From an uncultured Nitrososphaeraceae archaeon (GTDB lineage: Archaea > Thermoproteota > Nitrososphaeria > Nitrososphaerales > Nitrososphaeraceae), in NCBI GenBank assembly GCA_963825865.1, contig CAWGVG010000028.1:32001-96000 (forward strand): 64,000 bases of DNA, in the 5' to 3' direction. Under the pieces are notes generated by a model. That model worked only from the letters and a program-made list of their open reading frames with translations, had not been told where the DNA came from and made no database searches. Made by a program: the position numbers and the translations under genes. This document shows positions 1-64,000 of this stretch, piece by piece. Position 1 is the stretch's first letter; each line of letters opens with the position of its first letter.

Positions 1-470
1 TTCGACAATCATTATTCTCACATCACCTTCCAAATGCATAAATTTGATGGTCACAATACGCTCTGCTACCTATCTGATCGATTGAATTCAATTTTGACTC
101 TTTCAACTTCAGTCTTTAATAATGTCAATTTGTTCATTTTCCTCGACTGGTTTAAATTTCAACTTTGTAATCCAGATACCTTTAACAGAAACCATTAGAA
201 TAATATCTGGTTCTTTCGAGTGATGTAGATTGAAAAGAAAGAATTTTTTGTAACGGCATTGATACTACTAACATAATACCCTGATATAATTTTGGATTTA
301 ACCTCATTTACTAGTAACGCAGCTCAATGCCAGACAACTCCATAATCAACTCAAAGGTATTTGTCACAAATATTAACCAAAACAATATCAAATCATAATA
401 GTGTTACAATAGAGGAACAAAACCGTAAGAAATTAAACCAAGTGCCATTTAATGACAGAAAGTAACCTAT

Positions 471-770
471 TTGGAGCCTTTAGACAGAGTTTTTTATATG
501 AGAGCAATTTTAGGATTGATTGCTGGTATAATCAGTGGATTTATAATAACACCAGGATCAGATCAATCTAGCAGCAGTAGGGACAATGACTTTTATTGCT
601 ATTATATTTTACATAATATCATATACACTTGCGAAGCGTATTGCAAAAGATACTCCGACAGACGAACAAAAAGAAAGTTAGTCACAAACGGCATATTTCC
701 ATTTATTTTCCTGTTAATGATGTTCATGATAGTCGTATATACTGGATTGTGGCAGAACATGGCAGGTTAA
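471..770 (+). CDS. Small membrane protein, EMC6/Rab5ip-like archaeal family (probably internally frameshifted)
   Basis: Hydrophobic N- and C-terminal helices (LDRVFYMRAILGLIAG; KLVTNGIFPFIFLLMMF). The middle segment reads as hydrophobic in another frame, suggesting compensating indels. Confidence 0.45.
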   Translation: MEPLDRVFYMRAILGLIAGIISGFIITPGSDQSSSSRDNDFYCYYILHNIIYTCEAYCKRYSDRRTKRKLVTNGIFPFIFLLMMFMIVVYTGLWQNMAG

Positions 771-804
771 AATAGCGGCTTTAGATAATTATAAATACAC
801 TACA

Positions 805-1391
805 TTGCTTTGGGATTACCATACTCCTGGTATTCCTGATGAGTTATTTGAAAGAGCTGAATAAGTTCCAATTACGAAGGAAGAATAAGAGCCCTGTAAT
901 AATTAGTAAATTACGATTAAAGAAGAATTCGTCTGCGATAGATATTGGATGCGGAAGTGGAAGCATCACAGTCGAGGTCTGTTTACAGACAAAAGGTCAG
1001 AGTATATGCTATTGATTATAATCAAAATGCAATCGAATTAACAAAAAGGAATCTTCAAAGATTTGGAGTGAAAGCAGAAATATTCTTATCCAAAGCGCAG
1101 GATATTTTGCCATTACTTCCACAAGTCGACGCAGTAATAATTGGCGGGACATGGGGAGACGCTGAGCGAGATAATACGGTTAGGCATAGATCGATTAAAG
1201 AAAGGTGGCAGAATAGTAATTGATACAATTCTAATTGAAACAATGTACAAGGCAATAACTACAATAAACGAAGCAAACTGAATGAAGTTGATATTACACA
1301 AGCAACAATTGCGAAAGCAAGAAAAGTAACGACAGGTACGATGATGACTTCAAGAAATCCGATAATGATGATTTCGGCTACAAAGCCTTGA
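805..1391 (+). CDS. cbiT: Cobalt-precorrin-6B C15-methyltransferase (frameshifted in this sequence)
   Basis: Manual translation across frames gives PGIPDELFER..VPITKEEIRA..SKLRL..AIDIGCGSGSITVE..VYAID and a C-terminal TGTMMTSRNPIMMISA. Confidence 0.85.
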
Positions 1392-1692
1392 CTACAATAA
1401 TTATACTATACAAAAAATGGACAAGGTCACTTGTCTATCTAAAAGATTTGCTTAATTAGTATGAATGAGGTCCTTGCAAAAGAATTTGTTGATGTGGTTG
1501 TCACATTGTCACATGGATCTTTTGCTATTATCATTAGAAGTCAGATAAATCCTTTGTGGGTTTGATATTGACAGGCGAGATCTGGACTCAAATGTGAAAG
1601 GATGCATGCACTTCATTCAGGCTATATAAGGGAATTAAGAAGGCTTTTGTATCTTTCAATTTAAATAACTCTCAATTTTAAAAACTATAAGA

Positions 1693-2415
1693 ATGAAACT
1701 TTTTTGCGTGGGATGTGGACCTGGCGATCCTGAATTTCTCACAATAAAGGCCGTAAATCTGATCAAAAATGCAGAGGTAATTTTCGCACCAACTGCAAGA
1801 GAAGGTAAACCTAGTATTGCTCTTTCAGTCGTAAAAAAATACTTGCATAAGTCAACCAAGACTATTAGATTTGATATTTCCAATGATAAAAGATACAGAA
1901 TCTTTAAAAAATTACTGGAAAACAAATGCGAACGAAATCGCCAATGCAGTAAATCAGGTAAAAGAGTAATCTATTTGACAATAGGCGATCCGTGCAATAT
2001 ATAGCACGTGGATATATGTTCACAGAGAGCTAAAAAAGAATCATAATGATATTGAAATAGATATAGTGCCTGGTGTTGCATCGTATATTTGCATTTGCTG
2101 CACAGGCAAAAATGAGTCTTGCAGAAGGAGACGAAACTCTAGCGATAGTTCCTGCTTGCTATAATTTGGATAGAGTCAAAAAAATTCAAATGTTGTGATA
2201 CAATTGTCTTTCTCAAGGATGGCAGATACTTCGATAGCATAATCAAAGCCTTGCTGACGTAGGCTTTGCAGACAGATTCGATGATTGCGATTGCCCAAGA
2301 CGTCAGCAGTGAAGGAGAAATAATGAAAATGAGCAAACTAAGCGATTTGCGTGGAAGTAAAAGGCCCAACAGAGAAATATTTCTCCATAATGGTAGCAAA
2401 GAAAAATTGGTTGAA
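1693..2415 (+). CDS. cbiL: Precorrin-2 C20-methyltransferase (frameshifted; end approximate)
   Basis: VGCGPGDPEFLTIKAV, YLTIGDP, IVPGV, TIVFLKDG and YFSIMVA motifs; lies between cbiT and cbiF. Confidence 0.8.
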
Positions 2416-3189
2416 GATAACACAGTTTATTTTGTAGGCTCTGGTCCTGGCGACCCTGAACTCATCACGATTAAAGCCAAAAGGATTTGTAGAAAAAGCA
2501 GACGTTATAATTTATTCCGGCTCGCTACTAAATCCAAAAATATTACAACATGCAAAAAAAGAAGTGGCCAGTTTTATGATGCTGCTGTCTTAGACAGGGA
2601 AAAATTTATCGATATTTTAAGAGACTCAACAAAATAAGGCAAAGTCGCCATTCGATTCCATGATGGAGATCCTGGACTTTTTAGCACTATTAGAGAGCAA
2701 ATTGACAAACTTGAAAAGGATGGATTACAATGTAAAGTAGTTCCAGGAATAACTGCAATACTTGGAGCGGCTTCTGCCATGAACTTGGAATTAACTCTTC
2801 CTGGTAATACTCAAACGCTAATTATAACACGAGCAGAGTTTAGGACTCCAGTACCAGAGAGAGAAAAAATTTCCGAACTTGCAAAGCATGGTGCCACAAT
2901 GGCTTTCTATCTAAGTGTTCATTTGATAGCAGATGTTGTAGAGGAACTTTTGAAAGGCGAAGTTTATACTAAAGAAACACCTACGGCAATTGTTTATAGA
3001 GCAACTTGGGAAGATCAAAAGATAATCAGAGGAACACTCGGTGATATTGTAAAGAAAACTAAAGAATCCAAGATAATTAAAACTGCCCTGATAATTGTCG
3101 GAGATACAATAGCGCCAAAAAAGTATGAATTTTCAAAAGTTTATGATGCTGGATTTACGCATGGATACAGAAGAGCAAAAATAAAGTAG
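2407..3189 (+). CDS. cbiF: Precorrin-4 C11-methyltransferase (frameshifted)
   Basis: VYFVGSGPGDPELITIKA, RFHDGDP, ELTLPGNTQTLIITR, YRATWEDQ and the C-terminal SKVYDAGFTHGYR. Confidence 0.88.
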
Positions 3190-3449
3190 AGCCATGGAAT
3201 TATTATCACTTATGTTTCAACCATGCCATTAGTATTTGTTTTCAGAATTAAACTGACGCTAAGGTATAAATTGATACCTGTTGAGCGAATTCGTTCAAAT
3301 GTCCGCATGAGTTGATGCGTAGATCTATATAAATAAGATCAACCTTCTTTTTTGGGCTTATGCGAGTCCAAATTTGCAAACTCCGTTAAAAACTTCCTCA
3401 ATTAAGTCAATTAGAATAGAATTTGGAATAATTAAAAAAATAATAAAAT

Positions 3450-3713
3450 TTACGCTGGACATCCTTCCATTTTCTGTATATAATAACCCTTTGTTGTGAT
3501 ATCTTTTTCAACCATAGGTGGCGCTTCTTGAATATGACAAAACTGGCACTCTTCCTGAGTCATTTTTTGCGTCTCTTGACCTGCACTTGCAAGGTACTCT
3601 TTGCCATACTGAATTGCCTTTTCATGTGGCGTAGTTGCTTCTACAATCACATCGAAATGCATAACCTTGCCATCTTTCTTCGCTACATAGGTATCATAAA
3701 CTGCACATTCCAT
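3450..3713 (-). CDS. DUF2024 family protein
   Basis: AVYDTYVAKKDGKVMHFDVIV and ECQFCH motifs; likely ATG at 3713. Confidence 0.8.
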   Translation of the reverse strand: MECAVYDTYVAKKDGKVMHFDVIVEATTPHEKAIQYGKEYLASAGQETQKMTQEECQFCHIQEAPPMVEKDITTKGYYIQKMEGCPA

Positions 3714-3786
3714 ATCAATAATTTCTACCCTTGCTATATTTATTCTATGTCTTATGTTCTTTGAACAATACAAATTACATGAATTT

Positions 3787-4062
3787 TTAGGCAGTTATAA
3801 CGCGCACTTCGCTAGGAATTATAATAACTCTTTCTTCCCCTAAGCGAAAGATGGAATAATTATTATTTGTAGCTGAGCAATACAAGTCGGCCATCAATCT
3901 GTATCCAGTGTCTGGGTCCTTTTCCATCAGTGGCGTAATTCTTGCTATCAGGATCACTTGTTTTTCTCCCAAAATATAGTTTTTTAATTCTGATAATTGT
4001 GAATAATCATGAATAGAAATAGTTTTTAAACACAATTGACTTACAAGTGACTGTTCTTCCAC
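3787..4062 (-). CDS. SepF/DUF552-like protein
   Basis: ILIARITPL...IFRLGEERVIIIPSEVRV resembles the archaeal SepF core. Confidence 0.6.
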   Translation of the reverse strand: MEEQSLVSQLCLKTISIHDYSQLSELKNYILGEKQVILIARITPLMEKDPDTGYRLMADLYCSATNNNYSIFRLGEERVIIIPSEVRVITA

Positions 4063-4622
4063 AGTTCTACAATTATCGATCTTATAGTAAAAGTTAACAA
4101 ATTACAGAATTAGACAAAAAAGTAAAATTGATCTAATTTATATAAGATCATTATTTGTCATAGATTGTAAATGCTGCATATATATGTCATGTATATAGAA
4201 GAATGAGAAAGATGGGTTTCCATTACAAGACATAGAATATTCTAAATCATCAGACTACCCAAAACTAGCAGTTATTAGAGTCAACAAAATTAGGTGATGG
4301 GATAAACAGTCAATTCTTATTATCTAAAACTTTGTTTTGACTTTATATTTTCATTTTTTTCTAGCTGTTTTATCTTTGTCTTTGCTGTGGTAGTGTTGCT
4401 GACACAAGCAAATCACCTTATTAGAATATTTGATCTCGATAAAAAAGATCAAAATAAGCAATTTAGTAGTAAAACAAAGCAGTCGAATAGGTCTGCGAAA
4501 AGAATACTTGGTATATCTTTCATACACCCAATAACACGTATTTCTAATTATTACTTTTATAATATACACATAGGATAAATCATAAATCCTTATATTCACA
4601 CTCATGTGATTTTTATGCGTTA

Positions 4623-5774
4623 ATGCAACTTTCTAGGGACGAAGAGAGTGCGCTCAAAGGAGAATATGGCGAAACTATTGCATCTGCATATAGAATTTTA
4701 CTTGCAATAGGCGAAGCTACCGAAGCAAAAAAACTAGTTCCTATAAAATGGGCCCATGTATCAGGCATAAATTACAATACTATTGGTAATGCAGGTGTTG
4801 AATTTCTTGAAAAGTTCAGCAGCGGTGCCAAGGTTTCAGTAAAAACTACAATAAATCCAATGGGTTTTGACAGAAATAAGCCCAATAAGTTGTCTGAAAA
4901 TTTTGTCAGACAACAGATGAGGATAGTAAAATCATACGAGATAATGGGTACAACTCCTTCATTTACGTGCATTCCATATGAGATATTTGATATTCCAAAA
5001 AAAGGGAGTGCCGTAAGTTTTGCAGAGAGTAATGCCGCAGTTTTTTCAAATTCAGTGTTGGGTTTATTAACAAACAAAGAAAGTGCACTCAGTGCGTTGG
5101 CTAGTGCAGTGACTGGAAAAGCACCATGTTCTGATCTTCGAGTAGAAGAATTCAGACATCCTAAAGTGGCAGTTAAGCCAGAATTCGAACTTGTATCAGA
5201 ATTGGATTATGGATTTCTTGGTTATTTTGCAGGAAAAGTAGTAAAGGACAACTGCGTTGCATTTGATGGTATTAAAGAAAAACCAGACATGATAAAGGTA
5301 AAATCTCTTTCAGCAGCCATTGGCACAACGGGGTTCTGTGGAATGTTTACATTGGAAGAATCTAATGAAGTAATTTCATTTGGCAAGGAAGAATTTAATG
5401 CAATTAAAGATGAGGTGAACACTGCTGATGATGGAAATTTCATTATCCTTGGGAGTCCTCAGCTTGGAATACGTGAGTTAAATTTACTTGCAGATTTACT
5501 TGAAGGTAAAAAGTTTTCAAAACATTGTATGATTTTCTGCGCGAGAGCAATTTATAACAGGGCTACACAGATTGGTTTGACTGATAAGATTGAAAGAGCA
5601 GGCTGCGAATTCATGTGTGATTCTTGCACTTGTCTTACTCCATTAGTTACTAGAAATGATGTTGATTCAGTAATTACAAATAGTATTAAGGGTGCTTACT
5701 ATCTTAATCATTCTAACAAAATAGGAGTCGCTCTCAGAGATTTCAAGACAATTGTGAAGGAGTATACGAATTAG
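4623..5774 (+). CDS. Aconitase X catalytic subunit (DUF521), putative phosphomevalonate dehydratase large subunit
   Basis: AHVSG, TTINP, FTCIPY, AESNA..FSNSVLG, GSPQL, DSCTCLTP and TNSIKGAYY motifs. Confidence 0.88.
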   Translation: MQLSRDEESALKGEYGETIASAYRILLAIGEATEAKKLVPIKWAHVSGINYNTIGNAGVEFLEKFSSGAKVSVKTTINPMGFDRNKPNKLSENFVRQQMRIVKSYEIMGTTPSFTCIPYEIFDIPKKGSAVSFAESNAAVFSNSVLGLLTNKESALSALASAVTGKAPCSDLRVEEFRHPKVAVKPEFELVSELDYGFLGYFAGKVVKDNCVAFDGIKEKPDMIKVKSLSAAIGTTGFCGMFTLEESNEVISFGKEEFNAIKDEVNTADDGNFIILGSPQLGIRELNLLADLLEGKKFSKHCMIFCARAIYNRATQIGLTDKIERAGCEFMCDSCTCLTPLVTRNDVDSVITNSIKGAYYLNHSNKIGVALRDFKTIVKEYTN

Positions 5775-6176
5775 TTGAGTTTGCAGATTAATTGTCGGAA
5801 AATCGTAGGAGGAAATGGTAAAGGGAAAGCACTTGTTACAAAACAGCCAATTAACTTTCTTGCAATGGTAGATACAAAACAAGGTGCTATCAACTATCGA
5901 AACCACGAATTGTTTGGCAAAGATATGAAAGATAGTGTTTTGGTCTTTCCAAACGCTGTAGGAAGCAGTGTCGGCGCATATACTATATACTCCTTGAAAT
6001 CAAATGGAGTAGCGCCTATAGCAATAGTATGCATTAACAAGGCGGACATAATAACAGCCTCTGGTTGTGCGATTTCAAACATTCCCTTTGTAGATATGTT
6101 AGATATATCAATATCTTCCTTAAAATCAGGATCGGAAATCAGCGTTGATGCAGATAATCAAATAATAATAATATAA
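5775..6176 (+). CDS. Aconitase X swiveling-domain subunit (DUF126), putative phosphomevalonate dehydratase small subunit
   Basis: GKALVTKQPINFL, VLVFPNAVGSSVG and APIAIV; abuts the large-subunit gene. Confidence 0.88.
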   Translation: MSLQINCRKIVGGNGKGKALVTKQPINFLAMVDTKQGAINYRNHELFGKDMKDSVLVFPNAVGSSVGAYTIYSLKSNGVAPIAIVCINKADIITASGCAISNIPFVDMLDISISSLKSGSEISVDADNQIIII

Positions 6177-6210
6177 ACAGTTTAATTTTGGAATATCAAG
6201 AATATTTTTA

Positions 6211-6287
6211 TCTCGGTGCACGGCATTTGATGGGCGAACCGACCGCCTCTTAGTAGCGGAATGACGATCAAAGTCCATGCACCGAGA
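6211..6287 (+). ncRNA. Candidate kink-turn / box C/D-like small RNA
   Basis: GC-rich island with a 10-bp terminal stem (TCTCGGTGCA/TGCACCGAGA), an inner stem (TTTGAT/ATCAAA) and an apical CCGC/GCGG stem flanked by CCGA and ATGACGA; followed by a T5 tract. Strand is inferred. Confidence 0.55.
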
Positions 6288-6495
6288 AACTTTTTGGTAA
6301 CAGAAAGATTTTCTATAATTGATGTAGTATTTATAAAGAAATTCTGATAACTTTAGAACTACAATATGGCATATTTACACTTTTTCTATTGCGATGTATT
6401 ATGTGTGGGCTCCTAGTTCATAAGTTAGATCGATACTCAAAGTTGGTTAGCATAGTGAAAGGGTTTAATATCCTAATAATCGCATTGGTAATGAT

Positions 6496-6939
6496 TTGGA
6501 ACAAAAAGCATCTTCTGTTGAAGATATTATTAATGCATTAGCTGAACTTGAAAAAGATATGGATAATCTTAATTCTAAGGTGGAGGAAATGAGAAAACGT
6601 ATTATCGTTTATTCTGACGATGAAGTTGAAAAGTTGAAACAACAGATAATTACAATTGCTAACGAGGAGGCAAAAAAAATCGTCGATAGGGCAAAGACAG
6701 AAGCCGAAATTGAATCATCTATGATTGTTAAAGAAGCGGATAGACGCCTTGGAGATATTAAAAAAAATATAGATTCCGCGTCTTACAAGGCAGTAGACAG
6801 CATTGTCAGAATAATTCTGGGTGACACTATTACTTCTAATATACAACAAACGGTGCATGATGATGTTTCAAAAGATACTGAAGGGACTCTAAAGAAAATA
6901 AAGAAATATACTTCAGAAGGAAAGTCGGTAGAAGGTTAA
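6496..6939 (+). CDS. Coiled-coil protein resembling A/V-ATPase peripheral stalk subunit H/G
   Basis: Heptad-rich helix with EEAKKIVDRAKTEAEIE and AVDSIVRIILG; not in an ATPase operon here. Confidence 0.45.
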   Translation: MEQKASSVEDIINALAELEKDMDNLNSKVEEMRKRIIVYSDDEVEKLKQQIITIANEEAKKIVDRAKTEAEIESSMIVKEADRRLGDIKKNIDSASYKAVDSIVRIILGDTITSNIQQTVHDDVSKDTEGTLKKIKKYTSEGKSVEG

Positions 6940-7341
6940 ATCTTAAGTAAAAATTGTGCAAAGCAGGTCTGTTATGTGTTTGTTGAAAAGGAAAAGTATT
7001 ATTTAAAATATTTTTGGTAGTATGCTAGATTGCAGAGCCTGTCAATACACCTAAAAGATCGTCTAGCATTCGATGTATTATAACAGGTCGGTTCGAAGAA
7101 ACATTTCATTCCAGTACTACTAATTGAATAAAGTAACTTCATTTAATTTTAATACCATATAAATCTCTGTTGTTTGAGATGATTTAGTTTGTTGAAACGT
7201 TAAACGAAAAGTTGCACGCGATAGGAGTTATCAGTTCTTTAACATTTTGCTGATATGTATGTTCTAAAACTCGATAACTTTTTAGATTGTATCTAAGCAG
7301 TAATTGATCCACAAGGTTTAATAACAATTTTTGCTCAAACC

Positions 7342-8031
7342 TTGATTGATGAAACGCCCCTGATTAGGGAGCTTTTCCAGCATAGAGTCACTGTAGCTAC
7401 TGTTTATGGTCGTCCATATTATAAAATCATAAATGCACTAAAGTTGATGGATCTACGATTTGAGTCATTATCTCCAGAACAGGCAGCATCATCTAATGCC
7501 AAAATCATTATCACTACAAAGGATGAGGCAGAAATTGTCAGAAGAAAAGATGTTCTGCTAGATACTGAACTAGATAGGTATCCTGTCCTTATAAAAGCAA
7601 AAATTTTGCGTAATATTATGGGATCTTACCATGATGATCAACTTACAATAGGAATTGACCCCGGTACCAGAATAGGTATATCAATTATTTATCTTCATAA
7701 TGAGATCGATAGTTTCGTAGAATCTTCGCTTGACTCTACTATACAACTGGTATCTGTTTTGTTATCTGGAATAAGATCAAAAAAGAAGATTGTAAGAATT
7801 GGTGATGGCGATATTGCTATGGCAAAACAGATTGCAAGTATGACAAAAGCAAGGTTCAAGGATTTGGTTGATATTGAGATTGTAAATGAACATGGGACGT
7901 CTTTACCACAAAATACAGATACAAATAGGCGTGGAGCCAGAGATAGATCGTCAGCGAGAACCATTGCTCTTAGAAAGGGAAGAGCCTTCAATTCATCTTC
8001 TTTCGATAATGTTGATAGTCGCTATTATTAA
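7342..8031 (+). CDS. RNase H-fold (YqgF/RuvC-like) domain protein
   Basis: IGIDPG, VRIGDG, VNEHGTS and DRSSARTIA motifs. Confidence 0.6.
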   Translation: MIDETPLIRELFQHRVTVATVYGRPYYKIINALKLMDLRFESLSPEQAASSNAKIIITTKDEAEIVRRKDVLLDTELDRYPVLIKAKILRNIMGSYHDDQLTIGIDPGTRIGISIIYLHNEIDSFVESSLDSTIQLVSVLLSGIRSKKKIVRIGDGDIAMAKQIASMTKARFKDLVDIEIVNEHGTSLPQNTDTNRRGARDRSSARTIALRKGRAFNSSSFDNVDSRYY

Positions 8032-8237
8032 TTCTTGGGTCCTATCTTTTTACTGTAAGAGCGGTTAAGATGCGTATCTTATTGCCATGGTCAATGAAAC
8101 TTTTCGAGATTCTTTTGTTAGATATAATATGAATTTTAGTAAATTCATCATTTTATTAATAAAATATTTGTATAAATTTAAATAGTAATTATGATATAAT
8201 TAAACCAGGTAGCAGATTTTACGAAGGAAGGAAGTAA

Positions 8238-8483
8238 ATGACTTGTAAAGGTATATGTATACGTCACAAGGCACAAAAGCCAGTCGGTTCTGGACGCTAT
8301 GCTAGTGGACAGAAACGCTGCCAAATATGCGAGATATTCATAAAGTGGGATGGATTATGGTGCCCATGCTGTGGATATAGATTAAGAACAAAACCGCGCA
8401 ACTTAAAATATAAGGCTAAATTACGGGCAAGAAAGAAGAGACAAGAGTCTCGCGTTGCGAAGACTATTTCTGTTCGTATATAG
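8238..8483 (+). CDS. Small basic Cys-rich (zinc-binding) protein
   Basis: CKGIC, CQIC and CPCC motifs with a K/R-rich tail; purine-rich leader. Confidence 0.7.
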   Translation: MTCKGICIRHKAQKPVGSGRYASGQKRCQICEIFIKWDGLWCPCCGYRLRTKPRNLKYKAKLRARKKRQESRVAKTISVRI

Positions 8484-8498
8484 TGCTTATACATAGCA

Positions 8499-8894
8499 AT
8501 GCAAAATGAAGGATTCAAAGGGTTAGTTGTACGAACTGTAAGGTCGCCAAGTAGAAGAATTTTTATCATAAAATTTTTGTCCTTTCAAAATGGATGTTTT
8601 ATTGCACTAGCTGAAGGTTCTCATAAAATTGGTTCAATTTCTGTTTCCATAAGTTCTTCAAACAAAGTCAATACAGCCAAAGTGATTCCAAGCAAGTTCG
8701 ATTCTATGTTTGTTAACACTATCTCAGAAAGGGTATCTTCTATGATAAATGGTATTTGCCTAGTTTCTTTCCATAGCATAAAACAGTTGCAACTTGATGA
8801 TATGAAAGCAATTATGGGAGACATTATGAACCTAATAGAGGAGGAATATGATCAACATGGCAACGAAAAGGACCACAAAGCAGAATTCGAATAA
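8499..8894 (+). CDS. Hypothetical protein, possibly proteasome assembly chaperone 4-like
   Basis: Intact 131-aa ORF in an operon; FQNGCFI..E..KIGSISVS pattern. Confidence 0.45.
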   Translation: MQNEGFKGLVVRTVRSPSRRIFIIKFLSFQNGCFIALAEGSHKIGSISVSISSSNKVNTAKVIPSKFDSMFVNTISERVSSMINGICLVSFHSIKQLQLDDMKAIMGDIMNLIEEEYDQHGNEKDHKAEFE

Positions 8895-10239
8895 TAATAA
8901 TGATTTCCGGAGTTTCCTCCGTCTGTTAAGAAAAGAGAACGACCTTATAAGAATAAAGAAAGCTGTCAGCCCTGAATTTGAACTAGGAGCCGTTGTAAGC
9001 AAGCTTGACAGAAAGGAGGCCATATTATTTGAAAATGTCGAAGATAGTGAAATCAAAGTAGCATGTAACATTTTGGGGACCCGAAAAAGATTTTCTCTTG
9101 CAGTTGGTGCAAAGGAAGAGAATTTAATTCACTTGCGTGTTATGCAAGCCCTTTCAGATAAATTTGTACCAGAAAAATTCTCAGGCGACGCCCCATTTTA
9201 TGAAAATTCCTCAAAAGATTTAACTGATCTACCTGTTGTTACTCATTTCGAGAAAGATGCAGGTCCATATATTACATCCTCAATAGTTTTTGCAAAGGAC
9301 AATGAAAGAGGAAATCAAAATTCCTCCACACATCGGCTATTGCAGTTGGATGATAAGCACATGGCAATTAGAATGGTAGAGGGTAGACATCTTCACAAAT
9401 GCTACTCATTTGCAAAAGAGCACGGAGAAGATCTGAAGATTGCAATTGCAGTTGGTGTCCATCCGGCAATTAGCATAGCAACGGCATACCAGGCTGCATA
9501 TGGAGCTGATGAAATGTTAATTGCAAATTCATTACTTGATGGTGATCTTACACTTAACAAGAGCAAATATTCTCAATTGTATATTCCCACTCTTTCCGAG
9601 ATAGTTCTTGAGGGCAGAATTCTAAAAGATAGAACCGAAGAAGAATGGATGGTCGAGATGCTCCGAACTTATGATTTTAAGCGTAAACAACCTGTATTTG
9701 AATTAGATAGAATAAGATTTAGAAATAATGCAATTTTTCATGATATTTTGCCTGGTTTTGCAGAACATCGATTGTTAATGGGGTTGCCTGTTGAAGCAAA
9801 GATGTTTGAAGCAATCAAAAATACTGTTCCGGCTACAAAGGCAGTACATTTAACAGACGGCGGTAGTAATTGGTTAGATGCAATAATTCAAATTCATAAG
9901 CGTCTAGAAGGTGAACCGAAAAACGCTTTGATAGCAGCATTTGCATCTCATCCTTCACTTAAAATAGCGATCGTAGTTGATGACGATATAGATCTAATGG
10001 ATCCTGTTGCTGTAGAATATGCAATATCTACCAGATGTCAGGCAGATAGTGGATTCATGGTGGTTACCAATGTTAAAGGATCGAGCCTTGATCCATCAAG
10101 TGATCAACAGAATTTGCTTACAACAAAGGTAGGCATTGACGCAACAGCATCTCTTCTTAAATCCAAAGAGAGGTTCGAAATTGCAAAAATCCCTGGCGAA
10201 GAAAAAATTAAACTTTCAGATTATCTCTCTAATCAATAG
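8848..10239 (+). CDS. UbiD-family prFMN decarboxylase, putative anhydromevalonate phosphate decarboxylase
   Basis: HFEKDAGPYIT, SEIVLEG, IVVDDDID, SSLDPS and TKVGIDAT motifs. Confidence 0.88.
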   Translation: MINMATKRTTKQNSNNNNDFRSFLRLLRKENDLIRIKKAVSPEFELGAVVSKLDRKEAILFENVEDSEIKVACNILGTRKRFSLAVGAKEENLIHLRVMQALSDKFVPEKFSGDAPFYENSSKDLTDLPVVTHFEKDAGPYITSSIVFAKDNERGNQNSSTHRLLQLDDKHMAIRMVEGRHLHKCYSFAKEHGEDLKIAIAVGVHPAISIATAYQAAYGADEMLIANSLLDGDLTLNKSKYSQLYIPTLSEIVLEGRILKDRTEEEWMVEMLRTYDFKRKQPVFELDRIRFRNNAIFHDILPGFAEHRLLMGLPVEAKMFEAIKNTVPATKAVHLTDGGSNWLDAIIQIHKRLEGEPKNALIAAFASHPSLKIAIVVDDDIDLMDPVAVEYAISTRCQADSGFMVVTNVKGSSLDPSSDQQNLLTTKVGIDATASLLKSKERFEIAKIPGEEKIKLSDYLSNQ

Positions 10240-10585
10240 TAGTGAAGTCTCTATAAACCTTAAAGGTTGTTTACTATCAACTTCAGCATTGTTATGATAT
10301 CTATATATGTATATGTAATTTGCTCAACTATTCTTTTTAGTTTCAAATCTCACATCAAAAATTGCAACAATACAATGTGCATATGTTATTGCAATCGAAT
10401 CATAGAAACTAAATCAGTTTATATTTCTTGAAACATTTGAAGAGCATCTCATTTCAGTTAAAAATACATTATCATGGATCTATAGATAGTTCTTTGATAC
10501 TTAACGGGTTAAAAGATGATAATACATGTATTCATCTAGCAAAGATTCTAATGACAGAATCGTCAACCGAAGTCCTAACAGAACC

Positions 10586-11182
10586 TCAGATAGCTCGCAA
10601 TTCTGGTTTTGAAGAATAAATAAGGGCAAGAACAGGTTCTCGAAATTCTTTCTGTTGTAAAATCCCGCGATGAGCTAATGTTATTATTAAGCTGTTATTT
10701 CTAACACCACGCATTTTCATACACAGATGTTCGCCTTCAGCAACAATTATTACACCTTTTACTCCCATCCTCATTATTTCATCAGCTATTTCTTTTGTCA
10801 ACCTCTCTTGGATTTGTAATCGACGAGAGTATTTTTCAACAAGACGGACTAATTTTGATATTCCAAAAACTTTGCCAGACGGAATATATGCTATGTTTAT
10901 TTTTCCATAAAATGGAAGCATATGATGTTCACACATACTATAAAATTGGATATCTTTAGCAATGATTGCGTCGCTTTCTTCTGAGAAACTTACATCAAGT
11001 CGAGCATTCATCCTATAACCACCAAAAATTTCCTCATACATTTCAGCCATGCGATTTGGAGTGCCAATCAAACCTTCTCGATCGGGGTTTTCTCCTAGCT
11101 CTATCAAAAGCTGTCTTAGCAATTTTTCGATCTTTTTCTTATTTATGATATTTTTTTTTATTTTCACTTCTTGTTGGGTCAT
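10586..11182 (-). CDS. folE: GTP cyclohydrolase I
   Basis: REGLIGTP, SMCEHHMLPF, SKLVR, RRLQIQERLT and HLCMKMRGV motifs. Confidence 0.95.
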   Translation of the reverse strand: MTQQEVKIKKNIINKKKIEKLLRQLLIELGENPDREGLIGTPNRMAEMYEEIFGGYRMNARLDVSFSEESDAIIAKDIQFYSMCEHHMLPFYGKINIAYIPSGKVFGISKLVRLVEKYSRRLQIQERLTKEIADEIMRMGVKGVIIVAEGEHLCMKMRGVRNNSLIITLAHRGILQQKEFREPVLALIYSSKPELRAI

Positions 11183-11190
11183 TTTTATTT

Positions 11191-11922
11191 TTATCTGGCT
11201 CCTATTACTTTATGTAATTGAGGAATTATCCTTACCTCTTGATATAACGGATAAACTATATCATAAAATTCGAAAAGCCTTTCCACGGTTGGCTCATCCA
11301 TTCCATAACTCGGCTGTATTATAAATCCTGCTATATCTGCAGTCTTTATATCTTTAAAGATATTTTTCATTAGACGTTTGAACTCTTTGAGGTTAGTTGA
11401 GTTCGTTACTACTACTTTGATATATGTAATTTTGTGATTCCTGATAGATATCTCAAGACATTCAATTTCATTGCGTAACAAGTTGTGATAATACTTGTCG
11501 TCAACGACTTTGGAATCACTCATCTTTAATTCCACTTTACAAATATCAATATATGGTAGAATCCTTTCAAACCTCGAAGAATCAAAACATGCTGATTCTA
11601 TATATGTCCTTAGACCTTTTTCTTCCTTGACAAATTTGGCAAGTTCAATAACTGCCTCATATTGTAAGAGAGGCTCACCTCCAGTAAAGTTAACCTTGTA
11701 TGTATTGGGTTTGAGATATTTTGCTATTAGTTTCTTTGCATAATCAACAGAGTAATCATTTCCACTGTCCATTGGTAAGGCGTACGTAGTATCACACCAG
11801 ACACATTTCAGATGACAGCCGGCCATTCTCACAAACAGTGTTTTTGTACCAAACAGAATACCTTCACCTTCAATACTAGTGAATATTTCACTCAATTGTA
11901 TCCTATTGGCCATTTTTTGCAT
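11191..11922 (-). CDS. queE: 7-carboxy-7-deazaguanine synthase (radical SAM)
   Basis: EIFTSIEGEG, CHLKCVWCDT, TGGEP and PQLHK motifs. Confidence 0.93.
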   Translation of the reverse strand: MQKMANRIQLSEIFTSIEGEGILFGTKTLFVRMAGCHLKCVWCDTTYALPMDSGNDYSVDYAKKLIAKYLKPNTYKVNFTGGEPLLQYEAVIELAKFVKEEKGLRTYIESACFDSSRFERILPYIDICKVELKMSDSKVVDDKYYHNLLRNEIECLEISIRNHKITYIKVVVTNSTNLKEFKRLMKNIFKDIKTADIAGFIIQPSYGMDEPTVERLFEFYDIVYPLYQEVRIIPQLHKVIGAR

Positions 11923-12647
11923 AACGCGTTTTATCCTTTATACCTGTCTTGCTAATTGCAATCTTCCTATTTATACACGATTCGCATATTCCACAGTGCA
12001 AAATATTTCTATTTTTATTTCTTGTGCCATTGGAATAACAGCTCCATGTTTTGAAAATTTTATCTCCCAAAATTTTATATCCAATAGTCAACAATTCTGA
12101 TTTATCCATACCATCTACTGCGGGAGACCACACAGTGATTTTTTCTCTCAAGCCTGATCTAATTCCATCTGCTTCTGCCAGATTTAGCGTCTTGGTTATT
12201 GATTTTATAAATTCCGGACGACAATCAGGATAATGAATGTCATTAGTGTGTGCACCATATGCCACCATTTTAGCATTGATGCTCATGGCCCATGCTGTTG
12301 CGATAGTGATGAAAATTGCATTTCTGATGGGGACTACAATGCTATAATCAAAACTCTTACTTAAGTGCAGTTTGCTGTTTGTGAGCGAATTTGTATTACC
12401 ATATAGTTCTTTCATAAAGTTAATATCGACGACTCGATGATCCTTTACATTCAAAATTTTGGCAAACTGCTTTGCCTGTTGAATTTCTAATTTTGCCCGC
12501 TGTCCATAAAAAAAGGTTATCATATAAAGGTCGTATTCTTTTTCTCCTGTTAAATAAGCAGCAGGTACAGATAGAGTCAAGACCTCCACTTACAATACAG
12601 ACTACTGGTCCTTCTTCAGACGATTGGTTGTTATTATTTGGCAACAA
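11903..12647 (-). CDS. queC: 7-cyano-7-deazaguanine synthase (one frameshift near 12570)
   Basis: SGGLDS in the upstream frame, then YGQR, VPIRNAIF, YPDCRPEF, TWSCY and HCGICESC. Confidence 0.93.
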
Positions 12648-12736
12648 TATCGAAGTAAATATTGTTATTGATTCAGCTTTATCTAAATCTGACGGGAAGA
12701 TTCGTGCGTACTCAGATGCACATGTAGTGCACTAAC

Positions 12737-13309
12737 CTATCTTTTTATAAGGAGAGCATATATTCCACCCGTACCATAAGCAGTTGATATTAAAATTCTG
12801 GATAGCATTACCGCAATATCATGTCTTGCAATAAATAGAGTTAAGTCAATCTCCAATGCAATAGGAATGGATGCTAAAGAAATCAAACCGACAATCATTT
12901 GCTCACGATTATCAAGCCTGCTATATTTTTTCATGAGTACATAGGTAGAAAAATTACCTAATCCAATTCCAAGTAAAATTAGAAATTGGTATAAAGATGG
13001 AAATAGGGGTATTGCAGCAAAGGGCGCAGCCCAACATAGACCGTTAAGTGCCTTTGCATTCGCAGACCATTTGATGCTATATTTCATTCTACTGCGGACA
13101 GAAGGGATTATCTTGCGGAATCTGCTAAAAATTACACCAAATGTAATGGCGAAAGATGCGAACCAGATGATGGCATAATAATACAAGGGAGCTTTATTAA
13201 TAGATGCAACTTCGCTCAGCACTGAAGCCACACAAACAGCTATGGATACGCCTATGAAAAGAAGCCCAAATCCGTGTCTTACTTCAATTGTCTGTGAGTC
13301 ATTCTGCAA
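12737..13309 (-). CDS. Multi-pass membrane protein, unknown function
   Basis: Intact 190-aa ORF with about six hydrophobic segments. Confidence 0.7.
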   Translation of the reverse strand: MQNDSQTIEVRHGFGLLFIGVSIAVCVASVLSEVASINKAPLYYYAIIWFASFAITFGVIFSRFRKIIPSVRSRMKYSIKWSANAKALNGLCWAAPFAAIPLFPSLYQFLILLGIGLGNFSTYVLMKKYSRLDNREQMIVGLISLASIPIALEIDLTLFIARHDIAVMLSRILISTAYGTGGIYALLIKR

Positions 13310-13768
13310 GAATGACGAAACTTTCCCTTAACGATAATTTAAAGTATAGTAAAGATTTGTAAGATGAACGCTATTTAAATTACTAATCTAATCTAATGCT
13401 TTGTATGAAGTGGAACAGACTTGACTGATAAGCAAGGTCAGCAAAGGCAACAAGAATCTATGTAATTTATCACGACTAAGGACGATAACTACAAAGTGGG
13501 TAGGTAATCAAGCATGATACGTAACAATGAAAATGGATTGTTTTAGTTGTTACTTTGAATTCATTTCAACAATCTCAAAACCTGTATGCCAAGAATGCGG
13601 TTTTTGCTTTCTTTCTTAACTATTTCTATTGTTGTACCTACTCTTGCATTGTTATCAACACCAAATGCAATAAGGACGTAAAAGATAATAATTAACAAGT
13701 CGGTAAAATGTTGTATTTCAAAGCTAAAATACAGTTAGATTTATCGCCATGTTTACGGAATATAAAAT

Positions 13769-13891
13769 ATGCACACTTGTGAATCTTGTGGCAGGGTTAG
13801 GTTTTATTCATTGAACTTTATCTTTTCAAAATCCATATGCAATGAGTGCTACATGTTAATGACAGAGAAAGAAAAGTCAAATGAGAAGTGA
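13769..13891 (+). CDS. 40-aa CxxC-CxxC zinc-finger microprotein (not in ORF track)
   Basis: MHTCESCGRVRFYSLNFIFSKSICNECYMLMTEKEKSNEK*. Confidence 0.5.
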   Translation: MHTCESCGRVRFYSLNFIFSKSICNECYMLMTEKEKSNEK

Positions 13892-13927
13892 TATCTGTTG
13901 GATGGCATTAGATATGTTATCCATTCT

Positions 13928-14295
13928 TCATTCCTGTTGGCCCCCACAGTTTCTGCAGAACTTAGAGTCTGCGTTGATTTTAAAACCACACTCAATACAG
14001 AATTTAGTATCAGTATCGGGCTCTGGAATTTCTCCGGTCATTTTTGACGAAGTCATCTGAGAGGTTGTTCCACCATACATCTCCGTAACTGCACCAGAAG
14101 GCTTAAAGGTATCGTCGGTATCGGGCATTAAATCAGAGAGTTCCTTGCCTCTACCACCACCTTTCTCTTCGATATAAAGCATTAGCCGGGAGCTTGCTCT
14201 TTGGTTCCAGGATTGTTGACCTGTTCACCTAGCCATATAACAAATTTCTTTAGTGTCATCTCGGGAGTGGAAAAAGTAAGTGTATGGGTAGACAT
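13928..14295 (-). CDS. Zinc-ribbon domain protein (probable frameshift near 14190)
   Basis: C-terminal FCIECG..DSKFCRNCG; an upstream frame starts with ATG at 14295. Confidence 0.65.
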
Positions 14296-14366
14296 GTATT
14301 CTTCAGTTGCTGATCTACCATTAAAAACTTTCATCGATAGAGATAATATAGTTATGTGACTTTTAA

Positions 14367-14897
14367 TTATTGCGAATTACCACATTTACTACAAAATTTG
14401 GCTTGCTTAGGGATTGCCGATCCACATACAGTGCAACTTTTAGTTGTTGTTTCATTATTGTATGTAGAAGATCGTCTAACGTCTATGTCTATTGGCTTGA
14501 ACGTGGGTTCCTGTTGCTGTGGCTGATGTGGTTTGGGCATAGTATATTCTTCTTCCACATCCACAGATCTGCCAGTACCTTGAAGGAGATCAATACCATT
14601 ACTACCCTGATCAGTATCAGTAGAAGGAGAAGCCATTTCGTCATTAGCATTTTTCATTGGTGCTCTCTTGTCCTTCGCGGCTTTCATTTCTAAAATTACT
14701 CGAATAGCAAGGAAATTCATTGCAGACATCGCGACTATGTAATCACCAATTGAAGCAAAGAATTCTTTTTCGTTCACTTTTCTTTGCTTGTACAACTCAT
14801 TCGAATCGATAAATGACTCGTATTGATCTTGGATATCACTAATTATTCGCTTCAATTTCTCAGTTAGCTCTTGGAGAGTATCTGCTTCAAAAGTCAT
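14367..14897 (-). CDS. Zinc-ribbon domain protein
   Basis: Helical N-terminus, disordered linker, C-terminal CTVCG..AKFCSKCG. Confidence 0.75.
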   Translation of the reverse strand: MTFEADTLQELTEKLKRIISDIQDQYESFIDSNELYKQRKVNEKEFFASIGDYIVAMSAMNFLAIRVILEMKAAKDKRAPMKNANDEMASPSTDTDQGSNGIDLLQGTGRSVDVEEEYTMPKPHQPQQQEPTFKPIDIDVRRSSTYNNETTTKSCTVCGSAIPKQAKFCSKCGNSQ

Positions 14898-15337
14898 TGT
14901 TAAAGATGGGCATCACGGACTTAATAATACTTTTAGCATTGCATGAAATGTTCGTTATTTTTATACTATTGTCAAATTGAATACATAAACTAACTGATTT
15001 TTATTCTTATGAGTTATGAGAAGACAATAATGAATTTTTCACTTATAAGATTTAGTGATAAAGAATCTTGCGTGAATATAGAATGCAATTACAACAATAT
15101 TTAGACAAGACCACTAAAAGCAAAGAAAGCGAAGGATGGTGTGTATCAGAGTATTAATAATTGATTGACTAGACTTTACCTCCATGTTTGATAGGTTGGA
15201 TAGCCAGCAGAGTATTGTATTACACATCTAAAAATAATACCGTCAATGGAATTAGTATCTAATATAGAATATGACAAATGCAGTAATACAAATAACCTAT
15301 TAATATAGATATGTTCAAGCTGACGGCAGCCTATGAT

Positions 15338-15412
15338 GGAGGGATAGTCTAGATTGGTATGGATACCTGCCTTACACGCAGGTGGTCGTGGGTTCAAATC
15401 CCATTCCCTCCA
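15338..15412 (+). tRNA. tRNA-Val(TAC)
   Basis: Acceptor GGAGGGA/TCCCTCC, anticodon arm CCTGC-CT TAC AC-GCAGG, T-loop TTCAAAT; CCA not encoded. Confidence 0.97.
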
Positions 15413-15496
15413 CTTTGTTCATGGTTTTACACAAAAACTTCAATAATATATATGCACAATCTTGGGATTTAAAGTATTAGGATAAAAAATCTGCCC

Positions 15497-15688
15497 ATGT
15501 TTGATGCCTCCAACAAAACAACCAACATACGACTTCAAAATCTGATCATATACGGTAAACAGATGTCTAATCTAGTCAATCTTATGAAGAATGAACAAGC
15601 GTATATCAATATTCACACACCACATAACGTGAAATTCGCGGACCGATATACCAGTGCGAACGACAACAACGAACCGGATGACAGATAA
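15497..15688 (+). pseudogene. CHRD-domain gene remnant
   Basis: GKQMSNLVNLMKNEQAYINIHT followed in a shifted frame by EIRGPI (CHRD C-terminal signature); N-terminus missing. Confidence 0.55.
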
Positions 15689-15838
15689 TAAATATTAGCT
15701 TACAACGTCTTCTATTAATTCTATAACATTCACCTAAAAAATGATTCTTCATATACATTATATTCAAGATTTATTAATAGATGATCCATTTTATGGATAA
15801 CATTCATAGCCAGTTTAAGCATTGATATTATCGCCCCT

Positions 15839-16655
15839 TTGGTTGAAGACGATCCATTCTCTGACTGGTCAGAACTTGTACACCAGCCAGTATACTCTAT
15901 TGATGGAAAAAAACTTGGTTTTCTCAGAAAAACTATCTCAGAGTATATTATTGTCGGACGAGGCCTTATTAATTTAACAAAATATTTTATCCCGAAATCA
16001 CTGGCTGAATCAACAAGCAAAAAAGGGATCAGACTAAAAATTACAGCCTACGAAGCACGTTCAAAGTATTCATACGCAAAAATGAAAAATGTCGTTACTA
16101 CTTTCGAATTTCTCCCAAAATCTGCAATAGATCATAGGGTATTCTATGATAGATTCCAGACTCTGCGATATAGCACTACCAGAAATAGGTTGGCAGCAGC
16201 CATTGGGTTTATTTCTGGAATTCTCTTTTTGATTTCAGGTTACAAGGCAAACTTGGCAATTTACCATTTAATCAGAGAAGAGATTGTCATATACACCGCC
16301 AAGGACCTCTTGACGTATGCCTTAATTCCAGTTGGTATCCTAGCCATATTGAGCCAGCTTGGAGGAGTTACTGTATTGATGGGAGCAGGATTATTTGCTG
16401 TAAATAGGGTAAATCTCGGAAAATTTTTAGTGATGATTGGAACAGGCCAGGGATTATTCACTATTGGTTTACGTATATTGTCAGAGTTGTGGTCTGGCAG
16501 ATTAGCACTCGAAAATAATTATATTACATGGCTGACATCATCTGCCAGCAGGATTGGGGATATTGTTTGCGTTGGTATCACAATCAATTTCAAAAGGAAA
16601 AGATGATAGTGTTACCTATAGGGCAATAAGGTTTGCATTCAGAAGGAAGAAATAG
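15839..16655 (+). CDS. PRC-barrel-like domain fused to a multi-pass membrane domain (frameshift near 16550)
   Basis: PVYSIDGKKLG..KYFIPKS followed by 3-4 hydrophobic helices. Confidence 0.6.
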
Positions 16656-16743
16656 ATGAGAATACTGACGAAAACAAATTCCATATCTATCTCATGTGTT
16701 GCAATGATTGAGGAGCGCAGGGTGGTTTGCATATATCTTGCTA

Positions 16744-18214
16744 TTAAACATCGGCATACATAGAAAATTCGTGAGGATGTGGTCTTACTGCTACCTCATT
16801 ATGTTCTTTGGCTTCATACTCGATTATGATGTCGATAGTATCATTGCCGAAGATTGGCTCTAGGAACGCCCTGTCGCTCTTTAACCCTTCAGATGCTTCT
16901 CTCAAACTTGCAGGGGGCTGCTTGATTCCGAGTTCTCTTCTTTTATTTGGAGTCATTTTAAAAATATCTTCATCGACAGGGGTGTTTATTGCCTTTTTCT
17001 TCTTGATGCCATCTAGACCAGCAGCAACTATTGCAGAGAATGCAAGATATGGATTACAGGAGGGGTCAGGAGGCTCTGAAATTCAATTCTCTTCATATTG
17101 GCGAATTTTTGTCCCTTGAAATGAGATGGAATTCTTATTATTGCGGACCTGTTCCCTGTACCTCCACGCAATATATACTGGAGCCTCATAACCAGGTACA
17201 AGTCTTCTGTATGAATTAGTAGTGGGAGCAACAATAGCCAGCCAGAGCATAGGCGTGGTCTATGATACCACCACCAAAATAACGAGCGATTTCTGACATT
17301 TCTGCATACTCGTCGCTCGCATCAAAAAAGGAGTTCTTTTTGTTGTTCCATAGACTAACATTGACATGCATACCCGAGCCGTTATCCAGTGCAATTGGTT
17401 TTGGCATCATTGTAGCGATCATATTATGTTTTTTTGCGATGTTTTTGACAATATGCTTGTAACTCTGTACAGAGTCGGCTGCATTAACAAGAGTATCATA
17501 TCTGATATCTATTTCACATTGGCCTGCTGTTGCAACTTCATGATGATGGGCTTCGCAAATAATACCAAAATTATTACTTAAAACGTCTACACATTCATTA
17601 CGATAATCCATCAGACTGTCACCTGGAGCACTTGGGAGATAACCTTCTTTTAATCTCAAGGAATAGCCTACACTATCGCTAGACCAGGGTGATTCCCTCG
17701 AAGTTATGTTGTAGCTCTGGCCTTGATAGGGCGTCATGGTATTTACTTCGAGTTTATCAAAAACAAAGAATTCGATTTCAGGCCCCCAATATGAAGTGTC
17801 AAATCCTTGCTCACGAACGTATATCTCTGCCCGCGTGGCAATCCCTCTAGGGTCACGAGGAAATGAGTCCCTTTTATGACCGGCACTCAAAATATCGCAC
17901 ATTAGTCTTGCAGTATGATCTTTTTCAATCCAGGGAATAGTCGCATAAGTTGAGGGGTCAGGCCGAATAATCAAATCTGATTCATGAATTTCTGTAAAGC
18001 CTCGAATAGAAGAACCATCGAGCTTTGGCAGGCCATTATAAAAGTCTTCCATACGAAGCATATTAGCTGGCATAGTAGTGTGGTGAAATCTTCCTGTGAG
18101 ACCAGTAAACTGCAAATCGAGAAACTTGATCTTATCATCCTTTAACTTTTGCATAACCTCGTCTGGAGTGAAGGTCAAGGGTTCCATGTCGCCATCAATT
18201 ACTTTATAAGGCAA
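16744..18214 (-). CDS. glnA: Glutamine synthetase type I (two frameshifts)
   Basis: [55 protein letters not shown] and RPHPHEF motifs. Confidence 0.95.
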
Positions 18215-18316
18215 GTAAGATATCTCTTATCATAGGACACTAAAAGCCTATAATTTAAGCTTATCAGGAGGGTCTATGAGAGAAGGAAAAAGGCTTGGAT
18301 GGTGTGAAATAGTAAA

Positions 18317-18949
18317 ATGGTTACAGCAGTAAGAAAAGAAGACCAAGAAGTAAAAACAAAAAACAATAATAACAGTACCGAATCGATCAAAGATGCATAC
18401 AATTTATTATTAAAGGAAGTCCAAATCCCTACACTACAATCTATACCACCTGACACTTATCAAAAGATCGCCACCATTCTTGGGAGCCTGAAAGCTCAAG
18501 GATACGAAGGGATGGAAGCAAAGATCCGAGATAGAATGGCAGAACTGATATGTCTATCTGCCAAACTCCTGCTTGAAATCAGGCATCAAAAGCTAATAGA
18601 GTATCAACAAGGTGAGTCATTATCTTCAACAACACCAATGATAGATTATTCAAAACTTACCGATGAGGAAAAATATATCTTAGATGGAGAAAAAGAATCT
18701 GAGAAGAGGAAAAATGCTGTACTTGCTGCTACTATCAAAGGCAGACCAAAAGTTTTGGAATCAATTTCAACAAATATTCGTTCCAAAGAAATTATTGTCA
18801 GATTTATCAAACCAATGGAGCGATTTATGGGTATAAATACGGCAACATACGGTCCGTTTCAGGAAGAAGACGTTGCTGTACTGCCATTTGAAAATGCACG
18901 ATCTTTGATAGAGAATGGTAAAGCAGTAGAAATACATGTTGCTCTATAG
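18317..18949 (+). CDS. DNA replication GINS subunit (Gins51 type)
   Basis: Helical A domain with LTDEEK, then a B domain VRFIKP..FMG...YGPFQEEDVAVLPFENA. Confidence 0.8.
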   Translation: MVTAVRKEDQEVKTKNNNNSTESIKDAYNLLLKEVQIPTLQSIPPDTYQKIATILGSLKAQGYEGMEAKIRDRMAELICLSAKLLLEIRHQKLIEYQQGESLSSTTPMIDYSKLTDEEKYILDGEKESEKRKNAVLAATIKGRPKVLESISTNIRSKEIIVRFIKPMERFMGINTATYGPFQEEDVAVLPFENARSLIENGKAVEIHVAL

Positions 18950-19005
18950 TAACAAATGAAAGATAAAATAGTGTTTATTAATGGCTGGAATGCCAAGATA
19001 TCGTA

Positions 19006-19317
19006 TTGACTCATAATGGAATAGATATTGATCAATATATTTTGTTCACTATCTATCCAAGCAGTGTGTTCTTTGGATTAGGACTCATTGCGAAAAGAAA
19101 CCAAATGCGGGGATCTGTTAAGTATGCTTTACAGGCATTAACATGCATTATATTTTCAATAGTTTATTTTGTGGCCGTGCCAAATGGCGGAGCATACGGG
19201 CTTGCAATAGTGTTAGCAGCATTTGGTGCACTTCTATTCTTTATGGCAAGAAAATATATGATACATCCAGAAGAAGGACAGGAAGGTCAAACTACCACTT
19301 CAACCAAAGAAATTTAA
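19006..19317 (+). CDS. Small membrane protein
   Basis: Three hydrophobic segments; follows GINS. Confidence 0.6.
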   Translation: MTHNGIDIDQYILFTIYPSSVFFGLGLIAKRNQMRGSVKYALQALTCIIFSIVYFVAVPNGGAYGLAIVLAAFGALLFFMARKYMIHPEEGQEGQTTTSTKEI

Positions 19318-19622
19318 AAACAATAGATATTGGTTCTTTACAAAATACTTGCATAAAGTCATAAAAGTATGTCTATATCAATTGTGGTCTACAATTAAAT
19401 GGCCTGCTGCTGTAATGTTGACTGATAATTAATTGCATTTATGATATTGCTCTATAACAGGTCATTTTGTTATTTCCAGATGGTAAGAAAAAGAGTTTTG
19501 TTGTTTTGTTGTTTGTTGTTGTACACCATCAAGATATCATTGCTTGAGAACACCATCAAACTCATCCATGAACTACTTCAATAAATAGTAGTGTTTGCAT
19601 ATAATGTCTATTATTCATTTAC

Positions 19623-20147
19623 CTATGTCTCTCGGCCTTGACTGATAAGAGATGTCCAAGGTTTCAAAAGATCAAGATTTAATTTTATTAGCGTGATCTT
19701 TGCTTCATTTAGCAATTGTGTTCCATCTTCTGGATAGTCAGCAAGCACAACGATTCTTCTGATACCTACACTAATTACCATCTTGCTGCATTCGATACAC
19801 GGAGCAAAAGTAGAGTATAACGTAGCGTCCTTTGTGCTTCCCGCATTTCCAAACAATGCGCATTGCATTATTGCGTTTGCCTCTGCATGAGTGCATAAAC
19901 ATCTATCCAGACCTTCACCTGACTTGACTCTCCCTTTCATTCTAAGCATACATCTCGGACATCCGCCTTCAAAACAGTTTTTGATACCAGCAGGAGTGCC
20001 ATTATAGCCAGTTGCTATTTGCCTATTGTCCTTTACAATTACCGCACCGATATGTCTTGTAAGACAATTTGAACGAAGCTTTGCTATCTCTGCCTGAAGC
20101 ATAAAATAAGTATCCCAATCTGGTCTGTGCATTCTATAACTAATCAA
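19623..20147 (-). CDS. dCMP deaminase (ComEB family)
   Basis: RPDWDTYF, RSNC, TGYNG, HAEANA and PCIEC motifs. Confidence 0.92.
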   Translation of the reverse strand: MISYRMHRPDWDTYFMLQAEIAKLRSNCLTRHIGAVIVKDNRQIATGYNGTPAGIKNCFEGGCPRCMLRMKGRVKSGEGLDRCLCTHAEANAIMQCALFGNAGSTKDATLYSTFAPCIECSKMVISVGIRRIVVLADYPEDGTQLLNEAKITLIKLNLDLLKPWTSLISQGRET

Positions 20148-20384
20148 ATACTAATTATTATAAAAATCGTTAAACTTATTGTTAATAATATTTAAAATAG
20201 GCCTAACTGGAGTTATAATCTCAAGTCGGATAATGTGTTACATGATCATTTTTGATATAGTTCCAAATGCTTTGAATTCTATTCACTTTTTGCACACACC
20301 TGTTTTTTGATTCGAGATACCAAAATATTAAAAAGAAATATTATTAGCAAAATTGTATTCTTATAAGTCTTTTTTTGACATTCA

Positions 20385-21020
20385 TTACTTATATAACTTA
20401 AATGAATCGGTCATTTTTTGTATAGTAGGTAAATAACTTGAATATTTTGTTGCATCCGCTGTGTATGAAATGAAGTATAATTTATGATCTTTGATCGTCA
20501 AAAGTTCCATTGTTCTAGCTATCCCTATCTCTGCATTACTGTAGGTGTATATTACCTTACGTGCTGGATTATCTGAAAGAGTGGCTGAAGCTGATTCAAT
20601 AAGTTCAAAACTCGGCAAAGATCGTCGTGAACTAATCTGTGTGTTGGTATACTGATCTAGAGATATATTCTGAGACTTTAAATCTCCTACTTCTATTATG
20701 AGATATTCTCTAAATGTATCAGAAGAGCCTTCTAGCGGTGAGACAAAATTAACAATAATATTCCGATGCCCTTCTTCGATTCCTTGATCGAATTCAACCT
20801 TTTCCCAATTTGGAGGGTACTGTATCCTAAATGCATAAGTAGGATTTTCATATGCCAATAAATTGCTTGATGTTGTCTTCTGTGCCATTGCTTTTTGTAG
20901 AGAAATGGAATTGGCGATAATTGACGGCGATAAAGGAGAAAAAATTGATAGTGCGAGCATGATCATACTATATAACGATGAAAATGTAACGATGGGTCTA
21001 TGTTGTTGTTTTTTATACAA
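20385..21020 (-). CDS. Secreted PsbP-like domain protein
   Basis: Signal-like N-terminus, YENPTYAFRIQYPPNW and YLPTIQKMTDSF. Confidence 0.7.
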   Translation of the reverse strand: MYKKQQHRPIVTFSSLYSMIMLALSIFSPLSPSIIANSISLQKAMAQKTTSSNLLAYENPTYAFRIQYPPNWEKVEFDQGIEEGHRNIIVNFVSPLEGSSDTFREYLIIEVGDLKSQNISLDQYTNTQISSRRSLPSFELIESASATLSDNPARKVIYTYSNAEIGIARTMELLTIKDHKLYFISYTADATKYSSYLPTIQKMTDSFKLYK

Positions 21021-21309
21021 AGAGTGGTAATAATTGTATTTTATGTCTTGGTTATTTTGAGTTTCTGTATGAGAAATATAATCATTCTGTAAATTTGGAA
21101 GTTGGATGATGAATTACAAGAACTTTCATCATGCACGTCTTACTGTTATAACCAAACAGCTTAATGACGTAGTATTCTAAAAATTAGCGAGTTGATATTT
21201 CTTAGAAATGCCTATTTGATGACAGTATTGAGTTTCGGATGGTAAAGGCCTATAATGCTGATCAAATTGATAAATCAATGATAAATACTCGTTTATAATC
21301 AGAAGTAAA

Positions 21310-21553
21310 ATGATAATGGATAAAAATAATAATGACAATGAACAACAGAAAAGAGTAAAGCAATTAAATCAGGAAATTATGATGATTTTTGAGAAACGTG
21401 CTGCATCTTTTGGCTATGCTTCCGCTGCATTATTAAGCGTAATGTATTTTATTTCTGAAAGATATACAAAGGAGCATCTAGAGTAAAGCGATGTTGTTAG
21501 AATATTTTAGAACTGAATTTGATAGGTTTTTGAATAAGCTTGCTGAACAATGA
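21310..21553 (+). CDS. Hypothetical helical protein (frameshift near 21485)
   Basis: Two adjoining open frames giving about 80 aa; TTTATAA upstream. Confidence 0.3.
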
Positions 21554-21969
21554 AGTTATCATGAATCTGCTAGGGAAGATAAGATGAAGAAATTACCGGA
21601 TACTCTGTGTCTGGTAAGAAAGGGTGTTGTTCTTATGCACCCGTATGCTTGCTAATTAGCCATAGATAAGAGTAAGGAAAGCTTTTTCAAAATACAGAAA
21701 AAAAGAGCTGACATCTGCGGCCTGAATACTTTTAGACCTTTTTCATTCGTAAAGTGTATGTGATTACTTTCTCTGCACTTTCATTAGTAAGGCCTATTTA
21801 GTTGGAATATCGCTTCTCTACTGTAAATGCTGATCCAATTTTTGTCATTGCTCTCCAATTTATATTTGAACCCTCTGGATGATTCTTCTATTTCGAGACC
21901 TATATGGGAAGAAAATAATGCGGAATCTAGATCTCCTGTTATCTTTAGCTAGCAACACTTTAAAGTCTA

Positions 21970-22794
21970 TTGCTTGATTTAAATTTAATGATATCATCGC
22001 GAGCTGGAATCAATGTAGTCTATTCCTCTGCCAATTTACCACAATTACCGTCTCCTTATTTGATTTGCGGTTTTCCAGGTAGTGGATATGTTGGGAAGAT
22101 GGCAGTCGACCATTTGATTCAAGAGCTTGATGCAAAACATGTGGCTGATATTTATTCGACTTCTTTTCCTCCCCAGGTGATGATTAGGGCTGATGGAACG
22201 GCAGACCTCATGAAAAATAGTATTTTTTATTCAAAGGGTACTGCTTCCTCTGATGCCAGTCTTCTATTACTTACCGGAGATTCACAACCTGCAAATCCTG
22301 ATTCTGAATATACTCTAGCCGAAGAGATTCTGGACATAGCCGCTAAATTTAATACACAAAAAGTCTTTACTTTGGCAGCATACATTACCGGTGTCTTTGT
22401 AGATAAGCCACGCATTTTTGGAACTGCTACTGATGCCGATATTGTAAAAGCGTTTCGCGAACAAAATGTGTCGGCAATGGATGGTGGTAGTATAACAGGT
22501 ATGAATGGACTCATTATTGGTGTTGCAAAACTTCGTGGAATGAAAGGTACCTGCCTATTAGGAGAAACATCTGGATATGTAGTTGATGCCAAGGCTTCTA
22601 AGTCTATTTTGGAAGCTTTGCTTCCAATGATGGGTGTCAAGATAGATATGACTAGCCTTGAAAAGAGAGCAAAAGATACCGAAATGTTAATCCAAACTAT
22701 AGAACAACAAATGGCCGGAAGAGCAGGAAGAGTATTGGAAGGTCAACAAACTACCATGCCGCATAAACCAGCAGATACAGGTTATATTAGCTAA
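21970..22794 (+). CDS. PAC2-family proteasome assembly chaperone
   Basis: ICGFPGSGYVGK, LLLTGDSQP, ITGMNGLIIG, CLLGETSGY and a C-terminal GYIS (HbYX-like). Confidence 0.9.
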   Translation: MLDLNLMISSRAGINVVYSSANLPQLPSPYLICGFPGSGYVGKMAVDHLIQELDAKHVADIYSTSFPPQVMIRADGTADLMKNSIFYSKGTASSDASLLLLTGDSQPANPDSEYTLAEEILDIAAKFNTQKVFTLAAYITGVFVDKPRIFGTATDADIVKAFREQNVSAMDGGSITGMNGLIIGVAKLRGMKGTCLLGETSGYVVDAKASKSILEALLPMMGVKIDMTSLEKRAKDTEMLIQTIEQQMAGRAGRVLEGQQTTMPHKPADTGYIS

Positions 22795-23023
22795 CTACAT
22801 AATTAATCTACCTGGCATAACTATGGGATTGGTCGTTTTATTTTTAAAGTGTGTCTTGGATATTGTTCTAATAGAGAATACTAATCAATGTAGATCTGAT
22901 AGATGTCGAGATAATGATTTCGAACGTACTAATATTGAATTCGTTTGAATGTATTTGCAGTTTTGACTAGTGCTATACTGGATTTAGCAGTCTATTTTTT
23001 AAAATCAGTCAAAAGATAATAAT

Positions 23024-23329
23024 CTACAGTTTTTTCAGTTTGCCGTATCTTCCTATATTTAAACTATTTTCTCCGCGAAATGCCTGAGTATATCCATTCT
23101 CAACAGAGACTTTATCACCCTGTTTTACCATATTGATTTGCTCATCCCATAAAGAAAGCTTAATACTTCCAGTTTCGTCTGAAATGGTGGCATCTGCAAC
23201 CTGGGCCGTACCACCTGTTCTAAGATTAACTGTTCTTGGTTCTGTAAGACTATTGATGTTTCCTATTACGCTAACTCCCCGCATTCCTGTTTTCAGCTCG
23301 CCGATCTTCATTTTCTCGTACAAATTCAT
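23024..23329 (-). CDS. ssb: Single OB-fold ssDNA-binding protein (true start may be 23311)
   Basis: KIGELK.GM, ISDETGSIKLSLW, ENGY..FRG..LNIGRYG motifs. Confidence 0.85.
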   Translation of the reverse strand: MNLYEKMKIGELKTGMRGVSVIGNINSLTEPRTVNLRTGGTAQVADATISDETGSIKLSLWDEQINMVKQGDKVSVENGYTQAFRGENSLNIGRYGKLKKL

Positions 23330-23355
23330 CTTATTGTTATAATAAAGGTTCTGGA

Positions 23356-23495
23356 TTACATGCTGCTTGTCATCATGGACTGGCCGAATCAGTACATACT
23401 AGTCTTATTCCAGCAATCGTCTTTTCCCTAATCTCGTGGATGGTTTTCGAGTGACACTTTGTGCATAATTTATAGACTATTTCTGGTTTCGGCAT
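23356..23495 (-). CDS. About 46-aa zinc-ribbon microprotein (needs one inserted base)
   Basis: MPKPEIVYKLCTKCHSKTIHEIREKTIAGIRLVCTD; adding one G gives CTDCGQSMMTSSM*. Confidence 0.45.
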
Positions 23496-23744
23496 ATATC
23501 GTAGTTACACCTTATAAAAGGTAACAATTACTTTAACTTTAAGATAAATCATCTAAGATGGTGAAGTATTGTTGATGCTTTGGTATGACATTGCTGAGAT
23601 TTATTGTACCGAGAACATATATGCTGGTTAATAAAATCGAAGTCTAATTACCTAGACTAATGGTGATGGTGATTATGATAGCAACAATTTTCGACCCTAT
23701 TAATAGTAACTATGAAATAAGGATTCAGAGACAAAGCGCTTAGT

Positions 23745-23873
23745 GGAGGGGTAGCGAAGCCTGGTTAAACGCGCAGGACTCAAGATTTCATATAAATATT
23801 CTGCGTAAGAGGGGAATTGTTATGGGTAATCCCGTCCCTTAGGGGTTCGTGGGTTCGAATCCCACCTCCTCCA
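23745..23873 (+). tRNA. tRNA-Leu(CAA) with a 44-nt intron (23785-23828) at position 37/38
   Basis: Acceptor GGAGGGG/CTCCTCC, CAA anticodon, long variable arm, TTCGAAT T-loop; bulge-helix-bulge motif CTCA/TGGG with AGA and TAA bulges. Confidence 0.95.
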
Positions 23874-24281
23874 CATAAACATTAGATTATAGTTACTGGA
23901 CCACTCCAAAGGTGCACTATTACAAGATTTTGAAACCTTACAAATACAGGAGTTAAAATCTTCTTTTACCAATGATAATTGCAGGAGATAGAAATAAGCG
24001 AGACCGGTTATTATATTAGGAATTCAAAACAAGGCCTATGAATCATAAAGTTGATGGAAAATGGACGAAAAATTCAGATCTAAGAAACGCTTTTTTATCG
24101 TGCTTTTAAGTTAAACAAGAGGTGTTAAATCAATAAACCAGAGTCTTTATGATAATCATTCAGACTAAACGCAATTTGTCATAGATAGGCCTAAATAATA
24201 AACAAAATTATGCTGCTATTCTTCTTGTGGTTGCCGTTTTCTTCAAAATTCTTAAATTAGATATTTTTTACTTTATACTTT

Positions 24282-24527
24282 ATGGAAGAAAATAGCAAGG
24301 AAATTACTGATTGGCAGGCTTTAGTAAACAAGCCTGTCTATAGTAGCGATGGAAAAGAAGTAGGAATTGTTTCTTCAGTTCAACCAGAAAAGCTTGTGGT
24401 ATCATACGGACCATTAACTCCTGATAAATACCTTATTCCAAAATCGTCTATTAAGAACTTTGACAATGGGATAGTATATTTAAATGAATCTTCAGAGTTT
24501 GTTGAAATCAACTACCAATTCGAATAA
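24282..24527 (+). CDS. Stand-alone PRC-barrel-like protein
   Basis: DWQALVNKPVYSSDGKEVG..KYLIPKS..FDNGIVYL. Confidence 0.65.
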   Translation: MEENSKEITDWQALVNKPVYSSDGKEVGIVSSVQPEKLVVSYGPLTPDKYLIPKSSIKNFDNGIVYLNESSEFVEINYQFE

Positions 24528-24683
24528 AATAATAAACGGTTAAAAGAAATAGTTTCCATTCATCGTTTACTATGGTCGAAAAAGCTGACAAGGCCCCAAC
24601 CGTAACATCATCATCATCAGCAGCAAAGTTAAAGTCAAGTTATCAAAGCCTCATTCACGAAGGCAGCAACCCTCTTCCCAAAA

Positions 24684-24980
24684 ATGGATCAAAAGTTATT
24701 GTTGGATATTCTACAATTTGAAACCACCTACAATGATTGGGAGGGCAGTGTGATGCTCAAAGTAGTTTATCCTGCCGACAAAGTTGATTTGGATTCTAAA
24801 AAAGATTGGATATATAAAAAGTACGAACGTGTACCATCTGTAGAAGAAGGTAGGACGCTTAGATTCAAAGCAATACGCATGTATATTGAAGAGATCGAGA
24901 AATTGTTGAATGAAGACCAGGAAATAGAATATGTTACTGGTTCAGCAACATTGACCCCTTCAGACGCCTATTCAGCATAA
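24684..24980 (+). CDS. Hypothetical protein (may extend to an ATG near 24572 via a frameshift)
   Basis: ORF track plus an adjoining upstream open frame. Confidence 0.5.
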   Translation: MDQKLLLDILQFETTYNDWEGSVMLKVVYPADKVDLDSKKDWIYKKYERVPSVEEGRTLRFKAIRMYIEEIEKLLNEDQEIEYVTGSATLTPSDAYSA

Positions 24981-25565
24981 ATAAAATATCCTTTACTTTT
25001 TATCATTCACGAAAGATATGGTTCTAAAGGATGCACACACATTGTCACTGTGATGTTGATCTTTTTTACTATTATTTTTTAATATGAAAAATACCGCACA
25101 ATAAAGTAGGAAAGAGATATGTGCCGAGGATGAACAAAAGACAATTCCAAAGATGAAATTGGCACAGCAAGGCATGCGTCTATATATGACACAATGTCGA
25201 TTATACCATGCCATAGGGGAAGGCGAGCAAAGATCATACCTGATCAGACCCGTGGGCAATCTGATGTATTAAGACGCGGCACAACAATTCACGATAGTGG
25301 AAAAGAAAACGAAAGAAGCTGTAACTAAAATTGAGGAGAGGAAGCAATTTCAAGAGGTCGTACCAACAGCGATGTCAAATTTTGTATGCAGTAAATGCGG
25401 CAAATGACCTAGTCAAGGGTAAACGCTTTGTCCTTGTTCCTGAAAAATAGAAAAACAATACATGATTAGCCATTACTTACCTTACCTGATCTATTCTCTA
25501 TTATAGGATATAGGATAATCTCGTTACCCATAACAATATACTACCTACAGGTAAGTACCTTATAG

Positions 25566-25961
25566 TTAGTATATTGATCGCGGAACCTTTATTCCCTTGC
25601 TGTTAATTATGCAATATATTTCAGGTAGAGAATAGACAAAACCTACATGGACGCAGTCTGACCTTTCATCTAATAGACACTGCAATTCTGCATTTTGTAA
25701 TAATACTTCTGCAATTCTATTTCGTTTGTTGTCTTTTACTATAACTCGATTCTGATCAATGGCAAGCTTTTCCATAAATGGTGCGTGCTTGGCAAATGCT
25801 TCATACTTTATCATCATCTCCTCCATCATGCTAGTAAGATATCCTGAGAAGCTTGTGATACCTTTTAACTCTAATTCTTTTTTGTTTTTTTCATAAATTT
25901 CGAAGAACTTTTTATAGACGTTTTCGCTTACCGTGATAGATTTGAAGCCTGCCTTAGGCAT
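25566..25961 (-). CDS. Hypothetical protein with an N-terminal ribbon-helix-helix-like region
   Basis: FKSITVSENVY strand followed by two helices (SFSGYL); C-terminal C..D...CVH. Confidence 0.65.
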   Translation of the reverse strand: MPKAGFKSITVSENVYKKFFEIYEKNKKELELKGITSFSGYLTSMMEEMMIKYEAFAKHAPFMEKLAIDQNRVIVKDNKRNRIAEVLLQNAELQCLLDERSDCVHVGFVYSLPEIYCIINSKGIKVPRSIY

Positions 25962-26491
25962 AGTAACAGTACGGTAATGGACGGAATGATATAAGAGTTC
26001 TGTCTGTTGGTTCTGTCAAATCTCTGCATGTCAAAAATATGCTTGTCAAACTTGCATGGTATATCCCAAATTTTGAGGATGTAAGAGTTTATCAGTGGGC
26101 ATTTGTATTATATTCCTAGACGTGTATTGAACTTTATGTTAAATCATCCATATACCAGAGTTGTAGATTTAATTGATAATATTAAAAAGAAAAACTCACG
26201 TTAGTATTTTGAAGCTTCATTAATAGCCTTAGATACATATGTTGTTTCTGCATGAACAAGAGCATTGTCTCGTATTTCTATTAGTGCTAGCAGTGCTCGC
26301 TTTTCCTTGTCTCTTTAACCTATCTACAAGATTCTCGAATTCTTCCTGTGTGGAATCTCATTTGAGTAATTTCTGTTTCAATTTTTCTACAACATCATTT
26401 TTAATCAAGTTCTATCGCTTGTTCTATTCGCTATTTGTGTGTATATGTATATGTGGGAATGCAAATACTACAATCATCATTGCAGAATAGT

Positions 26492-28200
26492 ATGGTATGC
26501 CCCAGTCGCAATTCTCCCTCAGTAATTAATTATGGTAAGAGGGGCAAAAGAGTAGTAAAACAAATCATGCTCTACAAAGATTGTGGTAGACAGTTTAGAA
26601 AAGAGCAGGAGGATGTGTTTGCAAAATTACAAACTGACCACGAGATTGTATCTTTAATTTTATCTATGCATTGTAGAACCGTTAGTCCAAGAGGTATTTG
26701 TTCAGTATTACGCGAAACTTATGGTATTAAAGTGTCATACCAAACTATACACAATTACCTAAAGAGATTTGAAAAACTATTAACGGAATACATGAAAAGC
26801 TTAAAGCCAAAGTTTAGTGGCGCTGTTAATGTTAATGAACTCTATGTAAATGAATATCTATTTTCTGCATTAAATCCAAACACTAGTTATTTGCTATGCA
26901 CAGGGGTTGTTGCCTAATTTGATATCGCATATGGTGTCACCTTTATTCCCAGTTTGTTTGCACATTGTAGTCTGTTAAGGACTTCTAGGTTCCAGCCTAT
27001 TGATTTAATTAATCCAAATCTTTTCTGATTGTTCTTTAATCTGAATGTGCAGTATAGCTGATGACTGATGATGTTTAGTTTCTTCAGCTCCAAATATTCC
27101 TTCTATCAATCCTCTATAACGATATATTGATGCATTGAATATCTTTTCTAGCCTTCTTTCTGTATTTGTTCTTCTTACTACTGCTATTCTTGTTCTTGGA
27201 GTTTTTTCTCTGCTTGATATTTGGAAGCATGTTCATGTTAAACACTGACTGGAAGTTCTTGTTGCCATCATAAGCTCTGTCACCATTGAATGTTGAACCT
27301 GCAAAGTCTAATCTATATTTCTTCAATCTGTTTAGCATTGTTCGGAGTACTGGAGAATCGTGTGTTTTCTTACTGGTAAGTCGTGTATTAAGTATTATGA
27401 GATGATCAAGTATCCCTGTGATATGCCATTTCAGATACTGTTTTACCCTTATCTTTTCGAATTTCTTACTACTACTATTTTTGATAAATTGTACTTCGAT
27501 ATCTGTACCTGTTTGTCTCTACACCGGTGCTATCTGATGCGAGAATACCCTTCTTCCAGCCTGATTCTTTCAAACATAAATAAGCTGACCATATTAGTAC
27601 ACGTTCAAGATATATCAGCGGTATCTTCTTGAATGTACGTGATATCCATGTATGATTTGGATATGGCTCGTTATTCCATGGCAAATTAAGGAGGGGTACT
27701 ATATTCTGTATATCTCTGTACGTTGAACCGAAAACAACCATCAATATACAAATACAGACAAGTTTTTCCCAAGAATGAATTGGTTTCCTTCCTCTATTAC
27801 TGTTCTTCTTTGAAGTAGGAGGAGGATTTTCTTTGACCAGAGAAACTATATTTTCGATAAGCATATCTCGTTCTAGGGTATGTGCTAGATGGTAACACAA
27901 CCAGTAACCATCTTTCCTCTTGTGCTTGCAAGTCAATAAGAGGGTGCATACCCTTTCTAAGCTAAATCGAAAACCGTGAAATCATATTTACAGTCAATTA
28001 AAACGAATTAGGCAACAACCCCGCTATGCACAGTATTAACACAAAAGAAAGATAAGGGTGCTAAAGAACTATTCCGGAAATTAACACAGGCTACACGACA
28101 TAACAAAACTAATGAAAATATTAAAACAATAACCTCAGATGGACTCGTGGCATTTCATACAGCAATAAAGACAATGAGCAGATTCTCCCTATAAATAACA
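26492..28200 (+). pseudogene. Degenerate IS6/IS1-like DDE transposase split by an IS insertion
   Basis: Decayed zinc ribbon (CPSRNS..KQ..KDCGRQF), HTH (VSYQTIHNY) and VNVNELYV. After the insertion the frame resumes as VLTQKKD..AKELF..TITSDGL. Confidence 0.7.
26903..28022 (-). mobile_element. IS element, IS4/IS5-type DDE transposase, copy 1 (disrupted ORF)
   Basis: TIRs GGGGTTGTTGCCTAATT / AATTAGGCAACAACCCC; 10-bp TSD GCTATGCACA (26893-26902, 28023-28032); DSTG, HDSP, DRAYD and IEGIFG motifs. Confidence 0.93.
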
Positions 28201-28303
28201 GACTAAAACTTAGTAGTATGTTTTCATATATATGATGTTAAGGTATGCATCCTAAGATAATTGTTGTATCGACTTTATATCGCGTATCGTGCAACAATTA
28301 AAT

Positions 28304-28387
28304 ATGATTTGGACACTGATATACATAGTAATTGGTATTATTGTGCTTATACTGTTGCTGAGATTTCTTTTCCATCTTCTGGGTTAG
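28304..28387 (+). CDS. 27-aa single-helix membrane microprotein (not in ORF track)
   Basis: MIWTLIYIVIGIIVLILLLRFLFHLLG*; TTTATAT about 30 nt upstream. Confidence 0.5.
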   Translation: MIWTLIYIVIGIIVLILLLRFLFHLLG

Positions 28388-28600
28388 TCAACTAATAAAA
28401 TATTATTGCGAGGTAAGGAAAGATATGATTGATAAGCTTATCGAAAAACTATTGCAAAATGTTACTTCTGCCTATATGCCAAAGTTCCAAAATATTGCAC
28501 AGACAAGATCTAATGAACTTGCTGATATGAAGGCAAAGGTACAGTACAAACCCAGAAGATGTTGAAGCATGGTTTGATAAAGAAATTGAAAAACTAAGTA

Positions 28601-28679
28601 ATGTGGATGTTACTGGGTTAATGGAGAAAATGAAGGGATCCTATGATGTGGATGTTACTGGGTTAATGGAGAAAATGAA
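28601..28679 (+). repeat. 34-bp direct repeat x2 with a 45-bp period, inside a small frameshifted ORF (about 28425-28690)
   Basis: ATGTGGATGTTACTGGGTTAATGGAGAAAATGAA at 28601 and 28646; encodes VDVTGLMEKMK twice. Confidence 0.85.
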
Positions 28680-28896
28680 AAGATTCTAGGTATATCACAT
28701 CTACTTTTAAATACATAGATGGCTACTACTTGCAAAATATCCTTACCCCTTCCTAACAATCTGTGTCACAGAAAAATGTGGTTTGATACGTCAGACCACA
28801 ATTTACAGCTTGAATTCCTTACTTAAATACATATAAAGTTAGAAATTTCTGATTTCTAGAAAAACTAGGGATAATAAAAGACTCTACGGCTCTTCT

Positions 28897-29844
28897 GTGA
28901 TGGATCCGAGTGAACAGATGCATTCCGGGGGTAAACTAGACGATCGTAATAAGGCTACTTATTGTAATCAATGTAATAACGATACAGTAATTTTTGATAT
29001 GGTCTCTAGCGAATTTGTATGTAGTTCCTGTGGCTGTGTTGCAAGCGATAAATTTTTTAATAATGAACATAGTAATGAGTATTCTACTCAGTCTGAATAC
29101 AGCGATAGATCTAGAACAGGAATGCCAGAATCTTTAGCTATTCATCACAAAGGTCTATCCACCTTAATTGGAATGGGTGATACTGATGCAAGGGGCAAAG
29201 CTCTGGAACCTGAACAAAGAATGAAAATGCAAAGATTACGGACATGGAACAATAGATCCCAACTAAATGATTCTATATCTAGAAACTTAGAGAAAGCTCT
29301 AAAATTTTTGAATAACTTTGGAGATAAATTATATCTCAGTCAGGCAGTTTTGGAAAGTGCAGCATATATTTATAGAAAAGCTGCAATAAAGAAACTTGCT
29401 AAAGGTAGATCAACTCTTGGTTTGGTTGGAGCTGCACTTTATGCTGCGTGTAGAGAGACTGCAACACCAAAAACGATTTCTGATGTTGCGGCCGTATGTA
29501 ATTTATCTAGTAAGGACGTAATGTCGCATTATAAGTTGATATTAAGAGAACTCTCTTTGCAAATGCCAGTCCTTCATGGGCCAGACTACGTTACCCTGCT
29601 TGCAAACAGACTGAACCTGAGTGAAAAAATAAAGCGTGAAGCATTGAAAATATATTCTCAAGTACAGCAAAATAGAATTTCGATAGGCAAAAACCCAAGG
29701 GCCCTTGCAGGCGCCGTAATTTATTTAGCGTCGCAGAACTGCAACGAGTTCCTCAGACAGGTAGAGATCTGTCAAATAGCTGACATATCAACAGTCTCCT
29801 TGAGAAAGAGATGTAAAGAGATCAAAGCAACTCTCAAGATTTAG
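28897..29844 (+). CDS. tfb: Transcription initiation factor IIB paralogue
   Basis: Zinc ribbon CNQC/CSSC, RSRTG.P, GLST.I, RLRTW, AAYIYRKA and GKNPRALA. Confidence 0.93.
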   Translation: MMDPSEQMHSGGKLDDRNKATYCNQCNNDTVIFDMVSSEFVCSSCGCVASDKFFNNEHSNEYSTQSEYSDRSRTGMPESLAIHHKGLSTLIGMGDTDARGKALEPEQRMKMQRLRTWNNRSQLNDSISRNLEKALKFLNNFGDKLYLSQAVLESAAYIYRKAAIKKLAKGRSTLGLVGAALYAACRETATPKTISDVAAVCNLSSKDVMSHYKLILRELSLQMPVLHGPDYVTLLANRLNLSEKIKREALKIYSQVQQNRISIGKNPRALAGAVIYLASQNCNEFLRQVEICQIADISTVSLRKRCKEIKATLKI

Positions 29845-30795
29845 CGTATTTTTACTACGTATTGTGATAAATCTATAGCATTATGTATTGAGTGTAATTG
29901 TTTGCTGGATATTGATATATATGCAGCTTTGAAGTTCGGATATGCTTCTTTGGACGAAAACAACGTCATTACCATGCCATCATGATCAATTTTGAAGCCT
30001 TGGCAAGGTTCGTGTCCTCTGACAACGACTTTTGTTCCTGATATCTTTAACCATTTTTTAGAGATATTTATTCCAAAGAGTCTCCCCACACCTCTTTCCG
30101 AATATCTCCAATCCCGTTTATGAATTTGGTTCCAAGGGTCATTCCATAGAATTTCTTCCATTATTCGGTTATGGATATGATTGTCTTGGGCAGCAGCAAC
30201 GGACTTTCTTAAATCTTTAGTTAATCCTGCAACTTCGGTAGGCAGTCCTCCGTGAACGAGAAGCAAATGGTTTTTTATAACGGTTGTCAGTATAAGTAAT
30301 GGAAAAAAAGTCAATAACTTTTTATTATAGATCATCTTACCTAAGTTTTCACCATAATATTTGATAATTTTGAATGGCAGGTCGTGCGACGAAAACGGAA
30401 ATTCAAGCGGTGCTTCATGATTTCCACGCATTAATACGATAGAATCCTGGGAATTTTTGTTTTAAATAGCAGATTAAATATAAAACTCCGACTGAATCAC
30501 TTCCCCTGTCAACATAGTCACCTAAGAATATGATTTTGTTATGAGGATTGAGCAGGAATTCTTGGAAAGCAATATCTTGAAGAACCTTGAAAAGGGATTT
30601 GAAATCACCATGAATGTCGCCAATGATTATGAGATTTTCTGGAGTTCGCAGTTCGGCAACTCCTCCCATAATTTTCCCCCCTATAATACGACCAATTTGT
30701 CTTTCCTTTTGCAAGACGTTGGTAGCTGCATCAATGACATGAACAAAATCCGAAGCGTCTATGTTGAGAGGAGATGTTGCAAGGCCTGTAAGCAA
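29841..30795 (-). CDS. PPP-family Ser/Thr protein phosphatase (frameshift near 30440)
   Basis: GDIHG, GDYVDRG, RGNHE, HGG, ILWNDP, RGHE and TLFS motifs. Confidence 0.9.
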
Positions 30796-30991
30796 TTATT
30801 ATAGATAGAATCGTCTACAAAGTTAAATATCTTCTTATAATAAAGAAAGAAGGAACTGCTCGGGCTCTTACTAATGGTATAATATTGGTTTAGTAAATAT
30901 ATATGCCTTGTTGACACAAAATTACTGACATAGAAATCTTCTAGGTTTTTTTTGGATTAGAAAGTATGTTTAGTATTAAAAGCGATACATT

Positions 30992-31315
30992 TTGAGTTAC
31001 TTTGGTCAGACATTGCCACTAAACGCAAGAGGTTGGAGTAATAGGGGATGGTTAGAGATAATCGAATTTATACTTTCAATGTGTGAGAATGGCGCTAGAA
31101 AGACTCACGTAATGTATAGATGTAATTTGAATTCTAAACAAATTAATGAATATCTGAATTTTCTTCTGGAATGTGAAATGCTCGAAAAGATACAGGAGCG
31201 TCCAAACTCAAAACGTTATATTTTTAAGACTGCTGAGTTGGGCAAAAAATTCATTGAAAGATATAAACAACTTGCAGAACTTTTTGGTAAGCCTCCTCCA
31301 CCATCACTAACATGA
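30992..31315 (+). CDS. Winged-helix transcriptional regulator (HTH_45-like)
   Basis: NRGWLEII..IL, ARKTHVMYRCNLN, YLNFL and ELGKKF. Confidence 0.85.
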   Translation: MSYFGQTLPLNARGWSNRGWLEIIEFILSMCENGARKTHVMYRCNLNSKQINEYLNFLLECEMLEKIQERPNSKRYIFKTAELGKKFIERYKQLAELFGKPPPPSLT

Positions 31316-31408
31316 ATATTAGATTTTTTTCGTTACTGTGAATAATGTTTCTATCTGATAGTTCCATTCACATTAAATGAAATGTAAGTTTAATTCTATT
31401 GTCCAGGA

Positions 31409-31705
31409 ATGAAGAATCGTAGTCGTTATGAGGTAATCGCAGCAATTCTAAAATCAGCTAGTAGGGAAGAAACGCGAACGAAAATAATGTATAAAGCCAT
31501 GTTAAGTAACGACCAGTGCAAAATCTATCTTGACTCTCTACTTCATAGCGGTCTCATTCAAGAAGTTAATAGCGGCAATAAAATGTTCTATAGAATAACA
31601 CATAAGGGTAACAAATTTCTCTTATATTACGATCAAATGAAAGAGTTATTACCTGTTGGAATAGAAGAAAACATCACAAATGAATACTATCATTTGAGTC
31701 CATAA
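31409..31705 (+). CDS. Winged-helix transcriptional regulator (HTH_45-like)
   Basis: RSRYEVIAAIL, TKIMYKAMLS and YRITHKGNKFL. Confidence 0.85.
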   Translation: MKNRSRYEVIAAILKSASREETRTKIMYKAMLSNDQCKIYLDSLLHSGLIQEVNSGNKMFYRITHKGNKFLLYYDQMKELLPVGIEENITNEYYHLSP

Positions 31706-31710
31706 TATCC

Positions 31711-33174
31711 TTAAACTACAGACTCGAGTTTAATTTTTGGATATCCTGATGATCTATCCGTCACAATCGCGAAAAGATGTGTCCATGGAAGAATTGATTG
31801 CAAAAATAAGGTGCCATTCATTATTACGAGCTTCAGATGTATGTCATATGCTCCAGATAAGTGTTCTAGTATATTTTGAGAATGCTGGACTACTAACAGC
31901 GAAAGGTCAGTATTTGCTCTAATGAAGGGTATTATCTCCGTTTTATTAATTTGCCCATGTTTACGCATATTTTGATACATGTCTATGTCCATTATATTCA
32001 ACAAAATTTTTTCTGGATGCTCTTGCCTTGTTTTAAGTACAATATTGCGAAAAAATTCAAAGCGTTTCTCAAAATCATTGCAGTTATGATATGGTATTAT
32101 ATAATCTGATGATACTTCAACTTTATCAGCAGGACAGAAAATTTTAACTAGACCATTTTTGGGAGCGGCAGGCAGATGTGATTCTAGATAGGAGATTACT
32201 GTGCTAGGATCAAACCCATCGAATGATTGAAATAAAATCGGATTACAGGTTGTAACAAAGTTTGATATAATTCTGGCTAAAAATGTCATGGTCACCCTTG
32301 TATTGATATATGAGTCTGTTTCAACAAGTACGACGCCTTTCTTTGGAAATCCTCCTCCCAGCGCAATATCTAATCCTTGGTATCCACTTGCAATGTAAAA
32401 GTCTTCAGAAAGTGGTGTTATTTTCTTTTCTAGCTTGTTAAATGAGATTCTTGGGTTACAAGTTATCACAAACTCTGTTGGCTGATAAGCATTGTAGCTG
32501 CGGAAGAAACCATTGTTAAGTGTATAAATATATGATGGTTTGTTTATTCTAACTCCACGTAATTTTGAAAGGAAAATTTCTCTTATCCTCATATTATCAT
32601 AGAATTTCTGTCCTAACTCTACTATTCCATCAACAAGAAAATCAAGTGTCGTGTCTTTTGGATCTTCACTAATAAAAATTAATTTAGCGCCTGCCCTTTC
32701 GCGCCAAGTCTGTAATACGCGTTCGTTATTTAATCGTGCTTCTTTATCCATAAAAGATGCAATGGCATCCCAGCTATCGATAATGATTATTGGCGCCTTA
32801 ACATCCATCAGTTGATTTGTAATTCTTTCAAAAAGTGATTCGGGTTCATCAAGGCGTGCATCTTCAAAACTTGATAAATTATATCCTTGCTCTGATGTTT
32901 CATCTGGTCCTGATGTCTTTGATTGTTCAATGAACTTGCCAAGCCATGGATAATATAGAAAAAGTTGCTTCGGAGAAAGCCTAGTAGAAATATAGAAAAA
33001 GTTGTTTTTAATCTTTAATGCTCTCAGAATACTAAGCGAGAGAGTAGTCTTACCTGTCCCTGCATACCCTTTGATAAGCAGAGAATATGTGTTGCGCTGA
33101 ACGAACTGCATAAGTTCATAAGGAATATGGATTGATCTTTCAATCTGTTGCTTATTCCTAGGCCTCTTTAGCAT
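31711..33174 (-). CDS. GvpD-like / KaiC-RAD55 superfamily two-domain P-loop protein
   Basis: Walker A GYAGTGKT, Walker B IIIDSWD, LDFLVDGIV and KLRG. The second domain (SGYQGLDIALGGGFPKK) lacks a Walker A. Confidence 0.8.
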   Translation of the reverse strand: MLKRPRNKQQIERSIHIPYELMQFVQRNTYSLLIKGYAGTGKTTLSLSILRALKIKNNFFYISTRLSPKQLFLYYPWLGKFIEQSKTSGPDETSEQGYNLSSFEDARLDEPESLFERITNQLMDVKAPIIIIDSWDAIASFMDKEARLNNERVLQTWRERAGAKLIFISEDPKDTTLDFLVDGIVELGQKFYDNMRIREIFLSKLRGVRINKPSYIYTLNNGFFRSYNAYQPTEFVITCNPRISFNKLEKKITPLSEDFYIASGYQGLDIALGGGFPKKGVVLVETDSYINTRVTMTFLARIISNFVTTCNPILFQSFDGFDPSTVISYLESHLPAAPKNGLVKIFCPADKVEVSSDYIIPYHNCNDFEKRFEFFRNIVLKTRQEHPEKILLNIMDIDMYQNMRKHGQINKTEIIPFIRANTDLSLLVVQHSQNILEHLSGAYDIHLKLVIMNGTLFLQSILPWTHLFAIVTDRSSGYPKIKLESVV

Positions 33175-33409
33175 TTGCTCCCACCCTCATCAATAGCATG
33201 GCTTTAGCACTAATAATAACATACTTTTAATTTTTAATAATGTCTAAGAATATAATGATCTACATTTTATAAATTCTCAAAGTTATATTATAATAAATTC
33301 TTTACATGTAATAAAACATATATTTTTATTGGCTTTCTTCTCCTTATATTTTATCACATAACCTTTGATCAATAATACTTATTGCAAAAGGGATGCTTGT
33401 TTTATTATA

Positions 33410-34479
33410 TCACGGATTGAGCCCTTTCTGAAAACGCAGTGCATCAATAAGTCCTTCTGCATATCCAATACTTAAGACAGCCAGTTCTTGTTTGCCCTGT
33501 CTTAAAAATCTCTCTGCATCATCAATATCAGTACTCTGCATTATCAAGCACTTCAAAAGATCCTTTATTGCCAGATAGATTATTCTTCTCTTCTCTTATA
33601 ATAGATTTCATTTGTTCAATTGCATGTTTGGCTTTTGGAGCATATCTTTGAACCATATTTACAGAAATCTTCTGGATGTTGAGCGTATTGTCTATGGGTT
33701 TATCAACATTATAAGTCAGCGCTGTTAGTGCATCTGATTCTGTGAAATGAAGTTGCCCTGTTATTATTATTGAATGGGGACCTGTTCCGAAATCCAAGTC
33801 AGTTAGCGATTTAACTTTACCTGATATGATTTTTTTTTGTTTTGTACCGACACGAGAGGCGATAATCATAAAGGTTTCTTCTGAAAAAGCTTTGTGATTT
33901 AGATCATTTTCTATATCCAGCGAGCATTTTAAATATGTATATCGGGTCAAGGAAAAAAAATTTGTTATGTCTATTATGGTATTCTGTCAAAATCAAAGTA
34001 TGGTTCCCTGCAAGCAAATTATCAAAAATTGTATTATATACACTAACAGTTGACTGCGGTTCAGACATCATCGTAACCGTTCTTCCAAATTTGTATATGT
34101 GTAGACCTGTCTCACCGATCAAGGAAGTGATGCCAGATGCAGCATGTATGATATTGACTTTGATCGAGTTTTTTACAGCTCTTACATGTAGTTCTGTAAG
34201 AGTGGTTGCAATTAATGGATCGCCATATGCCAAGAGTGCAATATCTTTGTTCTTTGCTTCTTCAAGAATCTCTCGTCCATCTTCAACAAACCATCGTTCG
34301 ACAGGTCTTATACCATTATCATTTTTTCCAATCAGAGAATTCAAACCTTGTAAATCATCGTCAGATAATGCACTTGTAAATCTCTCGATATAAACTATAT
34401 CACATATTTTCAAAATGTCCAGTGCATGAATGCTTATACCTTCGTAACCGTGAATGCCTATTCCAATAAGCCAGAGCAT
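33410..34479 (-). CDS. dph5: Diphthine synthase with C-terminal DUF357-like domain (two frameshifts)
   Basis: LWLIGIG, ERFTS, GDPLIATT, GLHIYKFGRT, HTLIL, DFG.GPHSIII and AVLSIGYAEGLIDAL. Confidence 0.88.
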
Positions 34480-34502
34480 ATATAAGGAAAAGACTTCCAG
34501 CT

Positions 34503-35639
34503 CTATATTTTGTCTTTGGTATCGTTGATCTTTTTGATTTGATGAAGTCTGGACATATGAAATAACGCTCTACTAAATACTTCGATGCTAGAAACATATT
34601 CTTCAATCTCTACTCGTTCATCAACAGTGTGAGAAGTATGCGGGTCTCCAGGACCAAATGTTATCATAGGTATTTTTAATGCATTACCCAGTATATTCAT
34701 ATCACCAGTTCCTGTTTTGCGTACGAGAATTGGACGTTTTTTGCAAACATCAAGAATTGAAAGTGAAAGTGCTCTTACTATAGTAGAATTATGATTTGCT
34801 TCAAAGGGCTCTGTTTTGTCTTCTATTCTATAAGTAGCTTTTACTCCTTTCTTGGTAGCAACTTCAGTAATGGCTCCATCTATAATTTCAAGCACCTTTT
34901 CACATGTAGTAATAGTGGGTATTCGAACATCTAATGTTATTTTGCACTTCTGAGGTGTAACGTTATGGCTGGAACCACCTGTAATTTCAGTGAGGCTACA
35001 ACTGATTGAATTGGTCTTATTCTCTCTTGTGCCTGCCCGGTTTATTTCAGATTTTATTGCATTCCAAAAATCACACATTTCTTCAATTGAATTTTTAGCC
35101 AGCCAAGGTGCACTTGCGTGGGCACTAGATCCAACATCGCACGTAAGTCTGACTGCCAGTCTGCCTTTGTATGCAATCGTAATGTTCCCGATGCCACTTG
35201 GTTCGCCAAAAATTGCATAATCTACTGAAAGTTTACTCTTTACAAGTTGTTTAACTCCAGTCGCATTTCCTTCTTCGTCAACGACACCTGCGAAAATTAT
35301 GGTTCCTCTCTGTTTTGGATATTCAGAAGCCGCAAGTAACATTGCAATCAGAGGAGCCTTTGCATCAGACGCTCCGCGACCATAAATGAAACCGTCCTCT
35401 ATTTTCACTGGAATTTGTCCAGGAACAGTATCCATATGGCCACAGAGTAGTATTCTGGGTTCATCATTTCCTTTAGTTGCAATAACGTTTCCAACGCTGT
35501 CAATATGAACCTGTTCAAAACCAAGTTCGTTAACACATCTCTCTTTAATCATATTTGCAACCGAAGCTTCAGACCTTGATGGTGTGTATAATTGGAGGGC
35601 TTTCCTTAATAATTCAACCGCGTAACTCGTAGAAACCAA
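34503..35639 (-). CDS. lysK: [LysW]-lysine/ornithine hydrolase (M20 family)
   Basis: GHMDTVPG, GRGASDAK, DEEG, GEPS, KTGTGDMN and GPGD..SHT motifs. Confidence 0.9.
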   Translation of the reverse strand: MVSTSYAVELLRKALQLYTPSRSEASVANMIKERCVNELGFEQVHIDSVGNVIATKGNDEPRILLCGHMDTVPGQIPVKIEDGFIYGRGASDAKAPLIAMLLAASEYPKQRGTIIFAGVVDEEGNATGVKQLVKSKLSVDYAIFGEPSGIGNITIAYKGRLAVRLTCDVGSSAHASAPWLAKNSIEEMCDFWNAIKSEINRAGTRENKTNSISCSLTEITGGSSHNVTPQKCKITLDVRIPTITTCEKVLEIIDGAITEVATKKGVKATYRIEDKTEPFEANHNSTIVRALSLSILDVCKKRPILVRKTGTGDMNILGNALKIPMITFGPGDPHTSHTVDERVEIEEYVSSIEVFSRALFHMSRLHQIKKINDTKDKI

Positions 35640-35641
35640 TT

Positions 35642-36514
35642 CTACTTATTCTTTTCTAATTTTGAAGAGTAATCAACAATCAATCCTGGAATATCGATAC
35701 CCGTTACCCTGACTGTATTTCTAAATTCAGTTGTATTATTGACCTCGTGCACAATTAGACCATGTTCTTTACTCTCCATAAGATCAACGCCAACAATCTG
35801 TCCTCCCATGGCATTTGTAGCTTTTATACAGATATCTTCTAACTCTATAGTGACTGGACAAATTTCAGCATGGCCTCCCAAAGCCATGTTCGTTTTCCAT
35901 TCATCTTGGGTGGAATAGCGATAAATGGCAGCAACAACTCTGTCTCCTACTACAATTGCCCTAATATCTCTAGGAGGACGCTTAACGAACTCTTCAAAGT
36001 AGTAAACGTGATACAGTGGAAACATGTGCTCTCTGTCTTCAATTATCGCCTTGGCTGCATCTTTGTCGCGCAGAAGGGCAATTAATCTTCCCCAACTTCC
36101 AACTGTGGGCTTGATAACTGCCGGGTATCCTAACCTATCAAGCGCTGCCATTGCAGATACGTCGGAGAATGCAGAAATTGCTTTAGGTGTCTTTAAACCA
36201 GCTTTTTGGAGTTCCATGTGGGAAAATAATTTATTACCACAAAGAATTGCAGTGCGGAGCGAATTGATAATATGTGCTCCAAGACCCTCTAACGCAGCAG
36301 TTGAGTGAAGACTTTTAAAATAACTAACACAACGTTGAATAATGATTTTATTCTTATATACTGAGGAATTATTCTCATTTAGGTCAATAAAAAGATCTTT
36401 ACAATTAGTATTATTCACTTCAATTCCTCTCTTTTTAGCAGCTAAATATAGTGCCTTTTCTTCCCATCTGATGTTGTCATAAAGAATGGTAAGAGAAGTC
36501 CTGCCTTTGGTCAC
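35642..36514 (-). CDS. lysX: Alpha-aminoadipate-LysW ligase
   Basis: ATP-grasp/RimK motifs KPTVGSWGR, RDIR and EVNNTTEFRN (Asn signature); adjacent to homocitrate synthase. Confidence 0.88.
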   Translation of the reverse strand: MTKGRTSLTILYDNIRWEEKALYLAAKKRGIEVNNTNCKDLFIDLNENNSSVYKNKIIIQRCVSYFKSLHSTAALEGLGAHIINSLRTAILCGNKLFSHMELQKAGLKTPKAISAFSDVSAMAALDRLGYPAVIKPTVGSWGRLIALLRDKDAAKAIIEDREHMFPLYHVYYFEEFVKRPPRDIRAIVVGDRVVAAIYRYSTQDEWKTNMALGGHAEICPVTIELEDICIKATNAMGGQIVGVDLMESKEHGLIVHEVNNTTEFRNTVRVTGIDIPGLIVDYSSKLEKNK

Positions 36515-36678
36515 TCGCCCCAGTCCTCGCCCAAAACTTGGGCTGGTTTAATATTAAATTCTTCGTCTAGTTTTACAAGCTCATAACTTGCACCACAGTC
36601 TGGACACGTTACAATTTCGCCTTCAATAGAGTCAGGAGGAACTTTGATTTCCGCATCGCATTCTGGGCATTTAACCAT
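36511..36678 (-). CDS. lysW: Amino-group carrier protein LysW (55 aa, not in ORF track)
   Basis: MVKCPECD..CPDCG..EDWGE*. Confidence 0.95.
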   Translation of the reverse strand: MVKCPECDAEIKVPPDSIEGEIVTCPDCGASYELVKLDEEFNIKPAQVLGEDWGE

Positions 36679-36684
36679 GTCAAT

Positions 36685-37891
36685 CTACTCCTTTACTTTC
36701 AGAGCCGCATCATTAAGTATCTTTCTCTCTAGTCTATCGTCCAAGTATAACTCCAAGATATCGCCCATACGAAGTTCTTTCAAACCGCGAGCTAAAGTAG
36801 CTGCTTCATGTTGACCTGTTTCCAATCCTAGCAATGATAATAAGTAGGTTGCACCATTTTTGCCAGCGAGTTCTCCAAATACTATTTTGCGTCTGTTGCC
36901 CACAACCTTTGGTTCCAGGATTTCGTACGCCGATGGGTTTCGGTAGAATTCCGGCAAGGTGAGTGCCTGCTTTATGCTTGTATGCGCTATCTCCGACAAT
37001 TGGTTTTGATTCTGGAATTTCTAAATCTGTATATTGTGAAATTGTCTTTGATAAATCTCTTAGCATATGTAATCTCAAGTCGTTGTTTGATTTGTAAATC
37101 AGAGTGAGTGCAACTGCAGTCTCAGCTAACGCTGGAATACCCGTACGTTCTCCAAACCCATCTATGGTGGTATGAATTTGATCTGCGCCCGCCTCACATC
37201 CTGTCAAAGCATTTGCTAATGCTAACCCAACATCGTTATGACAATGGACATCCAGTGAAGTTTTTGACATATCTATATTATCATAGACCATCTTGACAAG
37301 TCTGTACATACCTCTAGGACGCATAATGCCTACAGTATCTGGAATACTAATTCTTTCAATACCACGACTGTTCATCTCCTTACACATTTCTATAAGAAAA
37401 GCAGGATCAGTCCTACTTGCATCTTCCATTGTGAATCGGGCTTTCAAACTGTGTGACTTGATATAATCAGCAACTTCTAGTGCTCTTATTTTTGCCTCTT
37501 CTCTTGTAATCTTAAGTTTTGTAGACAGGTGAATATCGGAAATACCCATGTATGTTGCAACCCATGATGCTCCACTGCTAATGGCAATATCTACATCAGA
37601 TTTCATCGCCCTGACGTGTGCTATGATATCCGCTTTCAATCCCTGTTTTATAATGGTCCTTGTAGACTCAAGGTGGTCAGTTGATATTACAGGACTTATT
37701 TCAATTTGATCGACGCCAAAAGAATCGAGCATCCATGCAATCTGAATTCTTTGTTTGGTAGTGAATGAAACTTTAGGATGCTGTTCACCTTCCCTCAGAG
37801 TAGAGTCAAGAATTTTAATTCTCTTTCTGTCTTTGTCGGATTCATTATATGTATGCGCATAATAGTTTGGATCGTCTGAATTTAGCGACAT
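36685..37891 (-). CDS. Homocitrate synthase (LeuA family; frameshift near 36950)
   Basis: DSTLREGEQ, EDASR, PDTVG, HCHNDVG, GERTG and HKAGTH; located in the lys operon. Confidence 0.85.
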
Positions 37892-38049
37892 CTATTTCTT
37901 TTAATTAACTCCTTTCGCACGAAATATAAACTTTTTCGCGACTAAAATCACATATACACTGTCGTTTTGTTATAATATTCGTTGAGAAACTAGGTGAAAA
38001 ATCGAATTTCGCGCCTTTATTAATAAAATGAACAATAACACCAAGATTT

Positions 38050-38478
38050 TTATCGTATGGTTTTTTTAAGAATAATTACTGTATTTGTATCAGAGACACC
38101 TTCTGTTTTCCGGACATCATCAATAGAGTTGTTAATTTCGGTGATTGTAGGAGCTGTAATGATCGCGGCAATGTCATACTGTCCTGTAATCTCATAGATC
38201 ACCTCAACGCCGTTAATTTTCATTAGTTTGGAAGAAACTACATTTGTATCTGCAGTGGAATTGAGTGAGATAAGAGTTATTGCGCTTGCCTTGTCGGTAG
38301 TACTCATTTCTATGGTAAATCGCTTGATAATTCCACTATCTGTGAGATTTTTTATACGCCTTCTTACAGCAGATTCTGACAATCCGATCTCACTGCCAAT
38401 TTCAACAAATGATTTGCGTGAGTCATATTGCAAAATCCCCATTATCTTCTCATCAATAGAGTCGAGGTTACCCCACAT
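38050..38478 (-). CDS. lysM: Lrp/AsnC-family regulator, LysM type
   Basis: DSIDEKI..L..DSR, LSESAVRRRI and YEITGQYDI; inside the lys/arg cluster. Confidence 0.8.
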   Translation of the reverse strand: MWGNLDSIDEKIMGILQYDSRKSFVEIGSEIGLSESAVRRRIKNLTDSGIIKRFTIEMSTTDKASAITLISLNSTADTNVVSSKLMKINGVEVIYEITGQYDIAAIITAPTITEINNSIDDVRKTEGVSDTNTVIILKKTIR

Positions 38479-39649
38479 TTCTCCTCTTCTCCTCTTTAGC
38501 AAGTAGGTTATCCATTATTTCTAATATGTGAGAAACAGTCTTTTCATCCATAACAATTGGCGGAAGTAGCCTAATTATGTTTCTTCCTGAATATAGCATT
38601 AACAATCCGTTTCTGATTCCATCAAATAGTATGTCCTTTACATCGAAACGTAATTCTACCGCTAACATCATTCCTAAACCTCTAACTTCTCTAATTATCT
38701 TGTGTCTATCATTGAGCATCAGAAGACCGTCTTTGAAGTATTTGCCAGTTTTTAAGGCATTTTCAACTAGTTTATCCTCTATGAGTGCATCAAGGGTTGC
38801 ACTACCCGCGGCACATGCAAGTGGATTTCCTGCAAAGGTGGAAGAGTGTTCGCCAACCTTCATTGCTTTTAAGATTTCGGGTTTTACTAATGTCAAGCCC
38901 ATGGGAATTCCACCCGCAATCCCTTTTGCAAGACACATGATATCAGGCGTAGTGTCCCAGTTCTGTCCTGCCCAGATCTTACCCGTCCTACCGAGACCGG
39001 TTTGAATTTCATCAAATATCAAAACTAAGTTGTGACGATTACAAATCTCTCTGACGCTTTGTATAAAACCATCTGCTGGAACAACAATTCCTGTTTCACC
39101 TTGGATTGGTTCTAAAATTACAGTTCCTATAGTGTCATCAATTGCTTCTTCGATTTTGGCAGGATCGCTATAAGGAACAAACTTTACACCCTCTAAAAGA
39201 GGCATGAATGACTTTCTATATTTTTCATTGTGAGTTACTGAAAGTGCTCCGAATGTCTTTCCATGGTAAGCACCATTCATAGCTATTATGCCTTTCTTAC
39301 CAGTATATTTGCGAGAGAATTTTAATGCAGCTTCAACGGCTTCAGCACCACTATTGCTAAAAAATGTATCGGTAATTCCCTTCGGAGCTAATCTAGATAT
39401 CTTTTGGAGAAACTTTAACCTAGTATCATTGTATAGAGACATATGGCATACTATGAGTTTTTCTGCTTGGTCCTTGACAGCTTGTACTATTCTATCATTG
39501 CAATGTCCAACAATTGCAACACCATATCCTCCCATACAATCGATATATTCGTTACCAGATGTATCCCAGAGTTTTGCACCTTTACCACGTGCAATGTTTA
39601 CAGGGAATCTCTGGTACAAATTAGCTAAATGCTGGTCCTCGTCATTCAA
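38468..39649 (-). CDS. lysJ: [LysW]-semialdehyde aminotransferase (class III)
   Basis: NSGAEAVE, YHGKT, EPIQGE, DEIQTG.GRTG and AKGIAGG motifs. Confidence 0.9.
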   Translation of the reverse strand: MNDEDQHLANLYQRFPVNIARGKGAKLWDTSGNEYIDCMGGYGVAIVGHCNDRIVQAVKDQAEKLIVCHMSLYNDTRLKFLQKISRLAPKGITDTFFSNSGAEAVEAALKFSRKYTGKKGIIAMNGAYHGKTFGALSVTHNEKYRKSFMPLLEGVKFVPYSDPAKIEEAIDDTIGTVILEPIQGETGIVVPADGFIQSVREICNRHNLVLIFDEIQTGLGRTGKIWAGQNWDTTPDIMCLAKGIAGGIPMGLTLVKPEILKAMKVGEHSSTFAGNPLACAAGSATLDALIEDKLVENALKTGKYFKDGLLMLNDRHKIIREVRGLGMMLAVELRFDVKDILFDGIRNGLLMLYSGRNIIRLLPPIVMDEKTVSHILEIMDNLLAKEEKRRNVG

Positions 39650-40450
39650 TTGGCAGTAATCACCGTACAATTATTATGTATTATTGCTGCTGAGATGGGG
39701 TTCTCTACCTGACCTGATGCAATTATAGCCTCTTTGACTCCCATTTCTATTGCCTCATTACATGCCATAACTTTCTTTTCCATACCGAATCCTATCTTTG
39801 GTAATGCTACTGTTACCTGTTCAAATGTCATGTTTGAAATTAACTTATCGTTTAATATCAGCCCATTGACATTTGTAATAAATATCACTTTGTCAGCTTT
39901 TACTTCACCTGCAATATATGCCGGCAGCTCGATCTCCATCTACATTAAGAAAATCAAATTCTTCACTTAATGCAATAGGTGAGACAACAGGAACATATCC
40001 TTTATCTACTAATGTATTTAATAATGTTGGATCAACTGCATTTATCTTGCCCGTGTATCCGCCATCTATTGCCATTTTTCTGCCTTTTTCGTTGATAATC
40101 AAAAGCTTCTTCTTACGTTCTGCCTTCAACATACCTCCATCAATCCCGGCAATCCCGGCAGCCTTTATGTCTCGAGATAATAGCATTCCTACAATTTCTT
40201 TATTTATCTTACCTGACATCACCATGGTATAGATTTTCGCTGTATCTTTGTCAGTATATCTGCTCCTCACTCCTCCAGGCGATACGATGAACTTTTGTTC
40301 TTTACCAAGTTTCGTTGCAGTATTGGTGACTTCTTTGCCTCCGCCGTGTACAAGAATCAATTTGTCTTTTTCGACTGTCTTTTTGATATCGGAAAGTGTT
40401 GTAGAATGGAGTCCATCTACTACACTTCCACCGATCTTGATTACTATCAT
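39646..40450 (-). CDS. lysZ: [LysW]-aminoadipate/glutamate kinase (frameshift near 39920)
   Basis: VIKIGGS, VHGGG, SRYTD, GGYTGKI, NVDGDRAA and GMEKK motifs. Confidence 0.9.
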
Positions 40451-41526
40451 ACTGGTGTCAGTGGAGTATATTTTAATCCATCCATCTCATCATAGCCAAG
40501 CATTACATTCATGTTCTGTATTGCAGATCCTGCTGCCCCTTTCATCAAGTTATCAGATGCAGATAATGCCACGAGCCTTTTATTGTCATCATCAATATCA
40601 AATCCTATGTCGCAAAAGTTCGAGCCAACTACAAATTTGGGATCTGGAAATTTGTAGATGCCTTTCTTATCGCGAATAAACCTGATGAAAGGTTCGTTCT
40701 TGTACGAGGTTCTATATATTTTCCATAGTTCTAACTCGCTAATAGGTTCCTTCAGGAATGTGTGATTTGTAGTAAGGATGCCTCGAACCACATTTACTGC
40801 ATGGGGTGTCATACTTACTTTAATTGTTTTTTTGGCAATACGTCCTAATTCTTGTTCAATTTCTCCTGTGTGTCTGTGTTTAGTGGGCTTGTATGGTCGA
40901 ATTACGCCATATCGCATTGCATGATGTGTTCCTGCATTTGCTTTCACACCTGCACCCGATGAACCAATCTTGCTGTCAACTATGATGTGGTCGGTGTCAA
41001 TCAAATTGTTTTCTATTAGCGGTTTTATTGCAAGCAAAGAAGTAACCGCCATGCAGCCGGGGCACGAAACTAACTGAGCTTTCTTAATCTCGTCACGATG
41101 GAGTTCTGGAACTCCATATACTGATTTTGATAACATTTCGGGGAAAGGATGTTCCCACCCATACCACTTTACATAATCCTTTGGATTCTTCAAACGAAAG
41201 TCTGCCGATAGATCTATTATCTTTGTGCCTCTATCATATAGATCTTTAACTATTTCGTTTGCCTTGCTATGAGGAACTGAAGTAAATATTATCTCACACG
41301 AACTTGCCAATTTTTCCATATCCATTGGCAAAAAAGTAAGATCTATGAAACCTTTCAGACTAGGATGAACACGGTGTACATATTCACCTGCCTTCTGTCT
41401 GGATGTTACCATGCTTATCTCAACTTTGGGATGGAAAAGAAGTAAGCGTAATAATTCACCACCCACATAACCTGATGCACCAACAACACCAACTTTCATT
41501 TTTAATAGTTCGTCTCTATCTGCCAA
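40447..41526 (-). CDS. lysY: [LysW]-phosphate reductase (ArgC family)
   Basis: GASGYVG, IDLSADFRL, YGVPELHR, PGC, GSSGAG and DNLMKGAAG motifs. Confidence 0.92.
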   Translation of the reverse strand: MADRDELLKMKVGVVGASGYVGGELLRLLLFHPKVEISMVTSRQKAGEYVHRVHPSLKGFIDLTFLPMDMEKLASSCEIIFTSVPHSKANEIVKDLYDRGTKIIDLSADFRLKNPKDYVKWYGWEHPFPEMLSKSVYGVPELHRDEIKKAQLVSCPGCMAVTSLLAIKPLIENNLIDTDHIIVDSKIGSSGAGVKANAGTHHAMRYGVIRPYKPTKHRHTGEIEQELGRIAKKTIKVSMTPHAVNVVRGILTTNHTFLKEPISELELWKIYRTSYKNEPFIRFIRDKKGIYKFPDPKFVVGSNFCDIGFDIDDDNKRLVALSASDNLMKGAAGSAIQNMNVMLGYDEMDGLKYTPLTPV

Positions 41527-41648
41527 TAACGTGGCTTATGAATTTTGTTATATCTTCTACATTCAAAGATGTAAATTGCAATAAAGATTTTTATTTATTT
41601 TTTTGGTCAGAATTGTATATTTTGGGTCACTAGAAACCATATTCAGTC

Positions 41649-42509
41649 TCATTTTTTTGCAATTTTCAAGGCATAATCTATTATAGCACCGGCTATGTCA
41701 GCGTCAGAAACATTGGAAGCTCCTCTGAATTCCACAGTGCTATTGACTTCATGAACTAATAGTCCTCTTTTTTCATCTTCCATTAAATCAATTCCCACTA
41801 TGCCACCTCCTACAGCTTTTGGAGCTTTTAGTGCAATATCTTCTAGTTCATTTGTAATTGGAGCAACTTCTGCTTTCCCTCCCCTAGCTACGTTTGTCCT
41901 CCATTCGTTTTCTGCAGAATAACGATAAATGGCGGCAATAACTTTATCTCCTACTACTATACACCTAAGGTCTCGCGGCGGTCTTTTGATCATTTCCTGG
42001 ACATAATAAATACGTGCTAGAGGGCTATCATCTCCTTCTCGCATTTCTACAATCATGTTTGCAACTTCTTCGTCTCGTAGTGGAAAAACTCCTCTACCCC
42101 ATGAACCAACAATTGGTTTTAAAACAAGCGGAAATCCTATCTTGCTTATTACTTCTATTGCAGATTCTGCGCTAAAAGCAAAATGTGTCTTTGGAGTTGG
42201 AACTTGATACTTGGCAAGTGTAAGTGATGTTATCAATTTATTTCCGCAAGTTTCTCCGACTTTGAATTTATTGATAACGAGAAACCCCAGAAATTCTAAA
42301 CACGCTGTAAGGTATAATCCTCTAAAGTGGCTTATACTTCTTTGTAAGATTACATCCCCTAGTTGGAGTGCTTTTCTTTTGCTTTCGGTATCGATGGTAA
42401 TCGTTTTTGCGTCGATAATATGGGCTCTTAGACCCTTTTTTTTGGCTTTGTCATAAAGTGCCTTTTCCTCAAAACGTATCTTATCATAAATTACGCAAAC
42501 TTCAACCAT
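41649..42509 (-). CDS. argX: Glutamate-LysW ligase
   Basis: Second RimK-type ligase with EWRTNVA and EFRGA (Gly signature); located in the argG operon. Confidence 0.8.
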   Translation of the reverse strand: MVEVCVIYDKIRFEEKALYDKAKKKGLRAHIIDAKTITIDTESKRKALQLGDVILQRSISHFRGLYLTACLEFLGFLVINKFKVGETCGNKLITSLTLAKYQVPTPKTHFAFSAESAIEVISKIGFPLVLKPIVGSWGRGVFPLRDEEVANMIVEMREGDDSPLARIYYVQEMIKRPPRDLRCIVVGDKVIAAIYRYSAENEWRTNVARGGKAEVAPITNELEDIALKAPKAVGGGIVGIDLMEDEKRGLLVHEVNSTVEFRGASNVSDADIAGAIIDYALKIAKK

Positions 42510-42689
42510 CTATTCTCCCCAGTCTTCACCTAGAGTTTCAGCCGGTTTCAATTTCACTTTGCCTTTTTCTTTTTCATTTGATTCAATCTCAAAATCTGCA
42601 CCACAATCTGGACAAGTTATAACTTCTCCCACCATTGCGTCATCTGGAACATTGATTTCTCCTCCGCAGTCTTGACATTCCGTTTTCAT
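42510..42689 (-). CDS. lysW: Second LysW/ArgW carrier protein (59 aa, not in ORF track)
   Basis: MKTECQDCG..CPDCG..EDWGE*. Confidence 0.95.
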   Translation of the reverse strand: MKTECQDCGGEINVPDDAMVGEVITCPDCGADFEIESNEKEKGKVKLKPAETLGEDWGE

Positions 42690-42690
42690 T

Positions 42691-43899
42691 TTATTTTCTC
42701 CTCTCTTTGAGTTTGCCGTTAGTCCCTATTGCATTTGCAATTATTGATTGCAAACCCCAGATCTCTACGAATCCTTTTGCTAGACCCTGGTCAAAGGTAG
42801 ACCCAGCGGCGTATGTTGCTAGATCATTTTTGTAAAGAGAATATTTTGACTCTCTTCCAACCACACGGAGCGATCCTTTTTGCATCTTTATTTTTACTTT
42901 TCCGTTAACTCTGTTCTGTGTTGCATCTATAAATCTATCCAAGTCTCTTCGAAGTGGATCTTGCCATAAACCCGAATAAATTAACCAGCTCCACTGCTCA
43001 TCTACAAGCTGTTTGAATCGAAGCTCGTGTTTAGTTAATACCATCTTTTCAAGATCTTTGTGTGCTTCGATTATTGCAATAGCCGCAGGAGCTTCATAAA
43101 CTTCCCTGGACTTTATTCCAACAACTCTGTCTTCTATATGATCTACTATACCTACTCCAAAGGAACCAACTTTTTCATTAACATATTCTATTAAACCATC
43201 CATGTTCATATGTCTGCCGTCAGCAGCGATTGGAATGCCATCTTCAAATTCTAATTCAAGATAACCTGCCTTGTCATTGTTGAATTTTACGAATTGAAAC
43301 GCATCTTCTGGTGGTTCAAAGTAAGCGTCCTCAATGTTACCACCTTCAATTGCTCTTCCCCAAATATTTAGATCTATACTGTACTTACTTGCTTCTGTAC
43401 TAATTGGAATGTTTTGTTGCTTGGCAAATTTCATCTCGATATCTCTCGTGAGGTTCATGTCTCTTATTGGGGCAATGATTTTCAATTTTGGATTTATAGA
43501 ACGGATTGTAACATCAAACCTAATTTGATCATTGCCCTTTCCTGTACAGCCATGAGCAATAGCATTGGCTCCTTCTATATTTGCCACTTCTGTTGCTTTA
43601 GTTGCAATTAAAGGGCGAGCAAGAGCTGTTGCGAGAGGGTATTTGCCTTGATATAATCCATTTGCCTTAATGCACGGAATGACATAAGTCAATGCAAATT
43701 CTTCTTTAGCATCGATGTAAATATGCTTTATTGCACCGATTGACTTGGCATTTTTTTCAATTTCTTTAAAATCATCTTTCTGTCCACAATCCACTGTTAC
43801 AGTGATAACATCGTGATTGTGTATTGTCTGCAAATACTTGATACAGACCGAGGTGTCCAATCCTCCTGAATATGCGAGTACAACTTTGTCTTTTACCAT
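42691..43899 (-). CDS. argG: Argininosuccinate synthase
   Basis: LAYSGGLDTS, HGCTGKGNDQ.RF, YSID.N.WGR and GIKSREVYEAP motifs. Confidence 0.97.
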   Translation of the reverse strand: MVKDKVVLAYSGGLDTSVCIKYLQTIHNHDVITVTVDCGQKDDFKEIEKNAKSIGAIKHIYIDAKEEFALTYVIPCIKANGLYQGKYPLATALARPLIATKATEVANIEGANAIAHGCTGKGNDQIRFDVTIRSINPKLKIIAPIRDMNLTRDIEMKFAKQQNIPISTEASKYSIDLNIWGRAIEGGNIEDAYFEPPEDAFQFVKFNNDKAGYLELEFEDGIPIAADGRHMNMDGLIEYVNEKVGSFGVGIVDHIEDRVVGIKSREVYEAPAAIAIIEAHKDLEKMVLTKHELRFKQLVDEQWSWLIYSGLWQDPLRRDLDRFIDATQNRVNGKVKIKMQKGSLRVVGRESKYSLYKNDLATYAAGSTFDQGLAKGFVEIWGLQSIIANAIGTNGKLKERRK

Positions 43900-43975
43900 A
43901 TAATACGCGTTGCATTAATACCATTAAATTTATATTTTTTGGCCAAGAACGACCCTAATAAGGTTAGAATGAACA

Positions 43976-44659
43976 ATGACGGTCAGTGAGAAATCAATTA
44001 GCAGCACGGTTAAAGGCATCATAAATAGCGATCTTTCTTTCCAAGATTCATTGCAACACGATTATTGTAACATCACCGCACTTGCAAGATTAATCAAACC
44101 ACAAATTGATCAAATACGAGATCGGAATACTAACATTGAAAGTATAATTACTGCGGTTAAACGTTCAAAAAATCTTTATAATGCCTCAAAGCTACCAACT
44201 GCGTCAATTCTTGCAAGTAGTACAATCAGTGTGAAGACTGATGTTGCGAAGTTATCTGCAGGCAAAAACAAGAAAACGATAGAGAAGGTTGCAAAGGCTT
44301 TAATACAAAACACAGACAATTTTATTAGCGTCTCTGAAAGTATTTTATCAATTACATTAGTATTTGATGATGCCGTATTGGATACAGTCAAAGCAATCTT
44401 TTCCAATTATGAGATTTTGGAAATTGAGGAAGATTTGGCTGCCATTATGGTTCACAGTCCAGAAGAAATTATTAAAACCCCTGGCTGTGCTATTGCTTTC
44501 TACAACCAACTAGCCCATAGGCATATAAATATTGAAGATACAGTCAGCTGCTATACAGATACTATTGTTCTTGTTAAAATGAGCGATGTAGGAAAGGCAT
44601 TTCATGCTTTAACCGATCTAATATCAAACTCACGCAAAATTCCAAAGAAAAGGCGATAA
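43976..44659 (+). CDS. ACT-domain amino-acid-binding regulator
   Basis: N-terminal helical NITALARLI; C-terminal ACT domain TPG..FY..LA...INIE..SCYTD; divergent from argG. Confidence 0.75.
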   Translation: MTVSEKSISSTVKGIINSDLSFQDSLQHDYCNITALARLIKPQIDQIRDRNTNIESIITAVKRSKNLYNASKLPTASILASSTISVKTDVAKLSAGKNKKTIEKVAKALIQNTDNFISVSESILSITLVFDDAVLDTVKAIFSNYEILEIEEDLAAIMVHSPEEIIKTPGCAIAFYNQLAHRHINIEDTVSCYTDTIVLVKMSDVGKAFHALTDLISNSRKIPKKRR

Positions 44660-44691
44660 GAGTTTTATTCTACTACAAGCTTGACGAGTTT

Positions 44692-45615
44692 ATGTACAGA
44701 AGGTACACACTAGATGAGGTTAAACGTAAAATTATCAATGTCTTACAAATCAATAGAACCGGTCTCTCAGGCATTGAACTTGCCGATAAAACTGGAATTA
44801 ACAGAATGACTATCACGAAGTATCTAAATGTTCTATCTACAATTGGTCTGATCAAGAAAAAAAAGTTGGGTTCTGTAAATGTGTGGTTTCTCGAAACTGG
44901 GGTTATAGACTTTGAATTTCCACTAAATTATCTTGAAGTTCAACAAAAATTTATGAATGCAATCATGGTTGGAGATGAAAATCAATTACGACGAATTATA
45001 ATAAATGTAATTAATTCCGATATCGAGCCAATAAAGATTTTAACACATGTCATCCTGCCAACTTTGAACACACTGAATGATCTTTACAGCAGGGGCCGGC
45101 TGGGTAAGACAGAACGAATTTCTCTCTTAAATATGATATTGGATCTAGTCGATTTAATGAAGTTTAATGTGCAGCCTGTGGAAATTAAATCTAATGCATT
45201 TGCCATCATTGTGGCAGGCTCAGAAGATCGAATTTATTATGCCAAGATCGGAGCCGTGTCTTTGCAAATTTTAGGTTGGAATTCGTTATACATAGGCAAT
45301 GTTGAACAGCATATAGATCCATTTTTTGACATTGATTTTCAGCGTTATATAATGCAAGTTTGGAATAACAAAAAAGGCTTAATGATAATATGCATTTATA
45401 CATCTGAAGAAAGCTCTTTACGTTTTCTAAATGCCGCTACAAAGTCAATAAAGGCAAAATTGAAAGGGCGTGTTAATATAGTATTATTGACCACACCTGA
45501 ACTTCAGCTTGTGTCAGAAGATATTGGCGCTGACTATCACGCTAAGGACTTACAATCTTTAATTGAGTGGACCGAACGTGAATATAAAAAATTAAAGTGG
45601 CAGGATCTAAACTAG
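44692..45615 (+). CDS. wHTH regulator with B12-binding-like cap and Rossmann domains
   Basis: GLSGIELA..TGINRMTITKYL; ILPTL..L..LY..GRL...E; LQILGW..LYIG. Confidence 0.65.
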   Translation: MYRRYTLDEVKRKIINVLQINRTGLSGIELADKTGINRMTITKYLNVLSTIGLIKKKKLGSVNVWFLETGVIDFEFPLNYLEVQQKFMNAIMVGDENQLRRIIINVINSDIEPIKILTHVILPTLNTLNDLYSRGRLGKTERISLLNMILDLVDLMKFNVQPVEIKSNAFAIIVAGSEDRIYYAKIGAVSLQILGWNSLYIGNVEQHIDPFFDIDFQRYIMQVWNNKKGLMIICIYTSEESSLRFLNAATKSIKAKLKGRVNIVLLTTPELQLVSEDIGADYHAKDLQSLIEWTEREYKKLKWQDLN

Positions 45616-46117
45616 ATGATAGGTAGCAGAGTTGACATGCGGGCGCACTAAGAGAACTTGTTAATTCATTAGGTTTGCAGAGTAAGCTTATGATATCCTG
45701 TTAACCATTGCTAGACATTCTTATTCTGGTAAAATTCAATGACTAAATGCATCTGATGATGTTACGTGTGATGTATTCTCACTCTTTTAGAACTACTGTA
45801 AACATTCAATGTGATTTTCAAATTACTCGTCTGGCTTTCATTCCTGTGTAGCCTTCGCTGCCATAATCACCCACTGCAACCAGAAGATTCCTTTGATAGA
45901 ACTTTTTGCGTCACCAACTATTATTGCATCTATAAGCAAACCTCACTCCATGAATAACGCTCTTTAACTACGTCAATGCTTGTTTCTGTTTTTCTAACTT
46001 TAGTTTGTTATGATTATTCCATGATTTCTTGGTGTTATGTTTAATCTGCCAAAATATTTGTCATGGACTTTCCAGAATGTTTGAACAATGAAATTTTTCA
46101 GGTCTTCTTTCATCTGT

Positions 46118-46626
46118 TTAAGATCCAGTGTTTTTGGTCAGTTTTTCAATAATTGCTTTATGTTCAGGGTACATCTGTATGAGTTTATTTCTTTCTCCTA
46201 ATTCAAAGTCTCGAAAATCAAAACCTGGTGATAGTGTACATCCCATTAATGAGTATGATGAACAATCACTGACAATTGCCCCAAACCAAGAACCAGCTTT
46301 AACTATGCTTTGGAACCTTTCTCCTTTTTCTAATCATTTCCAAGCATTATCGTCATTACCTTTTTATTTTCAAGAACATAGAGGATAATAGGACTACCCG
46401 TATAAAAATGCCATATTTCATCGGATTTTATTCTGTGGAGTGCTGAAAATTGATGACCGTCTAACAAAAAGTAAATTGCACTTGAAATAGAACGAGAGCC
46501 GTTAAATCCCATTAGAAGATCAACTGTCATATCAGACCTATAGGTTTCTCTATAATAACCACCTTCAGGATGTTCAGAAAGTTGAAGTTTCTCTATCCAA
46601 TAACAAGCAGTGGATTTTTTATTCAT
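46118..46626 (-). CDS. Cupin_5 (DUF985) protein (frameshift near 46330)
   Basis: LQL.EHPEGGYYRETYRS, IYFLL, HRIKSDEIWHFY.G, AGSWFGA, GCTLSPGFDF.DFE. Confidence 0.88.
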
Positions 46627-46884
46627 AATAAAAACATATAGATATCGTATTATAGCATTTTAATTAGATCTTTACAACCGTTCTGGAAAAACTAGAAATA
46701 GCATCTAGAAAAGTACGTTATTCAATCGAGAAGCCCGTTGGAAATGTTTTCCACAACTTTAAGTCAACGTTTACTTCACGGTCCATATTTACCAGCAAAA
46801 TACCAACAATAATCTAACTATTTAATTGGAGCGAGAAGCGTACCTTCTGGCATAAAGAAAACATACCCAAAGATTAGGAAAGAT

Positions 46885-47343
46885 TTAATGACATTTGTGT
46901 TTTCTCAACTTCTCTGTAATAGATCTATGTTTTTCACTCCAATGCTTTAGAAATTCTGTGACAATGGGCTCCAAATCACTTGATTGCAGATCTGCTGCTG
47001 TATTTCTAGCAAGTTTGCCCATGTCATTTCCATATTGCACACAACTCCAACAACCAATGAAGGGAATCAAAGGAGCTATATAGTAACCTGCATGCTTACC
47101 AGTAAATCCCCATGCTTCACCTACCAAACAATACTTGGAATCATGAGCAATGATATGTTTGTCTTTTTCATCGAGGCCAAGTTTTAATCTCTTAGACCAT
47201 GTAGGACATACATATTCGAGTGAAAGATGGTGATTTAATTTGTGCTTTACCATTTTTTCACTCTGTTGAATGTTATTATCAGTATTATTGTTATTATTGT
47301 AAGACCGGCTAAATCTGACCATGCTATATAACAACGCAAGCAT
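46885..47343 (-). CDS. Hypothetical Cys/His-containing protein
   Basis: Intact ORF; CPTW, YCLVGEAWG, CWSC and HW..KH. Confidence 0.6.
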   Translation of the reverse strand: MLALLYSMVRFSRSYNNNNNTDNNIQQSEKMVKHKLNHHLSLEYVCPTWSKRLKLGLDEKDKHIIAHDSKYCLVGEAWGFTGKHAGYYIAPLIPFIGCWSCVQYGNDMGKLARNTAADLQSSDLEPIVTEFLKHWSEKHRSITEKLRKHKCH

Positions 47344-47387
47344 TTATAATATATTTTACCATCATTCTTTTCTTGCCTCTAAACATA

Positions 47388-47670
47388 ATGGTGACAGCAA
47401 GTACTTTACTACACAACCGAGGGATAAGGCAGCATTGCTATTTGATGCAGAAATAGAACCCAGTGGATAGATTATTTGATGGAAAGAATGTCCAAAGATT
47501 TCAGTACCACGTAAAGGATCCTAATATGGGTCGAGAAATATTGGACTGTAAGCAAGAGAACATCCGAACAAATTGATGCATTATTAGCGAAGGTCATAAC
47601 TTGCTCAAAATACAAAGGTTTGGTTTAGGTAAGGATGCAAGATACCAAACCTCCACACTATTTTTATCCT
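47388..47670 (+). pseudogene. Remnant of a small beta-rich protein, possibly an OB-fold SSB-like protein of mobile origin
   Basis: Across frames: SKYF..QP.DK..LLFD; FDGKNVQRFQYHVKDPN; YWTVSKRTSEQIDALL; GHNLLKIQRFGLGKDARY. Confidence 0.4.
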
Positions 47671-48442
47671 CAGAACGAGGTAGTTATTATTTTTTGATAT
47701 ATGATTTAGTTTTAATTTAGATTACCCATAAGCGTATTGTTATACTTTTAATTAGATATTTACTTGTCACTATAATAAACTTGTTCATATTCTGCCATGA
47801 ATCTCTGCTTAATACACTCAACCAAATTAATTTTATTTTGCTTATCGTTTAATTCATTGCTATTATCTTTACTTTTGATGCCTAGCGATTCTAATTCTGT
47901 TAACCACCAACCATCCTTTTCAGGATGTTCTTCGTAGAAAATATTGTCAAACAATTCGGATCATTCCCAAGATATTCTTCACGAAAATATAAAAAGGTTT
48001 TTTCAAGCAAGGATATGAATTGGTATAACTATTGTTTAATTGACTAAACCGTAGTTATACCAATAACTACCGAACGCTAGTATGTTGTTTGTTTTTTTCG
48101 CATTATTGTTGCTGTGCATTGATGTAGACATAAATTTAGCATAACACTAAAATATTTTCAACTTTGCTTAGTCCCTCATCTTGAGCTTTTGTTACACTCC
48201 TCTCTGTTGGATATTTTTTTGTTCATCTATGTCTTCAACCTTCTGGTAATCTTTGCTGTTTTTAATCTTCTTAATTCTACGTCAGAAAGCAAAACTATCC
48301 TATACTAAAAGTCACAGTTTCTGCCTTTTTATCAAAGCTCTTAAATCCTGTTTTTCTACCTTTAGGTCTATTGTATCCCTAAACAACGAAAAATATTGAC
48401 GAAGTAGGAGTTAGTGTTTTAATTTTCTCACATGATATAGAT

Positions 48443-48946
48443 TTAAGGAAATTTGCTAGTTGCATCAGTGGTAAAAAGAATTTCTACAAATACTCTATAT
48501 TCTAGATGAGTAGGATTATCAATTAAATGATCTTTAGCAAAGTCAGGATTGTTGATGCCTTTCAGTTCTTTACCACACTTAATACATTTGATTGTATACT
48601 TTCTAGGAGGAGGAGTTGGCTTTTCTCTTAATGCAATTATACCTGATATTATATACAATGCTAATCCTGGAATACCCCATATTTGTACTGTTAAAAATAG
48701 AATAATTCCACAAGACATCAGTATAATTCCTACAAGTTTTGTATTTTTTATATAAAACACAACAACAATCGCTGCTATGTTAATTGCAATTATTACAATC
48801 GCAATAAGGACTGCGGTACCTAAGAAAAGAGCTAAAACTGGAATACCAGTCAAACTATTTATAAAAACATAAGCAAAAACGCCTAATAATGGAACGACAA
48901 GACCAAGAATTGCAGTAATTAATGTAAATTTCTGATATAACTTCAT
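48443..48946 (-). CDS. Four-helix membrane protein with a C-terminal C2H2-like zinc finger
   Basis: Four hydrophobic helices, a PTPPP linker, then CIKC...H.....H. Confidence 0.65.
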   Translation of the reverse strand: MKLYQKFTLITAILGLVVPLLGVFAYVFINSLTGIPVLALFLGTAVLIAIVIIAINIAAIVVVFYIKNTKLVGIILMSCGIILFLTVQIWGIPGLALYIISGIIALREKPTPPPRKYTIKCIKCGKELKGINNPDFAKDHLIDNPTHLEYRVFVEILFTTDATSKFP

Positions 48947-49862
48947 TTGTTACACTATGTATTGTTATTATTATTTATACCAATCAAATAATGCTACTCC
49001 ATTATACTTAAGGAAGCCTTCCTTGCTTTCACTATCTTCACTATAATAAAAGAAGTTGAGTTTTTTCAACATCCCAATTAGAAATTGTTCCGTAAAGGCC
49101 AAAGTGGAATAAGTTATATGAATCCTGCATGATGAAATTAAATGATTTTATTAATTTATTCAACAAGGTTTTACTTTTCTTGAAAAGAAATCTTTTTCGA
49201 GATTTAGGAACGCAAAGGATAACTTTAACATATGTAGTGTTATGAATGGCTTTTCCATTGCTCAGAATTCTTTTGGAAAGCATTAGCGGTACTGTCAGGT
49301 ATAATTTGTAGCAATTGCTTAAAAGGGAATTGCATAGCCTGACGATACCGTTAGCAAATTTATATGATTTAGTGTTTGCTATAACTAGCCTAGAAGTAGA
49401 TGCCTTCGCAAATAAAAATAATACAACTCCTGAATATGAATATAAGTATAAGAACAACCCAGGTGCAGGCTCCATAGAAAGTTCTAATCGTCCTCCACCA
49501 CCAATATAATTCCACTATGGAATAGCTTTGACTTTTCTCTGTATGTGTGTTAGGATAGTACATCTGTTGGAACAAATGGCTTGTGATAAATTAGTAATAC
49601 CGTTTCTATGTGACTAACTATAGATAGTATTAGTATTATTTTACATCAGCTTTGTTTAATTTTATATCCCAAAAGAACTTGATGGATAGATGAAGCATAT
49701 AGCTAAACAAGTCATAATTATGAATTTTAATTGAACCTACAATCCTAAGAGAATAGCCTGAACGGGCTCAGTATAATGCAGTTGAAAAAATCATAAAAGA
49801 ATATTTAAAAATTATAATTCCTTCAACGAACTGTTATAACTAATAATTACCTGTGTTAGCAT

Positions 49863-50111
49863 ATGGGAAAAAACGAAACGGAACAACAAGGGATGACATC
49901 AGCAACTCAGTGGGCAGATCTAATGGGACAGCTTTTCGATAGACTAACAGGAAAAGGAGCGGTAATATCATATAGTTTTAAAAACTTGGAAGTAGACATT
50001 CCAAAAGCAGCAGGTCCACAAGGGCAGACATTGGGTAGTGCTAAATGGGTGGTTAATGGTGAGTTAGTCATAAAAGCTCAAGCTCAGACATCCAGTGAAA
50101 TAGGGAGATAA
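49863..50111 (+). CDS. Hypothetical protein
   Basis: Clean 82-aa ORF with TTATAA about 30 nt upstream. Confidence 0.65.
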   Translation: MGKNETEQQGMTSATQWADLMGQLFDRLTGKGAVISYSFKNLEVDIPKAAGPQGQTLGSAKWVVNGELVIKAQAQTSSEIGR

Positions 50112-50420
50112 ATAACAAAGAATATATAGAAATATTTGATTGCAAAGAGAAATTGTCTAGACAAAGAACTAAAAGGATATGGTTAAAACGCCTATTAGTA
50201 AATGATCGTGATGGTATTGATTTTTTCAACTTTTAATTACTACAACAAAAACTACCAGTTACAGTTTTTCATCATCATATTCGCCAGTAGTAAAACTAAT
50301 ATTGTCATGTTACCAGCGGGAAAGTGGTGACACTCATTAAAGGTTTAAATGAAGTAATTCAAAAAAACAACACCAACTAGGACTAACATATGCTAAAGCC
50401 CGTTCCTAACTATCACAACC

Positions 50421-51575
50421 CTATAATCTTTTCAATGCAGTCACCAATTTATCGATATCTTCTTCATTGTTGTAGAAATGAGGAGAAACTCTAATACCGT
50501 TTCCTCTTGCTGATACAATTATTTTTTTCTTCTTTTTCAATTCTATAACGACATCAAGAGGCTTTCTCTCTTTTGGTTTAAATACAATTATTCCTGATCT
50601 ATACTTTTTCTCTTCTATTGGTGATAGAATTTCGAGGTTCAAATTTTGGAGCTTATCTATTAAATAATCTGTTATTTTGAGAATTCGTCTTTCGATTTGG
50701 TTTATTCCGATTTTTGATATATATTTAATTGCTGCATTTAATGCAATTATATTTGGAAAATGTGGAGTGCCTAATTCAAATCTCGTTGCTGTATTGGATA
50801 CATCCAATTTTGTGTTATTATTGAAATTTTCTCTACTCTTTTGACCAGATTGACTAAAAAATGGTGGCTTAAATTTAAGATTTCTAAAATATTTCTTTTT
50901 TACATAAATAGCTCCGATCCCAAAAGATGATAGAATCCATTTATGTCCGTTTGATGCCATAAAATCAATACCAAAATCTTTAACATTAAAATATAATACC
51001 CCTAGTGATTGGGTGGCATTTACTACAAAATAGAGTCCTTTTTGTTTTGTTAGTTTGCCAAGGTCTTCTAAATCTTGTCTAAAGCCCGTAGAATATTGCA
51101 CATGGCTGGTAACTACTGTTTTTTTTGTTTTGCCATTATCTTGATCAATCATCTTTTCAATATCTTCTATGAGTATTTTATTGCCATCTCTTGCACATAC
51201 GAATTTAATATCATTTGTATTTCTATTAAGCCAAGGCAAATTAGAGGAAGGAAATTCTAATTCATTTGATATTACAATTCCCTTATCTGAAAGCATATGA
51301 GCAATAATATTCATTCCTTCGCTAGTAGAATGGGTAAATGCTATTTCTTCTCTACTATTTGCTCCAATAAACTTTGCATAAAGATCCCTGGTTTCTTCCA
51401 ATTTGGTTACCCATTCATCCCATAATGTTCCTCCATTGTTTAGTAGCTGTTGGTAAAAAGTTAATACTTTGTTGTATACTGGTATAGGTATAGGAGAAAT
51501 TGCTGCATTAGCTAGGTACACATATTTCTTTATAATTGGAAAATCATCTCTGAATCTCCTCCAATTTCTTGGCAT
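50421..51575 (-). CDS. Class V aminotransferase / cysteine desulfurase-like PLP enzyme
   Basis: YLANAA, STSEG, EFPS, GHKW, RFELGT and IRVSPHFYN motifs. Confidence 0.88.
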   Translation of the reverse strand: MPRNWRRFRDDFPIIKKYVYLANAAISPIPIPVYNKVLTFYQQLLNNGGTLWDEWVTKLEETRDLYAKFIGANSREEIAFTHSTSEGMNIIAHMLSDKGIVISNELEFPSSNLPWLNRNTNDIKFVCARDGNKILIEDIEKMIDQDNGKTKKTVVTSHVQYSTGFRQDLEDLGKLTKQKGLYFVVNATQSLGVLYFNVKDFGIDFMASNGHKWILSSFGIGAIYVKKKYFRNLKFKPPFFSQSGQKSRENFNNNTKLDVSNTATRFELGTPHFPNIIALNAAIKYISKIGINQIERRILKITDYLIDKLQNLNLEILSPIEEKKYRSGIIVFKPKERKPLDVVIELKKKKKIIVSARGNGIRVSPHFYNNEEDIDKLVTALKRL

Positions 51576-51935
51576 ATTTATTCACCAACTTTCATTAGAG
51601 TCGTTAATTTCATCATTATCAGTGCAGACAGCAGTATTAATCACAAAATCAAACCTCGTCCTGTGATTGTCTTCTATACAATATAGCACAAGAATCAGCA
51701 TTTTTCAACACTATGAAGGCAGAAGAAGATTTTAGGTGAAAGTTAAATGTCTGAAGTAACGTTCTTTACTTGCAATGAATGCTATGATATTTTGACGACC
51801 TGCAGCATAAGCTTGTTGTTGCTGTGAGATAATGAGACTTTCTACAACTACCATGGCTAACAATCCGTGCTGCTACTATAGCAATTACTGCTTATAATGT
51901 TTTGTCGTTAAACATTTTACTTCCTTGTTGGTCAC

Positions 51936-52199
51936 TCAAACTATATGTAAAGAAGCTAAATCCTGTTTCTCCACTACTACATAGTTGTCCTTGGATATTT
52001 GGTAACCTTTCTTTATTTCAGATCCTGGTATTTCTTTATTTTCTACAGAACACCATTTTTTGTGTTGAATTCTATGACCTTTGTCATCTAATTGATTAAA
52101 AGAAAAGTCCTTGCTGCTATCCGTAGCCGTATGGATCTTTACTGGAATATTAATAAGCCCAAAAGATATACTTCCTTTCCAAATACTTCTAGAGGTCAT
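51936..52199 (-). pseudogene. ku: N-terminal fragment of the NHEJ Ku protein
   Basis: RSIWKGSISFGLINIPVK...SFNQL...EIKKGYQISKDNYVVV; stops at 87 aa with no Ku-like continuation. Confidence 0.85.
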
Positions 52200-52603
52200 C
52201 CTTAATTATGTTATTATTTTGCTATTGATTTAATAGCTTGAAAATAATTAACTAATGACTTTCACTATAACCATTCTTGATAATAATAGCGGATCACAAT
52301 TCTATTGTATTTATTTATAGTTGAATTATTACTCTTTAAGACACTATTCTGCATAAAATGTTAACTATTTGAGTTAATAGATTATAAGTTACTGTAACTG
52401 AATTCCTTTATACCATTCTCTGCTACAAGAAATGCTGCATAATTATAGAACTTGCCGGTGGAAACTGTCTCCATTTGAAAGTCAGGTTGTAGAAGGTTAC
52501 TATCAGCGGAATGGTTATAATGCGTAATCACAATCCTGTCATAATACAATATATAAAATAATCAACATAGAGAGAGAAAAAAAAGATACAAAATGTTTCT
52601 ACG

Positions 52604-52747
52604 TTATTCTAATGCATCTTTTGTTTTTACTTTGGCTTTGTTAAGTGTTTCAGAGCTAGGTTTGCCTTCAGCATGATCTTCTTCGGTTTTCATTTTCGCT
52701 TCCGAATCTTGAAATGTATTCTTTATTTTTTTTGCAATGTCTGTCAT
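52604..52747 (-). CDS. 47-aa hydrophilic microprotein, LEA/CsbD-like (not in ORF track)
   Basis: MTDIAKKIKNTFQDSEAKMKTEEDHAEGKPSSETLNKAKVKTKDALE*. Confidence 0.5.
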   Translation of the reverse strand: MTDIAKKIKNTFQDSEAKMKTEEDHAEGKPSSETLNKAKVKTKDALE

Positions 52748-52946
52748 CAGTAAATATAACGACAATATGGTTTAATAGCCATTGTATAAAATGTTCTTAC
52801 TTGCTATTACCTTTATTGTCAGTATACGAAGTCTTCTAATATGCGGTTATGTTATCATTGCAGCCAAGATTTTTTATCGGAAAGCTTGAATTACCTATAT
52901 ATGTGAAAATTTGTGTATTTTTTAAAAAGGAAAATAATACTGAGGT

Positions 52947-54080
52947 CTATATGACTTGACCTGTACATGTTACTGCCATAATACCGATAAGAAATACTGG
53001 CAACAGGATACTGTCTCTTAATGTAGCACCAAGCATAAGCACAGCTATAGCCGCCCCTATGCTATAGATCTCAGCTGTGTACTTTGCTCTCTTTGAATTA
53101 GCTGATGATAACATAGGATTAGTCATTACTGATGTCATTTGTATTATTCCTAGTGCAAGCAAGCAGAGGAAAGTAGAAGCACATAGAAGCCATTTCTCTG
53201 AAGACTGCAAAGCTAAAGCTTGATTACTTAGAACTATATGTTCTACACTAACTCCAAAAGCTGTAAAGCCAATTATCAACGGAAAATGTATGTACAACCA
53301 AGTAACGTATATTCCGATTTGTTTATTCTCGCGAAGAGCTCTGATTTCTGACCATCAACACTATCAAAGTATATCCATCACAAACTAAATGCTATGCCTA
53401 ACCCAAGTCCTGCAGATAGTATAGAAGGTATAGTCCTATTGTGAGCTGCAATTCCATTAACAACTCCCAATATGGAGATGCCTAAAACAATAATTGTAAA
53501 CGATCCAAAACGCTCAGGTAAATGCTGTACATGAGGTGCAAATTGTACCTGAAAGCTGTCTTGCAAACAACAAAGGAGTGCCTATATCAACCCCTAATCC
53601 AATTATCCAGAAAATGAATCTAATTGGTGGATGTACAAATGCAGATGCAAGCCATATTCCTGCTGCAATAGAAAATCCTATGGAATATCTGGTAGTAAGC
53701 TGATGCACTTCTGGAACATGTCTTCTCGTACGTAGATATTCTATTACAAGAATGGTACGTATTACCGCATAAGACAATGCAAACCAGATTGAGTTCTTAC
53801 CTAGTCCATCAGGTATGCTTACTGCCATAAAAGCAGGAGGAGCAATCTGTAATAGCATGGGAAGTCGATGTGCTAAATCGTCAGTCTCAAATCTCGTTGA
53901 ATAAAATGTAACACCAATCCATGACCATCACACTGGGATAAAAAGTGATACAAAACCAAGAAATCCATATACAGAGACATCTTGATTGAGATCTCTACTC
54001 AGCTGAAAGACGATGATAGCAACAATCAGGTCGTAAAAGTTTTCTAACCATGTAACATGACGCTCTTTGTAACTTTCCAA
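52947..54080 (-). pseudogene. Low temperature requirement protein A (LtrA) family, disrupted
   Basis: RHVTWLE.FYDL, YSTRFETDD, HLPERFG.FTIIVLG and WLYIHFPL; two in-frame TGA stops plus frameshifts. Confidence 0.82.
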
Positions 54081-54546
54081 CTGTTTATTCCTATTATTTT
54101 TCTATATATGACTATTGTTACAGGATGAATAAATGATGTACATACATATGAGAATATTAGGTCTGCTCCAATGTTGTTGTATGTTTCCTTTATGACCAGA
54201 CTCAAATAGAAAAGCGAAACTTATTGAAATTATATCTGCTGGCACAAGAGAAACGGGAACAAGTGTTAAAAGAAAAAGATTTTTTAAAAAGATGTATGGT
54301 ATAATCTAACCCAACTACGATCAAATAATAGATGCATAACTGAATTACATGTTTTGCAAGTATTTCTTTCTATATGTCTTCCTCGCATCGTGTATACATA
54401 ATTATATCTGTATTGATCCGTTCAATAAAAAATACCTCGTCTATTGATTAGACTGATATAGTGGCAGTAATTGTCAGAACAATTTAAATTCCATTAAAAT
54501 TGTCGCTACTCAAAAGTCAGAACGCTAAGGCTATCGATACAGCTGT

Positions 54547-54747
54547 TTAGGAGAATTCAGAACTTTGAGGCTTGGCATTCAACATTTTATTTACTCGTTC
54601 AATTCTGCTGTCCAAAAGACCGTTAATAAAATTGTGAAACTCTCTTTCAGCATTTTCTAAGGTAGAGTTTTCATTTTTACTCATATATTTTTGTACAAAT
54701 TTGACCTTTGTCCACAGATACGCTAATTCATCATCATCAAGGCTCAT
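54547..54747 (-). CDS. Hypothetical protein
   Basis: Clean 66-aa ORF with an AT-rich promoter-like region upstream. Confidence 0.45.
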   Translation of the reverse strand: MSLDDDELAYLWTKVKFVQKYMSKNENSTLENAEREFHNFINGLLDSRIERVNKMLNAKPQSSEFS

Positions 54748-54796
54748 TTCATAATTTAAAATGTATAACTTAATACTTAAGCTTATTGCGTGAGGG

Positions 54797-55896
54797 GGGG
54801 TTGTTGTCTAATTCGGTATCGCATACTGTGTCACATTTATTGCAAGTTTGTTTGCACATTGTAATCTGTTGAGCACTTCCAAGTTCCACCCTAAGGCCTT
54901 GATTAATCCAAATCTTTTCTGGTTGTTCTTTAATCTGAATCTGCAGTATAGCTGATGATGGTGTTCTGTTTCTTCTGCTCCAAATATTCCTTCTATCAAC
55001 CCTCTGTAATGATATAGTGATATGTTGAATATCTTCGAAGCCTTCTTCCTGTACTTCCTGTTCTTACCTTTGTTCCTGGCGTTTATTCTCTGCTTGATAT
55101 TTGGAAGCATTTCCATACCGAATATTGACTGAAAGTTTTTGTCACCATCGTACCCTCTGTCAGCGTTGAATATCGAGCCCACAAGATCTACTCCACATTT
55201 CTTCAACCTATTCAACATTGTTCGGAGTACTGGAGAATCGTGAGTTTTCTTGTTTGTAACCCGTGTATTGAGTATTATTAGATGGTCAATTATCGCTGTG
55301 ACATGCCATTTCAGATACTGTTTTACCATTATTTTTTCAAATTTCTTCTTGCTTTTCACAGGTCTCACTTCATATTCATACCTGTCTGTCTCTACACCTG
55401 TACTATCTGATGCAAGAATCCCTTTCTTCCACCCAGATTCATTTAGACACAGATATGCAGACCTAGTTAACGTTTCTTCAAGTACTGCAATGGTATTTTC
55501 TTAAATGTACGTGATATCCATGTGTGATCTGGATACGGTTCGTTATTCCATGGCAAATTAAGAGAAGGTGCTGTATTCTGTACATCTCTGTAAGTTGAAC
55601 CAAAAACAACCATCAATATACAGATACAGACAAGTTTTTCCCAAGAATGAACCGGTTTCCTTCCTCTATTACTCTTCTTCTTTGGACGAGCAGGAGGATT
55701 TTCTTTGACCAGAGAAACTATATTTTTGATAATCATGTCACGTTCCAGGGTATGTGCTAGATGGTAATACAACCAGTAACCATCTTTCCTCTTGTGCTTG
55801 GCGAGCCAATAAGGGGGGTGCATATCCATTCTAAGCTAAATTGAGAAGCGTGAAATCATATTTACAGTCGATTAAAACGAATTAGGCAACAACCCC
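54797..55896 (-). mobile_element. IS element, IS4/IS5-type DDE transposase, copy 2 (transposase 54808-55829, one frameshift)
   Basis: TIRs GGGGTTGTTGTCTAATTCG / CGAATTAGGCAACAACCCC; 9-bp TSD GCGTGAGGG (54788-54796, 55897-55905); ADRGYD and YHYRGLIEGIFG motifs. Confidence 0.93.
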
Positions 55897-56565
55897 GCGT
55901 GAGGGATCAAAGGGATCAAATATCTTCTGCCGGTAAGCTTCTTCCTTTAATGCTTTTAGAGAGATTGGTTGATCTGTTCTTTGCTATTTTCTACAACTCC
56001 TTTGATTATGCTACCAAGCAGCAAAAATTAATGCTTGCAGTGCAACAAGCAGAATCATCCAAATATTTTCAGTGTACTTTCTCCTAAAATTGTAAGTCTA
56101 TGTTACCTGATACCTCTGTATTCTACTTATACCAGTGGATTGTCTGGACCACCGCTAATGCTAATAGCTTAATGCCCCGGTGTCTAAAATTATAATGACT
56201 TCTAACCTAGACGAAAAAAGTAAAGATAGCAGTAGTTGGTATGAATATTACCTAACTTCAGAATAGCGCGAGGCAGAATCTGACGGGTACAGGATCCAAA
56301 CGACCCAACTAAGATCCTCGTAGTGGGGATATGCTTTTGGTGGGATATGATGTTCCAGTAATCAAAGAGCTGCAAAAGGCCTTTGCTATATTTGAAAAAG
56401 AATACTGTCATATCATCTTATCACTATATCATTAATTTTTGGAATACTGTGTTATTAGAAATAAATAAATCATATCGCTATTTCCTTAACGGAAGGCTAA
56501 AGCAAAATATAGATCCTTTGCCATCATTATTATTGCGTCCCAATTCTTTAAAATATCTAAAGTAA

Positions 56566-57568
56566 TGCTTTGTTGCATGATTAATTATCTTGTAAGTGAT
56601 ACTTATTTGACCACTCACCATTTAGCTTGCTAGTATTAATTATTCTGGTATGGTTGACTGGCCTTGCTATAATGAATCACTAGTTAGGCGTGGTCAAGTA
56701 CTCTTGGATTTTGATGTACTTGATGGATGGGATCATGAATTATGTCAAATGAACCTTGGTAAGGTTGGTGAGCCCTACTGCTACCCAAATTCATTTATTC
56801 AGCTTCTAGGTTACATGAGAGCATATTTCCATCTACCATATAGACAAACACAGGGTGTAGTCATAGCTCATGCAAGTAAAGAAGTATCAAACACACCACA
56901 TTATAGTACCATTAATAGACGTATAAACAGGCTAGAGATTAAAATCGATGAAAAATTAGGAAATGATATTGTCATTGCTTTAGACAGCACCGGCATTAAG
57001 GTAGCTAATCGAGGGGAATGGATGCACCACAAATGGCATGTCAGAAAAGGATATCTAAAGATACACATAGCAGTTGATATCGAGAAGAAAAGAATTGTAT
57101 CTCTGGAGGTAACAAGTGAAGAGGTACATGATGGTAAGATGCTAAAGAAGTTAGTAGACAATGCTTCTGAAAATAATAATCATGTGAAGGGTATATTAGC
57201 AGATGGTATGTACGACAGCAATAACAATTTTAGATACCTATCAAAGAACCACATTAAGCCTGGTATAAAGACAAGAAGTAATTCCAAGGTCAAGTCAACT
57301 AACTGTCATGCTAGGAATATGTCTGTAGTAAGACAACAGACAAACCTCAAAAAATGGAAGCGTAGCGTGAGCTATGGGTACAGGTGGATAGCAGAAACAG
57401 CATTCTCTTCCATTAAAAGAACATTTGGTGAACATGTAACAGCTAGAAAGTTTCCTCACATGGTAAAAGAGAATCCTCCTAAAGGCAGTTCTGTATAACA
57501 TGTTCAATCGAATGACCTAGCTAACGGTTTGCATAACCTAAAATCCTAATGAATTATGCAACAGAGCA
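56566..57568 (+). mobile_element. IS5-family element (IS903-like group); transposase 56650-57520
   Basis: TIRs TGCTTTGTTGCATGATT / AATTATGCAACAGAGCA; 8-bp TSD TAAAGTAA; W..YNESLVRRG, DSTGIK..GEW, KIHIAVD, ADGMYD and RWIAETAFS motifs. Confidence 0.93.
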
Positions 57569-57785
57569 TAAAGTAACATAATTTTCAATGCGTTATCGAC
57601 TAGACTATTAATGGAAATTCCTCTTTGCATCATGCTCTAAAACTTGGAGTATGTCTTCTTGCATTCTAAAATTCGAGTTGACTGAATTATTTTTAATAGA
57701 AGACAAAGTTGCTTCCATTTGAATCCTACAGTATAGATTATATATGATTTAACTGCAATAATAATTTGAGAAGTAATTCTCTATA

Positions 57786-58733
57786 ATGCAACTACCATCA
57801 ACCGTATGTTCTTTATGTAAAGGTGATCTGACAATAACAGATCAGGAGTCAGGAGAGATTATTTGTAACAAATGCGGTATGGTAATTTCAGACAAAACTC
57901 AAAGTTACCGACCAGAATGGCGTGATACCTTCGATACAGTCGAAATGAACGATAGACATCGCAGAACAGGAAATCCTACCTCTCTATCTCGTTATGATAT
58001 GGGATTATATACCATAATTGGAAAGACTGACAAAGATGGAGTAGGACATAAACTAAATGCATTCACATACCCTACAATAAAAAGGTTAAGAACATGGGAT
58101 CTTAGAACACAGAGTCATACTGCTATAAATCTTATGCAAGCTTTCAATGAACTTGATGTATTGAGCGATAAACTTGCATTACCAGATGCTGTAGTTGAGA
58201 AAACTGCTTATATCTATAGAAAAGTCCAGAAAAGAGGATTAGTGAGAGGAAGAACAATAACTGCATTAATGGCTGCTTCTGCATATATTGCATGTAGAGA
58301 AATAGGAATTCCCAGAACATTAAGAGATATTGCCTCAGCTAGTGACATCAAACGCAAACATTTAGCAAAAGCATATAGATTACTGCTTTTCGAACTTAAC
58401 CTGAAAGTTCCATTAGTCGATCAAATAAAGTGTATTGCCAAAATTGCAAATATAGCTAATCTAAGCGAAAAAACGAAACGTCAAGCAATAAGTATCATGA
58501 ATGAAGTCAGAAAAGATGAAATATTATTATCTGCTGGAAAAAATCCAATGGGACTAGCAGCTACTATTCTTTACTTGTCGTGTCTTAAGACTGGCGAGAA
58601 TAAGACCCAAATTGACATTTCTCATGCGGCAGGAGTAACAGAAGTGACTCTTAGGAACAGATTCAAGGATTTAAAAAGCAAGCTAGAATTATCAATTAGA
58701 AGATCTGATACAACAGAAAGTTTTTTGCCGTAA
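57786..58733 (+). CDS. tfb: Transcription initiation factor IIB paralogue
   Basis: CSLC/CNKC, RPEWR, RLRTW, AYIYRK, GKNPMGLAA and VTEVTLRNR motifs. Confidence 0.93.
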   Translation: MQLPSTVCSLCKGDLTITDQESGEIICNKCGMVISDKTQSYRPEWRDTFDTVEMNDRHRRTGNPTSLSRYDMGLYTIIGKTDKDGVGHKLNAFTYPTIKRLRTWDLRTQSHTAINLMQAFNELDVLSDKLALPDAVVEKTAYIYRKVQKRGLVRGRTITALMAASAYIACREIGIPRTLRDIASASDIKRKHLAKAYRLLLFELNLKVPLVDQIKCIAKIANIANLSEKTKRQAISIMNEVRKDEILLSAGKNPMGLAATILYLSCLKTGENKTQIDISHAAGVTEVTLRNRFKDLKSKLELSIRRSDTTESFLP

Positions 58734-59831
58734 CAACTATAAAATGATACAATTAATTTCGATTAAAAGATACAATTACTACCGTGTTTTATCGCCGCCA
58801 TTCTAACTGCTAATCTATGCATTCAGACTAGGATCATTTTCTTTTTCTGTACGGGATGATGAATTCGTATTTCTAGCCGTAGAATCAGATATAATTCAAG
58901 TACCTATTTTTTGCGACAATATCAATTTATCTTCTTAAATGAGCAATCATCAATTTACCTAGATGCCTTTCTAGTTTTAGATCTTTTTCCTTTGAACTTA
59001 TTTATTATGTCCAAACATCTTATCAATCTATCAGTAGGAATTTCAATTTTGTATTCTGGAAGGCCAATGATATCTTTTACACCTTCAGTTTCTTGCTTTT
59101 CCTCCTCCTTTACTAACGTGCTGTTATATCTTTGAGGTACAACATAATACGGCTTTATCATGGCAATGTCTTTGAACATCATGCATGCCATCATAGAAGC
59201 AATGGCTTGAATCTTACTACCAACTGATACATTTACTAAAATAGAGTTTCCTTTCTCTATTGTATGGATATAAATATATGTAACTCATTTTTGTTACCAA
59301 CAGATGCTATAAAAATATTTTTACCTGATATCGTCCTGTTACCGTTTTGTACATGGTTTGGTTCCTTATAAGAAATCAAATGACAAAGAAATTAACAAAA
59401 ACCACGTTTAAAAATAAATGTAATATGTTGATAACAAATGCTAATGAGACATTCTAAAGCCGAAAGGATGAGGCCAGCATACTTATTAAAAAATATTATT
59501 ATAAACCTTAATTCTGCTTGTTCTGATTAATTTCTCTTTGCTTGTTCATTCTATTTCTTTGTTTTAGAACTTCTCTCTCAGAAGTAGTGCAACCTAAAAA
59601 TTAATATCTGATTGAATAAAGGAAAGTCAAATTCTCTTATAGTCAAAACTCCCCCTCCTCCCATAATGACTGTTAGCTATGAACCCTATACAAGCTATTT
59701 CATTAAACCAGAGACTCTAAACCTAGACAATCTTGGTTGCTTGCTTTGAAAGGAGATATACTAAACACACCTATTGTTTGACTATATGGCAAAATCTGTT
59801 TCACGCATTGTTTTTAAAAACTCAACATACA

Positions 59832-60332
59832 ATGCGATTGATGAATGGCCATATAAGAAACTTGAAACTTTTGATGTTGTTATCTTTATCTGTAACAATT
59901 GTAGGCATAGTTAACATATCACCATTTTCATTGGCATCATTATCATCTCCTTTTTTTTCTTCTCATTATGCATATGCAAAAGAACAAATTGGTAATCCAT
60001 TAGTCTATCACCTGAGCAGTGACGAGCCTTGGCGAGCAACTGTAGCTATTTCTGATGCAACTACAATGCTAAAGTTAGGACACAATGTGACTCTACTACT
60101 TAGTATAGAAGGAGTACAAATAGGAGTTAAACATCCTCATCATTACTTGGGACTTGACCTGTTAACTAGGAATGTTACGAACTTTATAGCTCATGGCGGA
60201 AAAGTCATCGTATGTGAAGTATGTCTGAGGATAGCCGGATATAACAACAGCGACATTATAGATAAAGCCATTATAGGCAAACCGGAGATACTATCTAATC
60301 TACTTAGTAAGGCAACAGTAATAGACTACTAG
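59832..60332 (+). CDS. DsrE-family protein with an N-terminal signal/TM segment
   Basis: VTLLLSIEGV, FIAHGGKVIVCEVCL; hydrophobic leader ending in AYA. Confidence 0.75.
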   Translation: MRLMNGHIRNLKLLMLLSLSVTIVGIVNISPFSLASLSSPFFSSHYAYAKEQIGNPLVYHLSSDEPWRATVAISDATTMLKLGHNVTLLLSIEGVQIGVKHPHHYLGLDLLTRNVTNFIAHGGKVIVCEVCLRIAGYNNSDIIDKAIIGKPEILSNLLSKATVIDY

Positions 60333-60768
60333 TTTCGACATTCCAAATTGTTTTTTCTAATTTTGGCAGTCTATAAATGTCGAGAATATTTTATTACTTC
60401 AGTCCTATATGAGTGAGTTTATTTCCATATATCAAGACACGTTTGTAGCCTAGCATTAAATCATACCAGAAACACAACACTATGATAAAGAAACTGAAAA
60501 GCTGCCACTTCATAGACTACAGTAAGAGGCATTGCTTGTTTCAAAGATCGAAGCTTCCAAAGATGGAATTCCGTATGTTTATGTCGTATTTACGGATCCT
60601 AATGAGCCAAAATCGTCAGGAGGATGACATGCAGAAACAAAAACTTGTTATGGTTGTCAAAGTCCTTTTGGTATTGGTGTAGGTGCAGTTCCTTACCTTG
60701 TTGAAAATGGAGACTATAGGAGATTCTTATGTAAATATATAAAAATTAGTAATGAATCTGGAGCGTCT

Positions 60769-61404
60769 TTGGACTCCCATTATAGCGTCATAGATAAATT
60801 GCTTTCAAACGCGGGTTTATTACATGATTTAATGATGAGAAAGACAGTAGTCCTTACTAATTCAGAATTTAGTAAAAGAGCAATAAAACAATTATATAAG
60901 AATGAGGTCCGTCCTTTAGTCCTCAGCCCTCCTGTAGATGTAGAAGCATTTCGGAATATGGCACTTTGCACAAAAGGACAAAGAGAAGATACAATACTTG
61001 TAGTTTCAAGGTTCAGTCCTGATAAGAAAGTTGAAAATGCAATAAGAATAGATAAAGTCTTGTCCGACAGAAAGAATACAAACTATAAAATGATAATTAT
61101 AGGAAACATTTGCAATGCTCAAAATGACGACTATCTCCTTTTCCTAAAGAATATGATACATCATTATGACCTACACGAATATGTAAAATTGGAAATAGGT
61201 CCTAGTTTTGATAAACTAGTCCATCTTATGAGTAAATCAAAGATATATCTTCATCCTTTAGCCGGTGAGCCATTTGGAATATCTGTTGCTGAAGCCATGG
61301 CAGCGGGCTTGATTCCTGTGGTACCTTGTGTTGGTGGAAATTCTGAATTTGTTCCGCAAAGGTATCATTATCGTACTCTTGAAGAAGCTGCCAACGCTAA
61401 TTGA
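60769..61404 (+). pseudogene. GT4 glycosyltransferase, C-terminal part only
   Basis: TNSEFS, PPVD, SRFSPDKK and EPFGISVAEAMAAG; N-terminal domain absent. Confidence 0.75.
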
Positions 61405-61485
61405 AGATGCGTTGATGCTACCTCCTATAGACAACCAATTCAGAACAAGGCTAAGCAATTTGACATTAAGGTTCTCCATAGAGAA

Positions 61486-61838
61486 TCATAAATACTTCCA
61501 ACTTATTACTTTTTGTGGAATTATCATTATAACAAAGTCTCCAATACCGATTTTTTGGTACTGAAGATATTTATCAGACAGTAGTTTGTGAGCTTTTTCT
61601 AATAATAACAGTTCATTTTGTTCTAATTCTTTACCTCCTATTATCGAAGCCTTTCCTTGAATCATAATGAAATAAAGTTTTGTCCAATCTTCATTGTATT
61701 CATCTATTAATAAGGCAACGTTTGAATTTTGCTGTATGTTCTTTTCTCTTTTTAGCTTTTCAGGCCTAGATTGCTTAGTCTTTCCATCTATTGGTATGTA
61801 GTAACAATCATTACCAAATACAAATACAACTGGTATCT
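61486..61838 (-). pseudogene. PPOX-class F420-dependent oxidoreductase (Rv0121-like), N-truncated; not in ORF track
   Basis: IPVVFV..YIPIDGKTK..LKR.KNIQQN..VALLIDEY.EDW.KL..IQGKA..KY.QY; in-frame stop directly upstream. Confidence 0.75.
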
Positions 61839-62065
61839 TTAATCACAAGTGCATCATCATCATTTATACTTCAAGCTATATGATATTACAGCATCAAAAA
61901 CGTATGCTATAGTGAATCATTAGTGACATAACCATCCATCATAACAAAGACAATAAAACTTTAACTAAGGTCTACAAGAATTAGAAATGTCAGATTAATT
62001 TAATCTATGATTTCTATTGGAAATGGCATTTTTTTAATATTGTATTAGATAGATAAACTGTGTAT

Positions 62066-62229
62066 ATGATTCTACAAGAACAACAAAAGAAGCTGCCGCC
62101 GTATATGTTTGTAAGTAAAATAGCGAAAATATCAAATGACAAATACTATATCAACATACCAAAGGCAATGTGGCCTGACGTACAACAGTACCGCAGCAGT
62201 TGAAAATGATTATTGAAGGGATTGACTAA
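62066..62229 (+). pseudogene. Small AbrB/SpoVT-like protein (frameshifted)
   Basis: FVSKIAKISNDKYYINIPKAMW..., then QLKMIIE in a shifted frame. Confidence 0.45.
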
Positions 62230-62925
62230 TAAGCACTAACAGATATACCCGAATATGCAATAGCTCTACGTGAATTGGGTCCTCCACTTTCTAATAAGAT
62301 ATGCTCTATATGGCGCATCCTTTTTTTTAGATAACCAATTAAATTCTGCAGGTGATGGTAGTATTAAGTATTAAATATTTAAACTTAAGTTAGATTTAGA
62401 AATGACATAGAAATGGGAATATATACGAACCACACAAGTTATTTGACACAAAATTTGATCACAAACTAAATGAATTTTTATTGTCATAGCTAGATTAGAG
62501 ATATTTACTACTTTCTTGAGTATTTCCTGATTGACTTTACAGGACTAAAAGACTATGCTAAGAAGTAGGAGGATAAGTAGTTAAATCCGCTAATAATAGT
62601 ATGCGCTATCCAATCATAGACATCCTTTTCAGTTTGAACATTACATATTTCAAAATGGCTAAAATTTTCCAATGTGATAGACGCGAAAAAATAAATGAAA
62701 CTAAACCATTTGGATACGTTAGCAATCTATCAAAAGGTACGAATCTTTGTGAGAAATGCCAGCAGAGATGGTGAAAAACAAGACTGTTCCAGCTTCGCTC
62801 TGTTTGTCTCTATTGGCGTATAGACATATACATGAGTGAAAAATTCTTCACAAAAACAATTCACATGAGATCAATGATGTGCTCTGATCCAATATGCTTT
62901 TAAGGAATATCTTTGTAGCTGGTAT

Positions 62926-63420
62926 TTGAACATGGGACAAAAGGGTAAAGAAATAGTAGAAGTTGACATAAAGAATGTCATCGACGATCTTAACTCTGCT
63001 TATGCTGACGAATGGTTATCACACTTTCAATACTTTCTGTATGCCCAAATTATCGAAGGTATAGACGCAGAGACCCTTAAAAAAGAACTTGAACAACAGT
63101 CAATGGATGAAATGAACCATGCAAAGATTCTTGCTAATAGGATACTTCAACTTGGAGGAACACCCAGCACTAAACTTACAGAGACTTCCACATGTGGATT
63201 TTCACCTCCACCAGAAGATAGAACAGATCTTATACGCGTAATAGAATTGGTATTAGAAGCCGAAAGGTGTGCAATTGAGAAATACAATAGATTGGCAAAA
63301 AAATATCATATGAAGGATTTGGTCACTCATGAAATATTTGAAGACTTACTTACAGATGAAGTGAGTGATGAAGAAGACTGGGAAAACTTTTTACCTGGAT
63401 TAAAACAGAGACAAAAATAA
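62926..63420 (+). CDS. Dps-like / ferritin-like protein
   Basis: AYADEW, DEMNHA..LANRI.QLGG, EAERCAI..Y, D.VT and DEV motifs. Confidence 0.85.
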   Translation: MNMGQKGKEIVEVDIKNVIDDLNSAYADEWLSHFQYFLYAQIIEGIDAETLKKELEQQSMDEMNHAKILANRILQLGGTPSTKLTETSTCGFSPPPEDRTDLIRVIELVLEAERCAIEKYNRLAKKYHMKDLVTHEIFEDLLTDEVSDEEDWENFLPGLKQRQK

Positions 63421-63651
63421 TAATCTGATGAAGTAATAAACTTATGCTGTCTTAGCAGTTGAGGAATAAAAAACAAACGAAAGAGAGCTGACAAACAATG
63501 TCTGGAGGATTTTACATCAAACTGAGCAATCACCTATATTGTTTTGTTGTTCTTGTTAGTTCAACCAACTACCTATACCTCTGTTTAAGTTGACACCAGT
63601 CAACTCATCCTAACAATGTAATGTAATTACATTATTTTTATATTACATGTA

Positions 63652-63765
63652 AACATAACTGCTGTCATCCGACACGAGGAATGAGGCGACTTTCGCGATT
63701 TCGTCGGAGCTGTCCATACGCCCCAATGGCACGCTGGCCACGAGGTTCGTCTTTATCTGCTCGAT
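63652..63765 (-). pseudogene. C-terminal fragment of an SDR oxidoreductase
   Basis: IEQIKTNLVASVPLGRMDSSDEIAKVASFLVSDDSSYV; GC-richer than its flanks. Confidence 0.7.
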
Positions 63766-63844
63766 GATTTCAACAATCGGTAGCAGTTATAGCAGATCCG
63801 TATAAATATTTGGATAACTATTTTTAGTTAGGTGATTAGAAGTT

Positions 63845-64000
63845 ATGAGCTTTTGGAATTTGGATCCAGATGAGTGGTTTAGGAGGTTCTTCGGTGGCAG
63901 TGGAAGAACAGGAATAACGCCATTGGGAAAGGGAGGATGGTTTGGAGATATCCCGAGGCAATTTGATGAAATGAGAATGGAGATGGAGAGAATGTTTGAA
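63845..64000 (+). CDS. Archaeal small heat-shock protein Hsp20, N-terminus (runs off the window)
   Basis: DPDEWFRRFFG...FDEMRMEMERMFE; TATAAA and AGGTGA upstream. The alpha-crystallin domain is not visible. Confidence 0.7.
   Translation, partial: MSFWNLDPDEWFRRFFGGSGRTGITPLGKGGWFGDIPRQFDEMRMEMERMFE

Follow-up and report, generated by a model that had tools for sequence, protein, structure and literature searches.

A sequence downstream of an AcnX swivel-domain gene in an uncultured Nitrososphaeraceae archaeon can fold into a long hairpin, and the question is whether this hairpin is an RNA gene and, if so, on what the RNA acts. The window (the whole stretch of 64,000 nucleotides that was analysed, positions 32,001 to 96,000 of contig CAWGVG010000028.1) carries it on the forward strand. 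The original prediction read it as an unannotated structured RNA with a C'/D'-type kink-turn and no outer C box, possibly an atypical guide RNA or an L7Ae-responsive 3'-UTR element. All the described parts were recovered in the sequence, namely a structured RNA gene of ~77 nt at window positions 6211-6287 (+), its outer and apical stems, the CCGA word, the 3-nt bulge, GACGA, the T5 tract, and the distance of 35 nt from the end of the swivel-domain ORF at 6176. The two upstream ORFs correspond to AcnX and the AcnX swivel domain in Pfam. The elements of the locus are as follows.

6180..6189, + strand: TATA-like putative promoter box GTTTAATTTT, centred ~27 nt 5' of the first base of the closing helix
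6211..6223, + strand: closing helix, 5' strand TCTCGGTGCACGG, pairing with 6275-6287, at the place of a canonical terminal box C
6224..6238, + strand: spacer 1, the predicted guide CATTTGATGGGCGAA, with core antisense 6228-6236 and G6234 as the fifth nucleotide upstream of the D-like box
6239..6242, + strand: D-like box CCGA (family consensus CNGA)
6243..6259, + strand: apical stem-loop, the canonical stem of the kink-turn (CCGC / 9-nt loop / GCGG)
6260..6267, + strand: C-like box, made of the bulge AAU (6260-6262) and GACGA (6263-6267) (family consensus RAU-GANGA)
6268..6274, + strand: spacer 2, TCAAAGT, A-rich, short and not conserved across the class
6275..6287, + strand: closing helix, 3' strand CCATGCACCGAGA, with the same pairing evidence as 6211-6223
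6291..6295, + strand: T5 tract seen in the sequence, a likely archaeal terminator

A scan of positions 5900-6700 against Rfam with E values up to 10 returned nothing on the element, and at gathering score the whole window yielded two tRNAs only. A 129-nt Rfam tRNA match of 40 bits at 23745-23873 (+) was missed by ARAGORN and is probably an intron-containing tRNA. The predicted fold of the + strand has an energy of -33 kcal/mol (z = -3.2), which none of 200 shuffled sequences equalled. The description as an unannotated structured RNA holds. The opposite strand reaches a comparable folding energy, and the family model scores it at 28 bits vs 91 bits for the + strand.

The genome from which the window derives (4.98 Mb in 62 contigs, 82% complete) contains one full copy of the RNA, and the MITE-like repeat that had been named as a way for the prediction to fail was thus not seen. 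BLAST detected homologues in 17 of 24 same-family genomes. A covariance model built from an alignment of 18 homologues matched the + strand once each in 103 of the 151 class genomes sampled; the filters of this search were strict, and weak matches may be missed. The matches are distributed over five families (f1, 3/3; f13, 79/80; f21, 8/10; f23, 10/17; f24, 2/2), and this model gave no match in the sampled genomes of f9 (0/3), f18 (0/9), f19 (0/14), f20 (0/1), f22 (0/8), f25 (0/1) and f26 (0/2). A second covariance model, with matches in 24 of 151 genomes in all, produced weaker matches outside the class in three of four f40 genomes and one of two f46 genomes, and none in the other out-of-class families sampled with it. 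One matching genome, G168, is flagged as unpublished, and no claim made here rests on it. A descriptor scan of the own genome found the RNA itself and one doubtful AT-rich match (reversed-genome control, 0); no second RNA of the same build turned up, so the RNA does not belong to a paralogous family. The hairpin is a real, conserved, single-copy RNA gene, neither a repeat nor a 3'-UTR element.

Covariation across relatives, which had been proposed beforehand as a check, was found in both of the main stems. The outer stem (6211-6220/6278-6287) consists of 10 perfect base pairs and extends past a C.A mismatch (6221.6277) to GG/CC at 6222-6223/6275-6276. In the alignment of 35 class-wide sequences, all 13 pairs of this closing helix show compensatory changes and 90.5% of the cells are paired. 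The proportion of paired cells was 89% vs 27-36% in slid controls, and none of 500 shuffles reached as high a covariation score (both with 35 sequences). The apical stem (CCGC/GCGG, 6243-6246/6256-6259) shows compensatory change in four of five pairs. This stem has shrunk to CC-GCAA-GG in the Nitrosopumilaceae-like family, and in f13 (loci L037-L062 and L138-L148) the canonical stem is made of two C-G pairs and a GCAA/GAAA-type tetraloop.

The two boxes that flank the apical stem are also conserved. The D-like box reads CUGA in 25, CCGA in five, CGGA in three and CAGA in two of the 35 sequences, and the GAU/AAU bulge followed by a GANGA box is present in 34. All 35 retain the pair between the C of CNGA and the G of GANGA, and among 55 distinct sequences the position facing the N of CNGA is A.U in 20, C.U in nine, U.G in seven, U.A in four, C.C in three, and other combinations in the rest. 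The arrangement CNGA / stem-loop / RAUGANGA reads in sequence as a box C/D-type kink-turn, with D ahead of C as in internal C'/D' motifs. A second box set was searched for, and neither RUGAUGA nor CUGA occurs at the ends of the helix or beyond them, in the window or in the aligned flanks, as the original description of a C'/D' motif without an outer C box had it. Where the helix meets the spacers, reading of the alignments shows no G.A in tandem. The ends of the molecule are a plain helix of 8-16 bp across the homologues.

Between the helix and the boxes lie two spacers of unequal length. Of 55 distinct homologues, 47 have a spacer 1 of 15-18 nt and 41 a spacer 2 of 5-7 nt; together the spacers amount to about 22 nt vs 24 in canonical sRNAs. 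In the out-of-class f40 forms the spacers are 10-11 and 11-12 nt. The sequence of spacer 2 differs between families and it is probably not a guide. An inner stem (6226-6231/6267-6272) bridging the spacers had also been proposed. It can be drawn in the own sequence, but among 18 relatives none of its six pairs shows a compensatory change and only 69% of the cells pair, and it was rejected as a conserved element. Because it does not covary, the idea that the guide is locked away in its own hairpin is not supported. A suggested two-state switch between GGGCG and CGCCU fared no better, as the letters it needs in the apical stem vary across the 18-sequence alignment.

Spacer 1 is a different matter. 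Numbering its nucleotides from the D-like box towards the 5' end, we find the same letter at guide positions 4-7, 9 and 10 in all 35 sequences. Position 8 is U in 22 and C in 13, position 11 is C in 23, U in eight and A in four, position 3 is G in 30, and position 2 is A in 28 and G in seven. This near-invariant antisense upstream of a D-like box bears out the notion of an atypical guide RNA in kind. Its core, 6228-6236, pairs with own 16S 1339-1347 (CGCCCGUCG; E. coli 1400-1408) by seven Watson-Crick and two G.U pairs. The U/C changes at position 8 and, in 31 of the 35 sequences, at position 11 both face a 16S G; the change from A to G at position 2 adds a pair with C1399, and the five sequences without G at position 3 do not pair with C1400. 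The conserved duplex is only 8-10 bp long. The 16S site (ACACACCGCCCGUCG) is identical in the 23 genomes checked.

A comparison of 16 distinct 11-nt guides with every one of the 4437 windows in own 16S and 23S rRNA gave 16S 1337-1348 as the best site, with a mean energy of -18.1 kcal/mol; the next independent sites reach -13.2 kcal/mol, and the background is -4.4 ± 2.5 kcal/mol. The best tRNA duplex, with the 3' part of tRNA-Arg, reached -15.4 kcal/mol (24 ARAGORN tRNAs). A target in the anticodon stem of tRNA-Ala was tried by hand and rejected; it offers 6-7 bp with position 5 facing C31, which is weaker, and we know of no modification there. In the 16S register, G6234, the fifth guide nucleotide, faces own 16S C1341, which corresponds to E. 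coli C1402. The E. coli numbering was anchored on the E. coli rrs copy by the computed distance to the 1492 primer site. The pairing register and the fifth-nucleotide rule of box C/D guides together give C1402 as the predicted target. In yeast and E. coli this position has an effect on how the reading frame is kept and on which start codon is chosen, and SNORD43 is the human guide for the decoding-centre cytidine. A table in PMC2794176 equates Cm1402 of E. coli with yeast Cm1639 (guided by snR70), human Cm1703 and Arabidopsis Cm1641, and the paper describes frameshifting and read-through effects in yeast that lacks the Cm1639 methyl group.

The original prediction had placed the target elsewhere, in 23S helix 92, and methylation 3' of the A loop, instead of or besides C1402 in Nitrososphaeraceae, has to be weighed. 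The complementarity is real in the own 23S rRNA: 6226-6237 pair with own 23S 2645-2656 (GCUGCUCGCCCAUUAAAG) over 12 bp including one G.U, not over the 14 bp claimed, and the own A loop reads GCUCGCC rather than GUUCGCC. The fifth guide nucleotide would face own C2648, which we take to be E. coli C2558. With the 15-nt spacer of the own RNA, the 23S duplex is even the best one (-18.8 vs -16.6 kcal/mol for 16S), and the site is kept in 24 of 24 genomes save for a C/U change that still pairs with G. The extra pairs, however, arise from a U-run that is not conserved. Of 38 distinct guides, 15 have at position 8 a C opposite an invariant 23S A, and most of the other guides have C or A at position 11, again opposite a 23S A; the 24 genomes hold no compensating change at the site. 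The family-wide mean energy is -13.1 kcal/mol for the 23S site vs -18.1 kcal/mol for the 16S site, and the 23S nucleotide opposite guide position 5 is not known to us to be modified. Since the pairing is broken in many relatives and the 23S site itself is unchanged, helix 92 is not the conserved target, and the conserved partner is the 16S decoding centre. We regard methylation in helix 92 as improbable, with a use as an extra target in Nitrososphaeraceae only being possible.

A second guide had been proposed in the other half of the molecule, directed at 16S GGUGCAUGG and placed before a second CCGA. The word CCATGCACC is literally complementary to own 16S 980-988, but it belongs to the covarying 3' strand of the closing helix, and the supposed box (6283-6286) is likewise part of that helix. 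The strand that matches 980-988 changes freely in relatives, so it is not a guide.

The same guide was also found in RNAs of ordinary build. A pattern made of the guide core and CNGA, preceded at 0-5 nt by a word resembling box C, was run on 401 genomes of the phylum and gave 40 places in 38 genomes vs about 12 for the reversed pattern (table count). Inspection of 34 of the 40 places showed nine canonical-looking sRNAs of other Thermoproteota with the guide in the D slot (L154, L156-L160, L172, L180 and L181) and seven with the guide in the D' slot (L185, L186 and L188-L192); L187 is ambiguous and the rest are apparently coding. As the pattern fixed the register, the search shows that canonical sRNAs with this register exist and not that others are absent. 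The D-slot sRNA L154 scores 32 bits against Rfam sR2, for which the gathering score is 42 bits.

These canonical box C/D sRNAs share with the window RNA the core GAYGGGC, its spacing to CNGA and the predicted C1402 target. In L189-L191, which carry the guide in the D' slot, D' and C' are moreover joined by a hairpin, like that of the window RNA. The canonical relatives differ in that both box sets are present, the terminal C/D motif sits on a short terminal stem, the two spacers are ~12 nt each and a second guide is usual; in the window RNA there is a single box set with a single guide, and the helix that closes it is long. The second guide of the D'-slot forms matches 16S GGGCUACAAUGG in those genomes. 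The occurrence of the same guide in the same register inside canonical sRNAs makes the window RNA most likely a derived box C/D guide. Judged from sequence, it looks like a D'-slot form that lost the terminal C/D boxes and the second guide and gained a long closing helix, and the f40 forms look intermediate between the canonical and the helix-closed builds.

In the own genome, a strict four-box pattern detected no canonical sRNA, and a looser scan requiring rRNA complementarity gave 21 matches vs nine in the control. Two of the 21, on contigs C33 (~66650-66725, +) and C48 (~13760-13835, +), look like real canonical C/D sRNAs; each has the boxes C, D' and C', followed by a spacer of 12 nt and box D. 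The D guide of the C33 sRNA, UAUGCACCUCGU, is complementary to own 16S 978-986, that is, to the GGUGCAUGG region. With at least two good canonical candidates in the same genome, the window RNA appears exceptional alongside a normal build.

Compared with the recognised features of C/D guides, the window RNA has one C/D box pair capable of forming a kink-turn, with a covarying stem and the universal C-G pair (35/35), and an antisense element directly upstream of the D-like box with its target at the fifth nucleotide. It is related to recognised C/D sRNAs through the 16 canonical-looking sRNAs of identical guide and register. It carries one box set in place of two, and its spacers depart from the ~12-nt length. 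We therefore file it as a variant of the box C/D guides that falls short of full membership by the two-motif definition.

The TATA-like box may act as the RNA gene's own promoter, to judge from its sequence and position. In the flank listing, a block (C)AGTTTAAWTT stands at the same spacing in many same-family homologues, and a TATA-like block is found ~22-30 nt upstream in other families too. A T-run follows the RNA in only part of the same-family homologues. In the basal families f21, f23 and f24, a tRNA-Ala (CGC or UGC) on the same strand starts ~6-10 nt past the helix in 17 of 17 loci, and this direct succession suggests a dicistronic precursor in which the 3' end of the sRNA would be set by RNase P. 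No tRNA lies within 1.5 kb of the RNA in any of 25 loci from two ammonia-oxidiser families, and the nearest tRNA in the window is 9 kb away. At the f21 loci L063-L070, the sRNA-tRNA-Ala unit is part of a small cluster of ~1 kb with tRNA-Phe(GAA) on the same strand and, at some loci, tRNA-Gly.

Contigs of four soil metatranscriptomes cover 5794-6032 and 6514-6800 in the flanking ORFs and leave the RNA itself uncovered. The ORF downstream of the RNA (6496-6939, +) encodes 147 aa without a Pfam family and is covered by contigs from two soil metatranscriptome runs. In f13 (L037-L062 and L138-L148), a conserved block GGGAACGCTTTTATGGAA within ~30-40 nt past the RNA is probably the promoter of the next gene.

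These observations bear on the readings in which the RNA is not a methylation guide. If the hairpin were a 3'-UTR element acting in cis on the AcnX (mevalonate-pathway) genes, their terminator or an L7Ae-responsive switch for them, or else a repeat of MITE type, this would fit its position 35 nt past the swivel-domain ORF with T5 behind it; the upstream coding end is AcnX-like in several same-family homologues as well. Such a reading nevertheless seems to us scarcely credible: the element is single-copy with one model match per relative genome, has a TATA-like box of its own, precedes tRNA-Ala in all 17 basal loci, lacks an AcnX domain in the upstream 411-aa ORF of the one Nitrosopumilaceae-like locus checked, and is conserved in sequence beyond what a terminator needs. 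The proposal of a 3'-UTR or L7Ae-responsive element of the AcnX genes was dropped on account of the promoter box and the tRNA-Ala neighbour. About as remote is an H/ACA-like pseudouridylation guide with the pocket in the internal loop of an apical kink-turn hairpin. The general shape, a lower stem, a large internal loop and an apical kink-turn, would suit it, but no conserved ACA/ANA stands past the helix, the 3' strand of the loop is short and variable so that no two-sided pocket is formed, no place in the rRNA offers a U-N that both strands could flank, and the boxes are of C/D type with the conserved C-G pair.

More serious, though in our view still unlikely, is an antisense chaperone or checkpoint RNA that binds L7Ae and masks 16S 1400-1408 during small-subunit assembly without catalysis, or whose helix attracts a partner different from Nop5. 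In its favour, the 16S strand that is paired has to become the top of helix 44 at a later stage, and the RNA has only one of the family's two defining motifs. Guide RNAs have been proposed as folding chaperones (PMC7994747), and an RNA-based checkpoint at the 16S 3' end has been proposed for N. equitans (PMC5389701). What weighs against a purely masking role is the exact register of guide to box common to the window RNA and the canonical sRNAs, for which a pure antisense RNA has no need, and the catalytic activity of an engineered equivalent, BMG1 (PMC9670817). We consider it probable that the window RNA guides 2'-O-methylation of 16S C1402 as a box C/D-type guide with one kink-turn.

As a C1402 guide, the RNA would work in the following way, its protein binding, methylation and transcript ends being predicted from its sequence. 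The apical kink-turn (CNGA, short stem-loop, RAUGANGA) would bind L7Ae, which would bring Nop5-fibrillarin, and the terminal C/D kink-turn would be replaced by the plain closing helix of 8-16 bp. Guide nucleotides 3-11 upstream of the box would pair with 16S 1400-1408 in the decoding centre, at the top of helix 44, so placing the fifth guide nucleotide opposite C1402 for 2'-O-methylation by fibrillarin. The short, A-rich spacer 2 would serve as a strut bridging the two protein-binding modules and not as a guide. In the basal lineages, the sRNA would be made from an sRNA-tRNA-Ala precursor with RNase P setting its 3' end.

The own genome encodes fibrillarin and L7Ae, and at its 82% completeness no RsmI was found above cut-off and no RsmH. 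The Nop5 gene (contig C5:131680-132356; L134 1072-2345) is split over three frames with ORFs at 1072-1902, 1835-2071 and 2145-2345, and the fibrillarin gene beside it is intact. The frame splits are most likely assembly indels, and such indels may be the cause of the 82% completeness of the 5-Mb assembly.

The closest known counterpart is BMG1, a Sulfolobus sRNA in which the terminal C/D motif was replaced by a stem and C'/D' was kept (Wang, Yang and Ye, RNA 2022, PMC9670817). In that study, BMG1 is active in vitro, its D' spacer guides site-specific, L7Ae-dependent methylation at position 5, the stem takes over Nop5 binding, and the authors leave the natural occurrence of such RNAs open. The likeness to the window RNA lies in the retained internal C'/D' kink-turn and the exchange of terminal C/D for a stem. 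BMG1 differs in being artificial and in having two 12-nt spacers and a 4-bp stem, whereas the window-type RNAs have unequal spacers (15-17 and 5-7 nt) and a helix of 8-16 bp. The 2'-O-methyl group predicted for the window RNA is installed elsewhere by snR70/SNORD43-type snoRNAs, which are canonical box C/D RNAs, and by bacterial RsmI, a stand-alone protein, both unlike the window RNA. The methylated cytidine is Cm1639 in yeast, Cm1703 in human and Cm1402 in E. coli (PMC2794176; PMC11542601).

Precedents for a rearranged box order and for co-transcription of an sRNA with a tRNA come from Nanoarchaeum equitans, for which Randau (2012; PMC3491384) describes a permuted sRNA24 gene and tRNA-sRNA dicistrons in which a tRNA-processing enzyme sets the end of the sRNA. 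As described there, sRNA24 has all four boxes and needs circularisation, whereas the window RNA has one set; the N. equitans sRNA lies downstream of the tRNA and depends on RNase Z, whereas here, in the basal lineages only, it lies upstream of tRNA-Ala and would depend on RNase P. Among papers outside the subscription journals and supplements, none was found that links Nitrosopumilus, Nitrososphaera or Thaumarchaeota to an RNA of this kind. Archaeal sRNA catalogues (Dennis 2015, Lui 2018) may list canonical guides for this 16S position.

A bolder proposal, for which we claim slightly less than even confidence, is that the window RNA represents the first natural methylation guide built from one kink-turn and a plain helix, an asymmetric RNP with a single L7Ae, descended from a canonical dual guide that lost its terminal C/D motif and second guide, fixed throughout the history of the ammonia oxidisers and dedicated to Cm1402 as the one ribose methylation common to bacteria, archaea and eukaryotes, and that its helix-closed form may also act as a checkpoint on 16S 1400-1408 until helix 44 is formed. 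The RNA illustrates how molecules of this kind evade box-based gene finders and Rfam. It is a candidate natural case of a stem replacing one kink-turn, kept across a class of globally important nitrifiers, and, if the predicted function is true, it names the machinery for methylation of C1402 in the decoding centre of ammonia-oxidising archaea.
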